A DNA stretch of 64,000 bases from an uncultured Lentisphaeraceae bacterium. GTDB taxonomy: Bacteria > Verrucomicrobiota > Kiritimatiellia > RFP12 > DVOR01. The notes under the pieces were generated by a model that saw only the letters and a list, made by a program, of their open reading frames with translations, did no database searches and was not told the origin of the DNA. Positions 1-64,000 of this stretch are shown one piece after another. Numbering within the stretch: the stretch's first letter is position 1; each line of letters starts with the position of its first letter. The stretch spans positions 24,378 through 88,377 of the forward strand of contig CASDPK010000004.1 of the NCBI GenBank assembly GCA_949282555.1. The letters run 5' to 3'. The translations under genes were made by a program, and so were the position numbers.

Positions 1-299
1 AGCACGCACGGGAAGCCCTTTTCGGAGGCCGCACGCACCAGCGTCTCCAAGTCTTCCCGATGCATCGGCTCGCCCCCGGTAAAAATGATCAGCGGGCCGC
101 CGGTGCCATGGGCATGCGCGTGCGAGGCCCCCGGAGCCGTGGCCTTCAAGGCCTCAAGGCTCCCAATCACCCTCAAGCACTCCTCCGTGGAGAGCTCTCC
201 GGCATAAGGGTCGTTTCGGGACGCACCGCGGCAATGATGGCACGCCATCGGACAACGGCGGGTCACTTCCCAAGCAAGGACACGAAGAGGTTTATTCAC
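1..299 (-). CDS. radical SAM domain protein, N-terminal part (continues past window start)
   Basis: Not in the ORF track (GTG start, runs off the window). Minus-strand translation from GTG at 299-297 gives VNKPLRVLAWEVTRRCPMACHHCRGASRND...PLIIFTGGEPMHRED. CPMACHHC is the CX3CX2C radical-SAM cluster motif, followed by a GGEP-type motif. Confidence 0.6.
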   Translation of the reverse strand, partial: MNKPLRVLAWEVTRRCPMACHHCRGASRNDPYAGELSTEECLRVIGSLEALKATAPGASHAHAHGTGGPLIIFTGGEPMHREDLETLVRAASEKGFPCV

Positions 300-966
300 G
301 GCAAAGGCTCCGAATAAGGGACATGGCAACGGAAGCGTCGGACCAATCGGCCAGCACCGCATCGGCGCCGGCGGCGGAAAGCTCCCCCTCCCCCACCCAG
401 CCTGTGGCCACGGCGAGGCAAGGAAGACCGACGGCATGGGCGGCTTGGATATCCTTCGGCGTGTCGCCAATCAACAGCCGAGGCACCGCCCCCAACGCCC
501 GGGCCCGTTCGCAGGCAATGGCGGCGATTTGGTCGCGATCCTCATGATCGGAGGCGTAAGCCCCAAAAGAGAAGGCCTCGGCAAGGCCGGCATGAACCAA
601 TTTTCCCCAAGCCGTCGCACGGATGTTCCCCGTGACCACGCCCAAGAGAAACCCCGCTTCACAAAGCCGTTCAAGCATCTCCCGCACACCGGAATAGACC
701 ACTATCGGCCCCCGCTCCAACCGCGGCAACAACCGCTGGGTAAGCTCAAAGAAAAACCGTTCCTCGCGGGCCGGAGTGGAAATCACCCCATGCGCCGCCG
801 CCATCGCCCGGACAACGGCCGTGTCCGTGGCGCCAACAAAAGAGACGGCCCCAAAATCCGCCGCCACACCATAGGCCGCCGCAAACGCCTCGGCAAACGC
901 CGGCCGCCCCAAGCCCTTGGCATGGAGCAGGGTTCCATCAATATCAAAGAGAAGCGCAGTCCGCAT
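292..966 (-). CDS. HAD-superfamily hydrolase (phosphoglycolate phosphatase-like)
   Basis: ORF 292..1020. The likely ATG at 966 gives MRTALLFDIDGTLL (HAD motif I DxDGT). VVTGN and IGDTPKDIQAA resemble motifs II-IV. Confidence 0.8.
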   Translation of the reverse strand: MRTALLFDIDGTLLHAKGLGRPAFAEAFAAAYGVAADFGAVSFVGATDTAVVRAMAAAHGVISTPAREERFFFELTQRLLPRLERGPIVVYSGVREMLERLCEAGFLLGVVTGNIRATAWGKLVHAGLAEAFSFGAYASDHEDRDQIAAIACERARALGAVPRLLIGDTPKDIQAAHAVGLPCLAVATGWVGEGELSAAGADAVLADWSDASVAMSLIRSLCRE

Positions 967-1146
967 GAGGAGAGATTTTAGCACACGCACGGGACACGCA
1001 TACAGTCGCTCCGCAGACACGGGGTTCCTGGCAAGTTACACAATAGAGTAAGTCAAGGACTAGCAAGAAAAGGAAGCTCGAACGCATTTATTCCTAGATG
1101 ATTGCCCCCATTGACCTGCAAACGGCACCTTTTGGCATAGTCCATG

Positions 1147-1881
1147 TTATAAATCTGGAATCTCTATTGTGTACTCTTGCGGGATCGTGACTTTCTGTGG
1201 AATCGTCGGAGGGCGAACACGTAAATAGAACTCTTCGTCCTTGTCAAATCGGACTTCCTCATGATCAACAAACACCTGTACGCAACCCTCATTGGAAATC
1301 GTTTCGATAGCCACTACGCGCCCTGTTTCAGGATTGACATCCAATAGCACCATCGCGCCTCTTATCATGTAACTAAATGAGACGACGTTTTCCCCCTTTT
1401 GCTCTCTCCACTGATACGTTTGTGGGCGCCAACCTATCTTACCCATGACCTCCTTAATGTTGTCACCATACTTAATGCGTTTCAATCTTTTCTCGTAGTC
1501 GCCATTTATTGGCCAAAGATATTCAACGTTGTAGGACTTTTCCGCTTGGGAAGTTTCCATTTTTATGACGCGAAACACGTTCCTAAGCCGATCTTTATCG
1601 TCGAGATCGATGACAAGCCAAACATCTCGCGTTGTACATAGGGGGGAAAACACCAACAGATGTCTTGGGTCAAGAAATGCAAGTTGCCTTCGAACGTCCT
1701 CTTTTTCCCAAAGCAGTGAAGGCTTTTTAAGTTCCCACGTCAATGTTTGTGCGATGTCATCCTTTGACATTCCCGAACAAAGTTTTCGATAGTTTGTGTC
1801 AATCCATTCCTCCTTCGCGTAAAGAGACGCTCCTAAGAAAATGAAGAGAAAAACCGAAAAGATTCTGTGAGGTAGCGCCAT
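1147..1881 (-). CDS. hypothetical exported protein (partner gene of small-family cassette)
   Basis: ORF 1147..1887, with ATG at 1881 giving MALPHRIFSVFLFIFLGASLYAKEE (hydrophobic signal or anchor). It lies in a visibly AT-richer segment directly downstream of the small-family gene 1949..2293. I recognise no family. Confidence 0.65.
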   Translation of the reverse strand: MALPHRIFSVFLFIFLGASLYAKEEWIDTNYRKLCSGMSKDDIAQTLTWELKKPSLLWEKEDVRRQLAFLDPRHLLVFSPLCTTRDVWLVIDLDDKDRLRNVFRVIKMETSQAEKSYNVEYLWPINGDYEKRLKRIKYGDNIKEVMGKIGWRPQTYQWREQKGENVVSFSYMIRGAMVLLDVNPETGRVVAIETISNEGCVQVFVDHEEVRFDKDEEFYLRVRPPTIPQKVTIPQEYTIEIPDL

Positions 1882-1948
1882 AACCACTCATCCAAATAAA
1901 GTCACCACAAACGAAAACTGAGTCGCCTTGCCTCTGTTGGCCCCCTCC

Positions 1949-2293
1949 TCAACCACCGCCATCTTTGGAGTCGCAGTGGCGGCAATCGCAGTAGACAGGG
2001 CCGAAGGTATCATTGTGGAACTCGGAGACAAAACGGAGGGGCTGATTTTTCGGCGTTGTAAACGATGAAACACACACCTGTCTCGATTTTGATACGAGTT
2101 TGGTTTTCCATTCACTTACGTTCATGGGGACATCTCTTCCGATGTCGTCACAGGAATAAGAAAGGTCATCAGCGGAGATGAACTCATCGTGGACGTTGTA
2201 ACCATATTGCGCGGCGTTGATGAAAACACAGCGACAACCAAGGAGAGGCGTTCCCCTCTTCGACTTCCATACACGTGTTCCCGCAAACACCAT
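1949..2293 (-). CDS. small Cys-containing protein, family copy c1 (core GYNVHDEFISADDLSYSCDDIGRDVP)
   Basis: ATG-started 114-aa ORF. It shares RGTPLLGCRC...YGYNVHDEFISADDLSYSCDDIGRDVPMNV and a later N.P(L/I)R(F/W) motif with ORFs 23012..23416 and 25146..25496. Amino-acid conservation holds despite nucleotide divergence, which supports this frame. Confidence 0.6.
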   Translation of the reverse strand: MVFAGTRVWKSKRGTPLLGCRCVFINAAQYGYNVHDEFISADDLSYSCDDIGRDVPMNVSEWKTKLVSKSRQVCVSSFTTPKNQPLRFVSEFHNDTFGPVYCDCRHCDSKDGGG

Positions 2294-2564
2294 GTGTTCA
2301 TGCTATCACATACCGGAACTCGTAGTAAAGGCCATGCCTTACCACCGATGATTTGTCTGCCACTGCGGGTAACTGCCGTGCGGGGGTTCTATCCTTTAAC
2401 CCTCAGACACGGATGTTACGCCGCGCCGAATGCGTGGCTTTATCACGGTCTTTTGGAGCAAACAGCGTGTATCTGTTGGGAGGCGTCCGGGGCGTTTGAG
2501 GGGGTGTGCAACACCTCTCTCATGAAGTGGCTTATTGCGCTTCCCACAGACGCAGTATGTTCTA

Positions 2565-2636
2565 GGGGGAGATGCAGTGCATCCCCAAACGAGACACAGT
2601 GCATCCCGTGGAGAGATACGGAGGGGCTGGGCGCGG
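2565..2636. repeat. REP-like composite palindromic repeat, copy 1
   Basis: GGGGGAGATGCAGTGCATCCCCAAACGAGACACAGTGCATCCCGTGGAGAGATACGGAGGGGCTGG. It consists of three roughly 21-nt sub-units and is the reverse orientation of the copy at 60981-61070. It sits about 20 nt past the 3' end of the CDF gene. Confidence 0.7.
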
Positions 2637-2654
2637 ACTCCGCCGCACGGGCAC

Positions 2655-3581
2655 TCACTGAGGTTGCGGAGGCGTTTTGGTCGGCTCCACGTGAACCGTG
2701 AGGATGGCATCCTCCCCGAACTCCTCCCGCAGGAGGTGCTCCACACGGCAGGCGATATCATGCCCCTCTCGGACGGTCATCAATGGATCAACGCGGAAGT
2801 GAAGCTCAATCACGGCCACGGTTCCGACCCGGCGGGAGCGCAGATGGTGCGGTTCGGAAAGGCCCTCCACCGTATGCAACAAGGCCAAAATGCGTGCGTT
2901 CTCCTCGGCCGACATCCCGCGTTCCATCAGCTTGTCGAGCGCGTCGCGAACGATATCCCATGCGATCCGCAGGAGGATCACGCCCACGATGAAGGCGGCC
3001 ACGGGATCCAAGAGCACCCATTTCCCGCCAAAGAGCGCGGCGGCGCCGGCACCGATGGAGGTGCCAATCGAAGAAAGCGCATCACTGCGATGGTGCCAAG
3101 CATTGGCCAAGAGCGCGTCGTTGCCCGTTTCCCGCGCCACCCGAACCGTCACTTGATACAAGTATTCCTTGACGCCTATCGACACCAAGCCCACCCAAAG
3201 GGCCAGCAACGCCGGACGCTCGGGCCAAACCCCGAAAGCCAGCGCCCGCACCACCGTCTCGCCCGCGTGGAAGGCAATCATCAAGCCCACCCCGCACAGC
3301 ACAACGCCCACCAACGCCGCGGCGAACGTCTCGTACTTCCCGTGTCCGTAGGGATGGTCGCCATCCTGCGGGCGTCCGGCGAGGCGCATCCCAATCATCA
3401 CGGCGAAATCGGTGGCGAAGTCGGAAAGCGAATGAAGGGCATCGGCGATCATCGCGGCGGAGCGCCCGAACACGCCAACGGCCAATTTGCCCAACGTGAG
3501 CGCCACATTGACGCCAACGGAAAGCCACGTCACCCGATTGGCCCGCGCGACGCGCTCACGCATCGAAGGAAGCGGAGACAT
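2655..3581 (-). CDS. cation diffusion facilitator (CDF) family metal efflux transporter
   Basis: ORF 2655..3656. It carries the CDF signatures ALHSLSDFATDF and HPYGHGKYETFAA, six hydrophobic segments and a C-terminal cytoplasmic domain. ATG at 3581 (MSPLPSMRERV) avoids overlap with lysS. Confidence 0.85.
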   Translation of the reverse strand: MSPLPSMRERVARANRVTWLSVGVNVALTLGKLAVGVFGRSAAMIADALHSLSDFATDFAVMIGMRLAGRPQDGDHPYGHGKYETFAAALVGVVLCGVGLMIAFHAGETVVRALAFGVWPERPALLALWVGLVSIGVKEYLYQVTVRVARETGNDALLANAWHHRSDALSSIGTSIGAGAAALFGGKWVLLDPVAAFIVGVILLRIAWDIVRDALDKLMERGMSAEENARILALLHTVEGLSEPHHLRSRRVGTVAVIELHFRVDPLMTVREGHDIACRVEHLLREEFGEDAILTVHVEPTKTPPQPQ

Positions 3582-3655
3582 CGAAAACCTCAGAGCTTGA
3601 AACACACGCCGTCGGCCCGAGGAACCCACGGACCGACGGCATGAAGACGCACGCA

Positions 3656-5110
3656 TTAACCTTCGGACTTCATCTGCGGGAAGAGGAGGACGTCACGAAT
3701 GGCCTCGGCTCCCGTGAGGAACATCACCAACCGGTCAATGCCCATGCCAAGGCCGCCCGTCGGCGGCATCCCATATTCCAGCGCCTCCACGAAGTCCTGG
3801 TCCATCGGTTCGGCATCGGCCTCGACCTGGCGGGAAAAGGCGACGCGCTGGGCGTCGGGATCGTTCTGCTCGGTGTAACCGGGGCACAACTCCTTGCCGG
3901 CGACGACGAACTCGAAGACATCGACCAATTCCGGATCATCCGGGCAGGCCTTGGCCAGCGGCACATACTGCTTCGGAATGCGCGTGACGAAGGTCGGCTG
4001 GCGAAGGGTCTTCTCAATGAGCTTGTCGTAAACCTCGTGGGAAAGCGTGAGCATGTCCACGATTTCGGGCACCATCTCCAGCCCCGCCTCCGCCGCACGG
4101 GCACGGGCGGTCTCGTAATCCAACGAGAACCAATCCTCACCCATCCGCTCCCGGATCAGCTCCTGCTGGGAGACCTCGCGATACGGCGGCTCAAAGTCGA
4201 TGACTTCACCCTCCGTGCCATAAGGCACCTTCCGCGTGCCGAGCACGGTGTCGCAAAGGTAAGGAAGCAAGCCTTCGATCAAGCGCTTCATGGACGTCCG
4301 GTCGCCGTAGGCCTCATAGACCTCCAGCACGGTGAATTCGGGGTTATGCGTGCGGTCAATCCCCTCGTTGCGGAAATCCTTGCCCAGTTCGAAGACCTTG
4401 TCGAACCCGCCAACGATGAGCCGCTTGAGGTAAAGCTCCGGGGCGATGCGCAAGACCATCTCGCGGTCAAGCGCGTTATGGTGCGTGTAGAACGGCTTGG
4501 CCGCGGCGCCACCCGCCTGCCCCTGCATGATGGGCGTCTCAACCTCGATGAATCCCTTGGAGGTGAGGAAGTTGCGGATTCCGAGCAAGATTTTGTGGCG
4601 CTTGTCGAACCGCGCACGGCTCTCGGGATTGGACATCAAATCAAGATAACGCCGGCGGTAACGCTCCTCCTGGTCCTGAAGGCCATGCCACTTCTCGGGC
4701 GGCTGACGGATGGCCTTGGAAAGGAGATCCCACGCGGCCACATCCACGGTCTTCTCGCCGGCCTGCGTGGTGAACAACGTTCCCTTCACGCCGATGATGT
4801 CACCGAGATCCAGCAACTTGGCGGCATTGTAGGGCGTTTCGCCCACCACGTCGCGCTTGAGGAGAATCTGGAAAGCGTCGGAACCATCGCCCAAATGGAT
4901 GAACATCAGCTTGCCCATCCTGCGCTTGGTCATGATGCGGCCCGCCACCGCGACCTCCCGTCCCTCGGCAAATCCTTCGCGGATCTCCTTCAGGGTGCCG
5001 GTGCGCGAAAAGGCGTGACCGTAAGGCGCATATCCCAACTCGGCCAGCTTGGCCCGATTCTCAATGCGCTGAGCGCGATACTGATCCTCATTCTGAGGCA
5101 TCTGAGCCAT
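3656..5110 (-). CDS. lysS: lysine--tRNA ligase (class II)
   Basis: ORF 3656..5176. The likely start is MAQMPQNEDQYRAQRIENRAKL at 5110. It has an OB-fold N-terminus and class-II motifs (FRNEGID..HNPEFT, GGLGMGIDRLVM). Confidence 0.93.
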   Translation of the reverse strand: MAQMPQNEDQYRAQRIENRAKLAELGYAPYGHAFSRTGTLKEIREGFAEGREVAVAGRIMTKRRMGKLMFIHLGDGSDAFQILLKRDVVGETPYNAAKLLDLGDIIGVKGTLFTTQAGEKTVDVAAWDLLSKAIRQPPEKWHGLQDQEERYRRRYLDLMSNPESRARFDKRHKILLGIRNFLTSKGFIEVETPIMQGQAGGAAAKPFYTHHNALDREMVLRIAPELYLKRLIVGGFDKVFELGKDFRNEGIDRTHNPEFTVLEVYEAYGDRTSMKRLIEGLLPYLCDTVLGTRKVPYGTEGEVIDFEPPYREVSQQELIRERMGEDWFSLDYETARARAAEAGLEMVPEIVDMLTLSHEVYDKLIEKTLRQPTFVTRIPKQYVPLAKACPDDPELVDVFEFVVAGKELCPGYTEQNDPDAQRVAFSRQVEADAEPMDQDFVEALEYGMPPTGGLGMGIDRLVMFLTGAEAIRDVLLFPQMKSEG

Positions 5111-5120
5111 GACGCCCTCC

Positions 5121-7121
5121 TTATTTCGAAAGATACTCGTTGAGCAACGCGGTGAGGTGCGCCGCCGTGAAGCCAAAGTGTTCGGCCAACTTCGCGGCGG
5201 GGCCGGAGGCGCCCCAGCCCTTCATCGTAAGGGTGATCCCACGATCGCCGACATAGCGCTCCCAACCGAAGGAAGACGCGGCCTCAACGGCAATGCGGCG
5301 CTTCACCGCCTTGGGCAGCACCGCTTCGCGGTAGGCCTCGGGCTGGGCCTCAAAACGGTCCCAGCTCGGCATGGAGACCACGCGCAGATTGCGCGCATCG
5401 GCTTGGGCCACCTCCAGCGCCAAGCTCACCTCGGAGCCGGACGCAATGAGAATCGCCTCGGGCTCCGCCGCGGGATCGCGTTGCCACAGCACATAGGCGC
5501 CCTTCGCCGCTTCGCTTGCGGCGGGGAAGACGGTGCGATCCAACACCGGCAGATTCTGGCGCGAAAGCAACAGCGCCGTGGGGCCCTCCTTGCGGCGCAG
5601 GGCGACCTCCCACGCGACGGCGGTTTCGGTGGCGTCGGCCGGGCGGAACACGCAAACGTTGGGCATCGCGCGCAACGCCGGGAGCTGCTCCACGGGCTCG
5701 TGCGTCGGGCCATCCTCACCCACGTAGAAGCTGTCATGCGTGAGCACGTAAATCACGGGCAGACCCATCAACGCCGCCACGCGAATGACCGGACGGCAAT
5801 AGTCGCAGAAGACGAAAAAGGTTCCGCCAAACACGCGCAGGCCACCATGCACCGCGATGCCGTTCATGACGCCCGCCATGCCCAGCTCACGCACGCCGAA
5901 GTGGAAGTTGCGCCCCGAGAAGCTCTCCTTGGCCACATCGCCAAGGCCGTTCAAGTAAGTCATGTTCGAGGGGGCCAAGTCCGCCGAGCCGCCCACCAGC
6001 CACGGAACCGCCGGAGCAAGGGCGTTCAACACCTTGCCCGACGCCACGCGGGTGGAGACGGGCTTGCCGCCCCAATCCGGCAGAAGCGCGGAAAGATCCG
6101 CGGGCATCGCCTCTTGGTAATAAGCGTCCCACGTGGACTTGAGCGCCGGATCGGCCGCGAACACCGTCTTGGCCATCCGCACCCATTTGTTGCGGAGGCG
6201 CTTCATCTTGGCGATGCGGTCGGCGAAGCATTCGCGGACTCGCTCGGGCACCACAAACGACTCATCGGGATTGAATCCGAGCGCCTGCTTGGTCAAGCGA
6301 AGCTCTTCCTCCCCGAGCGGCGCACCGTGGCTGGCCGCCGTATCGGCCTTGTTGGGAGACCCCTTGCCAATGACCGTGTGGCAAATGATGAGCACCGGCT
6401 TGGACTCGGAACGCATCGCCTTGCGAATGGCCTTCTCAATGGCCACGAAGTCGTGCCCGTCGCACTCCAACACCTGCCATCCATAGCTCAGGAAGCGGCG
6501 CACGGGATTGTCCGCGACGGCAAGGCTGATCGGGCCTTCGATGGAGATGCGGTTGGAATCATAGAACATGACGAGCTTGTTCAGCCCAAGCGCACCGGCA
6601 AGGGAGCACGCCTCATGCGAAATGCCCTCCTCCAAGTCGCCATCGCCGCACGTCACCCACGTGCGATGATCCACCAACGTGCGCCCCTCGGCGTTGAAGC
6701 GCGCGGCCAGCATCTTCTCCGCGATGGCCATGCCCACCGCGCTTGCGATCCCCTGCCCCAAAGGCCCCGTGGTCGTCTCCACGCCCGGCACTTCGCCATA
6801 TTCCGGATGGCCCGGGGTCTTGCTTCCCAACTGGCGGAACTGCCGGAGATCCTCAATCGAAAGCGGATACCCGGCGAGATGAAGCAATGCGTAGAGCAAC
6901 GCCGAGCCATGCCCGCCCGACATCACGAAACGGTCACGGTCGGCCCACTTCTCGTCTCCGCCCCACACCTTCAGATACTTCAGCCACAGCACGGCCGCCA
7001 CGTCTGCCAATCCCATCGCCACGCCGGGATGGCCCGATTTCGCCGTCTGCACCTCGTCTGCCGAGAGACAGCGCAACGTGTTGGCCACCAAAACCATGTC
7101 GTCCATATCCACCTTGTTCAT
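5121..7121 (-). CDS. tkt: transketolase
   Basis: 666 aa, with SGHPG near the N-terminus, the TPP-binding GDGDLEEGISHEA and THDSFYVGEDGPTHEPVEQ. Confidence 0.95.
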   Translation of the reverse strand: MNKVDMDDMVLVANTLRCLSADEVQTAKSGHPGVAMGLADVAAVLWLKYLKVWGGDEKWADRDRFVMSGGHGSALLYALLHLAGYPLSIEDLRQFRQLGSKTPGHPEYGEVPGVETTTGPLGQGIASAVGMAIAEKMLAARFNAEGRTLVDHRTWVTCGDGDLEEGISHEACSLAGALGLNKLVMFYDSNRISIEGPISLAVADNPVRRFLSYGWQVLECDGHDFVAIEKAIRKAMRSESKPVLIICHTVIGKGSPNKADTAASHGAPLGEEELRLTKQALGFNPDESFVVPERVRECFADRIAKMKRLRNKWVRMAKTVFAADPALKSTWDAYYQEAMPADLSALLPDWGGKPVSTRVASGKVLNALAPAVPWLVGGSADLAPSNMTYLNGLGDVAKESFSGRNFHFGVRELGMAGVMNGIAVHGGLRVFGGTFFVFCDYCRPVIRVAALMGLPVIYVLTHDSFYVGEDGPTHEPVEQLPALRAMPNVCVFRPADATETAVAWEVALRRKEGPTALLLSRQNLPVLDRTVFPAASEAAKGAYVLWQRDPAAEPEAILIASGSEVSLALEVAQADARNLRVVSMPSWDRFEAQPEAYREAVLPKAVKRRIAVEAASSFGWERYVGDRGITLTMKGWGASGPAAKLAEHFGFTAAHLTALLNEYLSK

Positions 7122-7292
7122 GAAAGACCTCTCATAAGGCTAAAAGGGAGTGTTCAGTTTATCATATTTCCCTCATTTCCCGCAAACAACGCCGACGGCC
7201 AAACGAACGAGTCCGCACGCTTTCGCCATGAATGCGCCGACCTCAACCCTGGGACAAAACCCATCGCATTTTTTGGTATGCTACGGGGCGAT

Positions 7293-8564
7293 ATGAAGAT
7301 TCTTGTCATCGGTAGCGGCGGGCGGGAGCACGCCATTGTTTGGAGGTTGGCGCAGGACGCGGAACCTCCGGAACTCTTCTGCGCGCCGGGCAATGCCGGC
7401 ACGGCGGCGTTGGCCACCAATCTGCCAATCGGGGCCGAGGACATCCCGGCCATCGTGACGTGGGCCAAGGAACACCGCCCCGACTTGACCGTGGTGGGCC
7501 CCGAGGCCCCGCTGTGCGCAGGGCTCGCGGACGCGTTGGAGGCTGAGGGCTTGAAGGTCTTTGGGCCGTCCCAAGCCGCCGCGAGGCTGGAGGGCAGCAA
7601 GGGCTTTTCCAAGGAAGTCATGGAAGCCGCTGGCGTTCCCACGGCCCGTTTCCGCGTCTACACCGATTCCGCGCAGGCCATTGCCGAATTGGAAGACTTT
7701 GGGTTCCCGGTGGTCGTCAAGGCCGACGGCTTGGCCGCGGGCAAAGGCGTCGTGATCGCCAAGACGCGTGCCGAGGCGGAAGCCGCCCTGCACGATATGT
7801 TGGACGCCGGGCGTTTCGGTGCCGCAGGGGCCGAGGTGGTGGTGGAAGAGTTCCTCGACGGCGAGGAAGCTTCCGTCTTTGCCCTGTGCGACGGCAAGCA
7901 CGTGGAATTGCTCCCCGCCGCGCAGGATCACAAGCGCGCCTATGACAACGACGAGGGGCCCAACACCGGCGGCATGGGCGCCTACACACCCGCCCCCATC
8001 GCCACGCCCGAGGTCATGCGCTTCACACGGGAACAGATCGTTCTGCCCGTCTTGCGTGAGCTGAACCGCCGCGGGATTCCCTACAAAGGCGTGCTCTTCT
8101 GCGGATTGATGATCGGCAGCAAGGGTGTGCGCGTGTTGGAATTCAACTGCCGCTTCGGCGACCCCGAAACCGAGGTGGTCGTGCCGAGCATCGCCTCCGA
8201 CTTCGCGCCGGTGTTGCTCGCCTGCGCCGAGGGCCGCCTGAAAGAAGGCATGGTGCGCCTGCGCAATGAGGCCGCCGTCACCGTGGTCATGGCCGCGCCC
8301 GGCTATCCGGGCAGCTACCCAAAGGGAATGCCCATCACAGGCATCGCGGCGGCCGAGGCCACCGGATGCCACGTCTTCCACGCCGGCACCGCGCTCCGAG
8401 AGGGCGAAGTCGTCGCCGTCGGAGGCCGTGTGCTGACCGTCACCGCCTTCGGGAAAGACCTGCGCGAAGCCGTGGACAACGCCTATCGCGGCATTGGCGA
8501 GATTCACTTCGACGGCGCGCACTGCCGCCGCGACATCGCCGCCAAGGCCTTCCGTCACCTCTAA
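7293..8564 (+). CDS. purD: phosphoribosylamine--glycine ligase
   Basis: This is the 3' part of the 1151-aa track ORF. ATG at 7293 gives MKILVIGSGGREHAIVWRL, with an ATP-grasp region (GLAAGKGV, NCRFGDPE). Confidence 0.93.
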   Translation: MKILVIGSGGREHAIVWRLAQDAEPPELFCAPGNAGTAALATNLPIGAEDIPAIVTWAKEHRPDLTVVGPEAPLCAGLADALEAEGLKVFGPSQAAARLEGSKGFSKEVMEAAGVPTARFRVYTDSAQAIAELEDFGFPVVVKADGLAAGKGVVIAKTRAEAEAALHDMLDAGRFGAAGAEVVVEEFLDGEEASVFALCDGKHVELLPAAQDHKRAYDNDEGPNTGGMGAYTPAPIATPEVMRFTREQIVLPVLRELNRRGIPYKGVLFCGLMIGSKGVRVLEFNCRFGDPETEVVVPSIASDFAPVLLACAEGRLKEGMVRLRNEAAVTVVMAAPGYPGSYPKGMPITGIAAAEATGCHVFHAGTALREGEVVAVGGRVLTVTAFGKDLREAVDNAYRGIGEIHFDGAHCRRDIAAKAFRHL

Positions 8565-8593
8565 TCGTTCCGACCGCATAAGGAGATCTTTCA

Positions 8594-9094
8594 ATGGGAC
8601 AACCGCTCGTTGGCATCATCATGGGAAGCGATTCCGACTGGGGCACGATGCGCAAGTGCGTCGACACCCTCAAATCCTTCGGCATTCCCTTTGAGGCGCA
8701 CGTCATGAGCGCCCACCGCACCCCCGAACAGGCCGCCCGCTATGCCTCCGAGGCGGAGGGCCGCGGGCTCCGCGTGCTCATCTGCGCCGCCGGCATGGCC
8801 GCCCATTTGGCGGGCGTCATCGCGGGGCACACCATCCTTCCGGTCCTCGGCGTGCCGATGAAGGGTGGCGCCATGGATGGCCTCGACGCGCTGTTGGCGA
8901 CGGTGCAAATGCCCGGCGGCATTCCGGTGGCGACCCTCGCGCTGGGCAATGCGGGCGCGACGAACGCCGCCGTGTTGGCGGCCCAGATCCTTGCCCTCTC
9001 CGACCCCACCCTTCGTGAGCGCCTGCACGCCCACAAGGACGCCATGGCCCGCAAGGTGGAAGAGGCCGACGCCCGGCTTCAGAGCGAGCTGTGA
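8594..9094 (+). CDS. purE: 5-(carboxyamino)imidazole ribonucleotide mutase
   Basis: 166 aa, with [11 protein letters not shown]...SAHRTP...GVPM..G..G.D.LLS-like motifs. Confidence 0.93.
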
Positions 9095-9095
9095 G

Positions 9096-10340
9096 GTGAG
9101 GCGCGCGGCGCTGGCCCTGCTGATGCTTCTTGCGTGTGGCCTCTGCCACGCGCTGACGTACAGCAATGCCTACGCTTCCCCGCGCAATTCCGAGCGTGCC
9201 CGCCGGAGTTCCACACGGTTCATCATCCTGCACACCACCGAAGCGGAGGCAGCCTCGTCCCTTCGCAAGCTGAGCCGCAATGGCGAGGCGCACTATTGTG
9301 TGGATCGCGACGGGAAGGTTTACCGCATCGTTGACCGTTCCCGCGTGGCCTACCATTGCGGCACCAGCATGTGGGCCGGGCGGCGCAACCTCGACGAAGT
9401 CTCCATCGGCATTGAAGTGGTGGGCTACCACGATCGTGCCCTCACCCCCGCGCAATACGCCACCCTGCGCGAACTGGTGCTCACGCTCCAAAAACTCTAT
9501 GGCGTGAAAGACGCCAACGTGATGCCCCACGCGCAAGTGGCCTATGGCACCCCCAATCGCTGGCACCGCAAAAGCCACCGAGGCCGCAAGCGGTGCGGCA
9601 TGGGCTACGCCACGCCCGCCGTGCGCCGTCTGCTCGGGCTGGAGGAGCGTTGGCTCGTGGACCCCGACGTGAAGGCGCGCCGCCTGACGGTGGGGGACGC
9701 CTTCTTGTCCCAAGTGCTTTATGCCAAGAACGGCGACCGCCTCCTGCCCTATCGCCTCCCCTCAACGGCAAAAGCCTCCACGCCCAAAGCGTCTTCGCCG
9801 CCCCCCGCCTCCGGCCCGCGCGAACACGTCATCGGCAAGGGCGAAACGGCGTGGGACGTCGCCCGCGACGCCTACAACGCCGCCTCCACCCTCTACCTCT
9901 TCCCCGACGGACGCCGCCTTTCAGGTGACGCAATCCGCGATTGGGAAGCCATCGTTCCCGGCACGCGCGTGATTTTGGGCGATGCGGATGCCTCCGGCTC
10001 CCCCGTCCAAACCCTCGCGGCCGGTGGGCACCCACGGCGCTTGGTGGGCGATGCCGCCCGCGCGGCCGACACATGGTACATCCGCCCGACGGGCGGCTTC
10101 GTGAGCGGGGCGAAACTCACCGAAAAGGCATTGGGCACGCTCCCGCCCGGGACCAAAATCCTTGTGGGCTACGCCGTGGGTGGCCCCGTAACCAGCCGCC
10201 GCCTGCCATCGCAGATCTGCCCCACCCGCTGGGATGCGCCCGACACCTTCTATCTCATGCCCGGAAAACCGCTCAAGAGCTCCGGGGGAACCGACATGCG
10301 CCGCATTCCCTCCGGCACCCACGTCTTCTATCGGAACTGA
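9096..10340 (+). CDS. N-acetylmuramoyl-L-alanine amidase (Amidase_2/PGRP type), probable lipoprotein
   Basis: Same frame as ORF 8865..10340. GTG at 9096 gives a signal peptide RRAALALLMLLAC (lipobox-like). FIILHTTE...AHYCVDRDGKVYRIV...VAYHCG...SIGIEVVG is typical of the AmpD/PGRP amidase fold. The start codon is uncertain. Confidence 0.75.
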   Translation: MRRAALALLMLLACGLCHALTYSNAYASPRNSERARRSSTRFIILHTTEAEAASSLRKLSRNGEAHYCVDRDGKVYRIVDRSRVAYHCGTSMWAGRRNLDEVSIGIEVVGYHDRALTPAQYATLRELVLTLQKLYGVKDANVMPHAQVAYGTPNRWHRKSHRGRKRCGMGYATPAVRRLLGLEERWLVDPDVKARRLTVGDAFLSQVLYAKNGDRLLPYRLPSTAKASTPKASSPPPASGPREHVIGKGETAWDVARDAYNAASTLYLFPDGRRLSGDAIRDWEAIVPGTRVILGDADASGSPVQTLAAGGHPRRLVGDAARAADTWYIRPTGGFVSGAKLTEKALGTLPPGTKILVGYAVGGPVTSRRLPSQICPTRWDAPDTFYLMPGKPLKSSGGTDMRRIPSGTHVFYRN

Positions 10341-10347
10341 TCCACCC

Positions 10348-11082
10348 ATGCGCACACTCCTCTTCCTCCTCCCGACATTCCTCCTCCTTTCCTTGGCGAC
10401 GGCCGCCGAACTCGACCCCATCGGATGGGGCGTCGTCTCCTCGCCGTCTCCCGATGTCTATGACAAAACCGGAAAGCGTCTGGCCGAAATCAAAGGCGGG
10501 GAACTCTTCACGATCCTCAAAGAAGTTTCCGTCAACAAAGCCCCCGCCTACTACATCGAGCTCCGCCGTCCCAAAAAGCCCCGGTGCATCCTTCCGGGAG
10601 GCGACTGCAAGGTCTTTCTCGAATTGCCCGACGCCTCCGATCCCGATGCCGTCGCCGGCGTGAAGCGCATTCAAACCCTCCTCGCCGACTACTACTCCAC
10701 GTTGGCCCTGCGCGAAACGTTGCTCGACCGCGCCGAAGCCCGCCATCGTGCCGGCTCCCCCGCCGAGAAGCTGGAAAAACTCCGGGACGAGCTGCGCGGC
10801 GTCCCTGCCCGCGACCGCGCCCTTGAGGCCGCCCAAGCCAAAGCCGCCTCCAATGCCGAACGCCTCCGCTATCAGGACGCCCGAAAGGAGCTCCGCTATC
10901 GCACCACCGGCCTTCAGGAAGAGATCCGCCGCACCGAAGCCGCCGCCGCCGAATGGGAGCGCACCCATCCCTTCAATCCCGACGCCGTCCGCAAGAGCGC
11001 CGTTTGGAAAAAGCTCACCCAGCGCCTCCGCACGCTTGAAGAGCAAGTCACCCTTTTCGGCGTCACCCCCGCGAAAGACTGA
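10348..11082 (+). CDS. hypothetical exported protein with coiled-coil C-terminal half
   Basis: ATG at 10348 gives MRTLLFLLPTFLLLSLATAAE (signal peptide). The C-terminal half is rich in heptad-like charged repeats. Confidence 0.6.
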   Translation: MRTLLFLLPTFLLLSLATAAELDPIGWGVVSSPSPDVYDKTGKRLAEIKGGELFTILKEVSVNKAPAYYIELRRPKKPRCILPGGDCKVFLELPDASDPDAVAGVKRIQTLLADYYSTLALRETLLDRAEARHRAGSPAEKLEKLRDELRGVPARDRALEAAQAKAASNAERLRYQDARKELRYRTTGLQEEIRRTEAAAAEWERTHPFNPDAVRKSAVWKKLTQRLRTLEEQVTLFGVTPAKD

Positions 11083-11120
11083 GCCAAGCCTCCCCACGGA
11101 GCATTGATGTCGGGCAGACC

Positions 11121-12707
11121 TTATGAAACGGTCTGCCCGATGGCTTTTTGGAGGCGCCTCCGCATCCGTTCAACACGTTCGGGATGAGCCCCGGCGACAT
11201 TGCGGGTCTCCCGTGGGTCCTCGGCAAGATTGAAAAGTTCCCTGCAGCGGAGTTTCCAGCGATTGTTCTGCAACAGTGTCGGCACGCCCCCGGCGCCGCT
11301 GGCCACCACCGCACGTTCCGGAGGGAAATGCTCCCCTCGAAGCAATGGCAGAAAAGAACAGCCATCCACACCCTTTGGGCAAGGCACACCAAGCATGTCG
11401 GCACACGTCGGCAACACATCGTACATCGCGACAAGATCCTGCACCACCCCTCCGGCACGGGCCATCCCGGGCCAACGAATCGCGAACGGCACACCAATGC
11501 CACCCTGGCGGTTATCCCACTTGAGCCCTCGCAGACCGGCATTCCCATTGAAGACATCGCGAAAATGCTCCGTGTAGTCGTTGGCCTTACCCTTAAGACA
11601 ACGCCCTCCGTGATGCTGGGAAATATACAACTCGTGTCCATTGTCCGAAGCAAAGAGCACCATTGTGGACTCCAAGAGTCCCAACGCCTCCAAGCGTGCC
11701 AAGAGCCGCCCCACCTCCGCATCCAAGCGGCGTACCATCGTGGCATACTCCATTTCCAAATCCGTGAGGCCCTCGGCGGTTGGGGAAGGAGGCGGCTCCA
11801 GCGGTCGCCCGGTGGCATCATCCCAATAGCACAAACGGCGGTTACGCGCACTCACCTCGGGGTCAATCGCAGGCCAAAACGTCTCTTCTGTCGCCCCAAA
11901 TCCCTCGTAACGCCGAGAGGAAGGCGGAATCTGCACCGGTCCATGCGGGAGTGTAGTGGCATAATGCAGGAAAAATGGCCGCCCATCCTGACCTCTTCTG
12001 TCCAGAAACGCCTCAGCCGCGGCAATCAACCGATCCGGGGCGTAGACGGCCTTCCCCGTCATCGTCCAACGTCGGAGACGCTTGGCATACGTTTCGTTCT
12101 CCTCGCTCTTGGCGCCATCCTTATGGGTGTTCCCCTCCAAAACATCGCGAAAAGGTTCGCCGCCTTCCGGCTTAGACCAAAGGAACGGCGGATAAAACCC
12201 GTGACAGGCTTGATGATCCAAATAACCGTAGTACATCTCCCATCCCTGCCGTGCCATTTGGCGGCGCGTGGTTTGGAAGCCATGCCCCAACTTGCCGATT
12301 TGCGCGGTGACATACCCCGCCTCGCGAAACAACTCAGGAAGCGTGCACGCGCCAGGGGGCAAAGGGATATCCGCGGCGTCCGCGGTTGCCTCCGTTTCCT
12401 TGGCCTGACTCACGCGCCAGCGAGGCGGACGATGGGCATCATGAAACCCCGTGAGGAGCGAAGCCCGCGCCGGAGCGCAATACATGCACCCGTGGGCAAA
12501 CGCGAAGGTTGCCCCCTCCTTGAAAATCCGGTCAATGTTCGGAGTGGAAAAATGCTTTTGGCCAAAATGGGAGAGCATTCCTTTGCCCAAATCGTCTGCG
12601 TAGATGAAGAGCACATTCGGCCGCTCGCGCACAGGAAGCGTCTTTCCCAAAGATACGCCGGCCGCCGCACCGATAGCCAACAGGAACTCACGTCGTCTTA
12701 GGTTCAT
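11121..12707 (-). CDS. sulfatase (Cys-type formylglycine-dependent), Tat-signal
   Basis: 528 aa, starting MNLRRREFLLAIGAAAG (twin-arginine signal). It has ADDLG and the C-x-P-x-R motif CAPARASLLTG. Confidence 0.9.
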   Translation of the reverse strand: MNLRRREFLLAIGAAAGVSLGKTLPVRERPNVLFIYADDLGKGMLSHFGQKHFSTPNIDRIFKEGATFAFAHGCMYCAPARASLLTGFHDAHRPPRWRVSQAKETEATADAADIPLPPGACTLPELFREAGYVTAQIGKLGHGFQTTRRQMARQGWEMYYGYLDHQACHGFYPPFLWSKPEGGEPFRDVLEGNTHKDGAKSEENETYAKRLRRWTMTGKAVYAPDRLIAAAEAFLDRRGQDGRPFFLHYATTLPHGPVQIPPSSRRYEGFGATEETFWPAIDPEVSARNRRLCYWDDATGRPLEPPPSPTAEGLTDLEMEYATMVRRLDAEVGRLLARLEALGLLESTMVLFASDNGHELYISQHHGGRCLKGKANDYTEHFRDVFNGNAGLRGLKWDNRQGGIGVPFAIRWPGMARAGGVVQDLVAMYDVLPTCADMLGVPCPKGVDGCSFLPLLRGEHFPPERAVVASGAGGVPTLLQNNRWKLRCRELFNLAEDPRETRNVAGAHPERVERMRRRLQKAIGQTVS

Positions 12708-12815
12708 GCGCCTGAGTATATCACAGGGAGTGCCAAGCCTCCGCCCCTCAAAAAGAGTCTTCCCCGCAACCCTTAAGAAGAACCCTCTTCACCCTCGAAT
12801 CTCTTGCGCCATCAT

Positions 12816-12835
12816 CCCCCCCCCCCCAAAAAAAA
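12816..12835. repeat. homopolymer tract C12 followed by A8
   Basis: Counted directly: C at 12816-12827 and A at 12828-12835. It lies in the divergent spacer between the sulfatase start (12707) and the tRNA promoter. Confidence 0.95.
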
Positions 12836-12884
12836 GTCTCACACTGCGCAAAATCAAAATCTGTGGCCATTTGCATTTTTTCGC

Positions 12885-12913
12885 TTGACCTGCTGGCCCA
12901 GCTATGATATTCT
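12885..12913 (+). promoter_or_regulatory. candidate sigma70-type promoter for the tRNA-Met/tRNA-Asn pair
   Basis: TTGACC (12885-12890), 17-nt spacer, TATTCT (12908-12913), about 19 nt upstream of the tRNA 5' end. Confidence 0.5.
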
Positions 12914-12931
12914 GTGCGGTGTTTTCCACTT

Positions 12932-13007
12932 GGCGGGTTAGCTCAGTTGGTAGAGCAGCGGAATCATAATCCGCGTGTCGGGGGATCGTGACCCTCACCC
13001 GCCACCA
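12932..13007 (+). tRNA. tRNA with CAT anticodon (Met elongator or lysidine-modified Ile2)
   Basis: Manual cloverleaf: acceptor GGCGGGT/ACCCGCC, D arm GCTC-AGTTGGTA-GAGC, anticodon arm GCGGA-ATCATAA-TCCGC, T arm GGGGG-ATCGTGA-CCCTC, encoded CCA. Confidence 0.85.
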
Positions 13008-13026
13008 GTGAAGAAAACGGCCATGT

Positions 13027-13101
13027 TCCGAAGTGGCGCAGCGGTAGCGCAGGTGACTGTTAATCACTTGGTCGCAGGTTCGAATCCTGCCTTCGGAGCC
13101 A
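13027..13101 (+). tRNA. tRNA-Asn (GTT)
   Basis: Acceptor TCCGAAG/CTTCGGA, anticodon loop CTGTTAA, T loop GGTTCGAATCC, encoded CCA. Confidence 0.9.
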
Positions 13102-13106
13102 ATCTT

Positions 13107-13139
13107 ACGCCTCTGGGTGAAAGCCTGGAGGCGTTTTTC
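13107..13139 (+). terminator. rho-independent terminator after the tRNA pair
   Basis: Stem ACGCCTC...GAGGCGT followed by TTTTT. Confidence 0.6.
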
Positions 13140-13188
13140 GTATTCCAAGCCCATATCGTCACAGGAGCCCTCGGCCAGCCCAAGCATC

Positions 13189-13250
13189 GGAAGGCTCCGT
13201 AGCGTGATGTGTGAGGCTCCGTATCTCGCGCTGAGATGCTCCGCACGACA
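13189..13250. repeat. REP-like composite repeat, copy 2 (shorter)
   Basis: GGAAGGCTCCGTAGCGTGATGTGTGAGGCTCCGTATCTCGCGCTGAGATGCTCCGCACG shares the GGCTCCGTATC and GAGATGC modules. Confidence 0.55.
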
Positions 13251-13435
13251 ATCCAAGGCAGAGCGGCCCTCGCGGCAAGACGCGAAAATGCCTTTTTTCT
13301 CCGGAGGGGCAAGTCATTGCACAGTGCATTTCCCACACATCAACATAAAAGCATAACGCTATTGCACGGGAGGGAAGGGCATGGTATCATAGATGCGATG
13401 ATTGTTTGCTGACCCATTCAGAAAGGTAGCCAAAG

Positions 13436-14437
13436 ATGATGCGGAATGCGATGATGGCCGTGGCGCTGAGTTCTCTGCTCGGGGCTGGAGTGGTGTGCGC
13501 GCAGGATGCCCAAGAGCCTAAACCGACGCGTTTCGACGCGATGGTCCGCGTTATGGATCTTGAGCATGGCACGGTGACTGTCACGAAGCCCGGACAGGCT
13601 GCCGAGAAGGCCGTTTCCTACAAGGCTTATCCGTATGGGACGCGCTTTGAGGTCAGCGACGGGGCCAAATTCCGCATGATGTTTTCCGATTTCACGTATG
13701 CGGTGATCAAAGGGCCTGCGGTTTTTGTTCCCCGGGCCTCGGACGAATGGCGCAAGATTGCGGTGGAAGTGACGCGCGGCGACATGAATTTCTTCGTGGA
13801 GCAGCATGCGCAGCCGGGTCAGTTCACGTTGGTGACGCCGCTCGGCACCTTCACCTCCCTGCAGGGCATGTCCAAGCTTCATGTGGGGGATGTTGCCAAG
13901 GGCACCGTCACCGAAGAGGATTTCTCCTTCCGCACGCTTTCCGGAAATGCCGTCTACGAAGGATTGCATTACAAGATGACGGGCATGACCCAGGCCAACG
14001 CCTTCGTCTCCGCCGATGCCAAGGGCATGGTCTCCACCGAGCTCACCGGAAAGTTGGGCGAAGTGAAGATGGAAATCCCTGCCGGCAACGGCAAGGCCAC
14101 CGATTTCTCGCTCACCCCGGGAGCCACGGTCAAGATCACCCGCGCCAAGCCCAAAGGCTCCGACAATTGGGTGGTCTCCGTGCTCACGCTCTATGCCAAC
14201 GGTGAGGCCAAGAACTACTTCTGTTACGTCGAGAACCGCGGTGAGGGCTATGCCACCGGTGAACTCATCGCCGAAGTGCTCCCTGAGGAAAAAGATCCTG
14301 AGGCGTCCGAAGACGCGGCCACCGACGAAACGCAAGACAACGCACAAGGCGGCGCCGCCGCCCAGCCGGAAGAGAACGGCGGCGCTCTGCCGACCATTCC
14401 CGACGAGCTGGAAAGCTTCGGCGACGACCTTCTGTAA
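13436..14437 (+). CDS. hypothetical exported protein with acidic C-terminal tail
   Basis: MMRNAMMAVALSSLLGAGVVCAQDAQ is a signal peptide. Codon usage is consistent with the genome. I recognise no family. Confidence 0.7.
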   Translation: MMRNAMMAVALSSLLGAGVVCAQDAQEPKPTRFDAMVRVMDLEHGTVTVTKPGQAAEKAVSYKAYPYGTRFEVSDGAKFRMMFSDFTYAVIKGPAVFVPRASDEWRKIAVEVTRGDMNFFVEQHAQPGQFTLVTPLGTFTSLQGMSKLHVGDVAKGTVTEEDFSFRTLSGNAVYEGLHYKMTGMTQANAFVSADAKGMVSTELTGKLGEVKMEIPAGNGKATDFSLTPGATVKITRAKPKGSDNWVVSVLTLYANGEAKNYFCYVENRGEGYATGELIAEVLPEEKDPEASEDAATDETQDNAQGGAAAQPEENGGALPTIPDELESFGDDLL

Positions 14438-14465
14438 TCCCTAACGCAACCCCCTCAAAAACACA

Positions 14466-16142
14466 ATGTTCATCTATCATTTTTCCCGCCTCATCAAAAG
14501 CAAACTGCTGTGGGGCTTTCTCGCCCTGTTGATGGTGTTCGCCTTTGTGGTCATGGATTCTTGCAGCGGAAGCGCCCCCACGGGGCAGGCGCTGGGCTAT
14601 CTCAACGGGGAAGCCGTGGGCCAGAGCCTCCACTCCGATGCCACCCAAACCTCCGTCATGCTCAGCGGCCAGGCTGCCTACTATCTCCCGCGTCAGGCGC
14701 AGGTCTTTGCCGCGCTGTTGCGTGAGGAAAACGCCGGAGCCAACGATTGGGCCACCCGCCGCCGTGAAACGTGGAAGATCCTTGCGGCCCGCGCCGTTGC
14801 GGATCGCCAAGGTCTCGCCGTCGGCCAGGCGGCGGCCGTTCCGGTGCTCGAAATGGCCTTCGCCGGACCTGATGGCGCCTTCAATCCCCAGCTCTACCGC
14901 GCGTTCCTCGCCGCCAACAATTATCAGGTGCCGAAACTCTTCGAGGACACGTTCGCCAACGTGTGGTTGCCCTCGCAGGCCATCACGCTTGCGGTGTTCA
15001 ACTCCGTGGGCTGGGTTTCGCCGATGGAGCAGGACTTCGCGCTTTCCGCGACGTATGACACCACCGTGGCCTATGCCGCCACGCTCAAGAACACGTTGAA
15101 GGCCGAAACGATTGAGGTCTCCGACGCGGATCTCCAGGCGTGGTACGATGCCCATCAGGATGACTATGCGTTGCCGGAACAGCGCCGCGTGGAAACCGTT
15201 GAGGTGCCCCTCAAGGCCTTCGCCGACAAGATCAAGGTCGAGGAGATGGACGCCATGCAGTACTATGACGACCACTCCGAGGAATTCCGCGGCACGGGAA
15301 CCAACGCCACCAAGACCCTCCCCTTTGAGGAAGTGAAGGACAAGGCCATCGCCAAGGTCCGTGACCTTCGTGCCTTGGAAGAAGCGCTCGTCTTCGCCAA
15401 CGAAACGCTGGTGCCCAAGGCTCAGACGAAGGGCTTCGCCGAGGCCGCCAAGGGCTATGGAGAGCCCAAGACGACGACGCTCCGTCAGGATCGCCCCTTC
15501 GGCTTCCAGAATGCCGGTGAGTTCTTCTCGGCCATCTTTGAGATGGATCCCGAGGAAACGCCCCTCAATGCCATTCCCGGCACCGATCGCGTTTACCTTG
15601 CGCGCCTCGTGGAAATCATTCCGGAGCACATCGCGCCGTTGGCCGAGGTGAAGGAGCGCGTGCGCGGGGATGTCCGCCGCGATCGCTTGGCTCAGCGTCT
15701 CAAGACCAATGGTGAGACCCTCCGCAATCTCCTTCAAGGTGAGCTCGCCAAGGGAACCGCCTTTGACAAAGCCGTCGCCGCCTGCAAGACCGATGGCCTC
15801 ACGGCGACCACCGCGATGACTTTCACGCTCAGCGAGGCCGCTCAGGTGCAGATTCCCCACCGCAACGAGATCTTCGAGGCGGTCTCTCTCCTCGGGGAGA
15901 AGGGACTTTCCCAGCCCATCGTGACCCCCGCCAACGAGCTCCTGCTGGTCTACGTGGCCGAACGTCGTCCGGGGGATGCGCTGGCGAAGGCAACCGCCAA
16001 GACTCGTTTGGCTCAAAGCCTTGGGTTCGGCTCCGCCTTCCAGCTCACGTCGGACTGGCTGAATTGGAACCTTGATCGCGATCCACCCGTGACGGCCGAT
16101 GGCGTGCCCGTTCTCGCCGAGGATTTGGAGATAACGGAGTAA
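14466..16142 (+). CDS. PpiD/SurA-N-like periplasmic chaperone (membrane-anchored)
   Basis: 558 aa, with an N-terminal anchor LLWGFLALLMVFAFVV followed by architecture that resembles PpiD. No clear PPIase catalytic signature was seen. Confidence 0.6.
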   Translation: MFIYHFSRLIKSKLLWGFLALLMVFAFVVMDSCSGSAPTGQALGYLNGEAVGQSLHSDATQTSVMLSGQAAYYLPRQAQVFAALLREENAGANDWATRRRETWKILAARAVADRQGLAVGQAAAVPVLEMAFAGPDGAFNPQLYRAFLAANNYQVPKLFEDTFANVWLPSQAITLAVFNSVGWVSPMEQDFALSATYDTTVAYAATLKNTLKAETIEVSDADLQAWYDAHQDDYALPEQRRVETVEVPLKAFADKIKVEEMDAMQYYDDHSEEFRGTGTNATKTLPFEEVKDKAIAKVRDLRALEEALVFANETLVPKAQTKGFAEAAKGYGEPKTTTLRQDRPFGFQNAGEFFSAIFEMDPEETPLNAIPGTDRVYLARLVEIIPEHIAPLAEVKERVRGDVRRDRLAQRLKTNGETLRNLLQGELAKGTAFDKAVAACKTDGLTATTAMTFTLSEAAQVQIPHRNEIFEAVSLLGEKGLSQPIVTPANELLLVYVAERRPGDALAKATAKTRLAQSLGFGSAFQLTSDWLNWNLDRDPPVTADGVPVLAEDLEITE

Positions 16143-16177
16143 TCTCCGAGCTTCCCCTTCCCCATTCATTCGGAAAA

Positions 16178-16208
16178 GCGACGCCCCGGAAAGGGGCGTC
16201 GCTTTTTT
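16178..16208. terminator. bidirectional rho-independent terminator between convergent genes
   Basis: AAAAGCGACGCCCC-GGAAA-GGGGCGTCGCTTTTTT: a perfect 10-bp GC-rich stem flanked by an A-run and a T-run. Confidence 0.85.
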
Positions 16209-16271
16209 GGAGATTTGTATGGATGCCACGCATCCCCTCTCCCTGTCGGCCAAAGGGCACAAGGAGCTTAT

Positions 16272-18062
16272 TCAACGGAGATAGGTGATCAGGCGCCGCC
16301 GACACTTTACGGAGCCCTGAAGCCCCCCGGCGGCCTCAATTTCGGCCCGCCACACATCGACATGATCGGCGTCGGGGACCTCCTGCGGATCGGGCGTTGG
16401 GAGCACTTCAATCTGAGCCTTCTCACGACACGGAAGATAATCTTGCCAATGGACGGGGACCTCGTGGATTCTCCCATCCCCTCCGCGAACGGAAACCCGA
16501 TCAACCCTGTCGACCGTACGGAACCCATGCGCTGTGACGATCATCGTTCCGCCCCCATCGTCCTCACGGTTCGCATGGAACGACGTTTTCAGAATCACCT
16601 CCGTGGCAAACCGTTCGGAATGGCCAAAGCAAACGTTCGCATAGTCATTGGCAATCGCCTCCTGCTCCCATGGCGCCGGAGTTCGGCGGGTGATGGCGGC
16701 AAAAGGGGTCCTCTGAGAGCGGAGCTGCCGATAAAGGGGAATCAGCAGCAACGGGGCAAAAGCGAAATAGATTCCCTTGAAATAGGCCGCATGAAGCGAA
16801 AGGAAGCGTTGGCGGACAACGGAAAGATCAAAATGGCGAATGCTTGCAGGATCAAGCAACGGCGAAAGTTCCTCAAGATGCTTGGCGGCGATGACGTTGA
16901 TCTTGCCCTTTTTGACAAACACGAAGTCATCGCCAAACCCAATCTTGCCATCGTTGAGGAGCTCAACCATCCGTTGTTGGGCCAATGGCGTGAACAACAG
17001 GCGGAAAGCCCGTTCATCGGAACGATCCGGTGCGTGAAAAAGCGTTTCAAAGTCCCGGTTGGCCATCAGGGTGAATTGTGATTCGTCGGTCAAATCTTTG
17101 GCGAACGCCTCAAGGCGCGTCCGCGCCCGCCATTTCCGGAACCGCGCGACCACTCCCGGGCGCTGCCCGGCATAACCGGTGGGGCCTCGGGAAAAGCACA
17201 AATTCGGCGCGGCATCGTTTGCATAAACAAGGCGTGTTTCGGAGGAATATTCCGGGATGGGCTTGCGGACGCTGGCCGTAAGCACTTGCGAACGGGTGAC
17301 CGTCCTGAGATGTCCTTTGGAATCCCGCACACGCTCCGTCCAAAAAATCGTCTTCGTCCCGGTATAAACGCGCGTTCCCCAAGTCTGGCGGCGAATCTCC
17401 GCGAAAAGGTAAGGATTCCCGTTGATCTCACCGCTTTGGACACATCGCGCAGAGCACGTTTCGTCCAACGTCCCGTCCCAGCCAAACGCTGTGGACAGTT
17501 CCTCCGCACGGCCAAGGGTGAAATAGGCATCCGGCTCCAGCAACGGAAGCACCTTCCGTAGTAGTTCGGTCGGTTGCTCCCAATCAATCAAGCGGTTGAG
17601 CGGCCGCGCCTGTTCCCATGCCAAGCGTTCACACGCACCGGCCTTGCTCTCGGCGTCGGCAATGCACGCATCGAGCATCGTGCCCCGACGCTTGAGCGGA
17701 ATCATCGAAACGCCCCCAACCACTGTGGCAAGCACTCCGGCAAGGCCCATCCATGGGAAGCGTTCCGCCAGTTCGGGAGCGATGTTTCCATATCGAAGGA
17801 CGAGCGCCCCCACCCCACTCACCACCAAACAGAATGAAAGCACAAACAGGAATGTCGTCGCTTTTCGATGCTTGCGGAGTCTGCAGAGCCGGGCCAGCAG
17901 CCCCTTCAGGCGAAGGACGGTGGCATGGTTTTGCCGAAGGTCGACCCCCGAACGCTTGAGCAACGCATTGAAGCACGCGCACACCGCCTCGGCATGTTCC
18001 CTCCGAAGACGGCCGGCATATTGCCGAAGCGGATCCTCAAACGCATCGGGGACGGTTGTCAT
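16272..18062 (-). CDS. membrane protein, DUF3137-like
   Basis: 596 aa, with ATG at 18062, 16 nt after the LemA stop. It has two TM segments (FLFVLSFCLVVSGVGALVL and GLAGVLATVVGGVSMI). NRDFETLFHAPDRSDERAFRLLFTPLAQQRMVELL matches the FET-motif region I recall for DUF3137. Confidence 0.6.
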   Translation of the reverse strand: MTTVPDAFEDPLRQYAGRLRREHAEAVCACFNALLKRSGVDLRQNHATVLRLKGLLARLCRLRKHRKATTFLFVLSFCLVVSGVGALVLRYGNIAPELAERFPWMGLAGVLATVVGGVSMIPLKRRGTMLDACIADAESKAGACERLAWEQARPLNRLIDWEQPTELLRKVLPLLEPDAYFTLGRAEELSTAFGWDGTLDETCSARCVQSGEINGNPYLFAEIRRQTWGTRVYTGTKTIFWTERVRDSKGHLRTVTRSQVLTASVRKPIPEYSSETRLVYANDAAPNLCFSRGPTGYAGQRPGVVARFRKWRARTRLEAFAKDLTDESQFTLMANRDFETLFHAPDRSDERAFRLLFTPLAQQRMVELLNDGKIGFGDDFVFVKKGKINVIAAKHLEELSPLLDPASIRHFDLSVVRQRFLSLHAAYFKGIYFAFAPLLLIPLYRQLRSQRTPFAAITRRTPAPWEQEAIANDYANVCFGHSERFATEVILKTSFHANREDDGGGTMIVTAHGFRTVDRVDRVSVRGGDGRIHEVPVHWQDYLPCREKAQIEVLPTPDPQEVPDADHVDVWRAEIEAAGGLQGSVKCRRRLITYLR

Positions 18063-18078
18063 CCCAGTGTCCCGCTAC

Positions 18079-18750
18079 TCAGAAAAAGGCGCTTCTCGCC
18101 CGGGCTTTGGTTTCCGCCGAAGCGGCAAAAGGAATGCGTGTGGTGTAACCGGCGCGGGCCGCGACAATCATCTTCGTCGGCCACCGATACACATCGGCAT
18201 TCCACTGCGCCACGGTGTCATTGTAGAGCGTCCGGGCGGCCGTGATTTCCTGTTGCAGATAGCGGTTCTGCTGCATCGCATCGGCGATGGCGGAATGGGC
18301 CCGCAGCTCCGGATATGCCTCAACCTGCGGGAAAAGCCGCCCGAATGCGGCATCCAAATCGCGCGAGACCGCATTCCGTGCGGCATCGGTACCAATGGCC
18401 GCAGCACCGCCGCGGAAAGCCGCGACGGCCTTCATCACATCCTTATCCAAATCGATCGCCTTCGAAAGGAGCCCGGCGACATTCTGCAGAATCTGCACGC
18501 GCTGCTCGAGATAATTGTCAATCTCAGAGGCTTCCGCCTGCAACTTCTGCTGAAGGCGGAGAAAATAGTTCCGCGCGGCAATCTTCATAAAAAGGAAGAT
18601 CACCCCAGGCACAATCCCCAAACACCAAAGAAGCACCTCAAACAATGCGGAACCAACGCCCACTCTCACGGGCAACTGACGCTCAATCACCGCGACATCG
18701 CGCCCTTCGACATTGACCGGGCCCGCCATTTCGTCAAGTTCGTTTGCCAT
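18079..18750 (-). CDS. lemA: LemA family protein
   Basis: ORF 18079..18771. ATG at 18750 is preceded by AAGGAG. It has an N-terminal TM and the LemA-typical region EAYPELRA...QQEITAARTLYNDTVAQWN. Confidence 0.85.
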   Translation of the reverse strand: MANELDEMAGPVNVEGRDVAVIERQLPVRVGVGSALFEVLLWCLGIVPGVIFLFMKIAARNYFLRLQQKLQAEASEIDNYLEQRVQILQNVAGLLSKAIDLDKDVMKAVAAFRGGAAAIGTDAARNAVSRDLDAAFGRLFPQVEAYPELRAHSAIADAMQQNRYLQQEITAARTLYNDTVAQWNADVYRWPTKMIVAARAGYTTRIPFAASAETKARARSAFF

Positions 18751-18953
18751 GACAACTCCTTGTCCTACCATCTGAGAATCGATCAGGCCCCATGCCCGAA
18801 ACGCAACGACATGATAGCATACCGAAGGGGACTTGAATATCCCATGGCCTCCCTTTTGCCCGCTTCGGGAGATTCTTTTGGCGACATCGTAATTTCAAGA
18901 AATAATGCTTGTATCCGTGGACACAATTGTGCTATCATAAATCCCGATTTTCA

Positions 18954-19044
18954 GGAGAGGTGGCCGAGTGGTCGAAGGCGCAAGACTGGAAATCTTGTGT
19001 ACTCCTTGTGGGTACCGTGGGTTCAAATCCCACCCTCTCCGCCA
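18954..19044 (+). tRNA. tRNA-Ser (GGA)
   Basis: Acceptor GGAGAGG/CCTCTCC, anticodon loop CTGGAAA, long variable arm, T loop GGTTCAAATCC, encoded CCA. Confidence 0.9.
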
Positions 19045-19169
19045 CTTTTGAGGGAGTTTTCCCTTTCGTTGAGGAACGCTTGTGATCGCAAATGATTGCA
19101 GGTGTTTTTCTTTCTTGGCCTAGAGAACAACACCACAGAGCGAGGCCAACGCCCCACCCGACCGATGCC

Positions 19170-20312
19170 TCAAGAGCGCGCCCCGGAACGGCCAGCCTCA
19201 CGTTTCAGGCGTTCAGCCTCCCGACGGAGCGGCGGCACGATGTGAGCATAGATGCGTTTCCACGCGGGACAAAGGAAAGAAAGCGTGCGCGAATCCCGGG
19301 AGGCATCGTGCCCCGTTCGATTCTTTGGGCAATCCCCTTGGCAGAAGAAACGATGGGGACAAGCATCACAAGCCGCATTCATCGCGGCCTTTCGGGCGCC
19401 AAACGCGGTGTGCCGCGGCTCGTCCCAAAGCTCGTCCCAATCATGCGTGGTGATGTTGCCAAGACGAAGCTCCGGACGCACAAAGAAATCGCACGGATAA
19501 ACATCCCCGTTGTGCTCAACGACGAAGTATTCCCGACAGTCACACCCCATTGAGCAACTGTTGGCGTTGCCCGTGAGCAGCTTGGCGACAACGCTGTCAA
19601 AGAGGCGCACGGAAACGGTATGCACATCGTGGGCATACCACTCATCGAAAATGGCAATGATGAAATCAGCCCACGCCTCGGGCGAGATCGCATAGGGAAG
19701 AAGCGCCCCATCCTCCCCGAACTCAACGCACTCAATGAACTGGAGGTAGCGCGCGCCCAACGTGTCGCGCAAATACCGATAGGTTCCCAGCGGATCATGC
19801 ACATTGCTCTGGGAGACGAGCGTGAGAAGGTTAAACTCCGCCCCTGCGGCACGCAAACAATCCAACCCTCGCATGACGGCCGCATGGCTGCCGCGCCCGG
19901 CGACGTCCGGGCGGCGCTCGTTATGCACCGCCTCGGGGCCATCCACGCTGACCCCCAGCAGAAAATGCTCTTGGGCAAAGAAGTCGGCCAACGAAGGCGT
20001 CAGCAAGGTGCCGTTCGTTTGCACACAGTTCGTGATCTGCGTCCCCGAGCGCGCATATCGCCGCTGAAGCCGAATCAAGGTGCGATAAAACGCTTCCCCC
20101 ATCAAAAGGGGTTCCCCACCCTGAAAGGCAAACGTATGGGCAGGAAACGGCAGGGCCAAGTATCCGCGCACAAGGCGCGTGAGCGTGGCTTCATCCATCC
20201 GATGGACGGAGGTCCCCGGATAGAGCTCACGCCGCCCAAGATAGAAACAATACGCACAGCGCAGATTGCAATCTGCGCCGGCGGGTTTGATGAGCAAAGA
20301 GAAGGGACGCAT
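19170..20312 (-). CDS. anaerobic sulfatase-maturating enzyme (radical SAM/SPASM)
   Basis: ATG at 20312 gives MRPFSLLIKPAGADCNLRCAYCFY (CX3CX2C). C-terminal Cys clusters (CSMGCDC, CDACPHRFFCQGDCPKN) are typical of an anSME SPASM domain. Confidence 0.88.
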   Translation of the reverse strand: MRPFSLLIKPAGADCNLRCAYCFYLGRRELYPGTSVHRMDEATLTRLVRGYLALPFPAHTFAFQGGEPLLMGEAFYRTLIRLQRRYARSGTQITNCVQTNGTLLTPSLADFFAQEHFLLGVSVDGPEAVHNERRPDVAGRGSHAAVMRGLDCLRAAGAEFNLLTLVSQSNVHDPLGTYRYLRDTLGARYLQFIECVEFGEDGALLPYAISPEAWADFIIAIFDEWYAHDVHTVSVRLFDSVVAKLLTGNANSCSMGCDCREYFVVEHNGDVYPCDFFVRPELRLGNITTHDWDELWDEPRHTAFGARKAAMNAACDACPHRFFCQGDCPKNRTGHDASRDSRTLSFLCPAWKRIYAHIVPPLRREAERLKREAGRSGARS

Positions 20313-20329
20313 GGGACGCGAAACGAGCC

Positions 20330-21646
20330 TCACACCGTGGCGGAAAGCCGGGAGCGAATATCCTCTTCCGTGAGCGTAAGAGTGCCCTCAGCCAACTCAC
20401 CGCGCTTGCGGCGATCAGGAATCTCATACATATCGTCGGCCATGACCTGCTCCATGATGGAGCGCAACCCACGGGCGCCGGTCTTGCGCTTGATGGCCTC
20501 CCGCGCAATGGTGCGCAAGGCCCCCTCCGTGAAGGAGAGCCCCACGCCCTCCATCGAGAGAAGCTTCTGATACTGGCGCACGATGGCGTTCTTGGGCTCG
20601 GTGAGAATGCGGACCAACTCCTCCTCCGTGAGCTCGCCCATCTTGGCCACCACGGGAATGCGCCCCACGAACTCAGGGATCAAACCAAAGCTCACAAGAT
20701 CCTCCGGCTGAACCTGGGAGAGAATACGGTCTTGCTCCTTGCGTTCATCCGCCTCGGCATCCACAAAGCCGATCGCCTTCTTCCCGAGGCGCGCCTTGAT
20801 CTTCTCATCCAGCCCAACGAAGGCCCCTCCGCAGATGAAAAGGATGTTCGACGTGTCCATCGCGATGTATTCCGCCTGCGGGTGCTTGCGTCCGCCCTTT
20901 TCCGGGACGTGCGCCACCGTGCCCTCAATGATCTTGAGCAACGCCTGCTGCACGCCCTCGCCGCTCACATCGCGCGTGATGGAGGTGTTCTCGGTCTTGC
21001 GGGCGATCTTGTCGATCTCGTCGATATAGATGATGCCGCGCTGCGCGCGCTCCACATCCATGTCGCACGCCTGGAGGAGATACAACAGAATGTTCTCCAC
21101 ATCCTCGCCCACATAGCCCGCCTCCGTCACCGTGGTGGCATCGGCAATGGCAAAAGGCACCCTCAACATCCGGGCAAGCGTCTTCGCGAACAACGTTTTG
21201 CCGCACCCCGTGGGGCCAATGAGCAACACATTGCTCTTCTCAATCTCCACATCGGCATAAGGCGCATCCTTCCCCGCCTCCCCCGAAGGCTGGTTCAACC
21301 GCTGATAATGGTTGTGCACCGCCACCGAAAGCAACCGCTTCACGCGATCGTGGCCCACGATATACTGATCAAGAAAAGCCTTGATCTCCGGCGGCGTGGG
21401 CACCTCCATGGGCTCGGCAGGCGCCGCCTTCTTGGAGCGCTTCCGCGGCGACTGCTGCGACTCCAAAAACGCCATCAGCTGGGCATACTCCGGGCTCCGC
21501 GCCAGCTCAGACTGCACCAACGATTCAATGCAATGCTCACACAAAACCGCCTTGCCATCCATCCCCGCGATGGCATGCTCCGGCGTCACAGACCGTCCGC
21601 AAAAGGAGCAAAGAATCTCGTCGTCGTGTTTGCCGCGCTTGGCCAT
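20330..21646 (-). CDS. clpX: ATP-dependent Clp protease ATP-binding subunit ClpX
   Basis: ATG at 21646 gives [19 protein letters not shown] (zinc-binding N-domain). It has Walker A GPTGCGKT and [10 protein letters not shown]. The track ORF start at 21772 would run into a tRNA. Confidence 0.95.
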
Positions 21647-21702
21647 GGCGACCTCCCAAAACAAAAGCCGCCCCATGAAATGGGGAGGCCTGGCAGTTGA
21701 AG

Positions 21703-21792
21703 TGGCGGAGAGGGAGGGATTCGAACCCCCGGTACCTTGCGGCACGCATGATTTCGAGTCATGTGCATTCAACCAGGCTCTGCCACCTCTCC
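21703..21792 (-). tRNA. tRNA-Ser (CGA)
   Basis: The reverse complement starts GGAGAGGTGGCAGAGCCTGG. It has anticodon loop CTCGAAA, a long variable arm, T loop GGTTCGAATCC and CCA. Confidence 0.9.
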
Positions 21793-21795
21793 GGA

Positions 21796-21870
21796 TGGCA
21801 CCCCCAAGCGGAGTCGGACCGCTCTTCCAAGGATGAGAACCTTGTGTCCTAGCCGATAGACGATGGGGGC
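21796..21870 (-). tRNA. tRNA-Glu (CTC), copy 1
   Basis: The reverse complement is GCCCCCATCGTCTATCGGCTAGGACACAAGGTTCTCATCCTTGGAAGAGCGGTCCGACTCCGCTTGGGGGTGCCA. The anticodon loop is TTCTCAT. Confidence 0.85.
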
Positions 21871-21888
21871 GTGGACAAATCCCCTAGT

Positions 21889-21963
21889 TGGCACCCCCAA
21901 GCGGAGTCGGACCGCTCTTCCAAGGATGAGAACCTTGTGTCCTAGCCGATAGACGATGGGGGC
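21889..21963 (-). tRNA. tRNA-Glu (CTC), copy 2 (identical to copy 1)
   Basis: Same 75-nt sequence as 21796-21870, separated from it by an 18-nt spacer. Confidence 0.85.
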
Positions 21964-21978
21964 GTAGGAGCGATTGTT

Positions 21979-22063
21979 TGGTGCACCCGGTGGGACTCGA
22001 ACCCACACGTCTCTCAACATAAGAACCTGAATCTTACGTGTCTGCCAATTCCACCACGGGTGC
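21979..22063 (-). tRNA. tRNA-Leu (CAG)
   Basis: The reverse complement starts GCACCCGTGGTGGAATTGGCAGACACG. It has anticodon arm TAAGA-TTCAGGT-TCTTA, a long variable arm, T loop GGTTCGAGTCC and CCA. Confidence 0.88.
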
Positions 22064-22075
22064 GGCACTTTGGGA

Positions 22076-22152
22076 TGGTCGGAGTGGAGGGATTTGAACC
22101 CTCGACCTTTTGGTCCCGAACCAAACGCGCTACCAGGCTGCGCTACGCTCCG
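22076..22152 (-). tRNA. tRNA-Pro (CGG)
   Basis: The reverse complement starts CGGAGCGTAGCGCAGCCTGGTAGCGC. It has anticodon arm TTTGG-TTCGGGA-CCAAA, T loop GGTTCAAATCC and CCA. There is one A-C mismatch in the acceptor stem. Confidence 0.85.
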
Positions 22153-22330
22153 TCCTGCAAAGTGCGGATAAGATATCAAAAACCACTCCCTCCTTGCAAG
22201 CCTTTTTTGCGGACGCGATTGGCACGGCACGTCCCGCAATGAAATGGGCCAAAGAATGGCAAAAGCGGGAAGGCGTCCGTAAAAGAACGCTAACGCGACA
22301 GACTGCACCCTGCGCAAATCCACAGACCTC

Positions 22331-23002
22331 CTATGGCATCTGGTCATTCTCCCAATCAATATCATGAAATGACCGCATCAACGGGAATTGAGCATGGTAG
22401 TGAATCGGCAGATTCAATATCCCATCAAAGGGCTGGCCGCGTTTGAATTGAAATTTGACATTTGCAATCTCCCACTCCTTCGCCCCATCATAGACAAGAA
22501 AGGCAATCTCCGTTTTCAATGTACGTGAAATAATGATTTTCGCTTTACGCATGCCATCCTTTGAACTGCCCAAATATGCGTACACTCCGGATTTCGGCAC
22601 GGGGAACGCTCCATCCCCAAAAATAAGAAACTTCGTATAAAGTGTTGCCTGAGAGGTCGAATAGTCGTTTATGCCAATGCCTTCCCTCAAAAAGGCTTTT
22701 CCTTCGGCCGATGGGAAAACCTCAGGGACACAAAGCAACATCGCATTTTTCCCATCATAATACGCGCGTATTGGCAGTGACGAAGCCGGGACAAAACGCG
22801 TGGGATATTCAGAAAGAGTCAACCCCGAAATCGGGCCATAAGAAGCGACCTCCTTTTCATATTGTCCTCCCCCATTAAACTCATACAACTCTCGCAACGG
22901 AATCTTTTCAAGCCACCGCCCCAATGTTGGAGGGGTCGCAAGCCCTCGATAAATGAGCAGGACAAGGAGCAAGAGCAGAAGGAAAAGAGAAATACGCATC
23001 AT
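22331..23002 (-). CDS. hypothetical membrane-anchored/exported protein (island partner gene)
   Basis: 223 aa starting MMRISLFLLLLLLVLLIYRGLA. It is AT-richer and starts 9 nt after the stop of small-family gene 23012..23416. Confidence 0.65.
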   Translation of the reverse strand: MMRISLFLLLLLLVLLIYRGLATPPTLGRWLEKIPLRELYEFNGGGQYEKEVASYGPISGLTLSEYPTRFVPASSLPIRAYYDGKNAMLLCVPEVFPSAEGKAFLREGIGINDYSTSQATLYTKFLIFGDGAFPVPKSGVYAYLGSSKDGMRKAKIIISRTLKTEIAFLVYDGAKEWEIANVKFQFKRGQPFDGILNLPIHYHAQFPLMRSFHDIDWENDQMP

Positions 23003-23011
23003 CCCCTCCTC

Positions 23012-23416
23012 TCAAAGGGCTTGCCAATGCCGAACGGATGAGCTTGGCTCACCGCCTTTTGCCATGCACGTTTCGACGCGACACCCCATATGGTCGGGAG
23101 TCATCAGAATCACGGCACCACCGGATCTCCAGCGAATGGGGCGGTTCTCGACATTGTTGGTGACGGGCCACACACCGGTCTCGGTTTTGATACGAATTTG
23201 GTTTCCCTCCTCGTTCACGCTTATGGGTACATCTCTTCCCATATCGTCACAGGGATAGGAAAGGCTATCCACAGAGATAAACTCGTCGCGGACGGTGTAA
23301 CCGCATGACCCATCATTCTTCGAGACGCAACGGCCGTGCAGTCCGCTGGTATTGGAACTCACATCCGGGCCATCAGACATTGCAACAACATCATACATCG
23401 TTTCGATTTGCCTCAT
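23012..23416 (-). CDS. small Cys-containing protein, family copy c2
   Basis: Same frame as ORF 23012..23473. ATG at 23416 forms an ATGA overlap with the stop (23413-23415) of the upstream lipoprotein gene. It contains GRCVSKNDGSCGYTVRDEFISVDSLSYPCDDMGRDVPISV...NRPIRW. Confidence 0.6.
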   Translation of the reverse strand: MRQIETMYDVVAMSDGPDVSSNTSGLHGRCVSKNDGSCGYTVRDEFISVDSLSYPCDDMGRDVPISVNEEGNQIRIKTETGVWPVTNNVENRPIRWRSGGAVILMTPDHMGCRVETCMAKGGEPSSSVRHWQAL

Positions 23417-24462
23417 TGCTCCTCTATCATCAGTAGCCCATTTCCCCAATGAAAGACGGACGATGTCACCCACGGAAGCGTTACGATAACATTGCCTGAC
23501 AAATCTTGAATGGTCGTGCGGTAAAACCCCATAAAAAGGCGTTTACGCACAACAACGTATTGCCCGGCAAAAAACGGCCCGACATAAACATCTTCTCTCC
23601 TTGGCAGAGAACCTTGTCTGACAATCTTTTTCTTCTCAACGTCATAGCACGCATAGGCCCCGCCCAAGTAATCATAAACCCAATAAAGGTGATTCTCGTC
23701 CCACCATTTCGCATAAATCCGAAAGTTTACGGAAAGTCGAGACACCTCATTGGCATCATTGTCCAAAAAGAGAATCTCGTTTTTGCTCAATTGAGCTGCG
23801 TGATGACATCCTGAGAGGTCGGAAGAAAGGCAATGGTCAATTCCTGGATATTGCACGGGATGGGGCAAACGCGCCTTTTCCCCCGTTGTCAGCCACACCT
23901 TCCATAGTTGCACATCTTCACACCCATCATCATCCGACTCCATCACGCATAACAACGTGTCGTCCGTGAGAAAGACGAACGGCGGCTCGTTGAGTCCTGC
24001 AAGGGATTGGGTGGTCGGGTTGGGCGAAATAGGCACACCGGGCTTGGCCGGGTCTGAAAGTTGGCGAAGCATCAATCGCTTTACACTCCCCTTATCGCCC
24101 TCAAAGAAATCGTCATAAACCAAATGATTCCCACGCACGGAAAAATCGCTCCGAATCCGTTCGGGAATGTCCCACTGCCTTAGTCCTTTTCCCTGAAACG
24201 TATATTGCCGGACAATCGTCCTTTGATCGTTCATGGGCTGGCGGGTCGCGAATGTCCGATCCTTAAAATCAGGGTAGCGCTCAAAGATCTCCCGCCATTC
24301 GGGTTCTGGGCAAACGTGATCCAAAACGGCAATGACTTTGCGTTGATTGAGATCATAGATTTGGATTTTGCGCCGCGCAGCCTCCTCCATGAAAAAACAG
24401 CCCGAAGCAAAAAACAGCAAAGCCACCGACACTGCGCATCGCAACAACTTCCGCACATTCAT
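23413..24462 (-). CDS. hypothetical lipoprotein (island partner gene)
   Basis: 349 aa starting MNVRKLLRCAVSVALLFFASGC (lipobox). I recognise no family. Confidence 0.7.
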   Translation of the reverse strand: MNVRKLLRCAVSVALLFFASGCFFMEEAARRKIQIYDLNQRKVIAVLDHVCPEPEWREIFERYPDFKDRTFATRQPMNDQRTIVRQYTFQGKGLRQWDIPERIRSDFSVRGNHLVYDDFFEGDKGSVKRLMLRQLSDPAKPGVPISPNPTTQSLAGLNEPPFVFLTDDTLLCVMESDDDGCEDVQLWKVWLTTGEKARLPHPVQYPGIDHCLSSDLSGCHHAAQLSKNEILFLDNDANEVSRLSVNFRIYAKWWDENHLYWVYDYLGGAYACYDVEKKKIVRQGSLPRREDVYVGPFFAGQYVVVRKRLFMGFYRTTIQDLSGNVIVTLPWVTSSVFHWGNGLLMIEEQ

Positions 24463-24494
24463 TGTTCACCTCCTGTTTAATCCACGACCTTCCC

Positions 24495-24674
24495 TCAAGA
24501 AGACGTCGGCCCCATAAGAACCGTCGGATTCAGAGTGCCATGGCTCATGATAACACCATAGGCCACCGATTGTTCGTATTCCCCATCCACGGGACACCCA
24601 ACATGACAACCAAAGAGAATATGTGCCTCCTTCATGAAGATGTTGATGCTTGGCCCAACGGTACAGTTTTCCAT
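24495..24674 (-). pseudogene. divergent or decayed small-family copy (MENCT... start)
   Basis: ATG at 24674 gives MENCTVGPSINIFMKEAHILFGCHVGCPVDGEYEQS.... It shares the N-terminus with 25146..25496 but loses the GY.V.D...CDD core after LFGC. It is 59 aa long. Confidence 0.4.
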
Positions 24675-25215
24675 ACTTTTATCAAGCTCTCGAAACCACG
24701 ATGGCACTTATGCCTGCCATGAAAAGACATATAAACGCGCTCCCCGCAAAACCTCGCAGGGTAAACAAAGAACTACAATAAAATCCCTCGCCTTTCTCTT
24801 TTTGCGCCAACTCTTTGATTTTAGGAATCAACCAATCGTAATCGCGAATACTCCGCTTTCCAACGGCGTCATGAACGGGGTTACAATCTAGAAGTAGATA
24901 ATTCTTTCCATTCAACGTATACGTCAAGCAGAAAAAAAGTGGACCTGGCATCGCACACATCCGAATCGTATTCACACATTCAAGAGGACAGCGCTTTATT
25001 CTCCGAACATCAGGCCTCCCATAAGAATATGGGATAAATGCAATGGAATCCTTTTCGCGCACGATTTTATCATAGCTAAAAAACATCAATATACTCATTA
25101 ACGTCAGCCAAATGAGAAAGGGAATAACAATGATACGTTTCGCTATCATACGCGATCCCCCTTTGAGGCGTTCCGCCGACGTCCACGCATCCCCACGCCA
25201 AACACGAAATCATAC
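24605..25215. repeat. direct repeat unit 1 of the island tandem duplication (approximate ends)
   Basis: It aligns by eye with 25395-26033, apart from a 24-nt indel near the left end; most differences are single substitutions. It covers the 3' end of one small ORF, the whole membrane-protein gene and the 5' end of the next small ORF. Confidence 0.8.
24682..25149 (-). CDS. hypothetical two-TM membrane protein (island partner gene, paralog A)
   Basis: 155 aa, MIAKRIIVIPFLIWLTLMSILMFF...GSAFICLFMAGISAIVV. Its ATG forms an ATGA overlap with the stop of 25146..25496. Confidence 0.7.
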   Translation of the reverse strand: MIAKRIIVIPFLIWLTLMSILMFFSYDKIVREKDSIAFIPYSYGRPDVRRIKRCPLECVNTIRMCAMPGPLFFCLTYTLNGKNYLLLDCNPVHDAVGKRSIRDYDWLIPKIKELAQKEKGEGFYCSSLFTLRGFAGSAFICLFMAGISAIVVSRA

Positions 25216-25496
25216 ACCGATAAGGGGTTGCGCTTCTTCGGCAACGTCTTAAGGTGTGAGATTGGCGACAACCGTGAACGTTTTGCCCTCGTTCGTGGAG
25301 TTTCGATTTCCATGTCGTCACAGGAATAGGAAAGGCCATCCGCAGAGACAAGCCCATCGCGGACGTTGTAACCATATAGCTCGCCATTCTTGGGGAAACA
25401 ACAACCGAGGAGAATACGTGCCTCATTCATACGAATGGCGACCGATACCTCCTTCACGAGGATGTTGATGCTTGGCCCAATGGTACAGTTTTCCAT
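25146..25496 (-). CDS. small Cys-containing protein, family copy c3
   Basis: 116 aa: MENCTIGPSINILVKE...ARILLGCCFPKNGELYGYNVRDGLVSADGLSYSCDDME...KRNPLSVYDF. Confidence 0.6.
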   Translation of the reverse strand: MENCTIGPSINILVKEVSVAIRMNEARILLGCCFPKNGELYGYNVRDGLVSADGLSYSCDDMEIETPRTRAKRSRLSPISHLKTLPKKRNPLSVYDFVFGVGMRGRRRNASKGDRV

Positions 25497-26033
25497 ACGG
25501 TTATCAAACTCTAGAGACTACGATGGCACTTATGCCTGCCATATAAAGAAATATAAATGCACTCTTTGCAAACTCTTTCAAGATGAATGCTCGGCTCCAA
25601 TAAAATCCATCTCCCTCGCTTTTTGATGCTAACGCTTTGATTTTACAAATCAACGGATCGTAATCGCGAATACTCCGCTTTCCAACCTCGCGAGTGAAGT
25701 TACAATTTAGAAGTAGATAATCCTTTCCATTCAACGTATACGTCAAGCAGAAAAAAAGTGGACCTGACATCGCACACATCCGAATCGTATTCACACATTC
25801 AAGGGGACAGCGCTTTATTCTCCGAACATCAGGCATCCCATAGGAATATGGAATGAATGCAATGGAATCCTTTTCGCGAACGATCTTCATATATCCAAAA
25901 AATGTACTTAGACTCATTAAGGTCAGCCAAATGAGAAATGGGATAACAATGATACGTTTCGCTATCATACGCGTTCCCTCTTTGAGATGTTCCGCCGACG
26001 TCCACGCATCTCCACGCCAAACACGAAATCATA
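25395..26033. repeat. direct repeat unit 2 of the island tandem duplication (approximate ends)
   Basis: See unit 1. Beyond 26033 only a short remnant ending YDFVFGVEMRGRRRNISKRERV remains of a small-family C-terminus. It again forms an ATGA overlap with the membrane-protein ATG at 25968. Confidence 0.8.
25504..25968 (-). CDS. hypothetical two-TM membrane protein (island partner gene, paralog B)
   Basis: 154 aa, collinear with 24682..25149 (MIAKRIIVIPFLIWLTLMS..., RIKRCPLECVNTIRMCAM). Confidence 0.7.
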   Translation of the reverse strand: MIAKRIIVIPFLIWLTLMSLSTFFGYMKIVREKDSIAFIPYSYGMPDVRRIKRCPLECVNTIRMCAMSGPLFFCLTYTLNGKDYLLLNCNFTREVGKRSIRDYDPLICKIKALASKSEGDGFYWSRAFILKEFAKSAFIFLYMAGISAIVVSRV

Positions 26034-26053
26034 GGTCGTCCATTCATGTACAA

Positions 26054-26611
26054 TCACAACTTCGTCCCAGGGACGTATTCGGTTTCAAGGATGTGACTTA
26101 AAGCCTCGGACTCTCTCTTGTATGCCTCCAATATTCGACGAAGCACATGATACGCCTCGCCTTGAAGATTGAGTCGATTAAAATAAGCCACCATCCTGTT
26201 CATGGCGTCTTTATGCGCGGCAATGTTTTTAAGCTGACGTAGGAGCGCTCGTTCCAATTCTTCCAAAGATGTGTCGGTTTTCCAATCAAAGGATTTCACT
26301 GCTTGCTGCGCAGAAGATGTCGAAGGCTCTGTCCTTTCTGAAAGGCCCGCACGTTCAAGTCTGACCGAAAGCCAAACAACATCCAGCATAAGTTGCTTGT
26401 AAAAGGGCAACGCTCTTCGCCACCTCACACTCGGCCGAGGCAACACGATTTCCCAGCGGTGCGTTCGCTCATTTGCCGCATCACACACTGCCACGGCAAG
26501 CTCTCGCCAGTCATCCTCCGAATGCTTTAAGGAGGAGGGCGATTGGGCAAACACACCAAACGCAAAGAAGAGTGACCCGCACTTGAAGATAGCGTCTTTC
26601 ATGCAAAACAT
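26054..26611 (-). CDS. hypothetical exported protein (island partner gene)
   Basis: The track ORF 26054..26629 uses TTG. ATG at 26611 gives MFCMKDAIFKCGSLFFAFGVFAQSP (signal peptide). The rest looks helical. Confidence 0.6.
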   Translation of the reverse strand: MFCMKDAIFKCGSLFFAFGVFAQSPSSLKHSEDDWRELAVAVCDAANERTHRWEIVLPRPSVRWRRALPFYKQLMLDVVWLSVRLERAGLSERTEPSTSSAQQAVKSFDWKTDTSLEELERALLRQLKNIAAHKDAMNRMVAYFNRLNLQGEAYHVLRRILEAYKRESEALSHILETEYVPGTKL

Positions 26612-26632
26612 CGCTCCCGTCCTCCTCAAGAC

Positions 26633-26776
26633 TTAACACATTCCGCAACAATCATCCGCAGAGACAAGCCCATCGCGGACGGTGTAACCATATAGCTCGC
26701 CATTCTTGGGGAAACAACAACCAAGAAGGGGCCGTCCCCTCCGCAACTTCCATGCACGTGTTCCCGCAAGCACCAT
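26633..26776 (-). pseudogene. truncated small-family copy c4 (47 aa, ends just after the ...SADD core)
   Basis: Not in the track in this frame. ATG at 26776 gives MVLAGTRAWKLRRGRPLLGCCFPKNGELYGYTVRDGLVSADDCCGMC*. It is collinear at nucleotide level with the 5' region of c1 (about 2150-2345), including roughly 45 nt upstream of the ATG. Confidence 0.5.
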
Positions 26777-26932
26777 ACACCCATGCTACCACATACCGGG
26801 GCTCGTAGTAAAGGCCGCGCTGGCCGAGTTCAGCGTGATGTCTTTCCCAGCACCCCGCGTTGAGCCGTTGATCTTCCGCACGGCATCGACGGCCCCCACG
26901 CCCAAATCTCCCCATGGCCGCCTGCATGTGGC

Positions 26933-27005
26933 GAGAGGCTCCGTATCCCGACCTGAGACACTCCGTATCCCGAGGCGGGATGCACTAGACCCCGAGGTTC
27001 ACCCC
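26933..27005. repeat. REP-like composite repeat, copy 3
   Basis: GAGAGGCTCCGTATCCCGACCTGAGACACTCCGTATCCCGAGGCGGGATGCACTAGACCCCGAGG. Confidence 0.65.
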
Positions 27006-27088
27006 ACAATGCCCCGAAAAGACAAACGCCCATCCCAAACAGGATAGGCGCAACGATCGACGATACGTGGGATTGCCCAAAGGGGAGA

Positions 27089-27180
27089 TGGCGGAGGGGG
27101 AGGGATTCGAACCCTCGGTGCCCCTTGCGGAACACGACGATTTAGCAAACCGTTGCCTTCGGCCACTCGGCCACCCCTCC
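27089..27180 (-). tRNA. tRNA-Ser (GCT)
   Basis: The reverse complement starts GGAGGGGTGGCCGAGTGGCCGAAGGC. It has anticodon loop TTGCTAA, a long variable arm, T loop GGTTCGAATCC and CCA. Its 3' end faces the island. Confidence 0.9.
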
Positions 27181-27284
27181 AAGGATGCCTATGAACAGGC
27201 CAAAAGTGCGCCTATGATAGCACGTTCACGTTGGCGATGTCAATCAAAAATGAGACACCGGCTTATCCCGGAAGGGGTGAGGAT

Positions 27285-27314
27285 TTGACGGATACGGGAA
27301 GCGTTTGCTATCTT
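27285..27314 (+). promoter_or_regulatory. candidate promoter of the rpmH-rnpA-yidD-yidC operon
   Basis: TTGACG (27285-27290), 18-nt spacer, TATCTT (27309-27314), about 50 nt upstream of the rpmH ATG. Confidence 0.4.
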
Positions 27315-27363
27315 AAGTGTTCTTTGTGCTTTTTAAGTCGTTAAGACGAGAGGAAACAGTACC

Positions 27364-27501
27364 ATGAAAATGACTTGGCAACCTTCGAAGATCAAGCGCG
27401 TCCGCAAGATCGGCTTCCGTGCCCGTATGGCCACCAAGGGCGGCCGTCAGCTCCTCGCCCGCCGCCGCGCCAAGGGCCGCAAAGCTTTGGTGCATGCCTA
27501 A
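27364..27501 (+). CDS. rpmH: 50S ribosomal protein L34
   Basis: Not in the ORF track (45 aa). The translation is [45 protein letters not shown], a classic L34 sequence. Confidence 0.93.
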
Positions 27502-27586
27502 TTGCCGCCCCCTGGGGAGCACTCCCGTGGACGGTTCCCCTGCGCATTGCGACACTTCCGAGGGAGGCTCCCGTTCGGCGCCTCCT

Positions 27587-27940
27587 TTGCTTTTTGCGCC
27601 TTATCGGCTGCCTGCGGGGCGTTATGCCGCGGCGTTTGAGCAGGGGCAATCGTTGGCGTGCCGGTCGCTGGTGTTGCGCTGGGTGCCGAACGGGCTCAAC
27701 AAAACGTGCCTCGGGGTGATCTCGGCCAAGCGGACGTTTCGTTTGGCCGTGGCGCGCAGCCGGGCCCGGCGGTTGATGCGTGAGGCGTTCCGCTTGGAGC
27801 GCCCGGGGCTCCGAGAGGGGTATGACCTTGTGTTGCTGGGGCGGCGCGGGCTGGAGGGGCTCTCCTGCCACGACGTGCGGCGCGATCTGTTGTGGCTCTG
27901 CCGAAAGGCGGGGCTCCTGAAGCAGAATCCCCATGCGTAG
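27587..27940 (+). CDS. rnpA: ribonuclease P protein component
   Basis: Same frame as ORF 27419..27940. It is basic and has an RnpA-like region ([24 protein letters not shown]). It holds the conserved position between rpmH and yidD. The TTG start at 27587 is a guess. Confidence 0.75.
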
Positions 27941-28196
27941 GGCAATCGTCACGGCGATGGTGGCTTGCGTGCGTTTCTATCAGCACGCGCTGCATGGCTT
28001 TTTCGGATACGGCTGTTGCCGGTTTTCCCCCACCTGCTCCAATTACATGATCGAGGCGCTCCAAACCCACGGCCCGTGGCGTGGCCTTGGCCTTGGCCTT
28101 TGGCGGATTCTCCGCTGCAACCCTTTCTGCAAAGGCGGATACGATCCCGTGCCTCCGCCCTCTGCCGCTCATAGGAAAGAATCGAATGAACCGTAA
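27933..28196 (+). CDS. yidD: membrane protein insertion efficiency factor YidD
   Basis: 87 aa, with [30 protein letters not shown] and LRCNPF..GGYDPVP. Confidence 0.9.
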
Positions 28197-29841
28197 CGAA
28201 AAACTCGCCGCCGCGCTGCTGGGTCTGCTGTTGGTGGCCTATTTGGGCTGGCAGCAGTTCGGGCCGAAGCCCGCCCAAGCCCCCACCCCTCCCGCACAGG
28301 CGGAGGCGCCCCGTGCCGCCACGGCGGCCCCCGCACCCGCCCCCGCGCCCAAGCCGGCGGAACCCGTCGCCCAACCGGCGAAGCAGACCTACCACACGCT
28401 GGAGAATGGGCAGGTGCGCCTGACCTTCTCCGATTTGGGCGCCCGGCTGGTGCGTGCGGAACTGTTGAAGTATCAGGCCAAGAACACGGACGATTCCGCC
28501 CACGTGGTGTTGGAGACCGAGGACTTGCTGACGCTCGGCTGGGGGGCTGAATTGCCCGCCATCGCCACGACGGCGGAACTGAAGGACAAGGAGACGCTCG
28601 TCTTTCGCGGCCATGTGAAGGGTGCGACCTATGAGCGCACGGTGAAGCTGGGCACGGATTATGCCGTGGAGGTGCAGGACACCTTCTCGGCGGACAAGCC
28701 GCTCACCCTGCCCGCCCACACGCTGAGTTTGGGGGCCTTCCCGCTGAGCGGGGAAAAGGGGGATGCCCTTTCGGCCGACACGCTCGCCGCCGGCGAGAGC
28801 AAGCCCACCTACCGTGAGGGGAAGCTGGGCAAGGTGCTCGGGGCGAAGAGCGCCTTCTTGGGGTGCGGCACCAGCTCCGATCCCACCGGGTTGCCGATGG
28901 TCGCCGCGGAGGCCCTGCCGGGGCCGCAAACGTGGGTGGCGCTCAAAAACCGCTTCTTCGCCTCATTGGTCATGCCGGCGGAGCCGTTGCCCGCCCGCCT
29001 CTCCGTGTCGCGCAGCGCCTCGGCCCGTGCGCTGGAGGTGGTCTCCGTGGGCGGGGCCTTTGAGCGCCCGGCCCTGTCGCTGGCGCCGGGCGCCCCCAAG
29101 ACGCTTTCCACGCGCCTCTATGTTGGCCCCAAGGAACTCTCGAGCCTCAACGCGTTCGGGGCCCATGCGGGGCGCATCATGGATTTCGGGATGTTCTCTT
29201 GGGTCTGCGGCCCATTGCTGTGGGTGCTGAATCTCTTTTATGCCCTCATCCCCAACTACGGCGTGTCCATCATCCTGCTCACGCTGCTGGTGCGCGTGAT
29301 CTTCTGGCCCCTCACGCACAAGAGCACGGTCTCCATGCGCAAAATGAGCGTGATCCAGCCACAGATCAAGGAACTCCAAAAGAAGTTCAAGGATCAGCCG
29401 CAGAAGCTCCAGCAGGAGACCTTCCGACTCTACCGCGAACACAAGGTCAATCCCTTCTCGAGTTGCCTGCCGATGTTGGTGCAAATCCCGATCTTCATCG
29501 CGCTCTTCACGGTGTTGCGCTCTGCGGTGGAGCTGCGCTTCGCGCCCTTCCTGTGGATTGCCGACCTGTCCCAGCCCGAGAACCTGTTGGCGGGCGTGTT
29601 GCCGGTGCCGCTGAACATCCTCCCCATCCTCACCGCCGTGACGATGGGCCTGCAAACGCACCTCTCGCCCTCCACCGGAGACCCCGCGCAGAAGAAGATG
29701 ATGACGTGGATGATGCCCATCATGCTCCTCTTCATGTTCTACTCCATGCCCTCGGCGCTCTGCCTCTACTGGACGGTCTCCCAGGCGCTCTCCATCCTCC
29801 AAATGTGGCACATCCAGCGGACGGCCACCCCGCAAGCCTAA
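28186..29841 (+). CDS. yidC: membrane protein insertase YidC
   Basis: ATG at 28186 gives [20 protein letters not shown]. It has a periplasmic P1 domain and the conserved C-terminal core ([48 protein letters not shown]). Confidence 0.93.
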
Positions 29842-29865
29842 CGTTCAAGTTGCGCTTTCACCCTT

Positions 29866-29896
29866 GGGGGAGGCGGTGGGTATCCGCGCCTCCCCC
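29866..29896 (+). terminator. strong hairpin downstream of yidC (possible terminator, no U-tract)
   Basis: GGGGGAGGCG-(11 nt)-CGCCTCCCCC is a perfect 10-bp stem. The following sequence is not T-rich. Confidence 0.4.
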
Positions 29897-30053
29897 AAAC
29901 TGTATTCCCTGGCAGAAGCGCATTCCCTCCCCCAAAAGACTCCTTAAGCACACGGCACACATTCTCTCAAAGCGTGGAGCAAACATAGCGGCGGTGTTTT
30001 TGATAGAGTAATGGGTGCGAGGGCGAAGGTGCCCGGGCGAGAGGAAACATTGG

Positions 30054-32072
30054 ATGTTTGGAAGTCGCTGGTTTTTCATACTATTGTGCGGAATAGCCAC
30101 CGGAGTCAAGGCGCAGTCGGTCTTCGATATGCCCCGGCTTTTCCCGCAGCATCGGCGCATTTTGGCGCGGTTCATGGGCGCCGCGCAACGAGGGAACCTC
30201 ACGGAGGCCGAAGCGGCGGCACGGGCAGGCGCCCGGCTTTTCCCACGCGACGCGAACTGGCACTATAACGTGGCGTGCGCGTGCGCACGCGGCGGCCGCT
30301 CAAAGAAAGCGATGGAGTGGCTGGGGAAGGCCATCGACCTCGGCTTCACGGATCGGCGCCAGCTGAAGAATGATCCGGACTTGGCCTCCCTGCGCGATTT
30401 GCCGGACTTCCGGGGATTGTTGGAAAAGGCGGAGCGTTTGGCGGCGAATCCTCCCACCAACCCCACGCTTTCCAAAGCCTTTGCCCAAACCGTCGCGGCC
30501 GGCGCGGAGGCCGTGGCGGACGCTTCGGACACGCAGTGGGATTGGAATCCCGTGACGGGCGGTTACATGACCACCCTTCTGCGGGTGCTCCCCACGCGCG
30601 ACGTCACGCCGGAGGATTATGCCGGCCCCCATGCCGAGATCGTGCGCCCTTGGCTCGACCCCAAAGCGTATGCCGGGATGCTTTACGTGAACCGCGACGA
30701 GGATGCGTGCGCCGTGCGCCACGAGCGTTTCCCGTTGCTCACGCCGGTGATGTACGGCGACGAGGCGCAAAAGGCCGGCGCGCACCGCGGCACCGCCAAC
30801 GGCCTCTTTTCCACAGGCCTTGCGCCGTTGCCAACGGTGGGGAACTCGACCTTGACGGCGGGGCGCCCACCTTTCTGGCGGTCAATCCCGCGGGCCGTCG
30901 CCACCGACGGCGCGGCCATGGCCACGGCCCTGCGTCTGGCGATGGCCAACCAGCTTTACGTCTATGACGCGACGCCCGACCTGAATCGTCGTTTCAAGGG
31001 CGATCTCTTGACCTCGAACAATCCGGCATTCCTGCTTTCGGCGGATCTCACCAACGAAAAGCCCGACCCCAAAACGGCGCAACGCGACCTGACGGAGCTG
31101 GTGCTTGCGGGATTCGGCGTGTTGCCGCCTGAGACCCGACGGGAGATGCTCCGCCGCGGGTTGTTTGTGCCCACGATGCAACGTCTGCTCCGCCAAAGCC
31201 TGAAAGGTGCGCCCGATTATCTGACCGCCGCCGCCCATCCCACGGCCTTCGACCCGCAGGCCATCGACGCGGAGGCCTTTCTGAAGGCCGCGCATGCCCT
31301 GACGCCCGAGGGCTTGCCGCCCGCGCTCCAGCTGGCGGTGCGTCAGGAAACCATGCCGCGCCAGTACATCGACTATTTCGACGCCGTCTCTTCCGAGGGC
31401 ATTGCCGACACGCCCCTGTGCATCACCCGCGTGGTGCGCGGCGTGGAACGGACGCGCCGCCTGACGGTGGAGGCCGCCGTGCCCAACGAACCGGGCGTTT
31501 CATTCCGTTGGTTCACGGTCAATGGCGACCCCGAGAAGGTGCGCATTCGCACGCTCACCCCCAATGGCTCGTTGGCGACCATTGAGGCCGATTGGCAGGG
31601 TCTCCGCGAGGAGAACGGAATGGCTCAGCGCCGCGTGGACGTGGCCTGTGTGGCCCTGCGCCCCGACGGCACGGCCTCCGCCCCCTGCTTCGTCTCCCTG
31701 CGGGCCCTCGCCAACGAGCGGCGCACGTATGATGACCACGGCCGCATCGTCTGCGTGGATTACACCGCGCCCAAGGAGGGATTCGTCTACGAAGATCCCT
31801 TGCTCTCCGCCTTCAAGAATTGGAGCGATCACTACCTTTACGATGCCGAAGGGCGCCCCGCGGGATGGATTCGCAAGTCGCCGGGGGCGCCGGACCAACG
31901 GTTTGACGCCCGAGGGCGCCGCGTGGTGGCCCAACACCCGGATGGATCGCCGAAAACGGTGGTGAATGTGTCCTATCAGCCTCGTTTTGCGCAAGGGGGC
32001 GATGGTCTGTCCGCGCCGGCCGTCGAGCTCCTCCAGTCCGATGTCGGCGCCCCCTTTGAGGTCACGCCCTAA
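30054..32072 (+). CDS. hypothetical exported protein with N-terminal TPR-like region
   Basis: ATG at 30054 gives MFGSRWFFILLCGIATGVKAQ (signal peptide). AMEWLGKAIDLGFTDRRQLKNDPDLASLRDLPDFRGLL resembles a terminal TPR motif. The remaining roughly 550 aa is unassigned. Confidence 0.65.
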   Translation: MFGSRWFFILLCGIATGVKAQSVFDMPRLFPQHRRILARFMGAAQRGNLTEAEAAARAGARLFPRDANWHYNVACACARGGRSKKAMEWLGKAIDLGFTDRRQLKNDPDLASLRDLPDFRGLLEKAERLAANPPTNPTLSKAFAQTVAAGAEAVADASDTQWDWNPVTGGYMTTLLRVLPTRDVTPEDYAGPHAEIVRPWLDPKAYAGMLYVNRDEDACAVRHERFPLLTPVMYGDEAQKAGAHRGTANGLFSTGLAPLPTVGNSTLTAGRPPFWRSIPRAVATDGAAMATALRLAMANQLYVYDATPDLNRRFKGDLLTSNNPAFLLSADLTNEKPDPKTAQRDLTELVLAGFGVLPPETRREMLRRGLFVPTMQRLLRQSLKGAPDYLTAAAHPTAFDPQAIDAEAFLKAAHALTPEGLPPALQLAVRQETMPRQYIDYFDAVSSEGIADTPLCITRVVRGVERTRRLTVEAAVPNEPGVSFRWFTVNGDPEKVRIRTLTPNGSLATIEADWQGLREENGMAQRRVDVACVALRPDGTASAPCFVSLRALANERRTYDDHGRIVCVDYTAPKEGFVYEDPLLSAFKNWSDHYLYDAEGRPAGWIRKSPGAPDQRFDARGRRVVAQHPDGSPKTVVNVSYQPRFAQGGDGLSAPAVELLQSDVGAPFEVTP

Positions 32073-32093
32073 CGACATTCGCAAGGATTCCGC

Positions 32094-33740
32094 ATGAAGT
32101 TTTTCCATCTCTCACCACTGACCGAAAAGCGCCTCCAGCGCTTCCGCCGTAGCCGTGTGGCCTTTTGGTCGCTCCGCCTGCTCATTGTGCTCTATATCGT
32201 AAGCCTTTGCTCCGAGCTCATCTGCAATGGCAAGCCGTTGGTGATGCGTTTCAACGGCGAACTCTCCTTCCCCTTCCTCCGCGCCCAACCGCCCGTCGAG
32301 GTGCAGAAGGCCACCGGGGAGGCCAACCATGTGGACTATCGTCTGTTCACCGAAAGCGAGGCCTTCGGAAAGCATCCCGGCGACTTCGTCGTCTTCGCGC
32401 CGATTCCCTATTCCCCTGGCGAGACGCTCGACACCGCCGACCTCGAAGCGGACAAGGTCGTGACCCTCTCCCTCGTGCCCAATCAGCCCATCGGGCGCTT
32501 CAACCTCACGCGCGACCTCATGCTCGTGCGGCAGGACAGTTGCACACAGTTCTTCCCCAATGTGAACCTGCGCGACGGGCAGGCCTCCCTCAAGGAGCTC
32601 ATCGACCTCTCCCCCACCCTGCACAAGGAGATCAACCGCCGTCTGCTCGGCGAAGCCTGCCCCGCCTTTGAGACGACCGTGCGCCCCATGCCGTTGCGCG
32701 CCTTCCCATGGCAGGAGCTGATCCTCTCCTTGCCGCCGACCGATGGCACGGTCAAACCGCAGACCCTGCGCGTGAACCTTCGCGCCATTCTCCCCAACGG
32801 TCAGCGCTTCCTCCCCAAGCAGACATATGCGTTCACCCGCACGCGAGACGCCAAGGGCCACCCCGGCGCTCCGGAATTGCGGCTTGAGGAAGGTCAGCCC
32901 GAACCCGCGCCCGAACTCAAGAACCTGCTTGTGGAGTGGGCCAACCACGGCTTCACGAAGGATATCACCGCGGCCGACCACATCACGTACACGGCCCCGG
33001 ATCGGACGCTCTACACCGTCTTCTCCAGCAACAACATCCGTTTCCCCTTCCCCCCAACGGCGCGCCACCCCTTCGGATTGGACGGTTCGGGGCGCGACGT
33101 CTTCTCGCGGATTCTTTATGCCACACGCATTGCCATGAGTTTCGGCCTGCTGTTGGCCATGGCCGCCACCCTGATCGGCATGACCATTGGTTCGTTGCAG
33201 GGATACTTCGGCGGGAAGGTGGATATTTGCGTGCAGCGCTTCACCGAGATTTGGGCCGCGCTTCCCTTCCTCTACATCATGGTGCTGGTGGGTGCCGTCT
33301 TCGGGCGGAGCTTCTGGCTGTTGCTGCTGGTCTACGGTCTCTTCTGCTGGCTCGGCCTCTCCTACTATATGCGTGCGGAGTTCCTGCGCCTGCGCAACCG
33401 CCCCTTCGTCGCCGCGGCGCGTTGCCAAGGCCTAAGCAATGGGCGCATCATCTTCCGCCACATCCTGCCCAACGCGCTCACCCCCATCATCACGCTCTTC
33501 CCCTTCCTTTTGGTGGGAGCCATCAGCTCCTTGGTGGCGCTGGACTTCCTTGGCTTCGGCCTGCCCCCGCTTACGCCGAGCTGGGGTGAACTCCTGAATC
33601 AGGCGCAGACCTATCGTTGGGCTTGGTGGCTCATCCTCTTCCCCTCCCTCGCCATCTTCACGGTGATGTTCCTCACCGTCATGGTCGGCGAAGGCGTCCG
33701 CAACGCCTTCGATCCCAAGCCCTTCAGCAAGCTTCAGTAA
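32094..33740 (+). CDS. ABC transporter permease (Opp/Dpp C-type, YejE-like long N-terminus)
   Basis: 548 aa. The C-terminal 280 aa has the typical permease core (GSGRDVFSRILYATRIAMSFGL, EFLRLRNRPFVAAARCQGLS, which is an EAA-like loop). Confidence 0.85.
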   Translation: MKFFHLSPLTEKRLQRFRRSRVAFWSLRLLIVLYIVSLCSELICNGKPLVMRFNGELSFPFLRAQPPVEVQKATGEANHVDYRLFTESEAFGKHPGDFVVFAPIPYSPGETLDTADLEADKVVTLSLVPNQPIGRFNLTRDLMLVRQDSCTQFFPNVNLRDGQASLKELIDLSPTLHKEINRRLLGEACPAFETTVRPMPLRAFPWQELILSLPPTDGTVKPQTLRVNLRAILPNGQRFLPKQTYAFTRTRDAKGHPGAPELRLEEGQPEPAPELKNLLVEWANHGFTKDITAADHITYTAPDRTLYTVFSSNNIRFPFPPTARHPFGLDGSGRDVFSRILYATRIAMSFGLLLAMAATLIGMTIGSLQGYFGGKVDICVQRFTEIWAALPFLYIMVLVGAVFGRSFWLLLLVYGLFCWLGLSYYMRAEFLRLRNRPFVAAARCQGLSNGRIIFRHILPNALTPIITLFPFLLVGAISSLVALDFLGFGLPPLTPSWGELLNQAQTYRWAWWLILFPSLAIFTVMFLTVMVGEGVRNAFDPKPFSKLQ

Positions 33741-33750
33741 AGGTGCGGCC

Positions 33751-34734
33751 ATGTCCCAGCAAGCAGAACAGCCCCTCCTCCAAGTCCGCAACCTCACGAT
33801 TGCCTTTGAGAACGACGAGACCCGACAGGCCGTCACCACCGTTCAGGATGTCTCCTTCGAAGTCCACCGCGGCGAGATCCTTTGCGTCGTCGGCGAATCC
33901 GGGTGCGGCAAATCCGTCAGCTCCATGTGCATCCCGCGGCTGTTGCCCAGCCCTCCCTCCCGGGTCCTCGGCGGCGAGATTCTCTTTGAGGGCGTGGATT
34001 TGCTGAAGCTGCCCATCGCCAAAATGCGCGAATATCGCGGCCGGCGCATCGGCGTGATCTTTCAAGACCCCATGACCGCCCTCTCCCCGCTCGTGCGCAT
34101 CGGCGACCAAATCATCGAAGCCGTCCGCATTCACGACCGCGTCATCACCGCCGAAGGCGCGCGCGCCAAGGCCTTGGAGTGGCTGGCCAAAGTGGGTATC
34201 CAAAACCCTGCCCTCGCCCTCCGGTGCTATCCCTACGAGCTCTCCGGCGGCATGCAACAGCGCGTGATGATCGCCATGTGCCTTATCTTGGAGCCCCAGC
34301 TCGTCATCGCCGACGAGCCCACCACGGCCCTCGATGTCACCATTCAGGCGCAAGTGCTTGAACTCATGCTCCAGCTCCACCGCAAAGACTCCGGCATGAT
34401 CTTCATCACCCACGACATGGGCGTGGTCTACCGCATGGCGCACCGCGTCGCCGTGATGTACGCCGGCCAAATCGTCGAGCAAGCGAGCGCCAAAGACTTC
34501 TTCGCGGGCCCCAAACACCCCTACGCCCGCGCCCTGCTGGAGGCGCTCCCCTCCCATGCCACCCGCGGGCACACCCTCCGCGCCATCCCCGGCCAAGTGC
34601 CCAGCCCCGGCTGTTACGCGCCCGGTTGCCGTTTTGCCGAGCGGTGCGACCAAGCCCGCCCCGAATGCGCCACCACGCCCCCGACCCTCTCGCCCGTGGG
34701 CACCCACCTCGTCCGCTGTCCCTTCGCCCAATGA
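33751..34734 (+). CDS. ABC transporter ATP-binding protein (OppD/DppD-type)
   Basis: It has Walker A GESGCGKS, signature LSGGMQQR, Walker [13 protein letters not shown] and a C-terminal oligopeptide-type Cys region. Confidence 0.9.
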
Positions 34735-35426
34735 TTCCCTCCCTCGCCCGCACCGAGACGCTTCTCGGAAGCGAAGCCCTCGCCCGCCTCCAAGCCGCCA
34801 CCGTGCTGATCGTCGGGCTGGGCGCCGTCGGCGGAGCCTGTGCCGAAGCCCTCGCTCGGAGCGGCGTAGGGAACCTCCATCTTGTGGATGGCGACGTCTT
34901 TGACGTTTCCAACCTCAACCGCCAGCCCTTCGCCGCCACCTCCACACTCGGACAATCCAAGGCCGAGGTCACCTGCGCCCGCCTCGCCGACATCGCCCCC
35001 ACCTGCCGCCCACAAGGGGAAACGCGCTTCATCACCCCCGAAAACGTCGAAGAACTCCTCGACCGCACCCACCCCGATGCCGTGGCCGACGCCTGCGACG
35101 ACATCCCCGCCAAAGTGGCCCTCCTTGCCACCTGCCACCGCCGTGAGATTCCCGTCTGCTCCTCCATGGGCGCCGCCCGAAAACTCGACCCCACCGCCCT
35201 CCGCGTCACCGACCTTTCCGAAACCCAAGTCTGCCCCCTCGCCCGCAACGTCCGCCACGCCCTCCGCGCCCTCGGCATCACCCATGGCATCCGTTGCGTT
35301 TGGTCAAGCGAACCCGCGCGCCCCATGCCTCCCGGCACCCTCGGCTCCTACATGCCCGTCACCGCCACCGCCGGCCTCCTCCTCGCCGCCGACCTCCTAA
35401 GTACGCTTGGCGGGATCGACCACTGA
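34731..35426 (+). CDS. tcdA: tRNA threonylcarbamoyladenosine dehydratase (ThiF/E1-like)
   Basis: ATG at 34731 forms an ATGA overlap with the ABC ATPase stop. It has VLIVGLGAVGGACAEALARSGVGNLHLVDGDVFDVSNLNRQ. Confidence 0.8.
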   Translation: MIPSLARTETLLGSEALARLQAATVLIVGLGAVGGACAEALARSGVGNLHLVDGDVFDVSNLNRQPFAATSTLGQSKAEVTCARLADIAPTCRPQGETRFITPENVEELLDRTHPDAVADACDDIPAKVALLATCHRREIPVCSSMGAARKLDPTALRVTDLSETQVCPLARNVRHALRALGITHGIRCVWSSEPARPMPPGTLGSYMPVTATAGLLLAADLLSTLGGIDH

Positions 35427-35530
35427 GCACACACCAAAAAACATTCATGGCTTGTAAGGCTTGTGACTAAGCCGCACGCTCTGTATTGTCCCTTCCGAGC
35501 CCTTATCAACAACGAAACGGCCCATTGAGA

Positions 35531-37273
35531 TTACAACGGCTTTTTAGGTGTCTTCCGCTTCGGATCTCGGTGTATCAGCCGCACCATGGCCACCTCGATG
35601 GTGCGCTGTCCCTTGCCTTCAAGAAGGAGGTCAAGACCCTTCGGCGACTTCGCCAAACCCTCGAGCAGAAGCGTGGAGGTGACAAGGCGGTCGGTATGGC
35701 CGGACGAAAGGATTTGGGTCTTGAAACCTTGATCGGTGTGATAGCGCACAAGGATGTCGGCATTGTCATAGTGGGACACCTTCAACACATAGTTCCGCCC
35801 CCACCCTTCGTAAAATGCGGGGTGGACCGTGAACCGTATCCGCCGCCCCGCCCTTGCCATGTGGTCAACGTCGTCCACGGCCTGCATCTGCAAGCCATGC
35901 TTCACGGGACGCACCGGCCGCGTTTCCGCTCCCGGCGCGTCCCTTTGCCACAGCCACCGCTCAAAGTTTTTGTAGGGCACGATCTCTTTCCACCGATAGA
36001 AATTACGTATGCGACTCTCGCGCAGACAGCACCAGGCGTCTGGCGTGTCGGCCACGGTTTTTCCCAGGGTCAGCCCCAAATAGGCCGTCAGTTCAGGATT
36101 TAAGGTGAGATTCCCCGGAAGCCAAAGCACATTCCTGCGCATGACAAGGGCCATCAAGGTTGAGGAAAGGTAGCGGTGAGGGAAGGTTTCCAGCGCCCCA
36201 AATCGGAGATGCGGGTCCATCCGTGTGTATTCCTCGTTTTCATCCCCCCACGCCCTTCCATCCGTGAAGGGCGGGAAGGCTTCATCCACCGCTATATAGC
36301 CCTGCTCGTTGAGGGCGAGACCCAGATTCTTATTGCCGACATGGCGGAGGTACATTTCAACAAACCCGTTTCGCTGGCCCATGCCCAACGCGAGGGCCTT
36401 CCGGCAATTTGCGCCCGAGAAGCCCGTGTAGACCAACTTCCCCACATCGCGCCCCATGACCTCCGCCCACTTTTCCAACTTCTTGACATAGCGATCATGG
36501 TTGGGCTGACCTTCCTGCGGGCCTTCGCCCTCCTCGCCTCGGGTGACGCTGGGTTCGTGAATGTAAATGCACCGAATGGCCGGATGCGACAGCACGCCAT
36601 CTTCCCGCAATCGGTCAAGAAGGGCAAAAAACTTCGCATAAAACGCCGCATGATACACATCATAGTTGGTCTCGGCAAAAGGCAGCGGCGCCGTTGTGAC
36701 AGGCGTCTCCCTGATGGTGGGCGCCTGATGGTTCGCTTTCAGCCAAGCGGGGGCCGCGCCCGCTTCCGTCTTGACCACCGTCGTGAGATCAACGGTTTTC
36801 CCATCCACCCGCTTGAAGAACTCCACCTTGTCCGTGCAATAGCGAAGATGAAGCTCCACACACCATCCGTTGCGGAGTTTCTCGTCCAGAGTTTTCCGCA
36901 ATGCTTGGAAGGCGTACGCTCCCTCCTCCGGCTCCAACATGGCCCACGTCACGCCGACCCCGATCATCTTGTTGTAAGGCAAAGGTTCACCGGATGGCGT
37001 CCGAAGATTGCACTTCAGTCCGCTCGTCGGCGAGGGCTTCACCCACTCCGGCAACGACCAATCCCATCCCCCGACCGTGTGCGCCTCAGCCCGCCACGGC
37101 GCCCGGCGCACGACATCGCGATAATCCACGCTTTCCGTATACCCGGGCTTTTCCTCCGAGACGGCACCCCACGCATGGGGCACCACGGCGGCAAACAAGA
37201 GGAACGCCGCACACCGCATGGCCGCGCCTCTCGTGAATAACGTCAAACACCGCTTGCACACGTTCATTTTCAA
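35531..37273 (-). CDS. hypothetical exported protein, possible glycoside-hydrolase-like TIM barrel
   Basis: 580 aa, with signal-like MRCAAFLLFAAVVPHAWG (alternative start at 37219). GVTWAMLEPEEGAYAF recalls GH42/GH35-type barrels, but I could not locate catalytic residues. Confidence 0.6.
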   Translation of the reverse strand: MKMNVCKRCLTLFTRGAAMRCAAFLLFAAVVPHAWGAVSEEKPGYTESVDYRDVVRRAPWRAEAHTVGGWDWSLPEWVKPSPTSGLKCNLRTPSGEPLPYNKMIGVGVTWAMLEPEEGAYAFQALRKTLDEKLRNGWCVELHLRYCTDKVEFFKRVDGKTVDLTTVVKTEAGAAPAWLKANHQAPTIRETPVTTAPLPFAETNYDVYHAAFYAKFFALLDRLREDGVLSHPAIRCIYIHEPSVTRGEEGEGPQEGQPNHDRYVKKLEKWAEVMGRDVGKLVYTGFSGANCRKALALGMGQRNGFVEMYLRHVGNKNLGLALNEQGYIAVDEAFPPFTDGRAWGDENEEYTRMDPHLRFGALETFPHRYLSSTLMALVMRRNVLWLPGNLTLNPELTAYLGLTLGKTVADTPDAWCCLRESRIRNFYRWKEIVPYKNFERWLWQRDAPGAETRPVRPVKHGLQMQAVDDVDHMARAGRRIRFTVHPAFYEGWGRNYVLKVSHYDNADILVRYHTDQGFKTQILSSGHTDRLVTSTLLLEGLAKSPKGLDLLLEGKGQRTIEVAMVRLIHRDPKRKTPKKPL

Positions 37274-37323
37274 GCTTCAACCAATCTCTGCGGAGAGGAA
37301 CGCCATCCCCTCCTCAACGATTA

Positions 37324-39987
37324 TTATAAATCCCCCGCGCCTCTTTTCAAGCGCATTCCGGACAAGGGTGTAACCGCACGCCGTGACCACGGATTCGCGC
37401 CACGGAGTCCCCCAAAAGGCGATGCACCGTATCGGCCGAGGAGATGTAGTGCATCTCTCCCAAGGATACGGAGCCTCCCGACACGTGAGGTGGCACGCTT
37501 CACCATCTCACCCGCCGCCGTCTCGATATCCGTGTCCGAGTAAGCCAGTTTCACCTGTTCCACGTCCTTCAGTTGCTTGCTCGTCACCCCAACCTCACGG
37601 CGCACCGCGTCCTTCCGCGCCTGCCTCACGCGCTCCGCCCGCACGGCCTCACGCATCCGCTCGCGCAAATCCGCCTTGTCCGCGTTCAGCGCGTCAATCA
37701 CGTCAGAAAGATAATTCACGCGTGCCTGTAGGCCCTCCGCCTGCGTCTCAAGTTCGCGGTACTCGCGCCCAATGTCCCTCAGGTCGCCCTCCAGCCGCGA
37801 GATGTCCTCGCGCAACCCCTTGCGCTCCTTTGCACGCTTCTCGGAAAGACTGCGCAAAACCTCGCCGTGCTCCTCACGCGCACGACGCCACGCAAAGTTT
37901 CGCCCCGCCATATACGCACGCCGCCCCAGCATCGTCGCGCGGTTGCGCACGATGTCCTGCAGGTAGCCCGCCATCCGCTCGCGCACCACAGGGGAAATCA
38001 CGCCGTTCGTTTCACCCAGCACGTCAAAGCGCCCGGACACCTCAAATGCCGTCCCCAGCACGTCCTGCCACTGCTCCGCCGACAGCCCCTGCCTGATTCC
38101 GTCCAGCCGTTCCCGCGCCTTGTCCAGCCGCTCCCGGCTCCCCTTGGAAGCGTTTGCCTCAGCATTCACTGCGCGTTCGCGGTCAAAGACAAACACGGGG
38201 TTCGTCTCAATCAGCGCATCCAGCACCTCCGCAACCACGCGCTTCCCCGCCTCCGTCTCCGAGAAACGCTCCGTCGGGTTCGGAATGTGGTAGAGCGAGG
38301 CCTCGTTCGTATGCTTGGCCCAAGCAAGATAGGCGGCGTTTGATGCCTCCAACGTCCCGGTTCCCTCCTTATATGCCTTCCATGCTTTGTCTTTCTCTCT
38401 GCGTAACCTGTTGTCTTCTTTACTAAACTTCGCCCATTCAAGAAGTCTTTCGGCGGAATCGTCCTTCAAAAAAACAAGGTTGTCATCTTCAGGCAATCCG
38501 TATCGCTCGTTAAATGCCTCACGGTCATCCAAGAGCGCGTAAAACTCTTTCGCGTTCTTTGCGTTTCGGACATGGTGCCATTCGCCATCAATGGAGGTGA
38601 GGTAGCGGGAACGAAGAAGCGAAACAGGAATGCGCTTTGATTCAATAAGCGATGCCAATTCTTCGTTCCCGGAACGTCTTGCGGCGCCCTCGAAATCCTC
38701 GCGTGTCCATTCTTCCTTTGGTTTCCGCCCTTCGTTATACGCATTCACCGCATTTCGGCTCATGCCACGCTCGGCGTCCCACCCTCTCCCGCGCTTCCCG
38801 ATCCATTCGTACCCCGGCAAATGATACTTTGGCGCTTGCTCCTCCGAGCGCAGTTGTGCTATCTTCCTCTTGAGCGCGGCAACCACCTCTTCTGAGCTGA
38901 CGTGAGGTTGAGGCGTGGCGGCAGGCGGCCGTCGATGAGCACCGCCCTGTTCTCCCGCCTCAATCTCATATCCCGTGACGATGGGGTTCCCGTTCTCGGA
39001 AAACGCGACAATTGCCCGTACCCCATCCTTGTCAAAGTGTTTCGTATTGAGGCGCTCCATGGTCACTCTGCCACGCTCAGCGCTTTCACCTACTCGAACA
39101 GCGATTTCAACAGCGTCATCAAGTGTTGCTCCGTCCTTCTTCATCCGCTGCTCGACGATGTGGAGCATCCCGTGCCCACCTTTTCCCATCTTCCCGATAG
39201 GATATTCAATCTCGCCATATTCCGCGTTGTGCAACGTGACCGACGGCTCTCCGTTTGCCAACCCCTCCATTACGTCTACCACATCCTTCTGAACAGGAAT
39301 GTGGTACTTCGCGCCCTGCGCTGAACTGTTCGGAGATTCCGAACGGTTCCCCGTGGGCGCCGTGCCCGCGCCTTGGTCCTGTTGGGCGCCGCTTGCGGCG
39401 GCCCCCGCTTCCTTCCGCAAGAAGGCCTCCAGCACCGATGCCACATTCTGCGGAGAACCTGCGGAATCCGCCACAGCTTGCGCCTCCCTGCGCCATGCCA
39501 TCGCATTTACGGCGTAAATCCAGTTCCTAACTGCACCGGCCAGCGTGCGCAGGATTTTGCGCACCTTCCCGCCCTGCGGTTCATTGAGCCGCGCGTCCTC
39601 CTGCGTGGTGAACGCGTCGCGCAATTCCGCGCCGAAAGCGTCCGCGAACGCCTCCTCGTCGAACGCGCCGTCCTTGCCCCTGAAGCGCTCGGCCAGTGCC
39701 GCGTCCATCTCCTCCGTCAGCGTCCCCGTCCTGCGCAAAACGTCCAAGAGATTGTGCGCCAGTTCGTGCCCCAGCAGGAAGGTGGAGCCGCTCTGCGACT
39801 GTTGCTGAATCTCGATGACGGCGTTCACGGGTTGCGTCGCGTCCACCTCCGTTCCGTCCGCCGCGCGGATGAACACGCCATCGGGAACGACGCCCTGCGC
39901 CGCGTGCGCCTCTGCGTCCGGGTCCCGCACCTGCTGGACGAAGCGGATTTCCGTCGCGGGCGCGTTCGCCCCGCCAAAACGCACCAC
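37324..39987 (-). CDS. large multidomain protein resembling a phage/ICE polyvalent protein fragment (HExxH zincin motif, nuclease-like middle, coiled-coil tail)
   Basis: 887-aa ORF whose track start is GTG. The frame is open right up to the stop of the upstream gene. It has LLGHELAHNLL (HExxH), three K/LYH(I/L)P linker motifs, GKGGHGMLHIVEQRMKKDG, and a roughly 200-aa heptad-rich C-terminal part. The last roughly 60 codons are encoded by a REP-like repeat. Confidence 0.6.
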   Translation of the reverse strand: MVRFGGANAPATEIRFVQQVRDPDAEAHAAQGVVPDGVFIRAADGTEVDATQPVNAVIEIQQQSQSGSTFLLGHELAHNLLDVLRRTGTLTEEMDAALAERFRGKDGAFDEEAFADAFGAELRDAFTTQEDARLNEPQGGKVRKILRTLAGAVRNWIYAVNAMAWRREAQAVADSAGSPQNVASVLEAFLRKEAGAAASGAQQDQGAGTAPTGNRSESPNSSAQGAKYHIPVQKDVVDVMEGLANGEPSVTLHNAEYGEIEYPIGKMGKGGHGMLHIVEQRMKKDGATLDDAVEIAVRVGESAERGRVTMERLNTKHFDKDGVRAIVAFSENGNPIVTGYEIEAGEQGGAHRRPPAATPQPHVSSEEVVAALKRKIAQLRSEEQAPKYHLPGYEWIGKRGRGWDAERGMSRNAVNAYNEGRKPKEEWTREDFEGAARRSGNEELASLIESKRIPVSLLRSRYLTSIDGEWHHVRNAKNAKEFYALLDDREAFNERYGLPEDDNLVFLKDDSAERLLEWAKFSKEDNRLRREKDKAWKAYKEGTGTLEASNAAYLAWAKHTNEASLYHIPNPTERFSETEAGKRVVAEVLDALIETNPVFVFDRERAVNAEANASKGSRERLDKARERLDGIRQGLSAEQWQDVLGTAFEVSGRFDVLGETNGVISPVVRERMAGYLQDIVRNRATMLGRRAYMAGRNFAWRRAREEHGEVLRSLSEKRAKERKGLREDISRLEGDLRDIGREYRELETQAEGLQARVNYLSDVIDALNADKADLRERMREAVRAERVRQARKDAVRREVGVTSKQLKDVEQVKLAYSDTDIETAAGEMVKRATSRVGRLRILGRDALHLLGRYGASPFGGLRGANPWSRRAVTPLSGMRLKRGAGDL
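37400..37495. repeat. REP-like composite repeat, copy 4 (inside the 3' end of the 887-aa ORF)
   Basis: ...GGCGATGCACCGTATCGGCCGAGGAGATGTAGTGCATCTCTCCCAAGGATACGGAGCCTCCC. This is the reverse orientation of copy 6. Confidence 0.7.
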
Positions 39988-40000
39988 GGTGGAGCCGTCC

Positions 40001-40031
40001 TCAAAACGAAAAGGCCCCGCGGGGCGGGGCC
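40001..40031 (-). terminator. rho-independent terminator of the DUF3467-like gene
   Basis: On the minus strand it reads GGCCCCGC-CCC-GCGGGGCC followed by TTTTCGTTTTGA. It ends about 14 nt before the first candidate start of the 887-aa ORF. Confidence 0.75.
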
Positions 40032-40056
40032 TTGGCCAAATGCGATGCGGCAGGGA

Positions 40057-40314
40057 TCACGCTTCCGGCGGCTTGTTGTCGGGATTGCGGCGGATGTAGC
40101 CGAGCTCCTCAAGCTTGCGGACAATCTGGGTCATGGCTTCGTAGGTACGGAGGAAGCCTTGGGGGTTGAGGATGATGCGCTCAAACGGTTTGGGCACGGG
40201 CTTGCCATTGTTCTCAGGGCTGGGCTGAAGGCGCATAAGGTCCAGGCGGATGGTCTGCTCCAGCATGTGGATCTGGTAGACGCCGTCGGCATAGATTTCG
40301 GTTTCGATGGCCAT
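40057..40314 (-). CDS. small DUF3467-like protein
   Basis: ATG at 40314 gives MAIETEIYADGVYQIHMLEQTIRLDL...ERIILNPQGFLRTYEAMTQIVRKLEE, which is similar to the DUF3467 pattern (..RIILTPQHAKRLL..) as I recall it. Confidence 0.6.
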   Translation of the reverse strand: MAIETEIYADGVYQIHMLEQTIRLDLMRLQPSPENNGKPVPKPFERIILNPQGFLRTYEAMTQIVRKLEELGYIRRNPDNKPPEA

Positions 40315-40354
40315 GAAGGCTCTCCTTGGGTTGGTACGGTCGATTCCCGGCCAC

Positions 40355-41395
40355 TCAGCCATGGGATCGCTCAAAGTCTCTCATAAATGCCACCAGCGCG
40401 TCCACCCCTTTTTCCGGGAAGGCGTTGTAGAGCGAGGCACGGAGCCCGCCCAGAGCGCGGTGTCCGCGCAGGGCCACGAGCCCTTGCGCCTCGGCTTGGA
40501 CGAGGAACTCGGCCTCGAGCGTGGCGGAAGGCAGGCGGAAGACCACGTTGGTGAGCGAACGTTCGCCCTTGGGCGCAAGCGGACGCCAAAAGGCGGAACG
40601 GTCAAGCTCGGCGTAGAGTTTGGCGGCCTTGCGGGCGTTGCGGGCCCAAACGGTCTCAAGGCCCTGTGCCAGGAGCCATTCGGTCATGTGGAAGAGGGCA
40701 TCCACGGCGAACGCATTGGGCGTGTGGTAGAGGCCGTCGGCTCGGACGTGTTCGAGGTAGCAGAAGGCGGCGGGAAGGTTGCGCCGGGCGCGCGACAGGA
40801 ACTCATGTTCGGCGGCGACCACCGCCAGCCCAGCCACGCCAAGATTCTTCTGCGCCCCGGCGTAGAGGAAATCGTAACGGGTGTAGTCGCGCGGGGCGGC
40901 CAAGATATCGCTGCTCATGTCGGCGCACAGGGGGCCGACGGGGCGCGGGAAATTCTCGGGGAGGCGGGTGCCGTCGATGGTCTCATTCGTCGTGACGTGG
41001 GCATAGACGGCGGCGGGGTCCCACCCCGCCTCGGGATCGGCCAGCGTGCGCACGCGGCCCACGCGCGCCGCCTGACGGGCCGCCTTGGCCCCCCAATGCC
41101 CGCGCACGAGATAATCCGCGCAATCGCCCTCACGCAGAAAGTTGTAGGGCAACATGGCAAATTGGCCGGAGGCCCCGCCCTGAAGGAGCAGCACGGTGTA
41201 GGCCGGGCCCAGCCCCAACAGGCGGCGGAGATTGGCTTCCGTCCGTTCGCGGAGCTCCTGATAGGCGGACGTTCGGTGGGAGATCTCCAGGACGGAGCGT
41301 CCAAGGCCCCGCCAATCCAGCAGGTCGGCCCGGAGGGCCTCGGTGACTTCGGGCGGGAGCATGGCCGGCCCGGCGCAGAAGTTGTAGATGGACAT
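40355..41395 (-). CDS. serC: phosphoserine aminotransferase
   Basis: 346 aa, starting MSIYNFCAGPAMLPPEV. It has ...EISHRTSAYQEL.. and the PLP-lysine region GAQKNLG. Confidence 0.92.
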   Translation of the reverse strand: MSIYNFCAGPAMLPPEVTEALRADLLDWRGLGRSVLEISHRTSAYQELRERTEANLRRLLGLGPAYTVLLLQGGASGQFAMLPYNFLREGDCADYLVRGHWGAKAARQAARVGRVRTLADPEAGWDPAAVYAHVTTNETIDGTRLPENFPRPVGPLCADMSSDILAAPRDYTRYDFLYAGAQKNLGVAGLAVVAAEHEFLSRARRNLPAAFCYLEHVRADGLYHTPNAFAVDALFHMTEWLLAQGLETVWARNARKAAKLYAELDRSAFWRPLAPKGERSLTNVVFRLPSATLEAEFLVQAEAQGLVALRGHRALGGLRASLYNAFPEKGVDALVAFMRDFERSHG

Positions 41396-41434
41396 CGCTT
41401 GGAACCTTATGGACCCACGCTCAACCGCACGGCC

Positions 41435-42343
41435 TCACGGGGCCACGCGGGCGCACCCCGCCTCCGTCTCCCAAGGGGGGAGTGAGGGCAGTGCGGCGGA
41501 AAAGGCTTCGATGAGGGCGGCTTCACACGCGGGCGTGTAGCGCCCCTCCGCGAAGGCGGGATAGACCTCCCCGTTGAAGCGCGCCCAAGAGGCCCCCTCT
41601 TGTCCGGGAAGGATGGGGTAAAAGCGGCAACCGAAGTCGCGGGCGGCCTTGAGGTCGCCGAAGGCGTCGCCCACCATGAGCACACGGTCGCGCGGGAAGC
41701 GGCCATCGGTGAGCGCCGTCAACTGGGCCACCTTGTCGCCCAGCTCCTGCCCGGCCACGTGATCGACGAAGGTCAGCAGGCCGTGCGCATCCCAATCCTG
41801 CCGAAGCACGCGCTCGGGGGACTGGGAGACAATCCCCGTCTCGCTCCGGCCGCGCATCCGCCGCAGGGCCTCGCGCGCGCCCTCGTAGGCAGGGAAAACG
41901 ACGCCGGAGGCGAGAATGGCGGCATTGACCGCGGAACTCCAGCGAAGCAAGGTTTCCAAGAGGGCAGACGGATGCTCCCGCAACCATCCCTCCAGCGCCT
42001 CGGAGCTCTGCGGCAAGCCGCTGTTCACGAACGCCTCGAGGTCGGCCAACGGCACAGGCGGGAAGCCCGCGGCTCGGACGGCCGGGTGGCGGTTGAAGAA
42101 GGTCAGGCTCAAAAAAATCGCCCGGAACCGCGTGATGCCGCGATACTCGGAGTACAGGTTCACGAAGTCCGCGCAGGCGATGTAGGCCTCGCGCATGGGG
42201 CCGAGCCCGAGCGCGTCCACGAGCATCGGCTGGAGGAATCCATGCTGCTTGGCGGCCATGGTGTCCACCACGCACCCATCGCTGTCCAACCCCACAAAGG
42301 AGGTGAGCGCGGGCTCCCGGCGGGCTTCCGAGGCGCCGTTCAC
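41435..42343 (-). CDS. HAD-superfamily hydrolase
   Basis: Same frame as ORF 41435..42373. GTG at 42343 forms a GTGA overlap with the mazG stop. It has VGLDSDGCVVDT (motif I) and MVGDAFGDLKAA (motif IV). Confidence 0.7.
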   Translation of the reverse strand: MNGASEARREPALTSFVGLDSDGCVVDTMAAKQHGFLQPMLVDALGLGPMREAYIACADFVNLYSEYRGITRFRAIFLSLTFFNRHPAVRAAGFPPVPLADLEAFVNSGLPQSSEALEGWLREHPSALLETLLRWSSAVNAAILASGVVFPAYEGAREALRRMRGRSETGIVSQSPERVLRQDWDAHGLLTFVDHVAGQELGDKVAQLTALTDGRFPRDRVLMVGDAFGDLKAARDFGCRFYPILPGQEGASWARFNGEVYPAFAEGRYTPACEAALIEAFSAALPSLPPWETEAGCARVAP

Positions 42344-43140
42344 GCCTTGGCCTCCGCTTTGACGGCATCCCACACGGCGTCGAGCTCTTCAAGGGAAAGC
42401 GCCTTCATGTCTCGGCCCTCGGCCTTGACGCGTGCCTCGACGGCGCGGAAACGGCGGGAAAACTTCTCGGTGGCGGCGCGCAAGGCGCTTTCGGCGTCCA
42501 CGTGAAGGTGGCGGGCAAGATTGACCAGGGAGAAGAGAACGTCGCCATACTCTTCCTCAATCGCCTGGGCATCGCCGGAACGGATGGCGGCCCGAAGTTC
42601 GGCGATCTCTTCGTCCAACTTCGCGTCGGGGCCGGCGGCATCCTTCCAATCAAACCCCACCTTGGCGGCCTTATGCTGCGTCCGCTGGGCCTTGAGCAGG
42701 GCGGGAAGGGCGGCGGGCACGCCATCGAGGGCGGAGGCTTTGGGGGCCTTGTGCTCGGTCTGCTTGATGCGCTCCCAGTTGCGGAGGACGGCTTCGGTGT
42801 CCTTGGCGTCCACCGCGCCGAAGACGTGCGGATGGCGGCGGATGAGCTTGTCGGCAAGGGCATTGACCACGTCGTCAAAAGAGAACTCGCCGCGGTCTTC
42901 GCGGATGTCGGCTTGGAAGAGCACCTGCAAGAGCACGTCGCCCAATTCCTCGCGATGGTTTTCGAGGTCATCGCCCACCATCGCGGAGAGCAATTCGTAG
43001 CATTCCTCTTGGAGGCAAGGCTGGATGCTCGCAAGCGTCTGTTCCCGATCCCACGGGCAACCATCCGGCGCACGCAGGGCCTTGAGCACCCAACGCAAGC
43101 GGTCCATGGGGGAAGGGAAATCGGTCGGAACAGTCTTCAT
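42340..43140 (-). CDS. mazG: nucleoside triphosphate pyrophosphohydrolase MazG
   Basis: 266 aa with tandem MazG domains: CPWDREQT, EECYEL, ELGDVLLQV and EEEYGDVLFSLVNLAR. Confidence 0.9.
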   Translation of the reverse strand: MKTVPTDFPSPMDRLRWVLKALRAPDGCPWDREQTLASIQPCLQEECYELLSAMVGDDLENHREELGDVLLQVLFQADIREDRGEFSFDDVVNALADKLIRRHPHVFGAVDAKDTEAVLRNWERIKQTEHKAPKASALDGVPAALPALLKAQRTQHKAAKVGFDWKDAAGPDAKLDEEIAELRAAIRSGDAQAIEEEYGDVLFSLVNLARHLHVDAESALRAATEKFSRRFRAVEARVKAEGRDMKALSLEELDAVWDAVKAEAKA

Positions 43141-43237
43141 CGGCGCCTCCTTGGCTTTGGGGCTCGTATTCTACCACACGTGTGGCGGCGTTGTGGTAAA
43201 CTAACGCCCCGGCATTCACCCAATGGGAGAGCGAGAC

Positions 43238-44758
43238 ATGAGAACCATCGGTTTCGACAACGAGGCATATTTGAAGAAACAGGCCGAGGGCCTCATGCGG
43301 CGCGCGGCAGCCTTCGGCAACAAGCTCTATCTGGAGTTCGGCGGCAAGCTGATGTACGACTATCACGCCGCCCGCGTGCTCCCCGGTTACGACCCCAACG
43401 CCAAGCTCCGGCTCCTGCGTTCGTTGGGCGATCAGGCGGAGATCATCCTTTGCGTCTACGCCGAAGACATCGAGCGCAAAAAGATGCGCGCCGACTTCGG
43501 CATCTCCTACGATGACGACGCGCTCAAGCTCATCGACAGCCTCCGCGCCTGGGGCATCCACGTCTGCGCCGTGGTGATCACCCGCTTCGATGGCCAACCC
43601 GCCGCCCTCCAATTCCGCAACAAGCTCGAAAGCCGCGGCATTCAGGTGAAGCTCCACCGCGCCGTCCCGGGCTATCCCTCCAATCTCGACCTCGTGGTCT
43701 CCCCCGATGGTTACGGCGCCAATGCTTACGTCCCCACCACGCGCCCCATCGTCGTGGTCACCGGCCCCGGCCCCGGCTCCGGCAAGCTTGCCACCTGCCT
43801 CACCATGCTTTACCACGACCGCATGGCCGGCCGCCCCGCAGGTTACGCCAAGTTTGAGACCTTCCCCGTGTGGGATCTGCCGCTCAAACACCCCGTCAAC
43901 CTCGCCTACGAAGCCGCCACCGCCGACCTCGGCGACATCAACATGCTGGACCCCTTCCACATGGAGGCTCACGGCAAGGCCACCGTCAACTACAACCGCG
44001 ACATTGAGGCCTTCCCGCTCCTGCGCGAAATCTGGGAACGCCTCGACCGCTCCGGCGAGTGCCCCTACAAGAGCCCCACCGACATGGGCGTGAACTGCAT
44101 CTCCGCCGGCATCGTCAATGACGACGTCTGCCAAGAGGCCGCCCGGCAGGAAGTCATCCGCCGTTACTTCCGCCACCTCTCCGACGCCGTGGCCAAGGGT
44201 TCCAGCGACAAGCGCCCCGTGGAGATCCTCGAGCGCCTCATGCGCCAACTCGGCCTCCGTCCCGAAGATCGCCCCGTCGTGCTCCCTGCCCGCCAGGCCG
44301 CGCATGAAGCCTCCCTCTCCCACACCTTGGAAGGCGTCGCCTGTGGCGCGGCCCTTGAGCTCCCCGATGGCCGCATGGTCAAAGGCAAGAACTCACCCTC
44401 CCTCCATGCCGCCGCCGCCACCGTCCTCAACGCCGCCAAGACCCTCGCCGGCCTCCCCGACGATCGCCACCTTCTCGCCCCTGAGACCGTCCGCAGCGTC
44501 ATGCACATGAAGCAAGGCATCCTCAAGGGCAAGTACGGCTCCCTCAACCTCGATGAGACCCTCGTGGCCCTCGCCATCTGCGCCGCGGCCGACCCCGCCG
44601 CCAAGGCCGCACTGGAGCGCCTTGCCGACCTCCGCGACTGTGAGATGCACCTCTCACACATGCTCACCCCCGGCGATGAGGCCGGCCTCCGCCGTCTCGG
44701 CATCCGTGCCACCAACGACCCCCTCTTCGCCACCGCCGAACTCTTCGTCGACGCTTAG
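43238..44758 (+). CDS. DUF1846 (UPF0371) family protein
   Basis: MRTIGFDNEAYLKKQ...KLYLEFGGKLMYDYHAARVLPGYDPNAK is characteristic of the family. An alternative ATG lies at 43223. Confidence 0.8.
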   Translation: MRTIGFDNEAYLKKQAEGLMRRAAAFGNKLYLEFGGKLMYDYHAARVLPGYDPNAKLRLLRSLGDQAEIILCVYAEDIERKKMRADFGISYDDDALKLIDSLRAWGIHVCAVVITRFDGQPAALQFRNKLESRGIQVKLHRAVPGYPSNLDLVVSPDGYGANAYVPTTRPIVVVTGPGPGSGKLATCLTMLYHDRMAGRPAGYAKFETFPVWDLPLKHPVNLAYEAATADLGDINMLDPFHMEAHGKATVNYNRDIEAFPLLREIWERLDRSGECPYKSPTDMGVNCISAGIVNDDVCQEAARQEVIRRYFRHLSDAVAKGSSDKRPVEILERLMRQLGLRPEDRPVVLPARQAAHEASLSHTLEGVACGAALELPDGRMVKGKNSPSLHAAAATVLNAAKTLAGLPDDRHLLAPETVRSVMHMKQGILKGKYGSLNLDETLVALAICAAADPAAKAALERLADLRDCEMHLSHMLTPGDEAGLRRLGIRATNDPLFATAELFVDA

Positions 44759-44789
44759 TATCGGCGGAGCCAAACCCCAAAAAGCACAA

Positions 44790-44829
44790 ACGGAACGGAC
44801 GGCGACCTGCCGTCCGTTCCGTGTTTTTT
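44790..44829 (+). terminator. rho-independent terminator
   Basis: ACGGAACGGACGGC-GACCT-GCCGTCCGTTCCGT followed by GTTTTTT. Confidence 0.9.
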
Positions 44830-44934
44830 ACGTCCCAGCTCCCCATGTGAGCGGTCTGCGTTCTGTGGAATGCAGCGGCCGACAGAGGCTATTTTGAAGA
44901 AAACATCGCCAACGGTCAGTGTTACAATAAATGT

Positions 44935-46485
44935 ATGAAACTGTGTTCACTTTTCTGGGGCCTTGCCGCCCTGTCGTTGGCCTCACCCCTCCGAGGGGAA
45001 CTGAAGGTGTTGCCGTTGGGAGACTCCATCACGGAGGGCTCCGGATATGCACAAGACGCTCCGAGTTATCGGAAGGCTTTGGCGAAATTATTGACGGATG
45101 CCGGAGTTGAGCCACGCTTTTTGGGCGCGCGCGACTTCAAGTCCGCGGGAATCGCCAACGCAGCCTGCCGCTTCCACACGGGACTCAGCGGGCAGCGCAT
45201 CCTCAGCTCGCCAAAACTGGCGGGATTCCTGCCCGGCATTGAGGGTTGGCTCGAGCAAGCGGGCGATCCCGACGTGATCACGATGATGATCGGCACGAAT
45301 GACCTATTGAGCGATGCCGACCCCTCCGGCAAACGCACGTTCGGCCATTGGTGTGAACTCGTGCGGCGAATCGTGCGGGAGCGTCCCGATGCGTGGCTCA
45401 TTGTCTCCCCCCTGACGCCATGCCTTTGGACTGCGGACAAGGAACCGCAGCGACAAGCCTATGCGGACTTCAATGCGGCCATCCGCGGCCTTTTCGACCT
45501 CTCGGAACAAACCCTGACCGTCAATGGAGAGCCGGTGCGGTGCGTGCTCGGCATCCCCAACGCCAAAGGGCGGGAACGGTTTGGCGCCTCGGCTCGTCTA
45601 CGCTTGGCCGACATGGAGTCCGCCATCGGAACGCCGCGAAAGGAACTTTACTTCAACCAAGGGAACGACACGGTTCATCCCAGCCAGGCCGGTTACAACC
45701 GTATGGCCGCCGTCTGGAAGGCCGCCATCGACGCCCTGCCGCGCCCCCTCGGCGGACGCATGCCGCCCAAACCCGACACCCCCGCCTTGGGAGCCGCGGC
45801 CCGAATCCCCGAGGCCAAAGGGTTCACGCGCCTCTGCTCAGGCGCGCTCCCAACAAACGCGGCGTTGTCGGGAGGATGGACCTTCTCCGACCTCATGACG
45901 CTCGACATGACCGCCCAAGCTCCGAAGAACATCTCCCGGGTGGCCTACTATGTGGAACGTGTGCGCCCCAACGGTTCCGTGCGCCATGTATGGGTTGAGA
46001 TGGACGCCCCCACGATTCTCGACGCCAAGGGGTTGCCCTCACGTTCCTGCCGCCTTCACGTGACGGGAATGCGCGTGCGCTCCAATATGCCCGGCGTGAC
46101 CAATGGTGATGATGCGGAGGGCATCCTCCAATTCACGCCGCACTTCATTTCTCCGGAACCGACCGAAGGCGCCGACTGCGGAGGCTTCGATTGGAATGAC
46201 ACGATGCAAGACCACGGTGCCTACGGAGCCTTCCAACTCTTCCGACTGACGCCCGGCGGCCTTTTCCCCGCCGAGACCCTCTTCGCCTACAATCGATGGG
46301 CGACGGCCGATGGCGGAGCCGACGAGCTCCAATTCGGCGACCTTGGCCAACACCTTGGCTACAACGGCGGCTGGCGCGGGGGCGGCAGCGGGAAAATCTC
46401 CTACAATGGCATCTTCTCGGCCGATTGGCCAACGCTTTCCACCCGCGCCTACACCCTCTGCCGCATGGAAATTTGGGTCCGCTGA
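44935..46485 (+). CDS. SGNH/GDSL hydrolase-family esterase with an extra C-terminal domain
   Basis: It has a signal peptide, block I VLPLGDSITEG, GTND and a DTVHPS-type block V. The C-terminal roughly 250 aa is unassigned. Confidence 0.8.
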   Translation: MKLCSLFWGLAALSLASPLRGELKVLPLGDSITEGSGYAQDAPSYRKALAKLLTDAGVEPRFLGARDFKSAGIANAACRFHTGLSGQRILSSPKLAGFLPGIEGWLEQAGDPDVITMMIGTNDLLSDADPSGKRTFGHWCELVRRIVRERPDAWLIVSPLTPCLWTADKEPQRQAYADFNAAIRGLFDLSEQTLTVNGEPVRCVLGIPNAKGRERFGASARLRLADMESAIGTPRKELYFNQGNDTVHPSQAGYNRMAAVWKAAIDALPRPLGGRMPPKPDTPALGAAARIPEAKGFTRLCSGALPTNAALSGGWTFSDLMTLDMTAQAPKNISRVAYYVERVRPNGSVRHVWVEMDAPTILDAKGLPSRSCRLHVTGMRVRSNMPGVTNGDDAEGILQFTPHFISPEPTEGADCGGFDWNDTMQDHGAYGAFQLFRLTPGGLFPAETLFAYNRWATADGGADELQFGDLGQHLGYNGGWRGGGSGKISYNGIFSADWPTLSTRAYTLCRMEIWVR

Positions 46486-46506
46486 TCCCTCAAAAGGAAT
46501 CCCCGC

Positions 46507-47982
46507 ATGAAACACATCCTTGCCCTCGCCGCAACCTTGCTCACCGCCGGCCTTTGGGCCGCCCCGCCCAAAGTCACTCATCCCGACGCCAAGCTCGTGG
46601 CGCTCTACGATGAAGCGTGGAGGGAAGCCGTCACACGCACGTTGCAAGCCCCGGAAGGCGCCCCCGTCAAGCGATATATGGATGAATGCGTCTACGCCGA
46701 TCAGATTTGGATTTGGGATTCCTGCTTCATGGCCCAGTTCACCAAATACGCCGCCGCCGACTATCCCGGCATCGAAACGCTGGAGGCGCTCTACGTCCCG
46801 GTGGTGGAAGGCAAAGCATCCCCGCTCCGCGTCCACATCTACGATAATCCGCCCCTCTTCGCATGGTGTGAGCTCGTCCACTGGCGCTTTCACGGGGACC
46901 GCGCACGCTTGGAGGACGTCGTGCTCAAGCGCCGCCTGCTCCAGCGGCACTACGACTGGTTCAAGAATCCGCCCACCGGCAAACGCCCCAACTCCTCGCC
47001 CAATGCCATCGTCCTAAAAGTCGCCACCGCCGCGAACGGCGCCAAAGGCTGGAGCTGGAGCGGCGGCATGAGCGGCATGGACAACACCCCGCGCGGGCGC
47101 GGATGCGGCGGATATGGCGGCATCCTTTGGGTGGACGCCATCGCCCAACAAGCGCTCTCGGCCAAGTGCATCGCCGAACTGCTCGAAGACCTCGGGCAAC
47201 CCGAGGAAGCCAAGCAATGGCGCGCCGAATATGACACCCTCGCCAAAGAAATCAATGACCATTACTGGGACGAGCGCGACGGCTTCTACTACGACATCGC
47301 CATCAAAGACGGCACCCCCTGCCGTGTCCGCACCCTCGCCTCCTACTGGCCCCTGCTGGCCGGCGTTGCGACGCCCGAACGCGCCGCCCGTGCCATCGCC
47401 CATCTGCGCGACCCCCGCGCCTTCGGCGGCGAGCGTCCCTTCCCCACCCTCGCCCGCACCGACGCCGATTACAACGCGAAGACCGGCGACTACTGGCGCG
47501 GCGGCATTTGGCTCCCCACCGCCTACATGACCGTGAAAGCCATGGAGCGCTACGGCGCCCGCGACCTCGCGGACGTTATGGCCCGCCGCCTCGTGGAGCA
47601 GATGGAGCGCACCTATCGCGCCGTTGAGCCGCACACCATTTGGGAGTGCTACGCCCCCGAAGCCGACACCCCCAGCACCGAACACGGCCGCCGCGCGCGT
47701 CCCGTCTTCTGCGGATGGTCCGCCCTCGGCCCCATCAACCTCTTCCTTGAGAACATCTTGGGTCTGCGCGAGTTCCGCGCCGCCGACCGCACCATCCGCT
47801 GGGAGCCCCCGGCCAACGCCGCCTTCCCCATGGGCATTGAAGGTCTCACCTTCGGCGACGCCACCGTCTCCCTCTGGACGGACAACATCACCCTCCGCGT
47901 CACCACCGACAAGCCCATCACGCTCTTCTATCAAGGCCGCCGCTTCGCCATCGACAAAGGCTCCCACACCCTCACCCTCTGA
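46507..47982 (+). CDS. six-hairpin (alpha/alpha)6 glycoside hydrolase, GH63/trehalase-like
   Basis: It has a signal peptide, plus WIWDSCFM, GMDNTPRG, WVDAIAQQ and YWRGGIWLPTAYM, as seen in GH63/MGH1-like enzymes. Confidence 0.75.
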   Translation: MKHILALAATLLTAGLWAAPPKVTHPDAKLVALYDEAWREAVTRTLQAPEGAPVKRYMDECVYADQIWIWDSCFMAQFTKYAAADYPGIETLEALYVPVVEGKASPLRVHIYDNPPLFAWCELVHWRFHGDRARLEDVVLKRRLLQRHYDWFKNPPTGKRPNSSPNAIVLKVATAANGAKGWSWSGGMSGMDNTPRGRGCGGYGGILWVDAIAQQALSAKCIAELLEDLGQPEEAKQWRAEYDTLAKEINDHYWDERDGFYYDIAIKDGTPCRVRTLASYWPLLAGVATPERAARAIAHLRDPRAFGGERPFPTLARTDADYNAKTGDYWRGGIWLPTAYMTVKAMERYGARDLADVMARRLVEQMERTYRAVEPHTIWECYAPEADTPSTEHGRRARPVFCGWSALGPINLFLENILGLREFRAADRTIRWEPPANAAFPMGIEGLTFGDATVSLWTDNITLRVTTDKPITLFYQGRRFAIDKGSHTLTL

Positions 47983-47984
47983 CG

Positions 47985-48065
47985 CACGGAGGGTCTCTTT
48001 GCGAAGTCCTCCGTATCCCGACCCCGGATGCTCTGCATCCCCACCCGAGATGCGGAGCCTTCCGA
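47985..48065. repeat. REP-like composite repeat, copy 5
   Basis: CACGGAGGGTCTCTTTGCGAAGTCCTCCGTATCCCGACCCCGGATGCTCTGCATCCCCACCCGAGATGCGGAGCCTTCCG. It starts 3 nt after the stop codon of the GH63-like gene. Confidence 0.7.
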
Positions 48066-48173
48066 AAACACACAAAAGGCATGGGGGAACACCCCACGCC
48101 TTTTTGAATGCCTTGATCCGCCTTTATGGCTCCAAGCCTGCCACGGATATCAACTTTCCCTAATGGAAATCCA

Positions 48174-49715
48174 TCAGAAGTGCCGTCTTGTCTGCCAAAT
48201 GCCATGAAGAAGATCGAAGAGAAAATAGACCACGAGCAGCACAATCAACCCGACAACGACATAGAGGATACGCTGATTACGATCCGCCTTGCGTTGTTGT
48301 TCGATGAAATCCGCCCGAATGCTTTGTACGGTTCCCATCAACGGTGAGATGGGGTCCATCGTTTGAATGATCTTGTTCGCTTGTTCAAGCCCAATTTTCG
48401 GGCTCTCAACGGATTCCAACAACCTCAACGCGTTACGCACGGCACTTTCCTCGCGTTCGATATCGGCTTTGCAAAGTTCGAGAGCCGCCTCAAGCTTCGC
48501 ATAATTGGAAGCCTTGGGATAACGTGTGCGCAAATGTATGAGACGTTCGCGACGGCGATAAATGCCCGTTTCTCGCTGTGCTTGCACAAGAGCCTCCGCC
48601 AATGCGCGCGTGTCCGCGTCAACCAATCGTTGTTCAGCTTCTGCTTTGCGCTTTGCCTTCTGATGGTCGCGGTGGGTCTCCTCAATGCAGGCCAAAAGGC
48701 GTTCACAAGCATTGCGCTGTGCACATTTGGGATACTTCACGATAAGCGCTTGTAGTGCATCGCGAACGGCTTCGAACTCATCCAGCGTGCGCAACGCATG
48801 CAAAGCCCGTTGCGCCGACTGGGTTTGGTCCCAGACGACACGTGTCTCCGGCAACACGCCTTTGGCGGCTTCATACCCCTTTTCGGCAATACGAAGGATC
48901 GCGGGCGCCAACTTGGCGTTGTCTGCGACTACGCCCTGATTCTTGCAGGCGTCACACGTGACGACACGGCGTGCGTTGAGGCAGGCAAGACACTCTCCCG
49001 TTCCTCGGCATTTATGGCAAGGAATATCCCGGTTTCCGTCATCAACCACTCTTACCGTTCCGCGATAATTGTTCGTTGCGTGACTACCTGTGCGGTATGT
49101 CGAAGAGCGACTCCGATACGTGAAATCCCTGTCATCGTCAGGTTCCCCATCATACCTCCTTCCGACCCTGTCCGAAACGATACGTGTCCTTGACATCCCA
49201 CGCAGTGTCCGCTTGCCACTTCCATTGCATAGAGGGCAACGTTCCGTATTTTTGCAAACGCTGCAATTCACCGTCCTGTTGCTACGGCCATTACATGAAG
49301 GGCAAACACGCATCCACCGCTTTGGCGATGCGAGCGACACCGTATACTTACTCGCGGGAAACGCCTCCATGAACGTCGCGAGGCGACGCCGAAATTGTCC
49401 CGGATCGTTTGCACGAATGTCCAAAAGCAACAAAAGTGCCTGCGCATGTTCGCGGATCCCGCCAACGCCTTTCTCGTCCCAATGCGTAAGACGCTCAAGA
49501 CGTTCGCATTCCACCTTTTCTGTTTTTGCCGCCTCGAACATTTTCTCCACCTCCACAATCTCCGGGGGTTGCAGGCGTTCCCCCTCCCGCTCCGCTCTGG
49601 CGTATTGTTCAAGTGACGCACTCCCCCATACATCAACGGGAGTTTGTGCGGCTATCGGCGAGACCAAAAGTCCCACCAAAAGTAGATATGACACAGGCTT
49701 CACTCTAATATGCAT
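48174..49715 (-). CDS. hypothetical exported, C-terminally anchored protein with six CxxC (DnaJ-CR-like) motifs
   Basis: ATG at 49715 gives MHIRVKPVSYLLLVGLLVSPIAAQT. It has CPSCNGRS, CSVCKNTE, CPLCNGSG, an R/D/Y/S-rich linker, then CHKCRGTG, CLACLNAR, CDACKNQG. It also has a long helical region and a C-terminal TM ILYVVVGLIVLLVVYFLF. The locus is AT-richer. Confidence 0.7.
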   Translation of the reverse strand: MHIRVKPVSYLLLVGLLVSPIAAQTPVDVWGSASLEQYARAEREGERLQPPEIVEVEKMFEAAKTEKVECERLERLTHWDEKGVGGIREHAQALLLLLDIRANDPGQFRRRLATFMEAFPASKYTVSLASPKRWMRVCPSCNGRSNRTVNCSVCKNTERCPLCNGSGKRTLRGMSRTRIVSDRVGRRYDGEPDDDRDFTYRSRSSTYRTGSHATNNYRGTVRVVDDGNRDIPCHKCRGTGECLACLNARRVVTCDACKNQGVVADNAKLAPAILRIAEKGYEAAKGVLPETRVVWDQTQSAQRALHALRTLDEFEAVRDALQALIVKYPKCAQRNACERLLACIEETHRDHQKAKRKAEAEQRLVDADTRALAEALVQAQRETGIYRRRERLIHLRTRYPKASNYAKLEAALELCKADIEREESAVRNALRLLESVESPKIGLEQANKIIQTMDPISPLMGTVQSIRADFIEQQRKADRNQRILYVVVGLIVLLVVYFLFDLLHGIWQTRRHF

Positions 49716-50142
49716 CGTCGTCTCCTTGTCTCCAATGGGGAGGGACAAAAGCACCTCCCCCGGTCTTCCGCGGAGGCGCTTAGGAAGCCTGTCAAGGATA
49801 GACCGAAGGAGGCAACGCTGCACGAGCGAGCCTCAAACGTGACATCCTTGACCGAAAGGTTCCTAAGCTTTCCGCAGATATCAATGCGTTTGTGACGCAA
49901 GATTCAGTTGTGTTCACTCCAAAACGAAGTGGCGCGATTATAACACATCCGCGAAATATACGGAACAGATGTAACAACTAAAAGGTTCTCCCGCAGTTAC
50001 TGTGGTTACCCTTCATACAAGGACTCTACCCACTCAACTCCGCGGATCTCCACAAACAGAGATTTATGCAACACTCTTGCTGCGCGGCTTTATTACAGGC
50101 TTCTAGGATTGAAGGCGTGTGTCCGCTAAAAGGAGCGCGGGG

Positions 50143-50174
50143 AATAAAAAATAGCCCCTTCGCATCGAAGAGGC
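50143..50174 (-). terminator. rho-independent terminator after purN
   Basis: On the minus strand it reads GCCTCTTCG-ATG-CGAAGGGGC followed by TATTTTTTATT. Confidence 0.7.
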
Positions 50175-50203
50175 CGAAGTACTTACACCTCGAATCGGCA
50201 CCA

Positions 50204-50821
50204 TCAGGGTGCAAGAATACGGACACGGCGGCCCTCAATGCGAAGGCGATTTGCCGCAAGGAGGCGGAGCGCCTCCGGATAAGCGATGTGCTCCTGCACC
50301 TGAATGCGGGCGTGGAGCGTCTCGGGTGTGTCGCCCTCCTCCACCGGCACCGCCTTCTGCACAATGATGGGGCCGCTATCCGTGCCCGCATCGACGAAAT
50401 GGACGGTGCATCCGGCCACTTTCGTGCCGTAGTCGAGCGCCTGCTTCCATGATTCAAGACCGGGGAACGCCGGCAAAAGCGCGGGGTGGATGTTCAACAC
50501 GCGCCCGGGGAAGGCTTCGAGAAGCCCTTGCTTGACGATCCGCATGAAACCGGCCAGCACCACGGTGTCGGCGCCGGCCTCTTTCATCATGCGGATGTAG
50601 GTCTCCTGTGCCTCGCCATCGAGTTTGGTTTTGAACGGGGCACAGGACACATAACGGGCGGGGATCGCATGGCGGGCGGCGCGGTCGAGGATCTTGGCGC
50701 CCTCAACGTCGGACAGCACGCAAACGATCTTGGCATCGAGCGTTCCCGCCTCAATGGCGTCGACGATCGACTGCATATTGGTTCCGGAGCCGGAACCCAA
50801 AACGGCAAGACGAAGACTCAC
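50204..50821 (-). CDS. purN: phosphoribosylglycinamide formyltransferase
   Basis: GTG at 50821 forms a GTGA overlap with the ftsH-cmk stop. It has [23 protein letters not shown] and [12 protein letters not shown]. Confidence 0.88.
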
Positions 50822-53586
50822 TTGGTTTCCTCCTTCGCTGCATCCGAAGGCGCGGCTTCCGTGGGGGATGCCTCCGCCGCGGGAGCGTCTCCGCGCCACT
50901 CGGCCGGAAGCGCGTTGATGACCGTCTGGACGACCTCTTCGAGCGTCAGGTGCGTGGAATCGATGGCAAAGACGCCGTCGGCCTTGCGCAACGGCGCACA
51001 GGCACGGGTGGAATCGATCTTGTCGCGGGCGAGGAGCGAGGCCTTCACCGCCTCCACGGACTGCTCGGCCACACCCTTCTGCACCTCCTCCAACTGGCGG
51101 CGCCGGGCACGCACGGAGGCATCGGCCTCCAAGTAGAACCGCGCAGGGGAATCGGGGAACACGGCGGTGGTGATGTCGCGCCCTTCCACGATCAGGTTGC
51201 CAAAACGCACAAGGCTCTTCAATTCGGCCGTGATTTTGGCGCGCACCTCGGGGACGGTGGCGACCGGCGAGGCATGGGCATTGATGCGCGGTTCGCGGAG
51301 TTCCTTGTCGGGGCGGATGCCGCCCACGGCGTAGACGATCCGGCCATCCTCGGCCGAGAAGTCAATCTTCAACGACTCGGCGAGCGCCGCGACGGCCTTG
51401 GGATCGGAGGTATCCACACCCTGCTCCAGGCACTGCCACGTGACGATGCGATAGAGCGCGCCGGAATCCACGTGCAGGAAGCCCAACCGACGCCCAACCT
51501 CCTTGGACACGGAAGACTTGCCGGCACCGCTGGGGCCATCCACCGCAATGACACGGGCGGCGGGCGGCTCCGGCGGCAAGGCCTTGGGCGCAGGCTTCAC
51601 TCCCGTGCGCACCAACGTCTCCACGTCGCGGCCATCGGCGGTTTCGACCTCCAGCAGATAATCCACCAGCAGGGCCAAACGGTCACGGTTCTCGGAGATG
51701 AGGCGTTCTCCACGGGCGTAGGCTTCACGGAGCAGACGGGTGACCTCGGCATCGATGGTCTGCGCGGTGGCCTCTGAGTGATCCTGCTTGCGGCCGATCT
51801 CACGGCCGAGATAGATTTGCTCCTCATTGTCGCCGAAGGATTGGAAGCCGAAGGCCTCACTCATGCCGTAGGCGCAGACCATGCGGCGCGCGAGGGATGA
51901 GGCCATCTTGATATCCTGCGAAGCGCCGGTGGAAAGGTCTCCGGTGAAGAGCTTTTCGGCGATGCGACCAGCCGTCAGCACCACGAGCATATCCTTCATC
52001 TCGGCTTCGGTGCGGTTGAGCACGTCGCGCTCGGGAAGGGTCATGGTCGCGCCAAGCGCCCGTCCGCGAGGGATGATGGTGACCTTGTGCAGCGGCTCCG
52101 TGTTCTCCAACAACACTTGCGCAAGGGCATGGCCGCCCTCATGCCACGCGGTGATTCGGCGATCGCGGTCGGCCATCGCGTGAGAGCGGCGTTCGCGGCC
52201 CCAAAGCACCTTGTCGCGGGCCTCTTCCAAATCCGCGTGGGCCACGGCCTTGCGGCGGGCGCGGGCCGCCAACAGGGCGGCTTCGTTGAGCAAGTTGGCG
52301 AGGTCGGCGCCGGAAAAACCGGGCGTGCCGCGGGCCACGCGCTCCAAGTCCACGTCGGGCCCGAGCTTCACCTTGGCGGCATGCACTTTGAGGATGGCGA
52401 GGCGGCCTTCCACGGTGGGCAGATCCACCACAATCTGACGGTCGAAACGGCCGGGACGGGTGAGCGCGGGGTCGAGCACATCCACGCGGTTGGTGGCGGC
52501 CATGACGATCACGCCGCTGTTGCCCTCGAAGCCGTCCATCTCCACGAGCATGGCGTTGAGGGTCTGCTCACGCTCGTCGTGTCCGCCGCCGATGCCGGTG
52601 AAACGGGTGCGGCCGATGGCGTCGATCTCGTCGATGAAGAGGATGCAGGGCGCGTTCTTCTTGGCCTGGGCGAACATATCGCGCACGCGGCTGGCGCCCA
52701 CACCCACGAACATCTCCACGAAGTCCGACCCGCTGATGCTGAAGAAGGGCACCTCCGCCTCTCCGGCGATGGCCTTGGCAAGCAACGTTTTGCCCGTTCC
52801 GGGAGGCCCCATGAGCAACACGCCCTTGGGCACCTTGCCGCCCAAATCCTCAAACCGCTTGGGGTCTTTGAGGAACTCGACGATCTCTTGCACCTCTTCC
52901 TTGGCCTCGTCCACGCCTGCCACGTCCTTGAAACGGACTTTGGCGTCTTCCTTGCCCAGCAAGCGCGCACGGGACTTTCCGAAGGCGAAGGGGCCGCCCT
53001 CGCCGCCGGCGCGCATCTGCCGCATGAAGAGGAAGTAGAACAGCAAAAACATCAGCAGAAGCGGCAGCACCGACATCAGAATGGGACCAAACCAGTCCGT
53101 GCGATTCTCTTGGATCGCGCGCACGCCGGCATTCGCCAACCGTTCCTCGAGATCCTGTGTGCCCAGCACATTGAGACGGAAGGCCTCACCTCGCGCGGGG
53201 CGGATCGGCGAAGGGGCGGCTGCCCCCTCCGGCGTGTCTCCCTGCACCGTTTCGGGCGCCCAGCGTCCTTCAAGGAAGGTTCCGCCGTCGCTCTCACGCA
53301 CCAAGCGTACCTCGGGCAAGGCGGTGTTCGCCTTGGCGACGCCGTTCTCCATGACTTTGCCGGCTTCGACACGCCGCCAGAAATCGAGCTGGGTGAGCGG
53401 GGCCTTGGCCTTACCGCCAAGCCACGGCATCTCACCGCCCTCAGGCGCGTTGCGGAAGATGCCGTAGATGGAAAAGAGAATGACGGCCAACAGCACCCAC
53501 ACCACAAGGGGGCGCCGCCAACCGTTGCCGTTGCCAGGGTCCTTTTGGGGCGCAGGCGGGGTCTTCTTCTGTTCGGGTTCGGACAT
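50818..53586 (-). CDS. ftsH: ATP-dependent zinc metalloprotease FtsH fused in frame to cytidylate kinase
   Basis: 922 aa. It has two TM segments, an AAA module [13 protein letters not shown], and the zinc site HEGGHAL. From about residue 678 (coordinates about 50821-51555) it reads [20 protein letters not shown]...HVDSGALYR...[14 protein letters not shown], which is a Cmk P-loop and core. There is no stop between the two parts. Confidence 0.85.
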
Positions 53587-53592
53587 AAGGGA

Positions 53593-54534
53593 TCAGCTCC
53601 TCTGCACCTCGCGTCCCTTCTCTTGGGAGGCGAGGATCTCAAACAATTGGTCGGACTGCTTCTTGCACGCGCCGAGAATCAGGCCCACACAGAAGGAAAG
53701 CAACCCGGCAATAGCCAAAAAGCCGGAGAAAATCTGCGTGGGAATGCGCGGCACCAGTCCCGTGTGAAAATATTCGGCAAGCACCGGGGCGAAAAAGCCC
53801 GCCGAAAGCACCAGCAACACCGCCCCCACCAAACCAAAGAAGAGCTCCGGACGGTAGAAGCGGAAGAGATTGAAGATGGTCTTGAGCACCCGAATGCCGT
53901 CGCGAACCGTATTGAGCTTGGAGAAGGAGCCTTCCGGACGGTCCCGGTACTGAATGGGGACTTCCACCAAACTCATGCGCTTGTCGAGCGTGTGCAACGT
54001 CATCTCCGTCTCAATCTCGAACCCCTGCGCAAGCACCGGACAGCTCTTCACGAACAGCCGAGAGAAGGCACGATACCCCGTCATGACGTCGTGGACGCGT
54101 TGCCCCCACAGCAGACGAATGAGGAAACAGACAAGCGCATTGCCGAAATTGTGGCCGGGGCGCTTGTTCTCCGTCATATACGTGGACGAGAGGCGGTCGC
54201 CATTGACCATGTCCGCCTCTCCCGCCAAAATGGGCGCAATGAGCTTGCGCACCTCATCGGCAGGATAAGTGTCGTCACTGTCCACCATCACGTAGACATC
54301 GGCATCGACCTCTTGGAACATCCGCCGCACCACGTGGCCCTTGCCCTGCTGACGGATTCTGCGCAACTTTGCCCCGGCCGCAAGCGCCAACTCTGCCGAA
54401 CGGTCCGTGCTGTTGTTGTCGTACACCCAAATCTCCGCCTCGGGCAATTCCGCACGGAAATCCCTCACCACCTTCTCGATGGTCAATGACTCGTTGTAGC
54501 ACGGCAACAGAACGGCAATCTTTGGATTCGTCAT
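53593..54534 (-). CDS. family 2 glycosyltransferase, polyprenol-phosphate type with C-terminal TM segments
   Basis: ATG at 54534 gives MTNPKIAVLLPCYNES. It has YDNNSTD and MVDSDDTYP (DxD). Two C-terminal TM helices fit a GtrB/ArnC-like architecture. Confidence 0.85.
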   Translation of the reverse strand: MTNPKIAVLLPCYNESLTIEKVVRDFRAELPEAEIWVYDNNSTDRSAELALAAGAKLRRIRQQGKGHVVRRMFQEVDADVYVMVDSDDTYPADEVRKLIAPILAGEADMVNGDRLSSTYMTENKRPGHNFGNALVCFLIRLLWGQRVHDVMTGYRAFSRLFVKSCPVLAQGFEIETEMTLHTLDKRMSLVEVPIQYRDRPEGSFSKLNTVRDGIRVLKTIFNLFRFYRPELFFGLVGAVLLVLSAGFFAPVLAEYFHTGLVPRIPTQIFSGFLAIAGLLSFCVGLILGACKKQSDQLFEILASQEKGREVQRS

Positions 54535-54683
54535 CGCGTGACCCTCCTTTTGGACATGGATGCCTAAGTATAGCAGAATCCGCCCTCCCACAATTCGACA
54601 TTGACACAATGACTGGGCCCGTGATAAGTTCCGTCCGCGTTTTGTTCCTGCTTGATTGAGAAAGTTTACGCGAGGCACCGACA

Positions 54684-55295
54684 ATGACAAGATGTTGCGC
54701 AATCCTGATGTTCATGTTTGCCTTTGCTGGAGTCGCCCCTGCGCTCACAGTGAATTGGAAAACCGAAGTTTACCAACATTACAAAAATGATCCTCATTTT
54801 GTCGCCCACTACGGACTGATGATGTTGCAAGGCAAACATGCCATCACTGATAAGGGGACCGTTAAAGGATGGCTTTCAGGGCTCAACGGAGAAGAGCCTC
54901 CGCAATCATACGCGTTCACGGAAAATGCCCCAGAAGGTTGTGTCGCCATTACGCTTGCATTTGAAGACTCAACCGTCACGGGCTTCAATTACGGCAAAGC
55001 ACTGCCCTCTCAGACGTTTTCCACTGAAGTCTCCGGGGACGCCGTGACCTTTGTCGTGTTCAACTGGTACAACATGAAAAGCAATGGTCAAGCGACGTAC
55101 GCCTTTGCCACCTACACGGTTGATGGGCTCTCCGGATTGCAGGACGGTGCAACAGTGGATTTAGGCGAATTCATCTGGGCTTTGAACGAATTGAACGCGT
55201 ATGAGATGACGGTGGGGACCATTCCTGAGCCTTCTGTGATGGCCTTGTTGGCATTGGGCCTAGCGGGCGTCGTGTTGCGACGCCGTGCCAGTTAA
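54684..55295 (+). CDS. PEP-CTERM sorting-domain protein
   Basis: It has a signal peptide. The C-terminus IPEPSVMALLALGLAGVVLRRRAS is PEP plus a TM plus a basic tail. Confidence 0.85.
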   Translation: MTRCCAILMFMFAFAGVAPALTVNWKTEVYQHYKNDPHFVAHYGLMMLQGKHAITDKGTVKGWLSGLNGEEPPQSYAFTENAPEGCVAITLAFEDSTVTGFNYGKALPSQTFSTEVSGDAVTFVVFNWYNMKSNGQATYAFATYTVDGLSGLQDGATVDLGEFIWALNELNAYEMTVGTIPEPSVMALLALGLAGVVLRRRAS

Positions 55296-55363
55296 GTGCG
55301 TCCTGCCGTTGGCAGACACTCGTTTTCGCCCCCTCGGCGTTTTACGCGCTGAGGGGGTTTGTT

Positions 55364-64000: not shown

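Follow-up and report, generated by a model that had tools for sequence, protein, structure and literature searches.

A tRNA-bounded island of Rhs fragments and probable orphan immunity genes in an uncultured Lentisphaeraceae bacterium

Organization of the island

The window analysed here is a 64-kb stretch of DNA from an uncultured Lentisphaeraceae bacterium, in which positions 22153–27088 form an island between two tRNA genes, flanked by rpmH/rnpA/yidC and clpX (Table 1). The GC content of the island is 0.493, as compared with 0.622 for the rest of the window, and the GC3 of its genes ranges from 0.40 to 0.59 as compared with 0.80–0.87 for clpX and yidC. This foreign composition supports the reading of a horizontally acquired module. 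The island is occupied by a minus-strand chain in which small ORFs (c2–c4 and two remnants) alternate with envelope-targeted proteins, and three ATGA stop/start overlaps are found within it. In addition, a tandem duplication of ~820 nt includes the decayed stub copy. No integrase or transposase ORF was found in or beside the island. The window contains no full-length rhs gene, and tblastn with a 2307-aa Rhs returned stubs only.

Every partner carries an N-terminal hydrophobic segment, with a lipobox in lipo349 and two TM segments in tmA and tmB, and the partners are unrelated to one another except for the tmA/tmB pair. By comparison, the small ORFs contain no such segment. In these respects, namely the tRNA bounds, the low GC, the all-minus gene order, the three overlaps, the absence of integrase and transposase, the unrelated envelope-directed partners and the small proteins without signal peptide, an initial annotation made from the sequence had described the locus accurately.

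A fifth copy (c1, 1949–2293) and its own partner (1147–1887) constitute a second low-GC islet (GC 0.46) 20 kb away, which the initial annotation does not mention.

Table 1. Coordinates of the features in the island and in the second islet, numbered along the 64-kb window
Feature	Coordinates	Strand	Description
tRNA-Ser(GCU)	27089..27180	(-)	Upstream boundary of the island (ARAGORN and Rfam)
Orphan-module leader	26777..26830	(-)	~50 nt upstream of the c4 ATG; c1 has this leader too
Stub c4	26633..26776	(-)	47-codon Rhs fragment: leader peptide MVLAGTRAWK... and start of the YD module; truncated, toxin absent
exp191	26054..26629	(-)	Secreted protein, candidate immunity protein
rem30	25965..26057	(-)	Short remnant before tmB; copies the 3' end of c3; stop overlaps tmB start (ATGA)
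tmB	25504..25968	(-)	Two-TM protein, candidate immunity protein; tandem duplicate of tmA
Stub c3	25146..25496	(-)	Rhs YD fragment; stop overlaps tmA start
tmA	24682..25149	(-)	Two-TM protein, candidate immunity protein; 80% identical to tmB
Decayed stub copy	24495..24707	(-)	'MENCT(I/V)GPSINI' head common to c3; part of the tandem duplication
lipo349	23413..24462	(-)	β-propeller lipoprotein resident in Rhs arrays, candidate orphan immunity protein
Stub c2	23012..23473	(-)	Longest of the Rhs YD-shell fragments; 134 aa when started from the ATG at 23416
memb223	22331..23002	(-)	Membrane-anchored or secreted; hydrophobic N-terminus; lineage-restricted
tRNA-Pro(CGG)	22076..22152	(-)	Downstream boundary of the island (ARAGORN and Rfam); flank common to L096 and L097
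Stub c1 and leader	1949..2345	(-)	Outside the island; leader, YD module, frameshifted middle, internal deletion, core-end, toxin-tail remnant
sp246	1147..1887	(-)	Secreted, candidate immunity protein, paired with c1

The small ORFs are broken Rhs fragments

The small ORFs are the leftovers of broken Rhs (YD-repeat) toxins and contain no toxin domain. The stub c2 matches full-length Rhs proteins from three comparison sources by tblastn (L002, >1721 aa, 1.6e-15; L036, 2307 aa, 7.8e-13; L095, 1698 aa, 6e-13) at a position ~220 aa before the core end, and c4 matches the orphan Rhs L002_283 with an E-value of 4e-10. The large protein carrying the shared module, for which the initial annotation had proposed a search, is therefore full-length Rhs. 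The copies also match each other far above chance (tblastn, c3 and c4, 1e-13; c2 and c1, 2.5e-15), so the motif reported among them is real. A c1–c4 profile retrieved 42 proteins, several of which carry PF05593 or PF25023, and the stub homologue P0037 scores 24.9 bits against an RHS_repeat cutoff of 22 bits. The small ORFs themselves have no match in Pfam, NCBIfam or PADLOC; for Pfam this is because the stubs are too short and degraded, and their assignment to the YD-repeat shell (PF05593/PF25023) comes from homology to the full-length Rhs shell. The stub sequence derives from the shells of Rhs toxins that occur in gut Kiritimatiellae, Lentisphaerae and Akkermansia, and the stubs represent the 5' fragment of rhs core-coding sequence that characterizes orphan modules.

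The intact comparator Rhs proteins possess both the core-end D.LGL motif (PxxxxDPxGL; here '..YYNYRHYNPxDGRW..D.LGL') and a C-terminal toxin region (CT), neither of which is present in any of the four stubs c1–c4. The full-length shell and the N-terminal delivery region (>1000 aa) are also absent, the stubs spanning 47–153 codons and stopping at different points of the shell: c1 ends in '...CDSKDGGG*', c2 ends within the shell with neither core end nor toxin, and c4 ends after 47 codons. Deletions occur in all copies, among them a 31-aa deletion between GN repeats of c2, identified by inspection of alignments. In c1 and c3 the ancestral reading frame is lost for much of the length, beyond about 25–45 codons, so that their C-terminal halves are non-homologous read-through; c3 stays in frame for ~25 codons only, after which the ancestral frame moves to a different register ('GNRNSTNEGKTFTVVANL') and then runs into a stop. 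No unit retains a CT toxin-coding region. A short tail remnant is found upstream of sp246 only, where the core-end region of c1 corresponds to Rhs 'NQPLRFVSEFHND..VYCDCRHCDSKDGGG*' and is followed by sequence whose score against the toxin tail of L036 is reached by 1 of 2000 shuffles, and against that of L030 by 27 of 2000. The corresponding similarity upstream of tmA/tmB is not significant (~11% of shuffles reach the score), the likeness of rem30 to a toxin tail is at most suggestive, and no remnant is seen upstream of exp191.

Consistent with this decay, ω among the stubs of the window is 0.27–1.77, as compared with 0.01–0.32 between stubs and intact proteins (dN/dS on 25 codons), and the nucleotide divergence of c2 between strains is 3.5%, as compared with 0.15–1.1% for its neighbours. 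The small proteins are accordingly not intact, as the initial annotation had supposed, and its later N.P(I/L)(R/S)(W/F/V) motif does not mark a single homologous site, occurring as 'ENRPIRW' in a YD repeat of c2 and as 'ENPFRF' at the core end of c1. The amino-acid conservation, which had been taken as a sign of current selection, reflects descent from constrained YD repeats; frequent frameshifts and near-neutral small ORFs, named by that annotation as evidence against its own proposal, are largely what is observed. Since the stubs are still open reading frames with ATGA overlaps to their partners, they may be translated to some extent, possibly as leaders for translational coupling.

A conserved leader forms the 5' edge of many orphan modules, and in the window it is carried by c1 and c4 only, not by c2 and c3. 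Its 29-nt core occurs in 20 copies in 16 of the 96 sources and in none of the shuffles, is better conserved than the coding sequence downstream, and the leader contains a conserved hairpin (GAGGGG/CCCCTC) whose loop varies. Covariation for RNA structure is almost absent from the leader, which also shows no enrichment of promoter-like sites. Pfam gave no support to an IS30-like reading of the leader of relatives.

Partner genes and strain variation

In this locus the conserved functional genes are the partners rather than the small ORFs. Each partner has an intact ORF, and their ω of 0.13–0.28 at dS 0.9–2.5 indicates purifying selection. The protein exp191 (ω 0.24) is 49% identical (E 1e-57) to the product of the ORF that immediately follows an intact orphan Rhs-CT of 442 aa in L002. 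The tmB gene shares 90.6% nucleotide identity with an L095 gene that overlaps the stop of the full-length 1698-aa Rhs, and tmA (ω 0.22–0.28) has homologs at 50–95% identity, one of which (P0056, 78%) lies directly after full-length Rhs in L095. Homologs of sp246 lie directly after intact orphan Rhs-CTs with HE(H/Q)EHARD in L036 (34% identity, 3e-17) and L030. The immunity position, that of a small ORF homologous to genes right after intact Rhs toxins, is therefore occupied by exp191, sp246 and tmA/tmB. In related arrays, a phospholipase-A2-type CT passes the Pfam cutoff, and α/β-hydrolase-like, HExxH-motif and Gly-rich CTs are suggested by weaker or motif-only matches; the window contains no cognate CT.

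The lipoprotein lipo349 (lipobox ASGC; ω 0.13–0.18) has 11 full-length homologs at 44–97% identity and an AF2 model (pLDDT 81.5) whose fold matches WD40-like proteins. It is never seen directly beside a toxin, a small TM gene always lying between; its homologs reside within the Rhs arrays of L086, L087 and L090, which makes it a candidate orphan immunity protein. By comparison, memb223 gives only a self-match among 1.8e9 representatives and is conserved in the strains L091 (100% identity) and L096 (99.6%); it has no homologs beyond its own lineage, and only its position makes it a candidate for an immunity function. Judged from these sequence relationships, the envelope partners are most likely retained immunity genes.

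Related strains differ in the content of this locus. L096 and L097 have the same flanks and different cassettes: L096 contains only a c4/c2 hybrid stub, in which c4 is joined to c2, and memb223, while L097 contains a c4/c3 hybrid, a tm gene, a stub and a novel lipoprotein. In addition, one tm allele, 50% identical, is present in L091, and a tm cassette of L092 adjoins the same tRNA-Ser. Since cassettes adjoin the same tRNA in related strains, tRNA-Ser(GCU) is a hotspot. The strains carry hybrid or truncated versions of the stubs (P0001, P0003, P0035 and P0040) with breakpoints inside the shared stub core, for which ordinary homologous recombination between repeats of 62–91% identity suffices.

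An orphan-immunity array and its alternatives

Taken as a whole, the island is quite probably an orphan Rhs-CT/immunity array that has degenerated and now amounts to an orphan-immunity island. Each unit would have arrived by horizontal transfer as a module in which the 3' portion of an Rhs YD-repeat shell led through the core-end motif into a polymorphic C-terminal toxin, followed by the cognate immunity gene. Internal deletions and frameshifts would then have removed the toxin body from every unit, leaving a short shell stub (c1–c4 and two remnants), while the downstream immunity gene would have been kept intact by purifying selection. The putative immunity proteins are predicted to be exported, lipid-anchored or membrane-embedded, which would fit toxins acting at the envelope, and they would shield the cell from Rhs toxins of related gut bacteria; a selective reason for the toxin loss is likewise something that we infer. 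The repeated stubs may provide homology for gain, loss and swap of cassettes between strains at the tRNA-Ser/tRNA-Pro locus.

It is highly improbable that the small ORFs constitute a novel family, toxin-like or regulatory, that works with the extracytoplasmic partners in an undescribed conflict or envelope system. The open frames, the common motif, the overlaps that permit translational coupling and the lack of database matches would agree with such a family, but the motif consists of successive YD repeats and falls within full-length Rhs proteins when aligned to them, and the loss of the ancestral frame in c1 and c3, the differing end points, the ω of ~0.3–1.8 among copies and the hybrid or truncated stubs of the strains all argue against it. 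There is also little chance that the entire island, partners included, is decaying acquired DNA with no current role. Its low GC and foreign codon usage, the clearly pseudogenised stubs, the lack of a main rhs gene nearby and the absence of most cassettes from some strains (L096) point in that direction; they are opposed by the intact partner ORFs, whose low ω holds at dS of ~1–2.5 and whose full-length homologs extend down to 44–50% identity, and by the conservation of memb223 across strains while the adjacent stub has diverged.

The leader invites the further view that stubs and leader have a role of their own and are kept for it, whether by driving expression of the immunity genes (promoter, 5'-UTR or translational-coupling leader) or as dedicated recombination sites of an integron-like array of immunity cassettes. 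The recurrence and conservation of the leader core, its hairpin, the strain breakpoints within the stub core and the overlaps that tie stubs to partners are consistent with this view. Nevertheless, we regard it as very unlikely, as the window locus has no recombinase, homologous recombination explains the breakpoints, promoter-like sites and covariation give no appreciable signal, and c2 and c3 lack the leader. In a more specific form, leader and YD stub would make up a dedicated, integron-like cassette junction, independent of any recombinase or served by one yet to be recognized, through which gut Kiritimatiellae would gather cassettes carrying only immunity genes at tRNA hotspots and reshuffle them, with the hairpin as a recombination or expression signal; this idea is unlikely.

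Comparison of the degenerate Rhs array with described systems reveals clear parallels. Orphan rhs-CT/rhsI modules lie downstream of rhs genes and are formed by C-terminal displacement (Poole et al. 2011, PMC3150448). As in those modules, the units of the island are arranged head to tail on one strand, begin with a fragment of rhs core-coding sequence that may hold in-frame stops (PMC3150448), and close with a small ORF that occupies the place of an immunity gene. Unlike them, every unit has lost the CT toxin domain and the core-end motif, the core fragment derives from ~220 aa upstream of the core end and does not abut a CT, no full-length rhs lies within 64 kb whereas classical arrays lie downstream of one, and the units come from Kiritimatiellae of the PVC group rather than from Proteobacteria. 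Jackson 2009 and Koskiniemi 2014 are reportedly further sources on orphan rhs-CT/rhsI modules.

Effector displacement has generated orphan immunity arrays in the T6SS clusters of Vibrio cholerae (Kirchberger et al. 2017, PMC5361080), which likewise consist of immunity genes without effectors, sometimes with effector 3' remnants, have homologs paired with effectors in other strains, and vary in content between strains (PMC5361080). The present genes differ from these in their Rhs origin, as opposed to effectors of T6SS auxiliary clusters, and in their position at a tRNA locus away from secretion and toxin genes rather than at the 3' end of a T6SS cluster. The AID clusters of gut Bacteroidales, which lie on mobile elements or beside recombinases, counter T6SS effectors (Ross et al. 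2019, bioRxiv 10.1101/471110). The island resembles them as an acquired cluster of presumably protective immunity genes in a gut bacterium, without cognate toxins and with homologs paired with effectors elsewhere. By contrast, the recombinase or mobile-element link of the rAID type was not found in or beside the island, and the presumed cognate toxins are Rhs CTs.

The initial annotation was right in its resemblance to orphan polymorphic toxin/immunity arrays, whereas its view of an unplaceable family in a possibly undescribed system finds no support, the small ORFs being toxin-less, frameshifted Rhs fragments. Because the small ORFs are such fragments and the partners are likely immunity genes, the locus belongs to a known kind of bacterial warfare and is not a new class of system; a small-protein and envelope-partner arrangement that appeared unclassifiable is thereby placed in the Rhs polymorphic-toxin framework. 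No orphan-immunity array in gut Kiritimatiellae was described in the literature searched, and the island extends such loci to this poorly studied PVC lineage. It also suggests candidate toxin/immunity pairings, of the Gly-rich CT of the L095 Rhs with the tm proteins, of the HExxH-type CTs of L036/L030 with the sp246 family, and of the 442-aa orphan CT of L002 with the exp191 family. The locus offers a naturally occurring case of immunity kept after the toxin is lost, and of strain-level cassette turnover at one tRNA locus, which could serve to trace past competition between strains in metagenomes.

Layout of the tRNA-bounded island and a second islet

The island is bounded by the genes for tRNA-Pro(CGG) and tRNA-Ser(GCU) and flanked by rpmH/rnpA/yidC and clpX. 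The physical layout described in the initial annotation is borne out: the tRNA bounds, the low GC content, the chain of minus-strand ORFs and all three ATGA overlaps are present. The GC content between the two tRNAs is 0.493 as compared with 0.622 in the remaining window, and the GC3 of the island genes is 0.40–0.59 as compared with 0.80–0.87 for clpX and yidC. As had also been stated, no integrase or transposase is present at the island or its flanks. A direct repeat of 31 nt (D5), located at either edge of the island, was considered as an att duplication and rejected, as it represents the likeness of the two tRNA 3' ends. Scans of all nine island ORFs with Pfam, NCBIfam and PADLOC returned nothing meaningful, and Rfam detected only tRNAs.

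Feature coordinates in the window
Feature	Position	Strand	Remark
sp246	1147-1887		signal-peptide partner of c1
c1	1949-2293		fifth stub copy
leader copy	2294-2345	minus
tRNA-Pro(cgg)	22076-22152	minus	also found by Rfam
memb223	22331-23002	minus	ORF chain
c2	23012-23473	minus	ATG at 23416 gives 134 aa
lipo349	23413-24462	minus	ORF chain
decayed stub copy	24495-24707	minus	ORF chain
tmA	24682-25149	minus	ORF chain
c3	25146-25496	minus	ORF chain
tmB	25504-25968	minus	ORF chain
rem30	25965-26057	minus	ORF chain
exp191	26054-26629	minus	ORF chain
c4	26633-26776	minus	ORF chain
leader copy	26777-26830	minus
tRNA-Ser(gct)	27089-27180	minus	also found by Rfam

The signal peptide, lipobox or TM anchor proposed for every partner of the small ORFs (stubs) is confirmed by an N-terminal hydrophobic segment in each, with a lipobox on lipo349 and two TM segments each in tmA and tmB; the stubs contain no N-terminal hydrophobic or TM segment. 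tmA and tmB share 80% identity and belong to a tandem duplication of ~820 nt (24626–25179 versus 25448–25998, 83–91% identity), whose unit comprises a stub tail, a tm gene and a stub head.

Directly downstream of the island is a block of five tRNA genes (21703–22152, minus strand; Ser-cga, Glu-ctc twice, Leu-cag and Pro-cgg), in which both tRNA-Glu(ctc) genes are tandem duplicates. A scan for sigma-70 promoters revealed no enrichment, the best site being that of tRNA-Ser. This tRNA-Ser(gct) gene has a strong promoter of sigma-70 type (TTGACA-18-TATCAT) on one side and a hairpin resembling a terminator on the other (27026–27051 and 27214–27243, minus strand), and transcription probably does not simply run on from it into the island.

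The stub c1 and sp246 form a second low-GC islet 20 kb from the main island (1147–2345, minus strand, GC 0.46). It neighbours a HAD-like hydrolase gene (292–1020) and a cation-efflux-type gene (2655–3656), and adjoins no tRNA.

Identity and decay of the small ORFs

The stub copies are mutually similar (tblastn 1e-7 to 1e-15), in agreement with the conserved motif reported for them, but the motif belongs to the Rhs shell and the stubs are decayed. The second motif does not hold as one homologous position, reading 'ENRPIRW' in c2 but 'ENPFRF' in c1. The proposed profile search, built on c1–c4, retrieved 42 proteins, all ≤266 aa, with precomputed assignments to PF05593 (RHS repeat) or PF25023 (YD shell) in several of them. 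The matched sequences are plain YD repeats ('..YGYNVRDELISAD..SYAYDDIGNRTTAEGKTYTANNLNQYTAIDDF.PQYDADGNQTLIKTETGIWSVVYNAENRPIRW..'), some of the proteins possess more YD repeats on the N-terminal side, and one (P0037) scores above the curated RHS_repeat cutoff. The large parent protein that the initial annotation had suggested seeking was found: c2 aligns within the full-length Rhs proteins of L002 (>1721 aa), L036 (2307 aa) and L095 (1698 aa), ~220 aa before the core end '..YYNYRHY..GRW..D.LGL', and in L002 the Rhs gene is followed by an array with 'MVFAGTGVWK...' ORFs. Owing to the YD-repeat homologs and the alignment of c2 inside full-length Rhs, the shared motif is, as judged by homology, a piece of the Rhs shell. 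A genome-collection scan yielded 268 relatives, the best in gut Kiritimatiellae MAGs and the next in Lentisphaerae and Akkermansia.

Each stub departs from the ancestral shell in its own way. When aligned with intact references, c1 stays in the ancestral frame for ~45 codons, after which the ancestral 'NQTLIKTETGIWSVVYNAE' is found only in another frame; past an internal deletion it resumes at the core-end 'NQPLRFVSEFHND..VYCDCRHCDSKDGGG*', where it stops. c3 loses the frame immediately past 'SYSCDDM', with the ancestral 'GNRNSTNEGKTFTVVANL' in another frame and then a stop, c2 has lost sequence between two 'GN' repeats and terminates within the shell, and c4 is cut off at 47 codons. The D.LGL motif and a C-terminal toxin (CT) domain are absent from all stubs, and no full-length Rhs is encoded in the 64-kb window. 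In the suggested dN/dS comparison, over the 25 codons in frame in all copies and with small counts, ω is 0.27–1.77 among the window stubs, 0.01–0.32 for stub versus intact and 0.05–0.11 for deep intact pairs. Nucleotide divergence between the window strain and L091 is 3.5% for c2 (6 synonymous and 10 nonsynonymous changes), 0.15% for memb223 and 1.1% for lipo349.

In c1 (2150–2165), c2 (23245–23260) and c3 (25315–25330), the second Tyr of 'SYAYDD', invariant elsewhere, is replaced by Cys ('SY[SP]CDD'), and c1 carries further Tyr-to-Cys changes ('VYCDCRHCD' versus 'VYYNYRHYN' of relatives). The common Cys changes suggest shared stub ancestry or gene conversion, plus A-to-G drift. In addition, a 10-residue insert ('VHAPTSVSEV' or 'IHAPTSMSEV'), present in some relatives (P0005, P0009, P0010 and others) and absent from others, is found in two distinct YD repeats ('DDIG^NRT' and 'DDDG^NQT'), at the same G^N site in each; in c1 and c2 it reads 'RDVP(M/I)(N/S)V(S/N)E'.

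A conserved leader is common to c1, c4 and many orphan modules of other Kiritimatiellae MAGs. Its length is ~50 nt in the window, with copies in relatives reaching 250 nt. The leader always precedes the start 'MVFAGTGVWKSKRG..LLG' and is more conserved than the downstream coding sequence. Its core occurs in 20 copies in 16 of 96 sources and in none of the shuffles. The leader includes a hairpin (GAGGGG-N4-6-CCCCTC) whose loop varies, the consensus fold showing very little sequence variation among copies, and no Pfam or Rfam family accounts for it. Orphan Rhs modules of one class carry the leader at their 5' edge (L001, L002, L008–L011, L015, L017, L018, L020, L022 and L086 besides the window). 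The leader may be no more than the trace of a junction that was propagated, or may play a role in expression or recombination. An opposite-strand IS30-type transposase remnant, considered for the ~250-nt leader of relatives, was dropped, having no Pfam support.

Partner genes and their counterparts beside intact toxins

The likeness to orphan toxin/immunity arrays had been rightly recognized. Homologs of exp191, sp246 and tmA/tmB directly follow intact Rhs toxins elsewhere. An ORF of L002 that shares 49% identity with exp191 (E 1e-57) overlaps the end of a 442-aa orphan Rhs-CT, which is intact and comprises YD repeats, 'ENPFRFSSEVHD..YYNYRHYNPSDGQW..NNPIVSVDMLG' and a CT of ~230 aa; a shuffle-tested comparison found no toxin-tail remnant 5' of exp191. 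Homologs of sp246 directly follow intact orphan CTs with HE(H/Q)EHARD in L036 and L030, in both cases with a full-length Rhs gene further upstream. In the window, the 90 nt preceding sp246 resemble the C-terminal tail of these cognate-type toxins, at a score reached by 1/2000 shuffles against L036 and 27/2000 against L030. A tm homolog overlaps the stop codon of the 1698-aa Rhs of L095, which has a Gly-rich CT, and shares 78% identity with tmA and 90.6% nucleotide identity with tmB. For tmA/tmB, the corresponding upstream toxin-tail signal falls short of significance (~11%): the match of the c3 and rem30 tails to the L095 toxin tail is reached by ~11% of shuffles, and their reading as its remnant is only suggestive. 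An earlier placement of their ends at the Rhs 'DGRW' position was withdrawn for want of significant similarity.

lipo349 has 11 full-length homologs (44–97% identity), which occur in the Rhs arrays of L086, L087 and L090 with the toxin always one small TM gene away. Its predicted model is a generic β-propeller (pLDDT 81.5, pTM 0.80), a fold search returned only generic β-propellers, and PDB sequence searches with lipo349 and sp246 returned nothing. For memb223, a metagenome scan found no homologs, and among 1.8e9 representatives only the self-match is real, with none outside its own lineage; two weak matches, both to repetitive proteins, were judged spurious (BLASTP E 0.69). The ω values of lipo349 (0.13–0.18), tm (0.22–0.28) and exp191 (0.24), at dS 0.9–2.5, indicate that the partners are constrained at the sequence level.

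Of two further CTs encoded in the related arrays, a group-XII phospholipase-A2 CT clears the Pfam cutoff and an α/β-hydrolase-like CT with GHSYGG falls below it; both fit envelope-located candidate immunity proteins. The Gly-rich CT may be membrane-acting, and the two HE(H/Q)EHARD CTs have no Pfam family. This CT repertoire is located at L086 9066–10373, L002 2324–3823, L036 12769–13623, L030 11737–12834 and L095 7400–8011.

Cassette variation and relation to known Rhs modules

L004–L006 carry the same island. The island of L091 is 98.6–98.7% identical except in the tm region, where one tm allele (50% identity) takes the place of the tandem pair. L096 has the same tRNA flanks, and its sole content is a c4/c2 hybrid stub, joined within the shared stub core, followed by memb223. 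L097 contains a c4/c3 hybrid, a tm gene, a second stub and a 210-aa lipoprotein not found in the window. Since L091, L096 and L097 differ in cassette content, the tRNA locus is, from these alignments, a variable cassette array in which joins occur in the repeated stub core. The left flank of L091 also differs from that of the window, reflecting either rearrangement or a different insertion site; in L091 1–7100, homology stops ~120 nt before tRNA-Ser, and beyond this point the island adjoins genes encoding 452 and >2900 aa.

The best explanation is that the island is a degenerate orphan Rhs-CT/immunity array. The toxin bodies would have been deleted and the candidate immunity genes kept, and the stubs would be pseudogene remnants through whose homology cassettes can still be exchanged. 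In orphan rhs-CT/rhsI modules, rhs sequence persists upstream and at times contains in-frame stops (PMC3150448); displacement gives rise to orphan immunity gene arrays (PMC5361080), and gut bacteria maintain clusters of orphan immunity genes (bioRxiv 10.1101/471110). The island agrees with such modules and arrays, but is unusual in that the toxin is wholly lost from every unit and that an rhs gene is absent nearby; in the literature searched, no such arrays are described in its lineage. The suggestion of an undescribed system is unsupported, the small ORFs being decayed Rhs shell fragments, and the island is part of known biology.

Follow-up and report, generated by a model that had tools for sequence, protein, structure and literature searches.

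An 887-codon reading frame beside serC in a gut Kiritimatiellota genome: a probable relic of a temperate phage's largest virion-structural gene

Introduction

What should one make of a long open reading frame (ORF) that lies among chromosomal genes and codes for an orphan hypothetical protein? The question is raised by an 887-aa ORF on the (-) strand (37324..39987, GTG start) of the window, by which we mean the whole 64,000-nucleotide stretch of DNA that was analyzed, where its neighbors are serC, a small ORF, an exported GH-like gene, and ThiF. An open frame of 887 codons at 62% GC has a calculated chance probability of roughly 3e-12. Searches of Pfam, PHROGs, and NCBIfam with the ORF gave only coiled-coil noise, and phmmer found no match in the PDB.

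A sequence-only reading of this DNA had described an HExxH motif, three linker-like strings, a His-rich segment, and a coiled-coil tail in the 887-aa product, all of which are present (the His-rich segment in the module called M1 below), and had taken the ORF for a 5'-truncated remnant or domesticated fragment of a polyvalent protein. Here, we argue that the ORF is probably a relic, namely an internal piece from the largest of the virion-structural genes in a temperate, podovirus-like phage whose host is this gut Kiritimatiellota (Candidatus Spyradenecus-like) lineage. Its annotation as a normal host gene is unwarranted.

A full-length relative in a temperate phage

The full-length phage homolog that had been proposed as a target for searches was found in P0024, a protein of 2,533 aa encoded on contig L029. 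This contig is a 33-kb temperate phage with a portal, major head, internal virion protein, RecT, integrase, and PDDEXK nuclease, and the P0024 gene, the largest in the structural block, stands at its end. Residues 845-1085 and 1301-1571 of P0024 match the window with 88% and 82% amino acid identity (94.5% and 90.2% at the nucleotide level), and the phage-matching piece in the window covers 2.4 kb (37561-40002). By this alignment, the window copy is cut at both ends, lacking about 844 residues at the N-terminus and about 950 at the C-terminus. The earlier claim of a 5' truncation holds, since homology to P0024 begins 15 nt before the GTG, directly past a terminator T-run; the 3' end is truncated as well.

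This genome has two CRISPR spacers that match the L029 phage, one over 34/34 nt within the portal gene and the other over 31/32 nt elsewhere; spacers and shared gene fragment are two kinds of evidence that tie the phage to an uncultured gut Kiritimatiellota host. P0024 itself matches none of the PHROG or Pfam families in sequence, and its assignment as a T7-like internal virion protein comes from gene position and size only. No match to the ORF was found by tblastn against GenBank phages and PLSDB plasmids, none in IMG/VR scans with the ORF protein and with the N-module alignment, and none in a profile search of the genome contigs with the N alignment.

No integrase, att repeats, or neighboring phage genes were found at the ORF locus, and no tRNA lies closer than 10 kb. 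The other L029 proteins have no match in the window region or at any related chromosomal locus, and other parts of P0024 occur nowhere else in this genome, which bears out the remark that the ORF has no other mobile-element genes nearby.

Ends of the frame

The 5' junction lies at 40002/40003, where the phage reads ..gacgcgg and, across the junction, GAGGACGGCTCCACCTTGTTG, and it is identical in the window, L001, L030, L031, and L033. The chromosomal DNA ends at the T-run of the intrinsic terminator of the upstream serC/small-ORF operon (40001..40033, (-) strand; stem 40011-40033 of 10 bp, 8 of them GC, with a T-tail to 40001), and on the phage side 15 nt of phage-derived coding sequence (39988..40002, (-) strand; E-D-G-S-T) precede the GTG, which stands 14 nt past the terminator. 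As had been described, the frame is open up to the neighbor's TGA, with 23 open codons between this TGA and the GTG. The length of this open stretch is unremarkable by chance, and its last five codons are phage-derived.

No sigma-70-like promoter was found upstream of the ORF, again as first described; the sole such site found (37323..37350, (-) strand; TTGAAA-16-TATAAT, 11/12) lies within the tail of the frame and points to the downstream 580-aa gene. The sequence GAGGA in 39988..40002 resembles a Shine–Dalgarno site but consists of phage codons. It stands 10 nt ahead of the GTG or TTG codon, a context in which translation following read-through is possible. The start codon is not conserved among the copies (GTG, TTG, or CTG) and is derived from an internal Leu codon.

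The REP-like repeat reported at the 3' end (about 37440..37482, (-) strand) belongs to a dispersed family, and it supplies the last codons of the ORF and, in relatives, a TGA stop. The family has the core CGGGAGGCTCCGTATCC..GAGATGCACTACATCTC, with some 50 short matches spread over more than 20 contigs of the genome, and an internal palindrome visible in the sequence as a GAGATG-CACTA-CATCTC hairpin; it was revealed by a finer search, a 191-nt query having given only one weak match. In the window, the relatives' TGA is AGA (T to A, 37456-37458), and the frame continues for 44 codons over conserved intergenic DNA (read-through tail, 37327..37458, (-) strand) to a TAA at 37324. With a terminator ahead, no promoter, and a borrowed start and stop, the ORF is probably silent or made by read-through only.

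Modules and linkers

The ORF divides into four modules, all on the (-) strand and each with its own set of homologs, and alleles swap modules at the linkers. The N module (39301..39987, residues 1-229) contains the HExxH motif and has 94.5% nucleotide identity to L029 10228-10931. Module M1 (38821..39300, residues 230-389; 56% GC) is His-rich and PBECR1-like, a predicted BECR-fold RNase, and is absent from phage L029. Module M2 (38287..38820, residues 390-567; 53% GC) is an uncharacterized domain with the core G[YW]..MSxNAxxAYxxGxxPxSxWT...WHH[TV]..N..FY and is absent from the otherwise clonal strain L033. The C module (37459..38286, residues 568-843) includes a coiled coil (about 37498-37890) and has 90% nucleotide identity to L029 11596-12327 down to 37561; about 80 nt beyond this point may be diverged phage sequence.

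The modules are separated by the linkers GAKYHIP (39295-39309, K227-P231), APKYHLP (38815-38829, K387-P391), and ASLYHIP (38281-38295, L565-P569). Across 157 related proteins, there are 42 occurrences of the motif [KRL][YFH]H[ILVT], where shuffled sequences would predict 9.9, and close family members have two to four copies each (<0.2 expected), always at module borders. Processing sites have long been proposed for polyvalent proteins, and this conserved short linker is a concrete candidate for them.

The polyvalent interpretation finds its evidence in relatives, which carry ART-PolyVal, LPD3, and MuF_C, and in homologs of M1. Those that are 30-57% identical to the window's M1 match PBECR1 (PF18809) at E values of 2e-7 to 0.06, below the gathering score where checked individually; PBECR1 is matched by 8 of about 33 small M1-containing proteins (best E 2e-7), and M1 is also found within a 4,158-aa protein with ddrB-ParB, LPD3, ART, and LPD1. 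The window's M1, in contrast, has no PBECR1 match at E<=1, and the window's own sequence matches no polyvalent Pfam domain. The M2 model is good (pLDDT 86.6) but has no fold match in the PDB and in BFVD matched only one uncharacterized viral protein; M2 has no match among PHROGs. The charged tail has only coiled-coil-type matches (residues ~700-860).

The HExxH module

The HExxH motif (LLGHELAHNLL, H74-H78, 39754-39768) sits in a predicted helix, and G-H-E-x-x-H-N-L is invariant in 12 sequences. About 32 residues downstream there is a conserved DEEAF / FDEEAFA, the Glu of which could be a zinc ligand. FDEEAFA may resemble ImmA/IrrE-type motifs, a likeness that we treat as a lead only.

The N module has no sequence match in Pfam, NCBIfam, or the PDB, a PDB profile search was uninformative, and its AF2 model was poor (pLDDT 56), with nothing from Foldseek at E<0.1. 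It is also without about 80 conserved upstream residues of P0024, P0026, and P0014, comprising three predicted helices and the first strand, and any catalytic domain here would be incomplete. The zincin proposed at the outset thus keeps its invariant HExxH but gains no family or fold match; the call has these two conserved motifs as its whole basis, and a zincin fold could not be confirmed.

Variation among strains and other loci

Both junctions, 5' and 3', recur unchanged in at least five independent assemblies of the species, from different samples, and at the one serC..ThiF locus there are at least four module architectures, which differ in the modules between linkers. It had been held that homologs of the same length and context in many relatives would indicate an intact native gene; same-context homologs do exist in conspecific strains, but they share the truncation junctions and so are not a sign of one.

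The window and L033 have 0 differences in 34000-36493 and 39969-43300, and between these identical flanks there are 213 differences plus the 536-nt M2 indel, a tract pattern that indicates recombination. Because the imported tract in L033 reaches into the neighboring chromosomal gene, this exchange was from strain to strain, and we infer the phage-to-chromosome transfer. Strain-level cassette differences at what is probably a fixed fossil make this a clean natural case of recombination on phage-derived DNA. A second species shows the same pattern: the flanks and first ~720 nt of the N module are 98% identical, the middle is unrelated, and the 3' part is 85% identical.

Values of dS are 0-0.06 in the flanks versus up to 0.6 within the fragment, for which dN/dS is 0.15-0.45. 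We considered and rejected the low dN/dS as a sign of selection on the chromosomal copy, since the flanks are 10-30 times less diverged and the differences are confined to one tract.

Open frames of 650-1,400 codons are found in 7/7 alleles at this locus and in six at the locus of the second species. Other lineages show decay: G004 has an in-frame TAG and has lost the HExxH, L005 has a stop and HKLGH, P0089 is frameshifted, and P0005 is fused to junk. At least five separate chromosomal loci keep the same central part of the gene without another phage gene, in a search that could only find pieces containing this central region. The first residue varies among the independent chromosomal groups (845, 856, ~875, ~884, and ~921), each of which has a few homologous codons ahead of the called start. 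In 21 other species, serC and the small ORF are present and the fragment is absent; beyond the small ORF, on its downstream side, the relatives have no synteny in common, which leaves the empty site undefinable.

Relic or host gene?

Our preferred explanation begins with a phage protein of about 2,500 aa, predicted to be packaged and ejected with the DNA. Its center would be a polyvalent array, in which an HExxH module is followed by interchangeable effector modules (PBECR1-like RNase, ADP-ribosyltransferase, LPD3, or unknown domains) and then by a coiled-coil module; in this phage family, the effector array would thus lie within a giant virion protein. The K/R-Y/F-H-I/L/V linkers at every border may be processing sites, and also recombination joints. 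On the chromosome, the piece abuts the serC operon terminator and is promoterless, and the stop supplied by the REP-like repeat is lost in this strain. The conserved N and C modules would act as homology arms, and recombination with the phage gene pool would give rise to alleles with different inner cassettes, which would then pass from strain to strain; in this way, the frame would stay open without need of host function. Several observations speak against this explanation: the open frames in all seven alleles at this locus and in six at that of the second species; the GAGGA and GTG/TTG context, from which translation following read-through is possible; the repeated retention of the central region, which random prophage decay does not obviously predict; and the L033 exchange, which was from strain to strain.

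Domestication is an unlikely alternative. The host would express the truncated array, by terminator read-through or from an undetected promoter, as a factor against phages, either a dominant-negative decoy that associates with phage internal-core proteins via the shared coiled-coil module or one acting via the RNase-like module, and cassette turnover would follow the circulating phages. Polyvalent proteins without a mobile context have been read as host-retained remnants, and a defensive use of such remnants has been suggested (Iyer, Burroughs, Anand, de Souza, Aravind 2017, PMC5512222). Intact frames in at least 13 alleles of two species, the GAGGA and GTG/TTG start context, the central region kept at several loci, and the dN/dS values are all in keeping with it. 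However, import from a gene pool under selection accounts for the low dN/dS as well as the open frames, and a strong terminator 14 nt upstream without a promoter, an unconserved start codon, tolerated stop loss and junk fusion, an N module without its first strand and helices, and decayed copies in other lineages all count against it. Between remnant and domesticated gene, we lean towards the remnant.

It is quite unlikely that the fragment is active, with central pieces of the ejected polyvalent phage protein kept by gut Kiritimatiellota at fixed loci and their cassettes refreshed by recombination, as a host decoy or poison subunit against the phage family or as a chromosomal cassette bank for phages, flanked by the conserved K/R-Y/F-H joints.

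That the ORF is a native, intact chromosomal gene with its true N-terminus at the GTG, captured by the phage into a virion protein, is very improbable. Many database proteins do start at the N module, and the context is common to conspecific strains, but in P0024, P0026, and P0014, which are long forms that diverge from one another, conservation of the phage protein runs straight across the junction, the chromosomal groups begin at differing residues with homologous codons before each called start, and 21 other species with serC and the small ORF have no fragment. A chimera of assembly or binning, with phage reads joined to a chromosomal contig, might be feared in a metagenome-assembled draft of 65 contigs, but two junctions identical across the independent assemblies from different samples make its probability negligible.

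Comparison with known systems

The fragment is like polyvalent proteins (PMC5512222) in having several unrelated modules per polypeptide, relatives with ART-PolyVal, LPD3, and MuF_C, an M1 that is PBECR1-like by its homologs, and a full-length form among virion genes; the chromosomal copy without mobile context corresponds to their third context, that of copies in host genomes with no mobile-element genes around them. Unlike them, its array lies midway in a 2,533-aa structural-block protein and is not fused to MuF or ArdC-N, every border has a K/R-Y/F-H linker specific to the lineage, the copy is cut at both ends, and no Pfam polyvalent model picks up the window's own sequence. Polyvalent proteins are encoded by phages, near virion or packaging genes, or by conjugative elements; such a setting is seen for the L029 relative and not at the window locus.

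Phages recombine with defective prophages via RecT-type recombinases (De Paepe et al. 2014, PMC3945230). As with such cryptic or defective prophage remnants, a phage segment is fixed in the chromosome here and mosaic alleles share blocks with a RecT-encoding phage; unlike them, it is one gene fragment only, with no integrase, att site, or phage neighbor, and the documented exchange is between strains, that from phage to chromosome being presumed.

The L029 gene resembles those of the T7-like podovirus core proteins (gp15, gp16) in ending a block with a T7-type portal, major head, and PHROG 'internal virion protein', although the likeness is one of position and size only, P0024 being without a PHROG or Pfam match. 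Finally, the repeat abutting the 3' end of the ORF is like other REP-like repeats, a short, GC-rich, hairpin-forming unit with tens of dispersed copies, but differs from the usual ones in that here it gives the ORF its last codons and its stop codon.

The reading frame and its modules

The 887-codon frame (37324-39987, minus strand) begins at a GTG, and its product carries an HExxH-type motif (LLGHELAHNLL, H74-H78), three linkers (GAKYHIP, residues 227-231; APKYHLP, 387-391; ASLYHIP, 565-569) and a tail (residues ~700-860) that gave coiled-coil-type matches only. On its 5' side, the serC/small-ORF operon closes with a strong terminator (stem 40011-40033, T-tail to 40001) that lies 14 nt from the GTG, and a search upstream of the ORF found no sigma-70-like site. 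Re-examination confirmed these features, including the missing normal promoter, as a sequence-only reading had described them. Sequence searches of the ORF protein against Pfam, PHROGs, NCBIfam and PDB returned no specific match. The small ORF after serC (40057-40374) shows a weak DUF3467 match (E 0.12) and is conserved beside serC in a further 21 species of the lineage.

Four modules can be distinguished. Module N (residues 1-229) possesses an invariant GHExxHNL plus KDGxFDEEAFAxAF; the copy in the window is missing some 80 conserved residues that lie upstream. The motif of the zincin domain proposed earlier stands, but the fold was not confirmed (AF2 pLDDT 56, no Foldseek or PDB-profile match). 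Module M1 (230-389), which is His-rich, has >100 homologues, several within 3,000-4,800-aa proteins; one such giant also bears ddrB-ParB, LPD3, ART-PolyVal and LPD1, and PBECR1 was matched by 8 of the ~33 small M1 proteins (best E 2e-7). Module M2 (38287-38820, residues 390-567; core MSxNAxxAYxxGxxPxSxWT...WHH) gave a confident model (pLDDT 86.6) with no relative among solved folds, the single look-alike being an uncharacterised viral protein. It is a widespread domain without family assignment, typically N-terminal in 115-340-aa proteins (MAGYxGYSMSNNAVxAYxxGEKPLSKWTK...WHHTS). Module C (568-843) is helical with a coiled coil. The GC content is 56% in M1 and 53% in M2, and 67% in N and 65% in C.

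The parent phage gene

Exhaustive searching with ORF residues 1-700 recovered P0024, a 2,533-aa protein of a 33-kb temperate phage contig (L029), whose residues 845-1085 and 1301-1571 share 88% and 82% amino acid identity with the window (tblastn); the corresponding nucleotide identities are 94.5% (704 nt) and 90.2% (733 nt). Its gene is the last of a block with a T7-type portal (phrog_332, E 4e-94), a major head protein and a PHROG "internal virion protein," while Lar, a PDDEXK nuclease, RecT, a replication initiator and an integrase are encoded on the opposite strand.

Two CRISPR arrays of the window's genome, both outside the window (C29:24700-25550 and C4:115700-116180; repeats GTCGCTCCTTCACAGGAGCGTGAGTTGAAAT and GCTTTGCCACAGTTCACTTCACAGGTACAGCAACAC), each hold a spacer against this phage: C29:25122-25155 matches its portal gene over 34/34 nt, and C4:115751-115782 matches it over 31/32 nt. 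The relatives of the host serC are gut MAGs labelled [quoted passage not shown] The remaining parts of P0024 were searched for in the window's genome, and none is present beyond the fragment. Homologues of other small L029 proteins (89%, 59% and 46% amino acid identity) occur at C24:2084-2359 and C17:23690-25162 of the same genome, which suggests that it contains further phage-derived regions.

Junctions

Phage homology begins at 40002, right after the terminator T-run and 15 nt before the GTG (..gtttt/GAGGACGGCTCCACC GTG.., the slash marking the junction). The GTG GTG of the window is TTG TTG (Leu-Leu) in the phage, and the GAGGA resembling a ribosome-binding site corresponds to phage codons for Glu-Asp. 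Because conservation continues across this break point in three divergent long forms (P0024, P0026 and P0014), the chromosomal copy is a truncated form rather than the original gene; the earlier claim of 5' truncation is thus upheld.

At the 3' end, high phage identity stops at 37561, and the next ~80 nt may be diverged phage sequence. There follows a REP-like repeat (about 37440-37482), as had been noticed before; it belongs to a dispersed family that gives about 50 short matches across this genome (core CGGGAGGCTCCGTATCC..GAGATGCACTACATCTC). In relatives this copy provides the TGA stop of the ORF. The window has lost that stop (AGA at 37456-37458), and the frame continues for another 44 codons, over the downstream gene's promoter, before a TAA closes it. 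A second REP-like site lies at 60981-61014.

Cassette turnover among strains

The fragment sits between the same neighbours, with identical 5' and 3' junctions, in five assemblies of the species (the window, L001, L030, L031 and L033), and the architectures differ: N-M1-M2-C, N-M1-C, N-Mx-C and N-Mx'-ART-C. Module swaps fall exactly on K/R-Y/F-H linkers, a motif that is strongly enriched and restricted to module borders. The dS is 0-0.06 in flanking genes and up to 0.6 in the fragment. Between the window and L033, there are zero differences in 34000-36493 and 39969-43300, versus 213 between 36493 and 39969, a stretch that also has a precise M2 indel of 536 nt. Since the divergent L033 tract reaches into the neighbouring chromosomal gene, its donor was another strain; the ultimate source of new cassettes must lie outside the chromosome, and we infer that it is the phage gene pool. 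In the L001 allele, all 727 residues that align to the phage gene do so colinearly.

The downstream 580-aa exported GH-like gene (35531-37273) also varies between strains. In the corresponding stretch of L001 (12189-14386), and in L030 and L031, it is a 45-aa stub (first ~9 and last ~36 codons) with a GT4 glycosyltransferase and a hexapeptide acyltransferase after it, and the ThiF C-terminus differs between the two strain types.

A second species has a single 5' junction (about residue 875) and alleles of 1,139-1,395 aa; in those compared, identity is 98% across the flanks and first ~720 nt of module N and 85% in the 3' part, with an unrelated middle between them. In one of its strains (L122 9207-14091), a Microviridae prophage (Phage_F capsid, Chlamy_scaf, Phage_ORF5, REP_ORF2-G2P) lies directly downstream of the equivalent fragment, at the place that ThiF occupies in G010; this site may be an integration hot spot. 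An independent chromosomal fragment, P0005 (L041 2660-6397), lies between thioredoxin/MscS/GatC and SASA/RuvA genes with different junctions; some 370 codons that look out of frame have become fused to its 3' end.

Fossil or domesticated gene

The earlier reading left the choice between a remnant and a domesticated fragment; the sequence comparisons make it probable that the fragment is a fossil. The terminator stands directly upstream and a promoter is absent, the start codon is fortuitous and varies among alleles, and the first domain is incomplete. Loss of the stop is tolerated in the window, as is the junk fusion in P0005, and copies in other lineages have decayed (G004, a TAG and loss of HExxH; L005, a stop and HKLGH; P0089, a frameshift). 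That the fragment was domesticated for a host function is unlikely on these same grounds, although the long frame stays open in every allele at two loci and the same central gene part, without other phage genes, has been retained at several unrelated chromosomal loci. Import from a gene pool under selection accounts for the low dN/dS (0.15-0.45).

Relation to polyvalent proteins

The module pattern of the ORF and its relatives matches that of polyvalent proteins (Iyer et al. 2017, PMC5512222), for which peptidase processing has been proposed and whose copies lacking mobile context were regarded as host-retained remnants. The initial polyvalent-protein interpretation was essentially right: the parent gene lies in a phage virion block, proteins related to the ORF product contain ART-PolyVal, LPD3 and MuF_C, and M1 homologues match PBECR1. 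The object is of a known kind, the polyvalent protein gene remnants that hosts retain; its parent phage, exact break points and host link are now identified, and it also displays cassette turnover at the level of strains and a conserved linker between modules.
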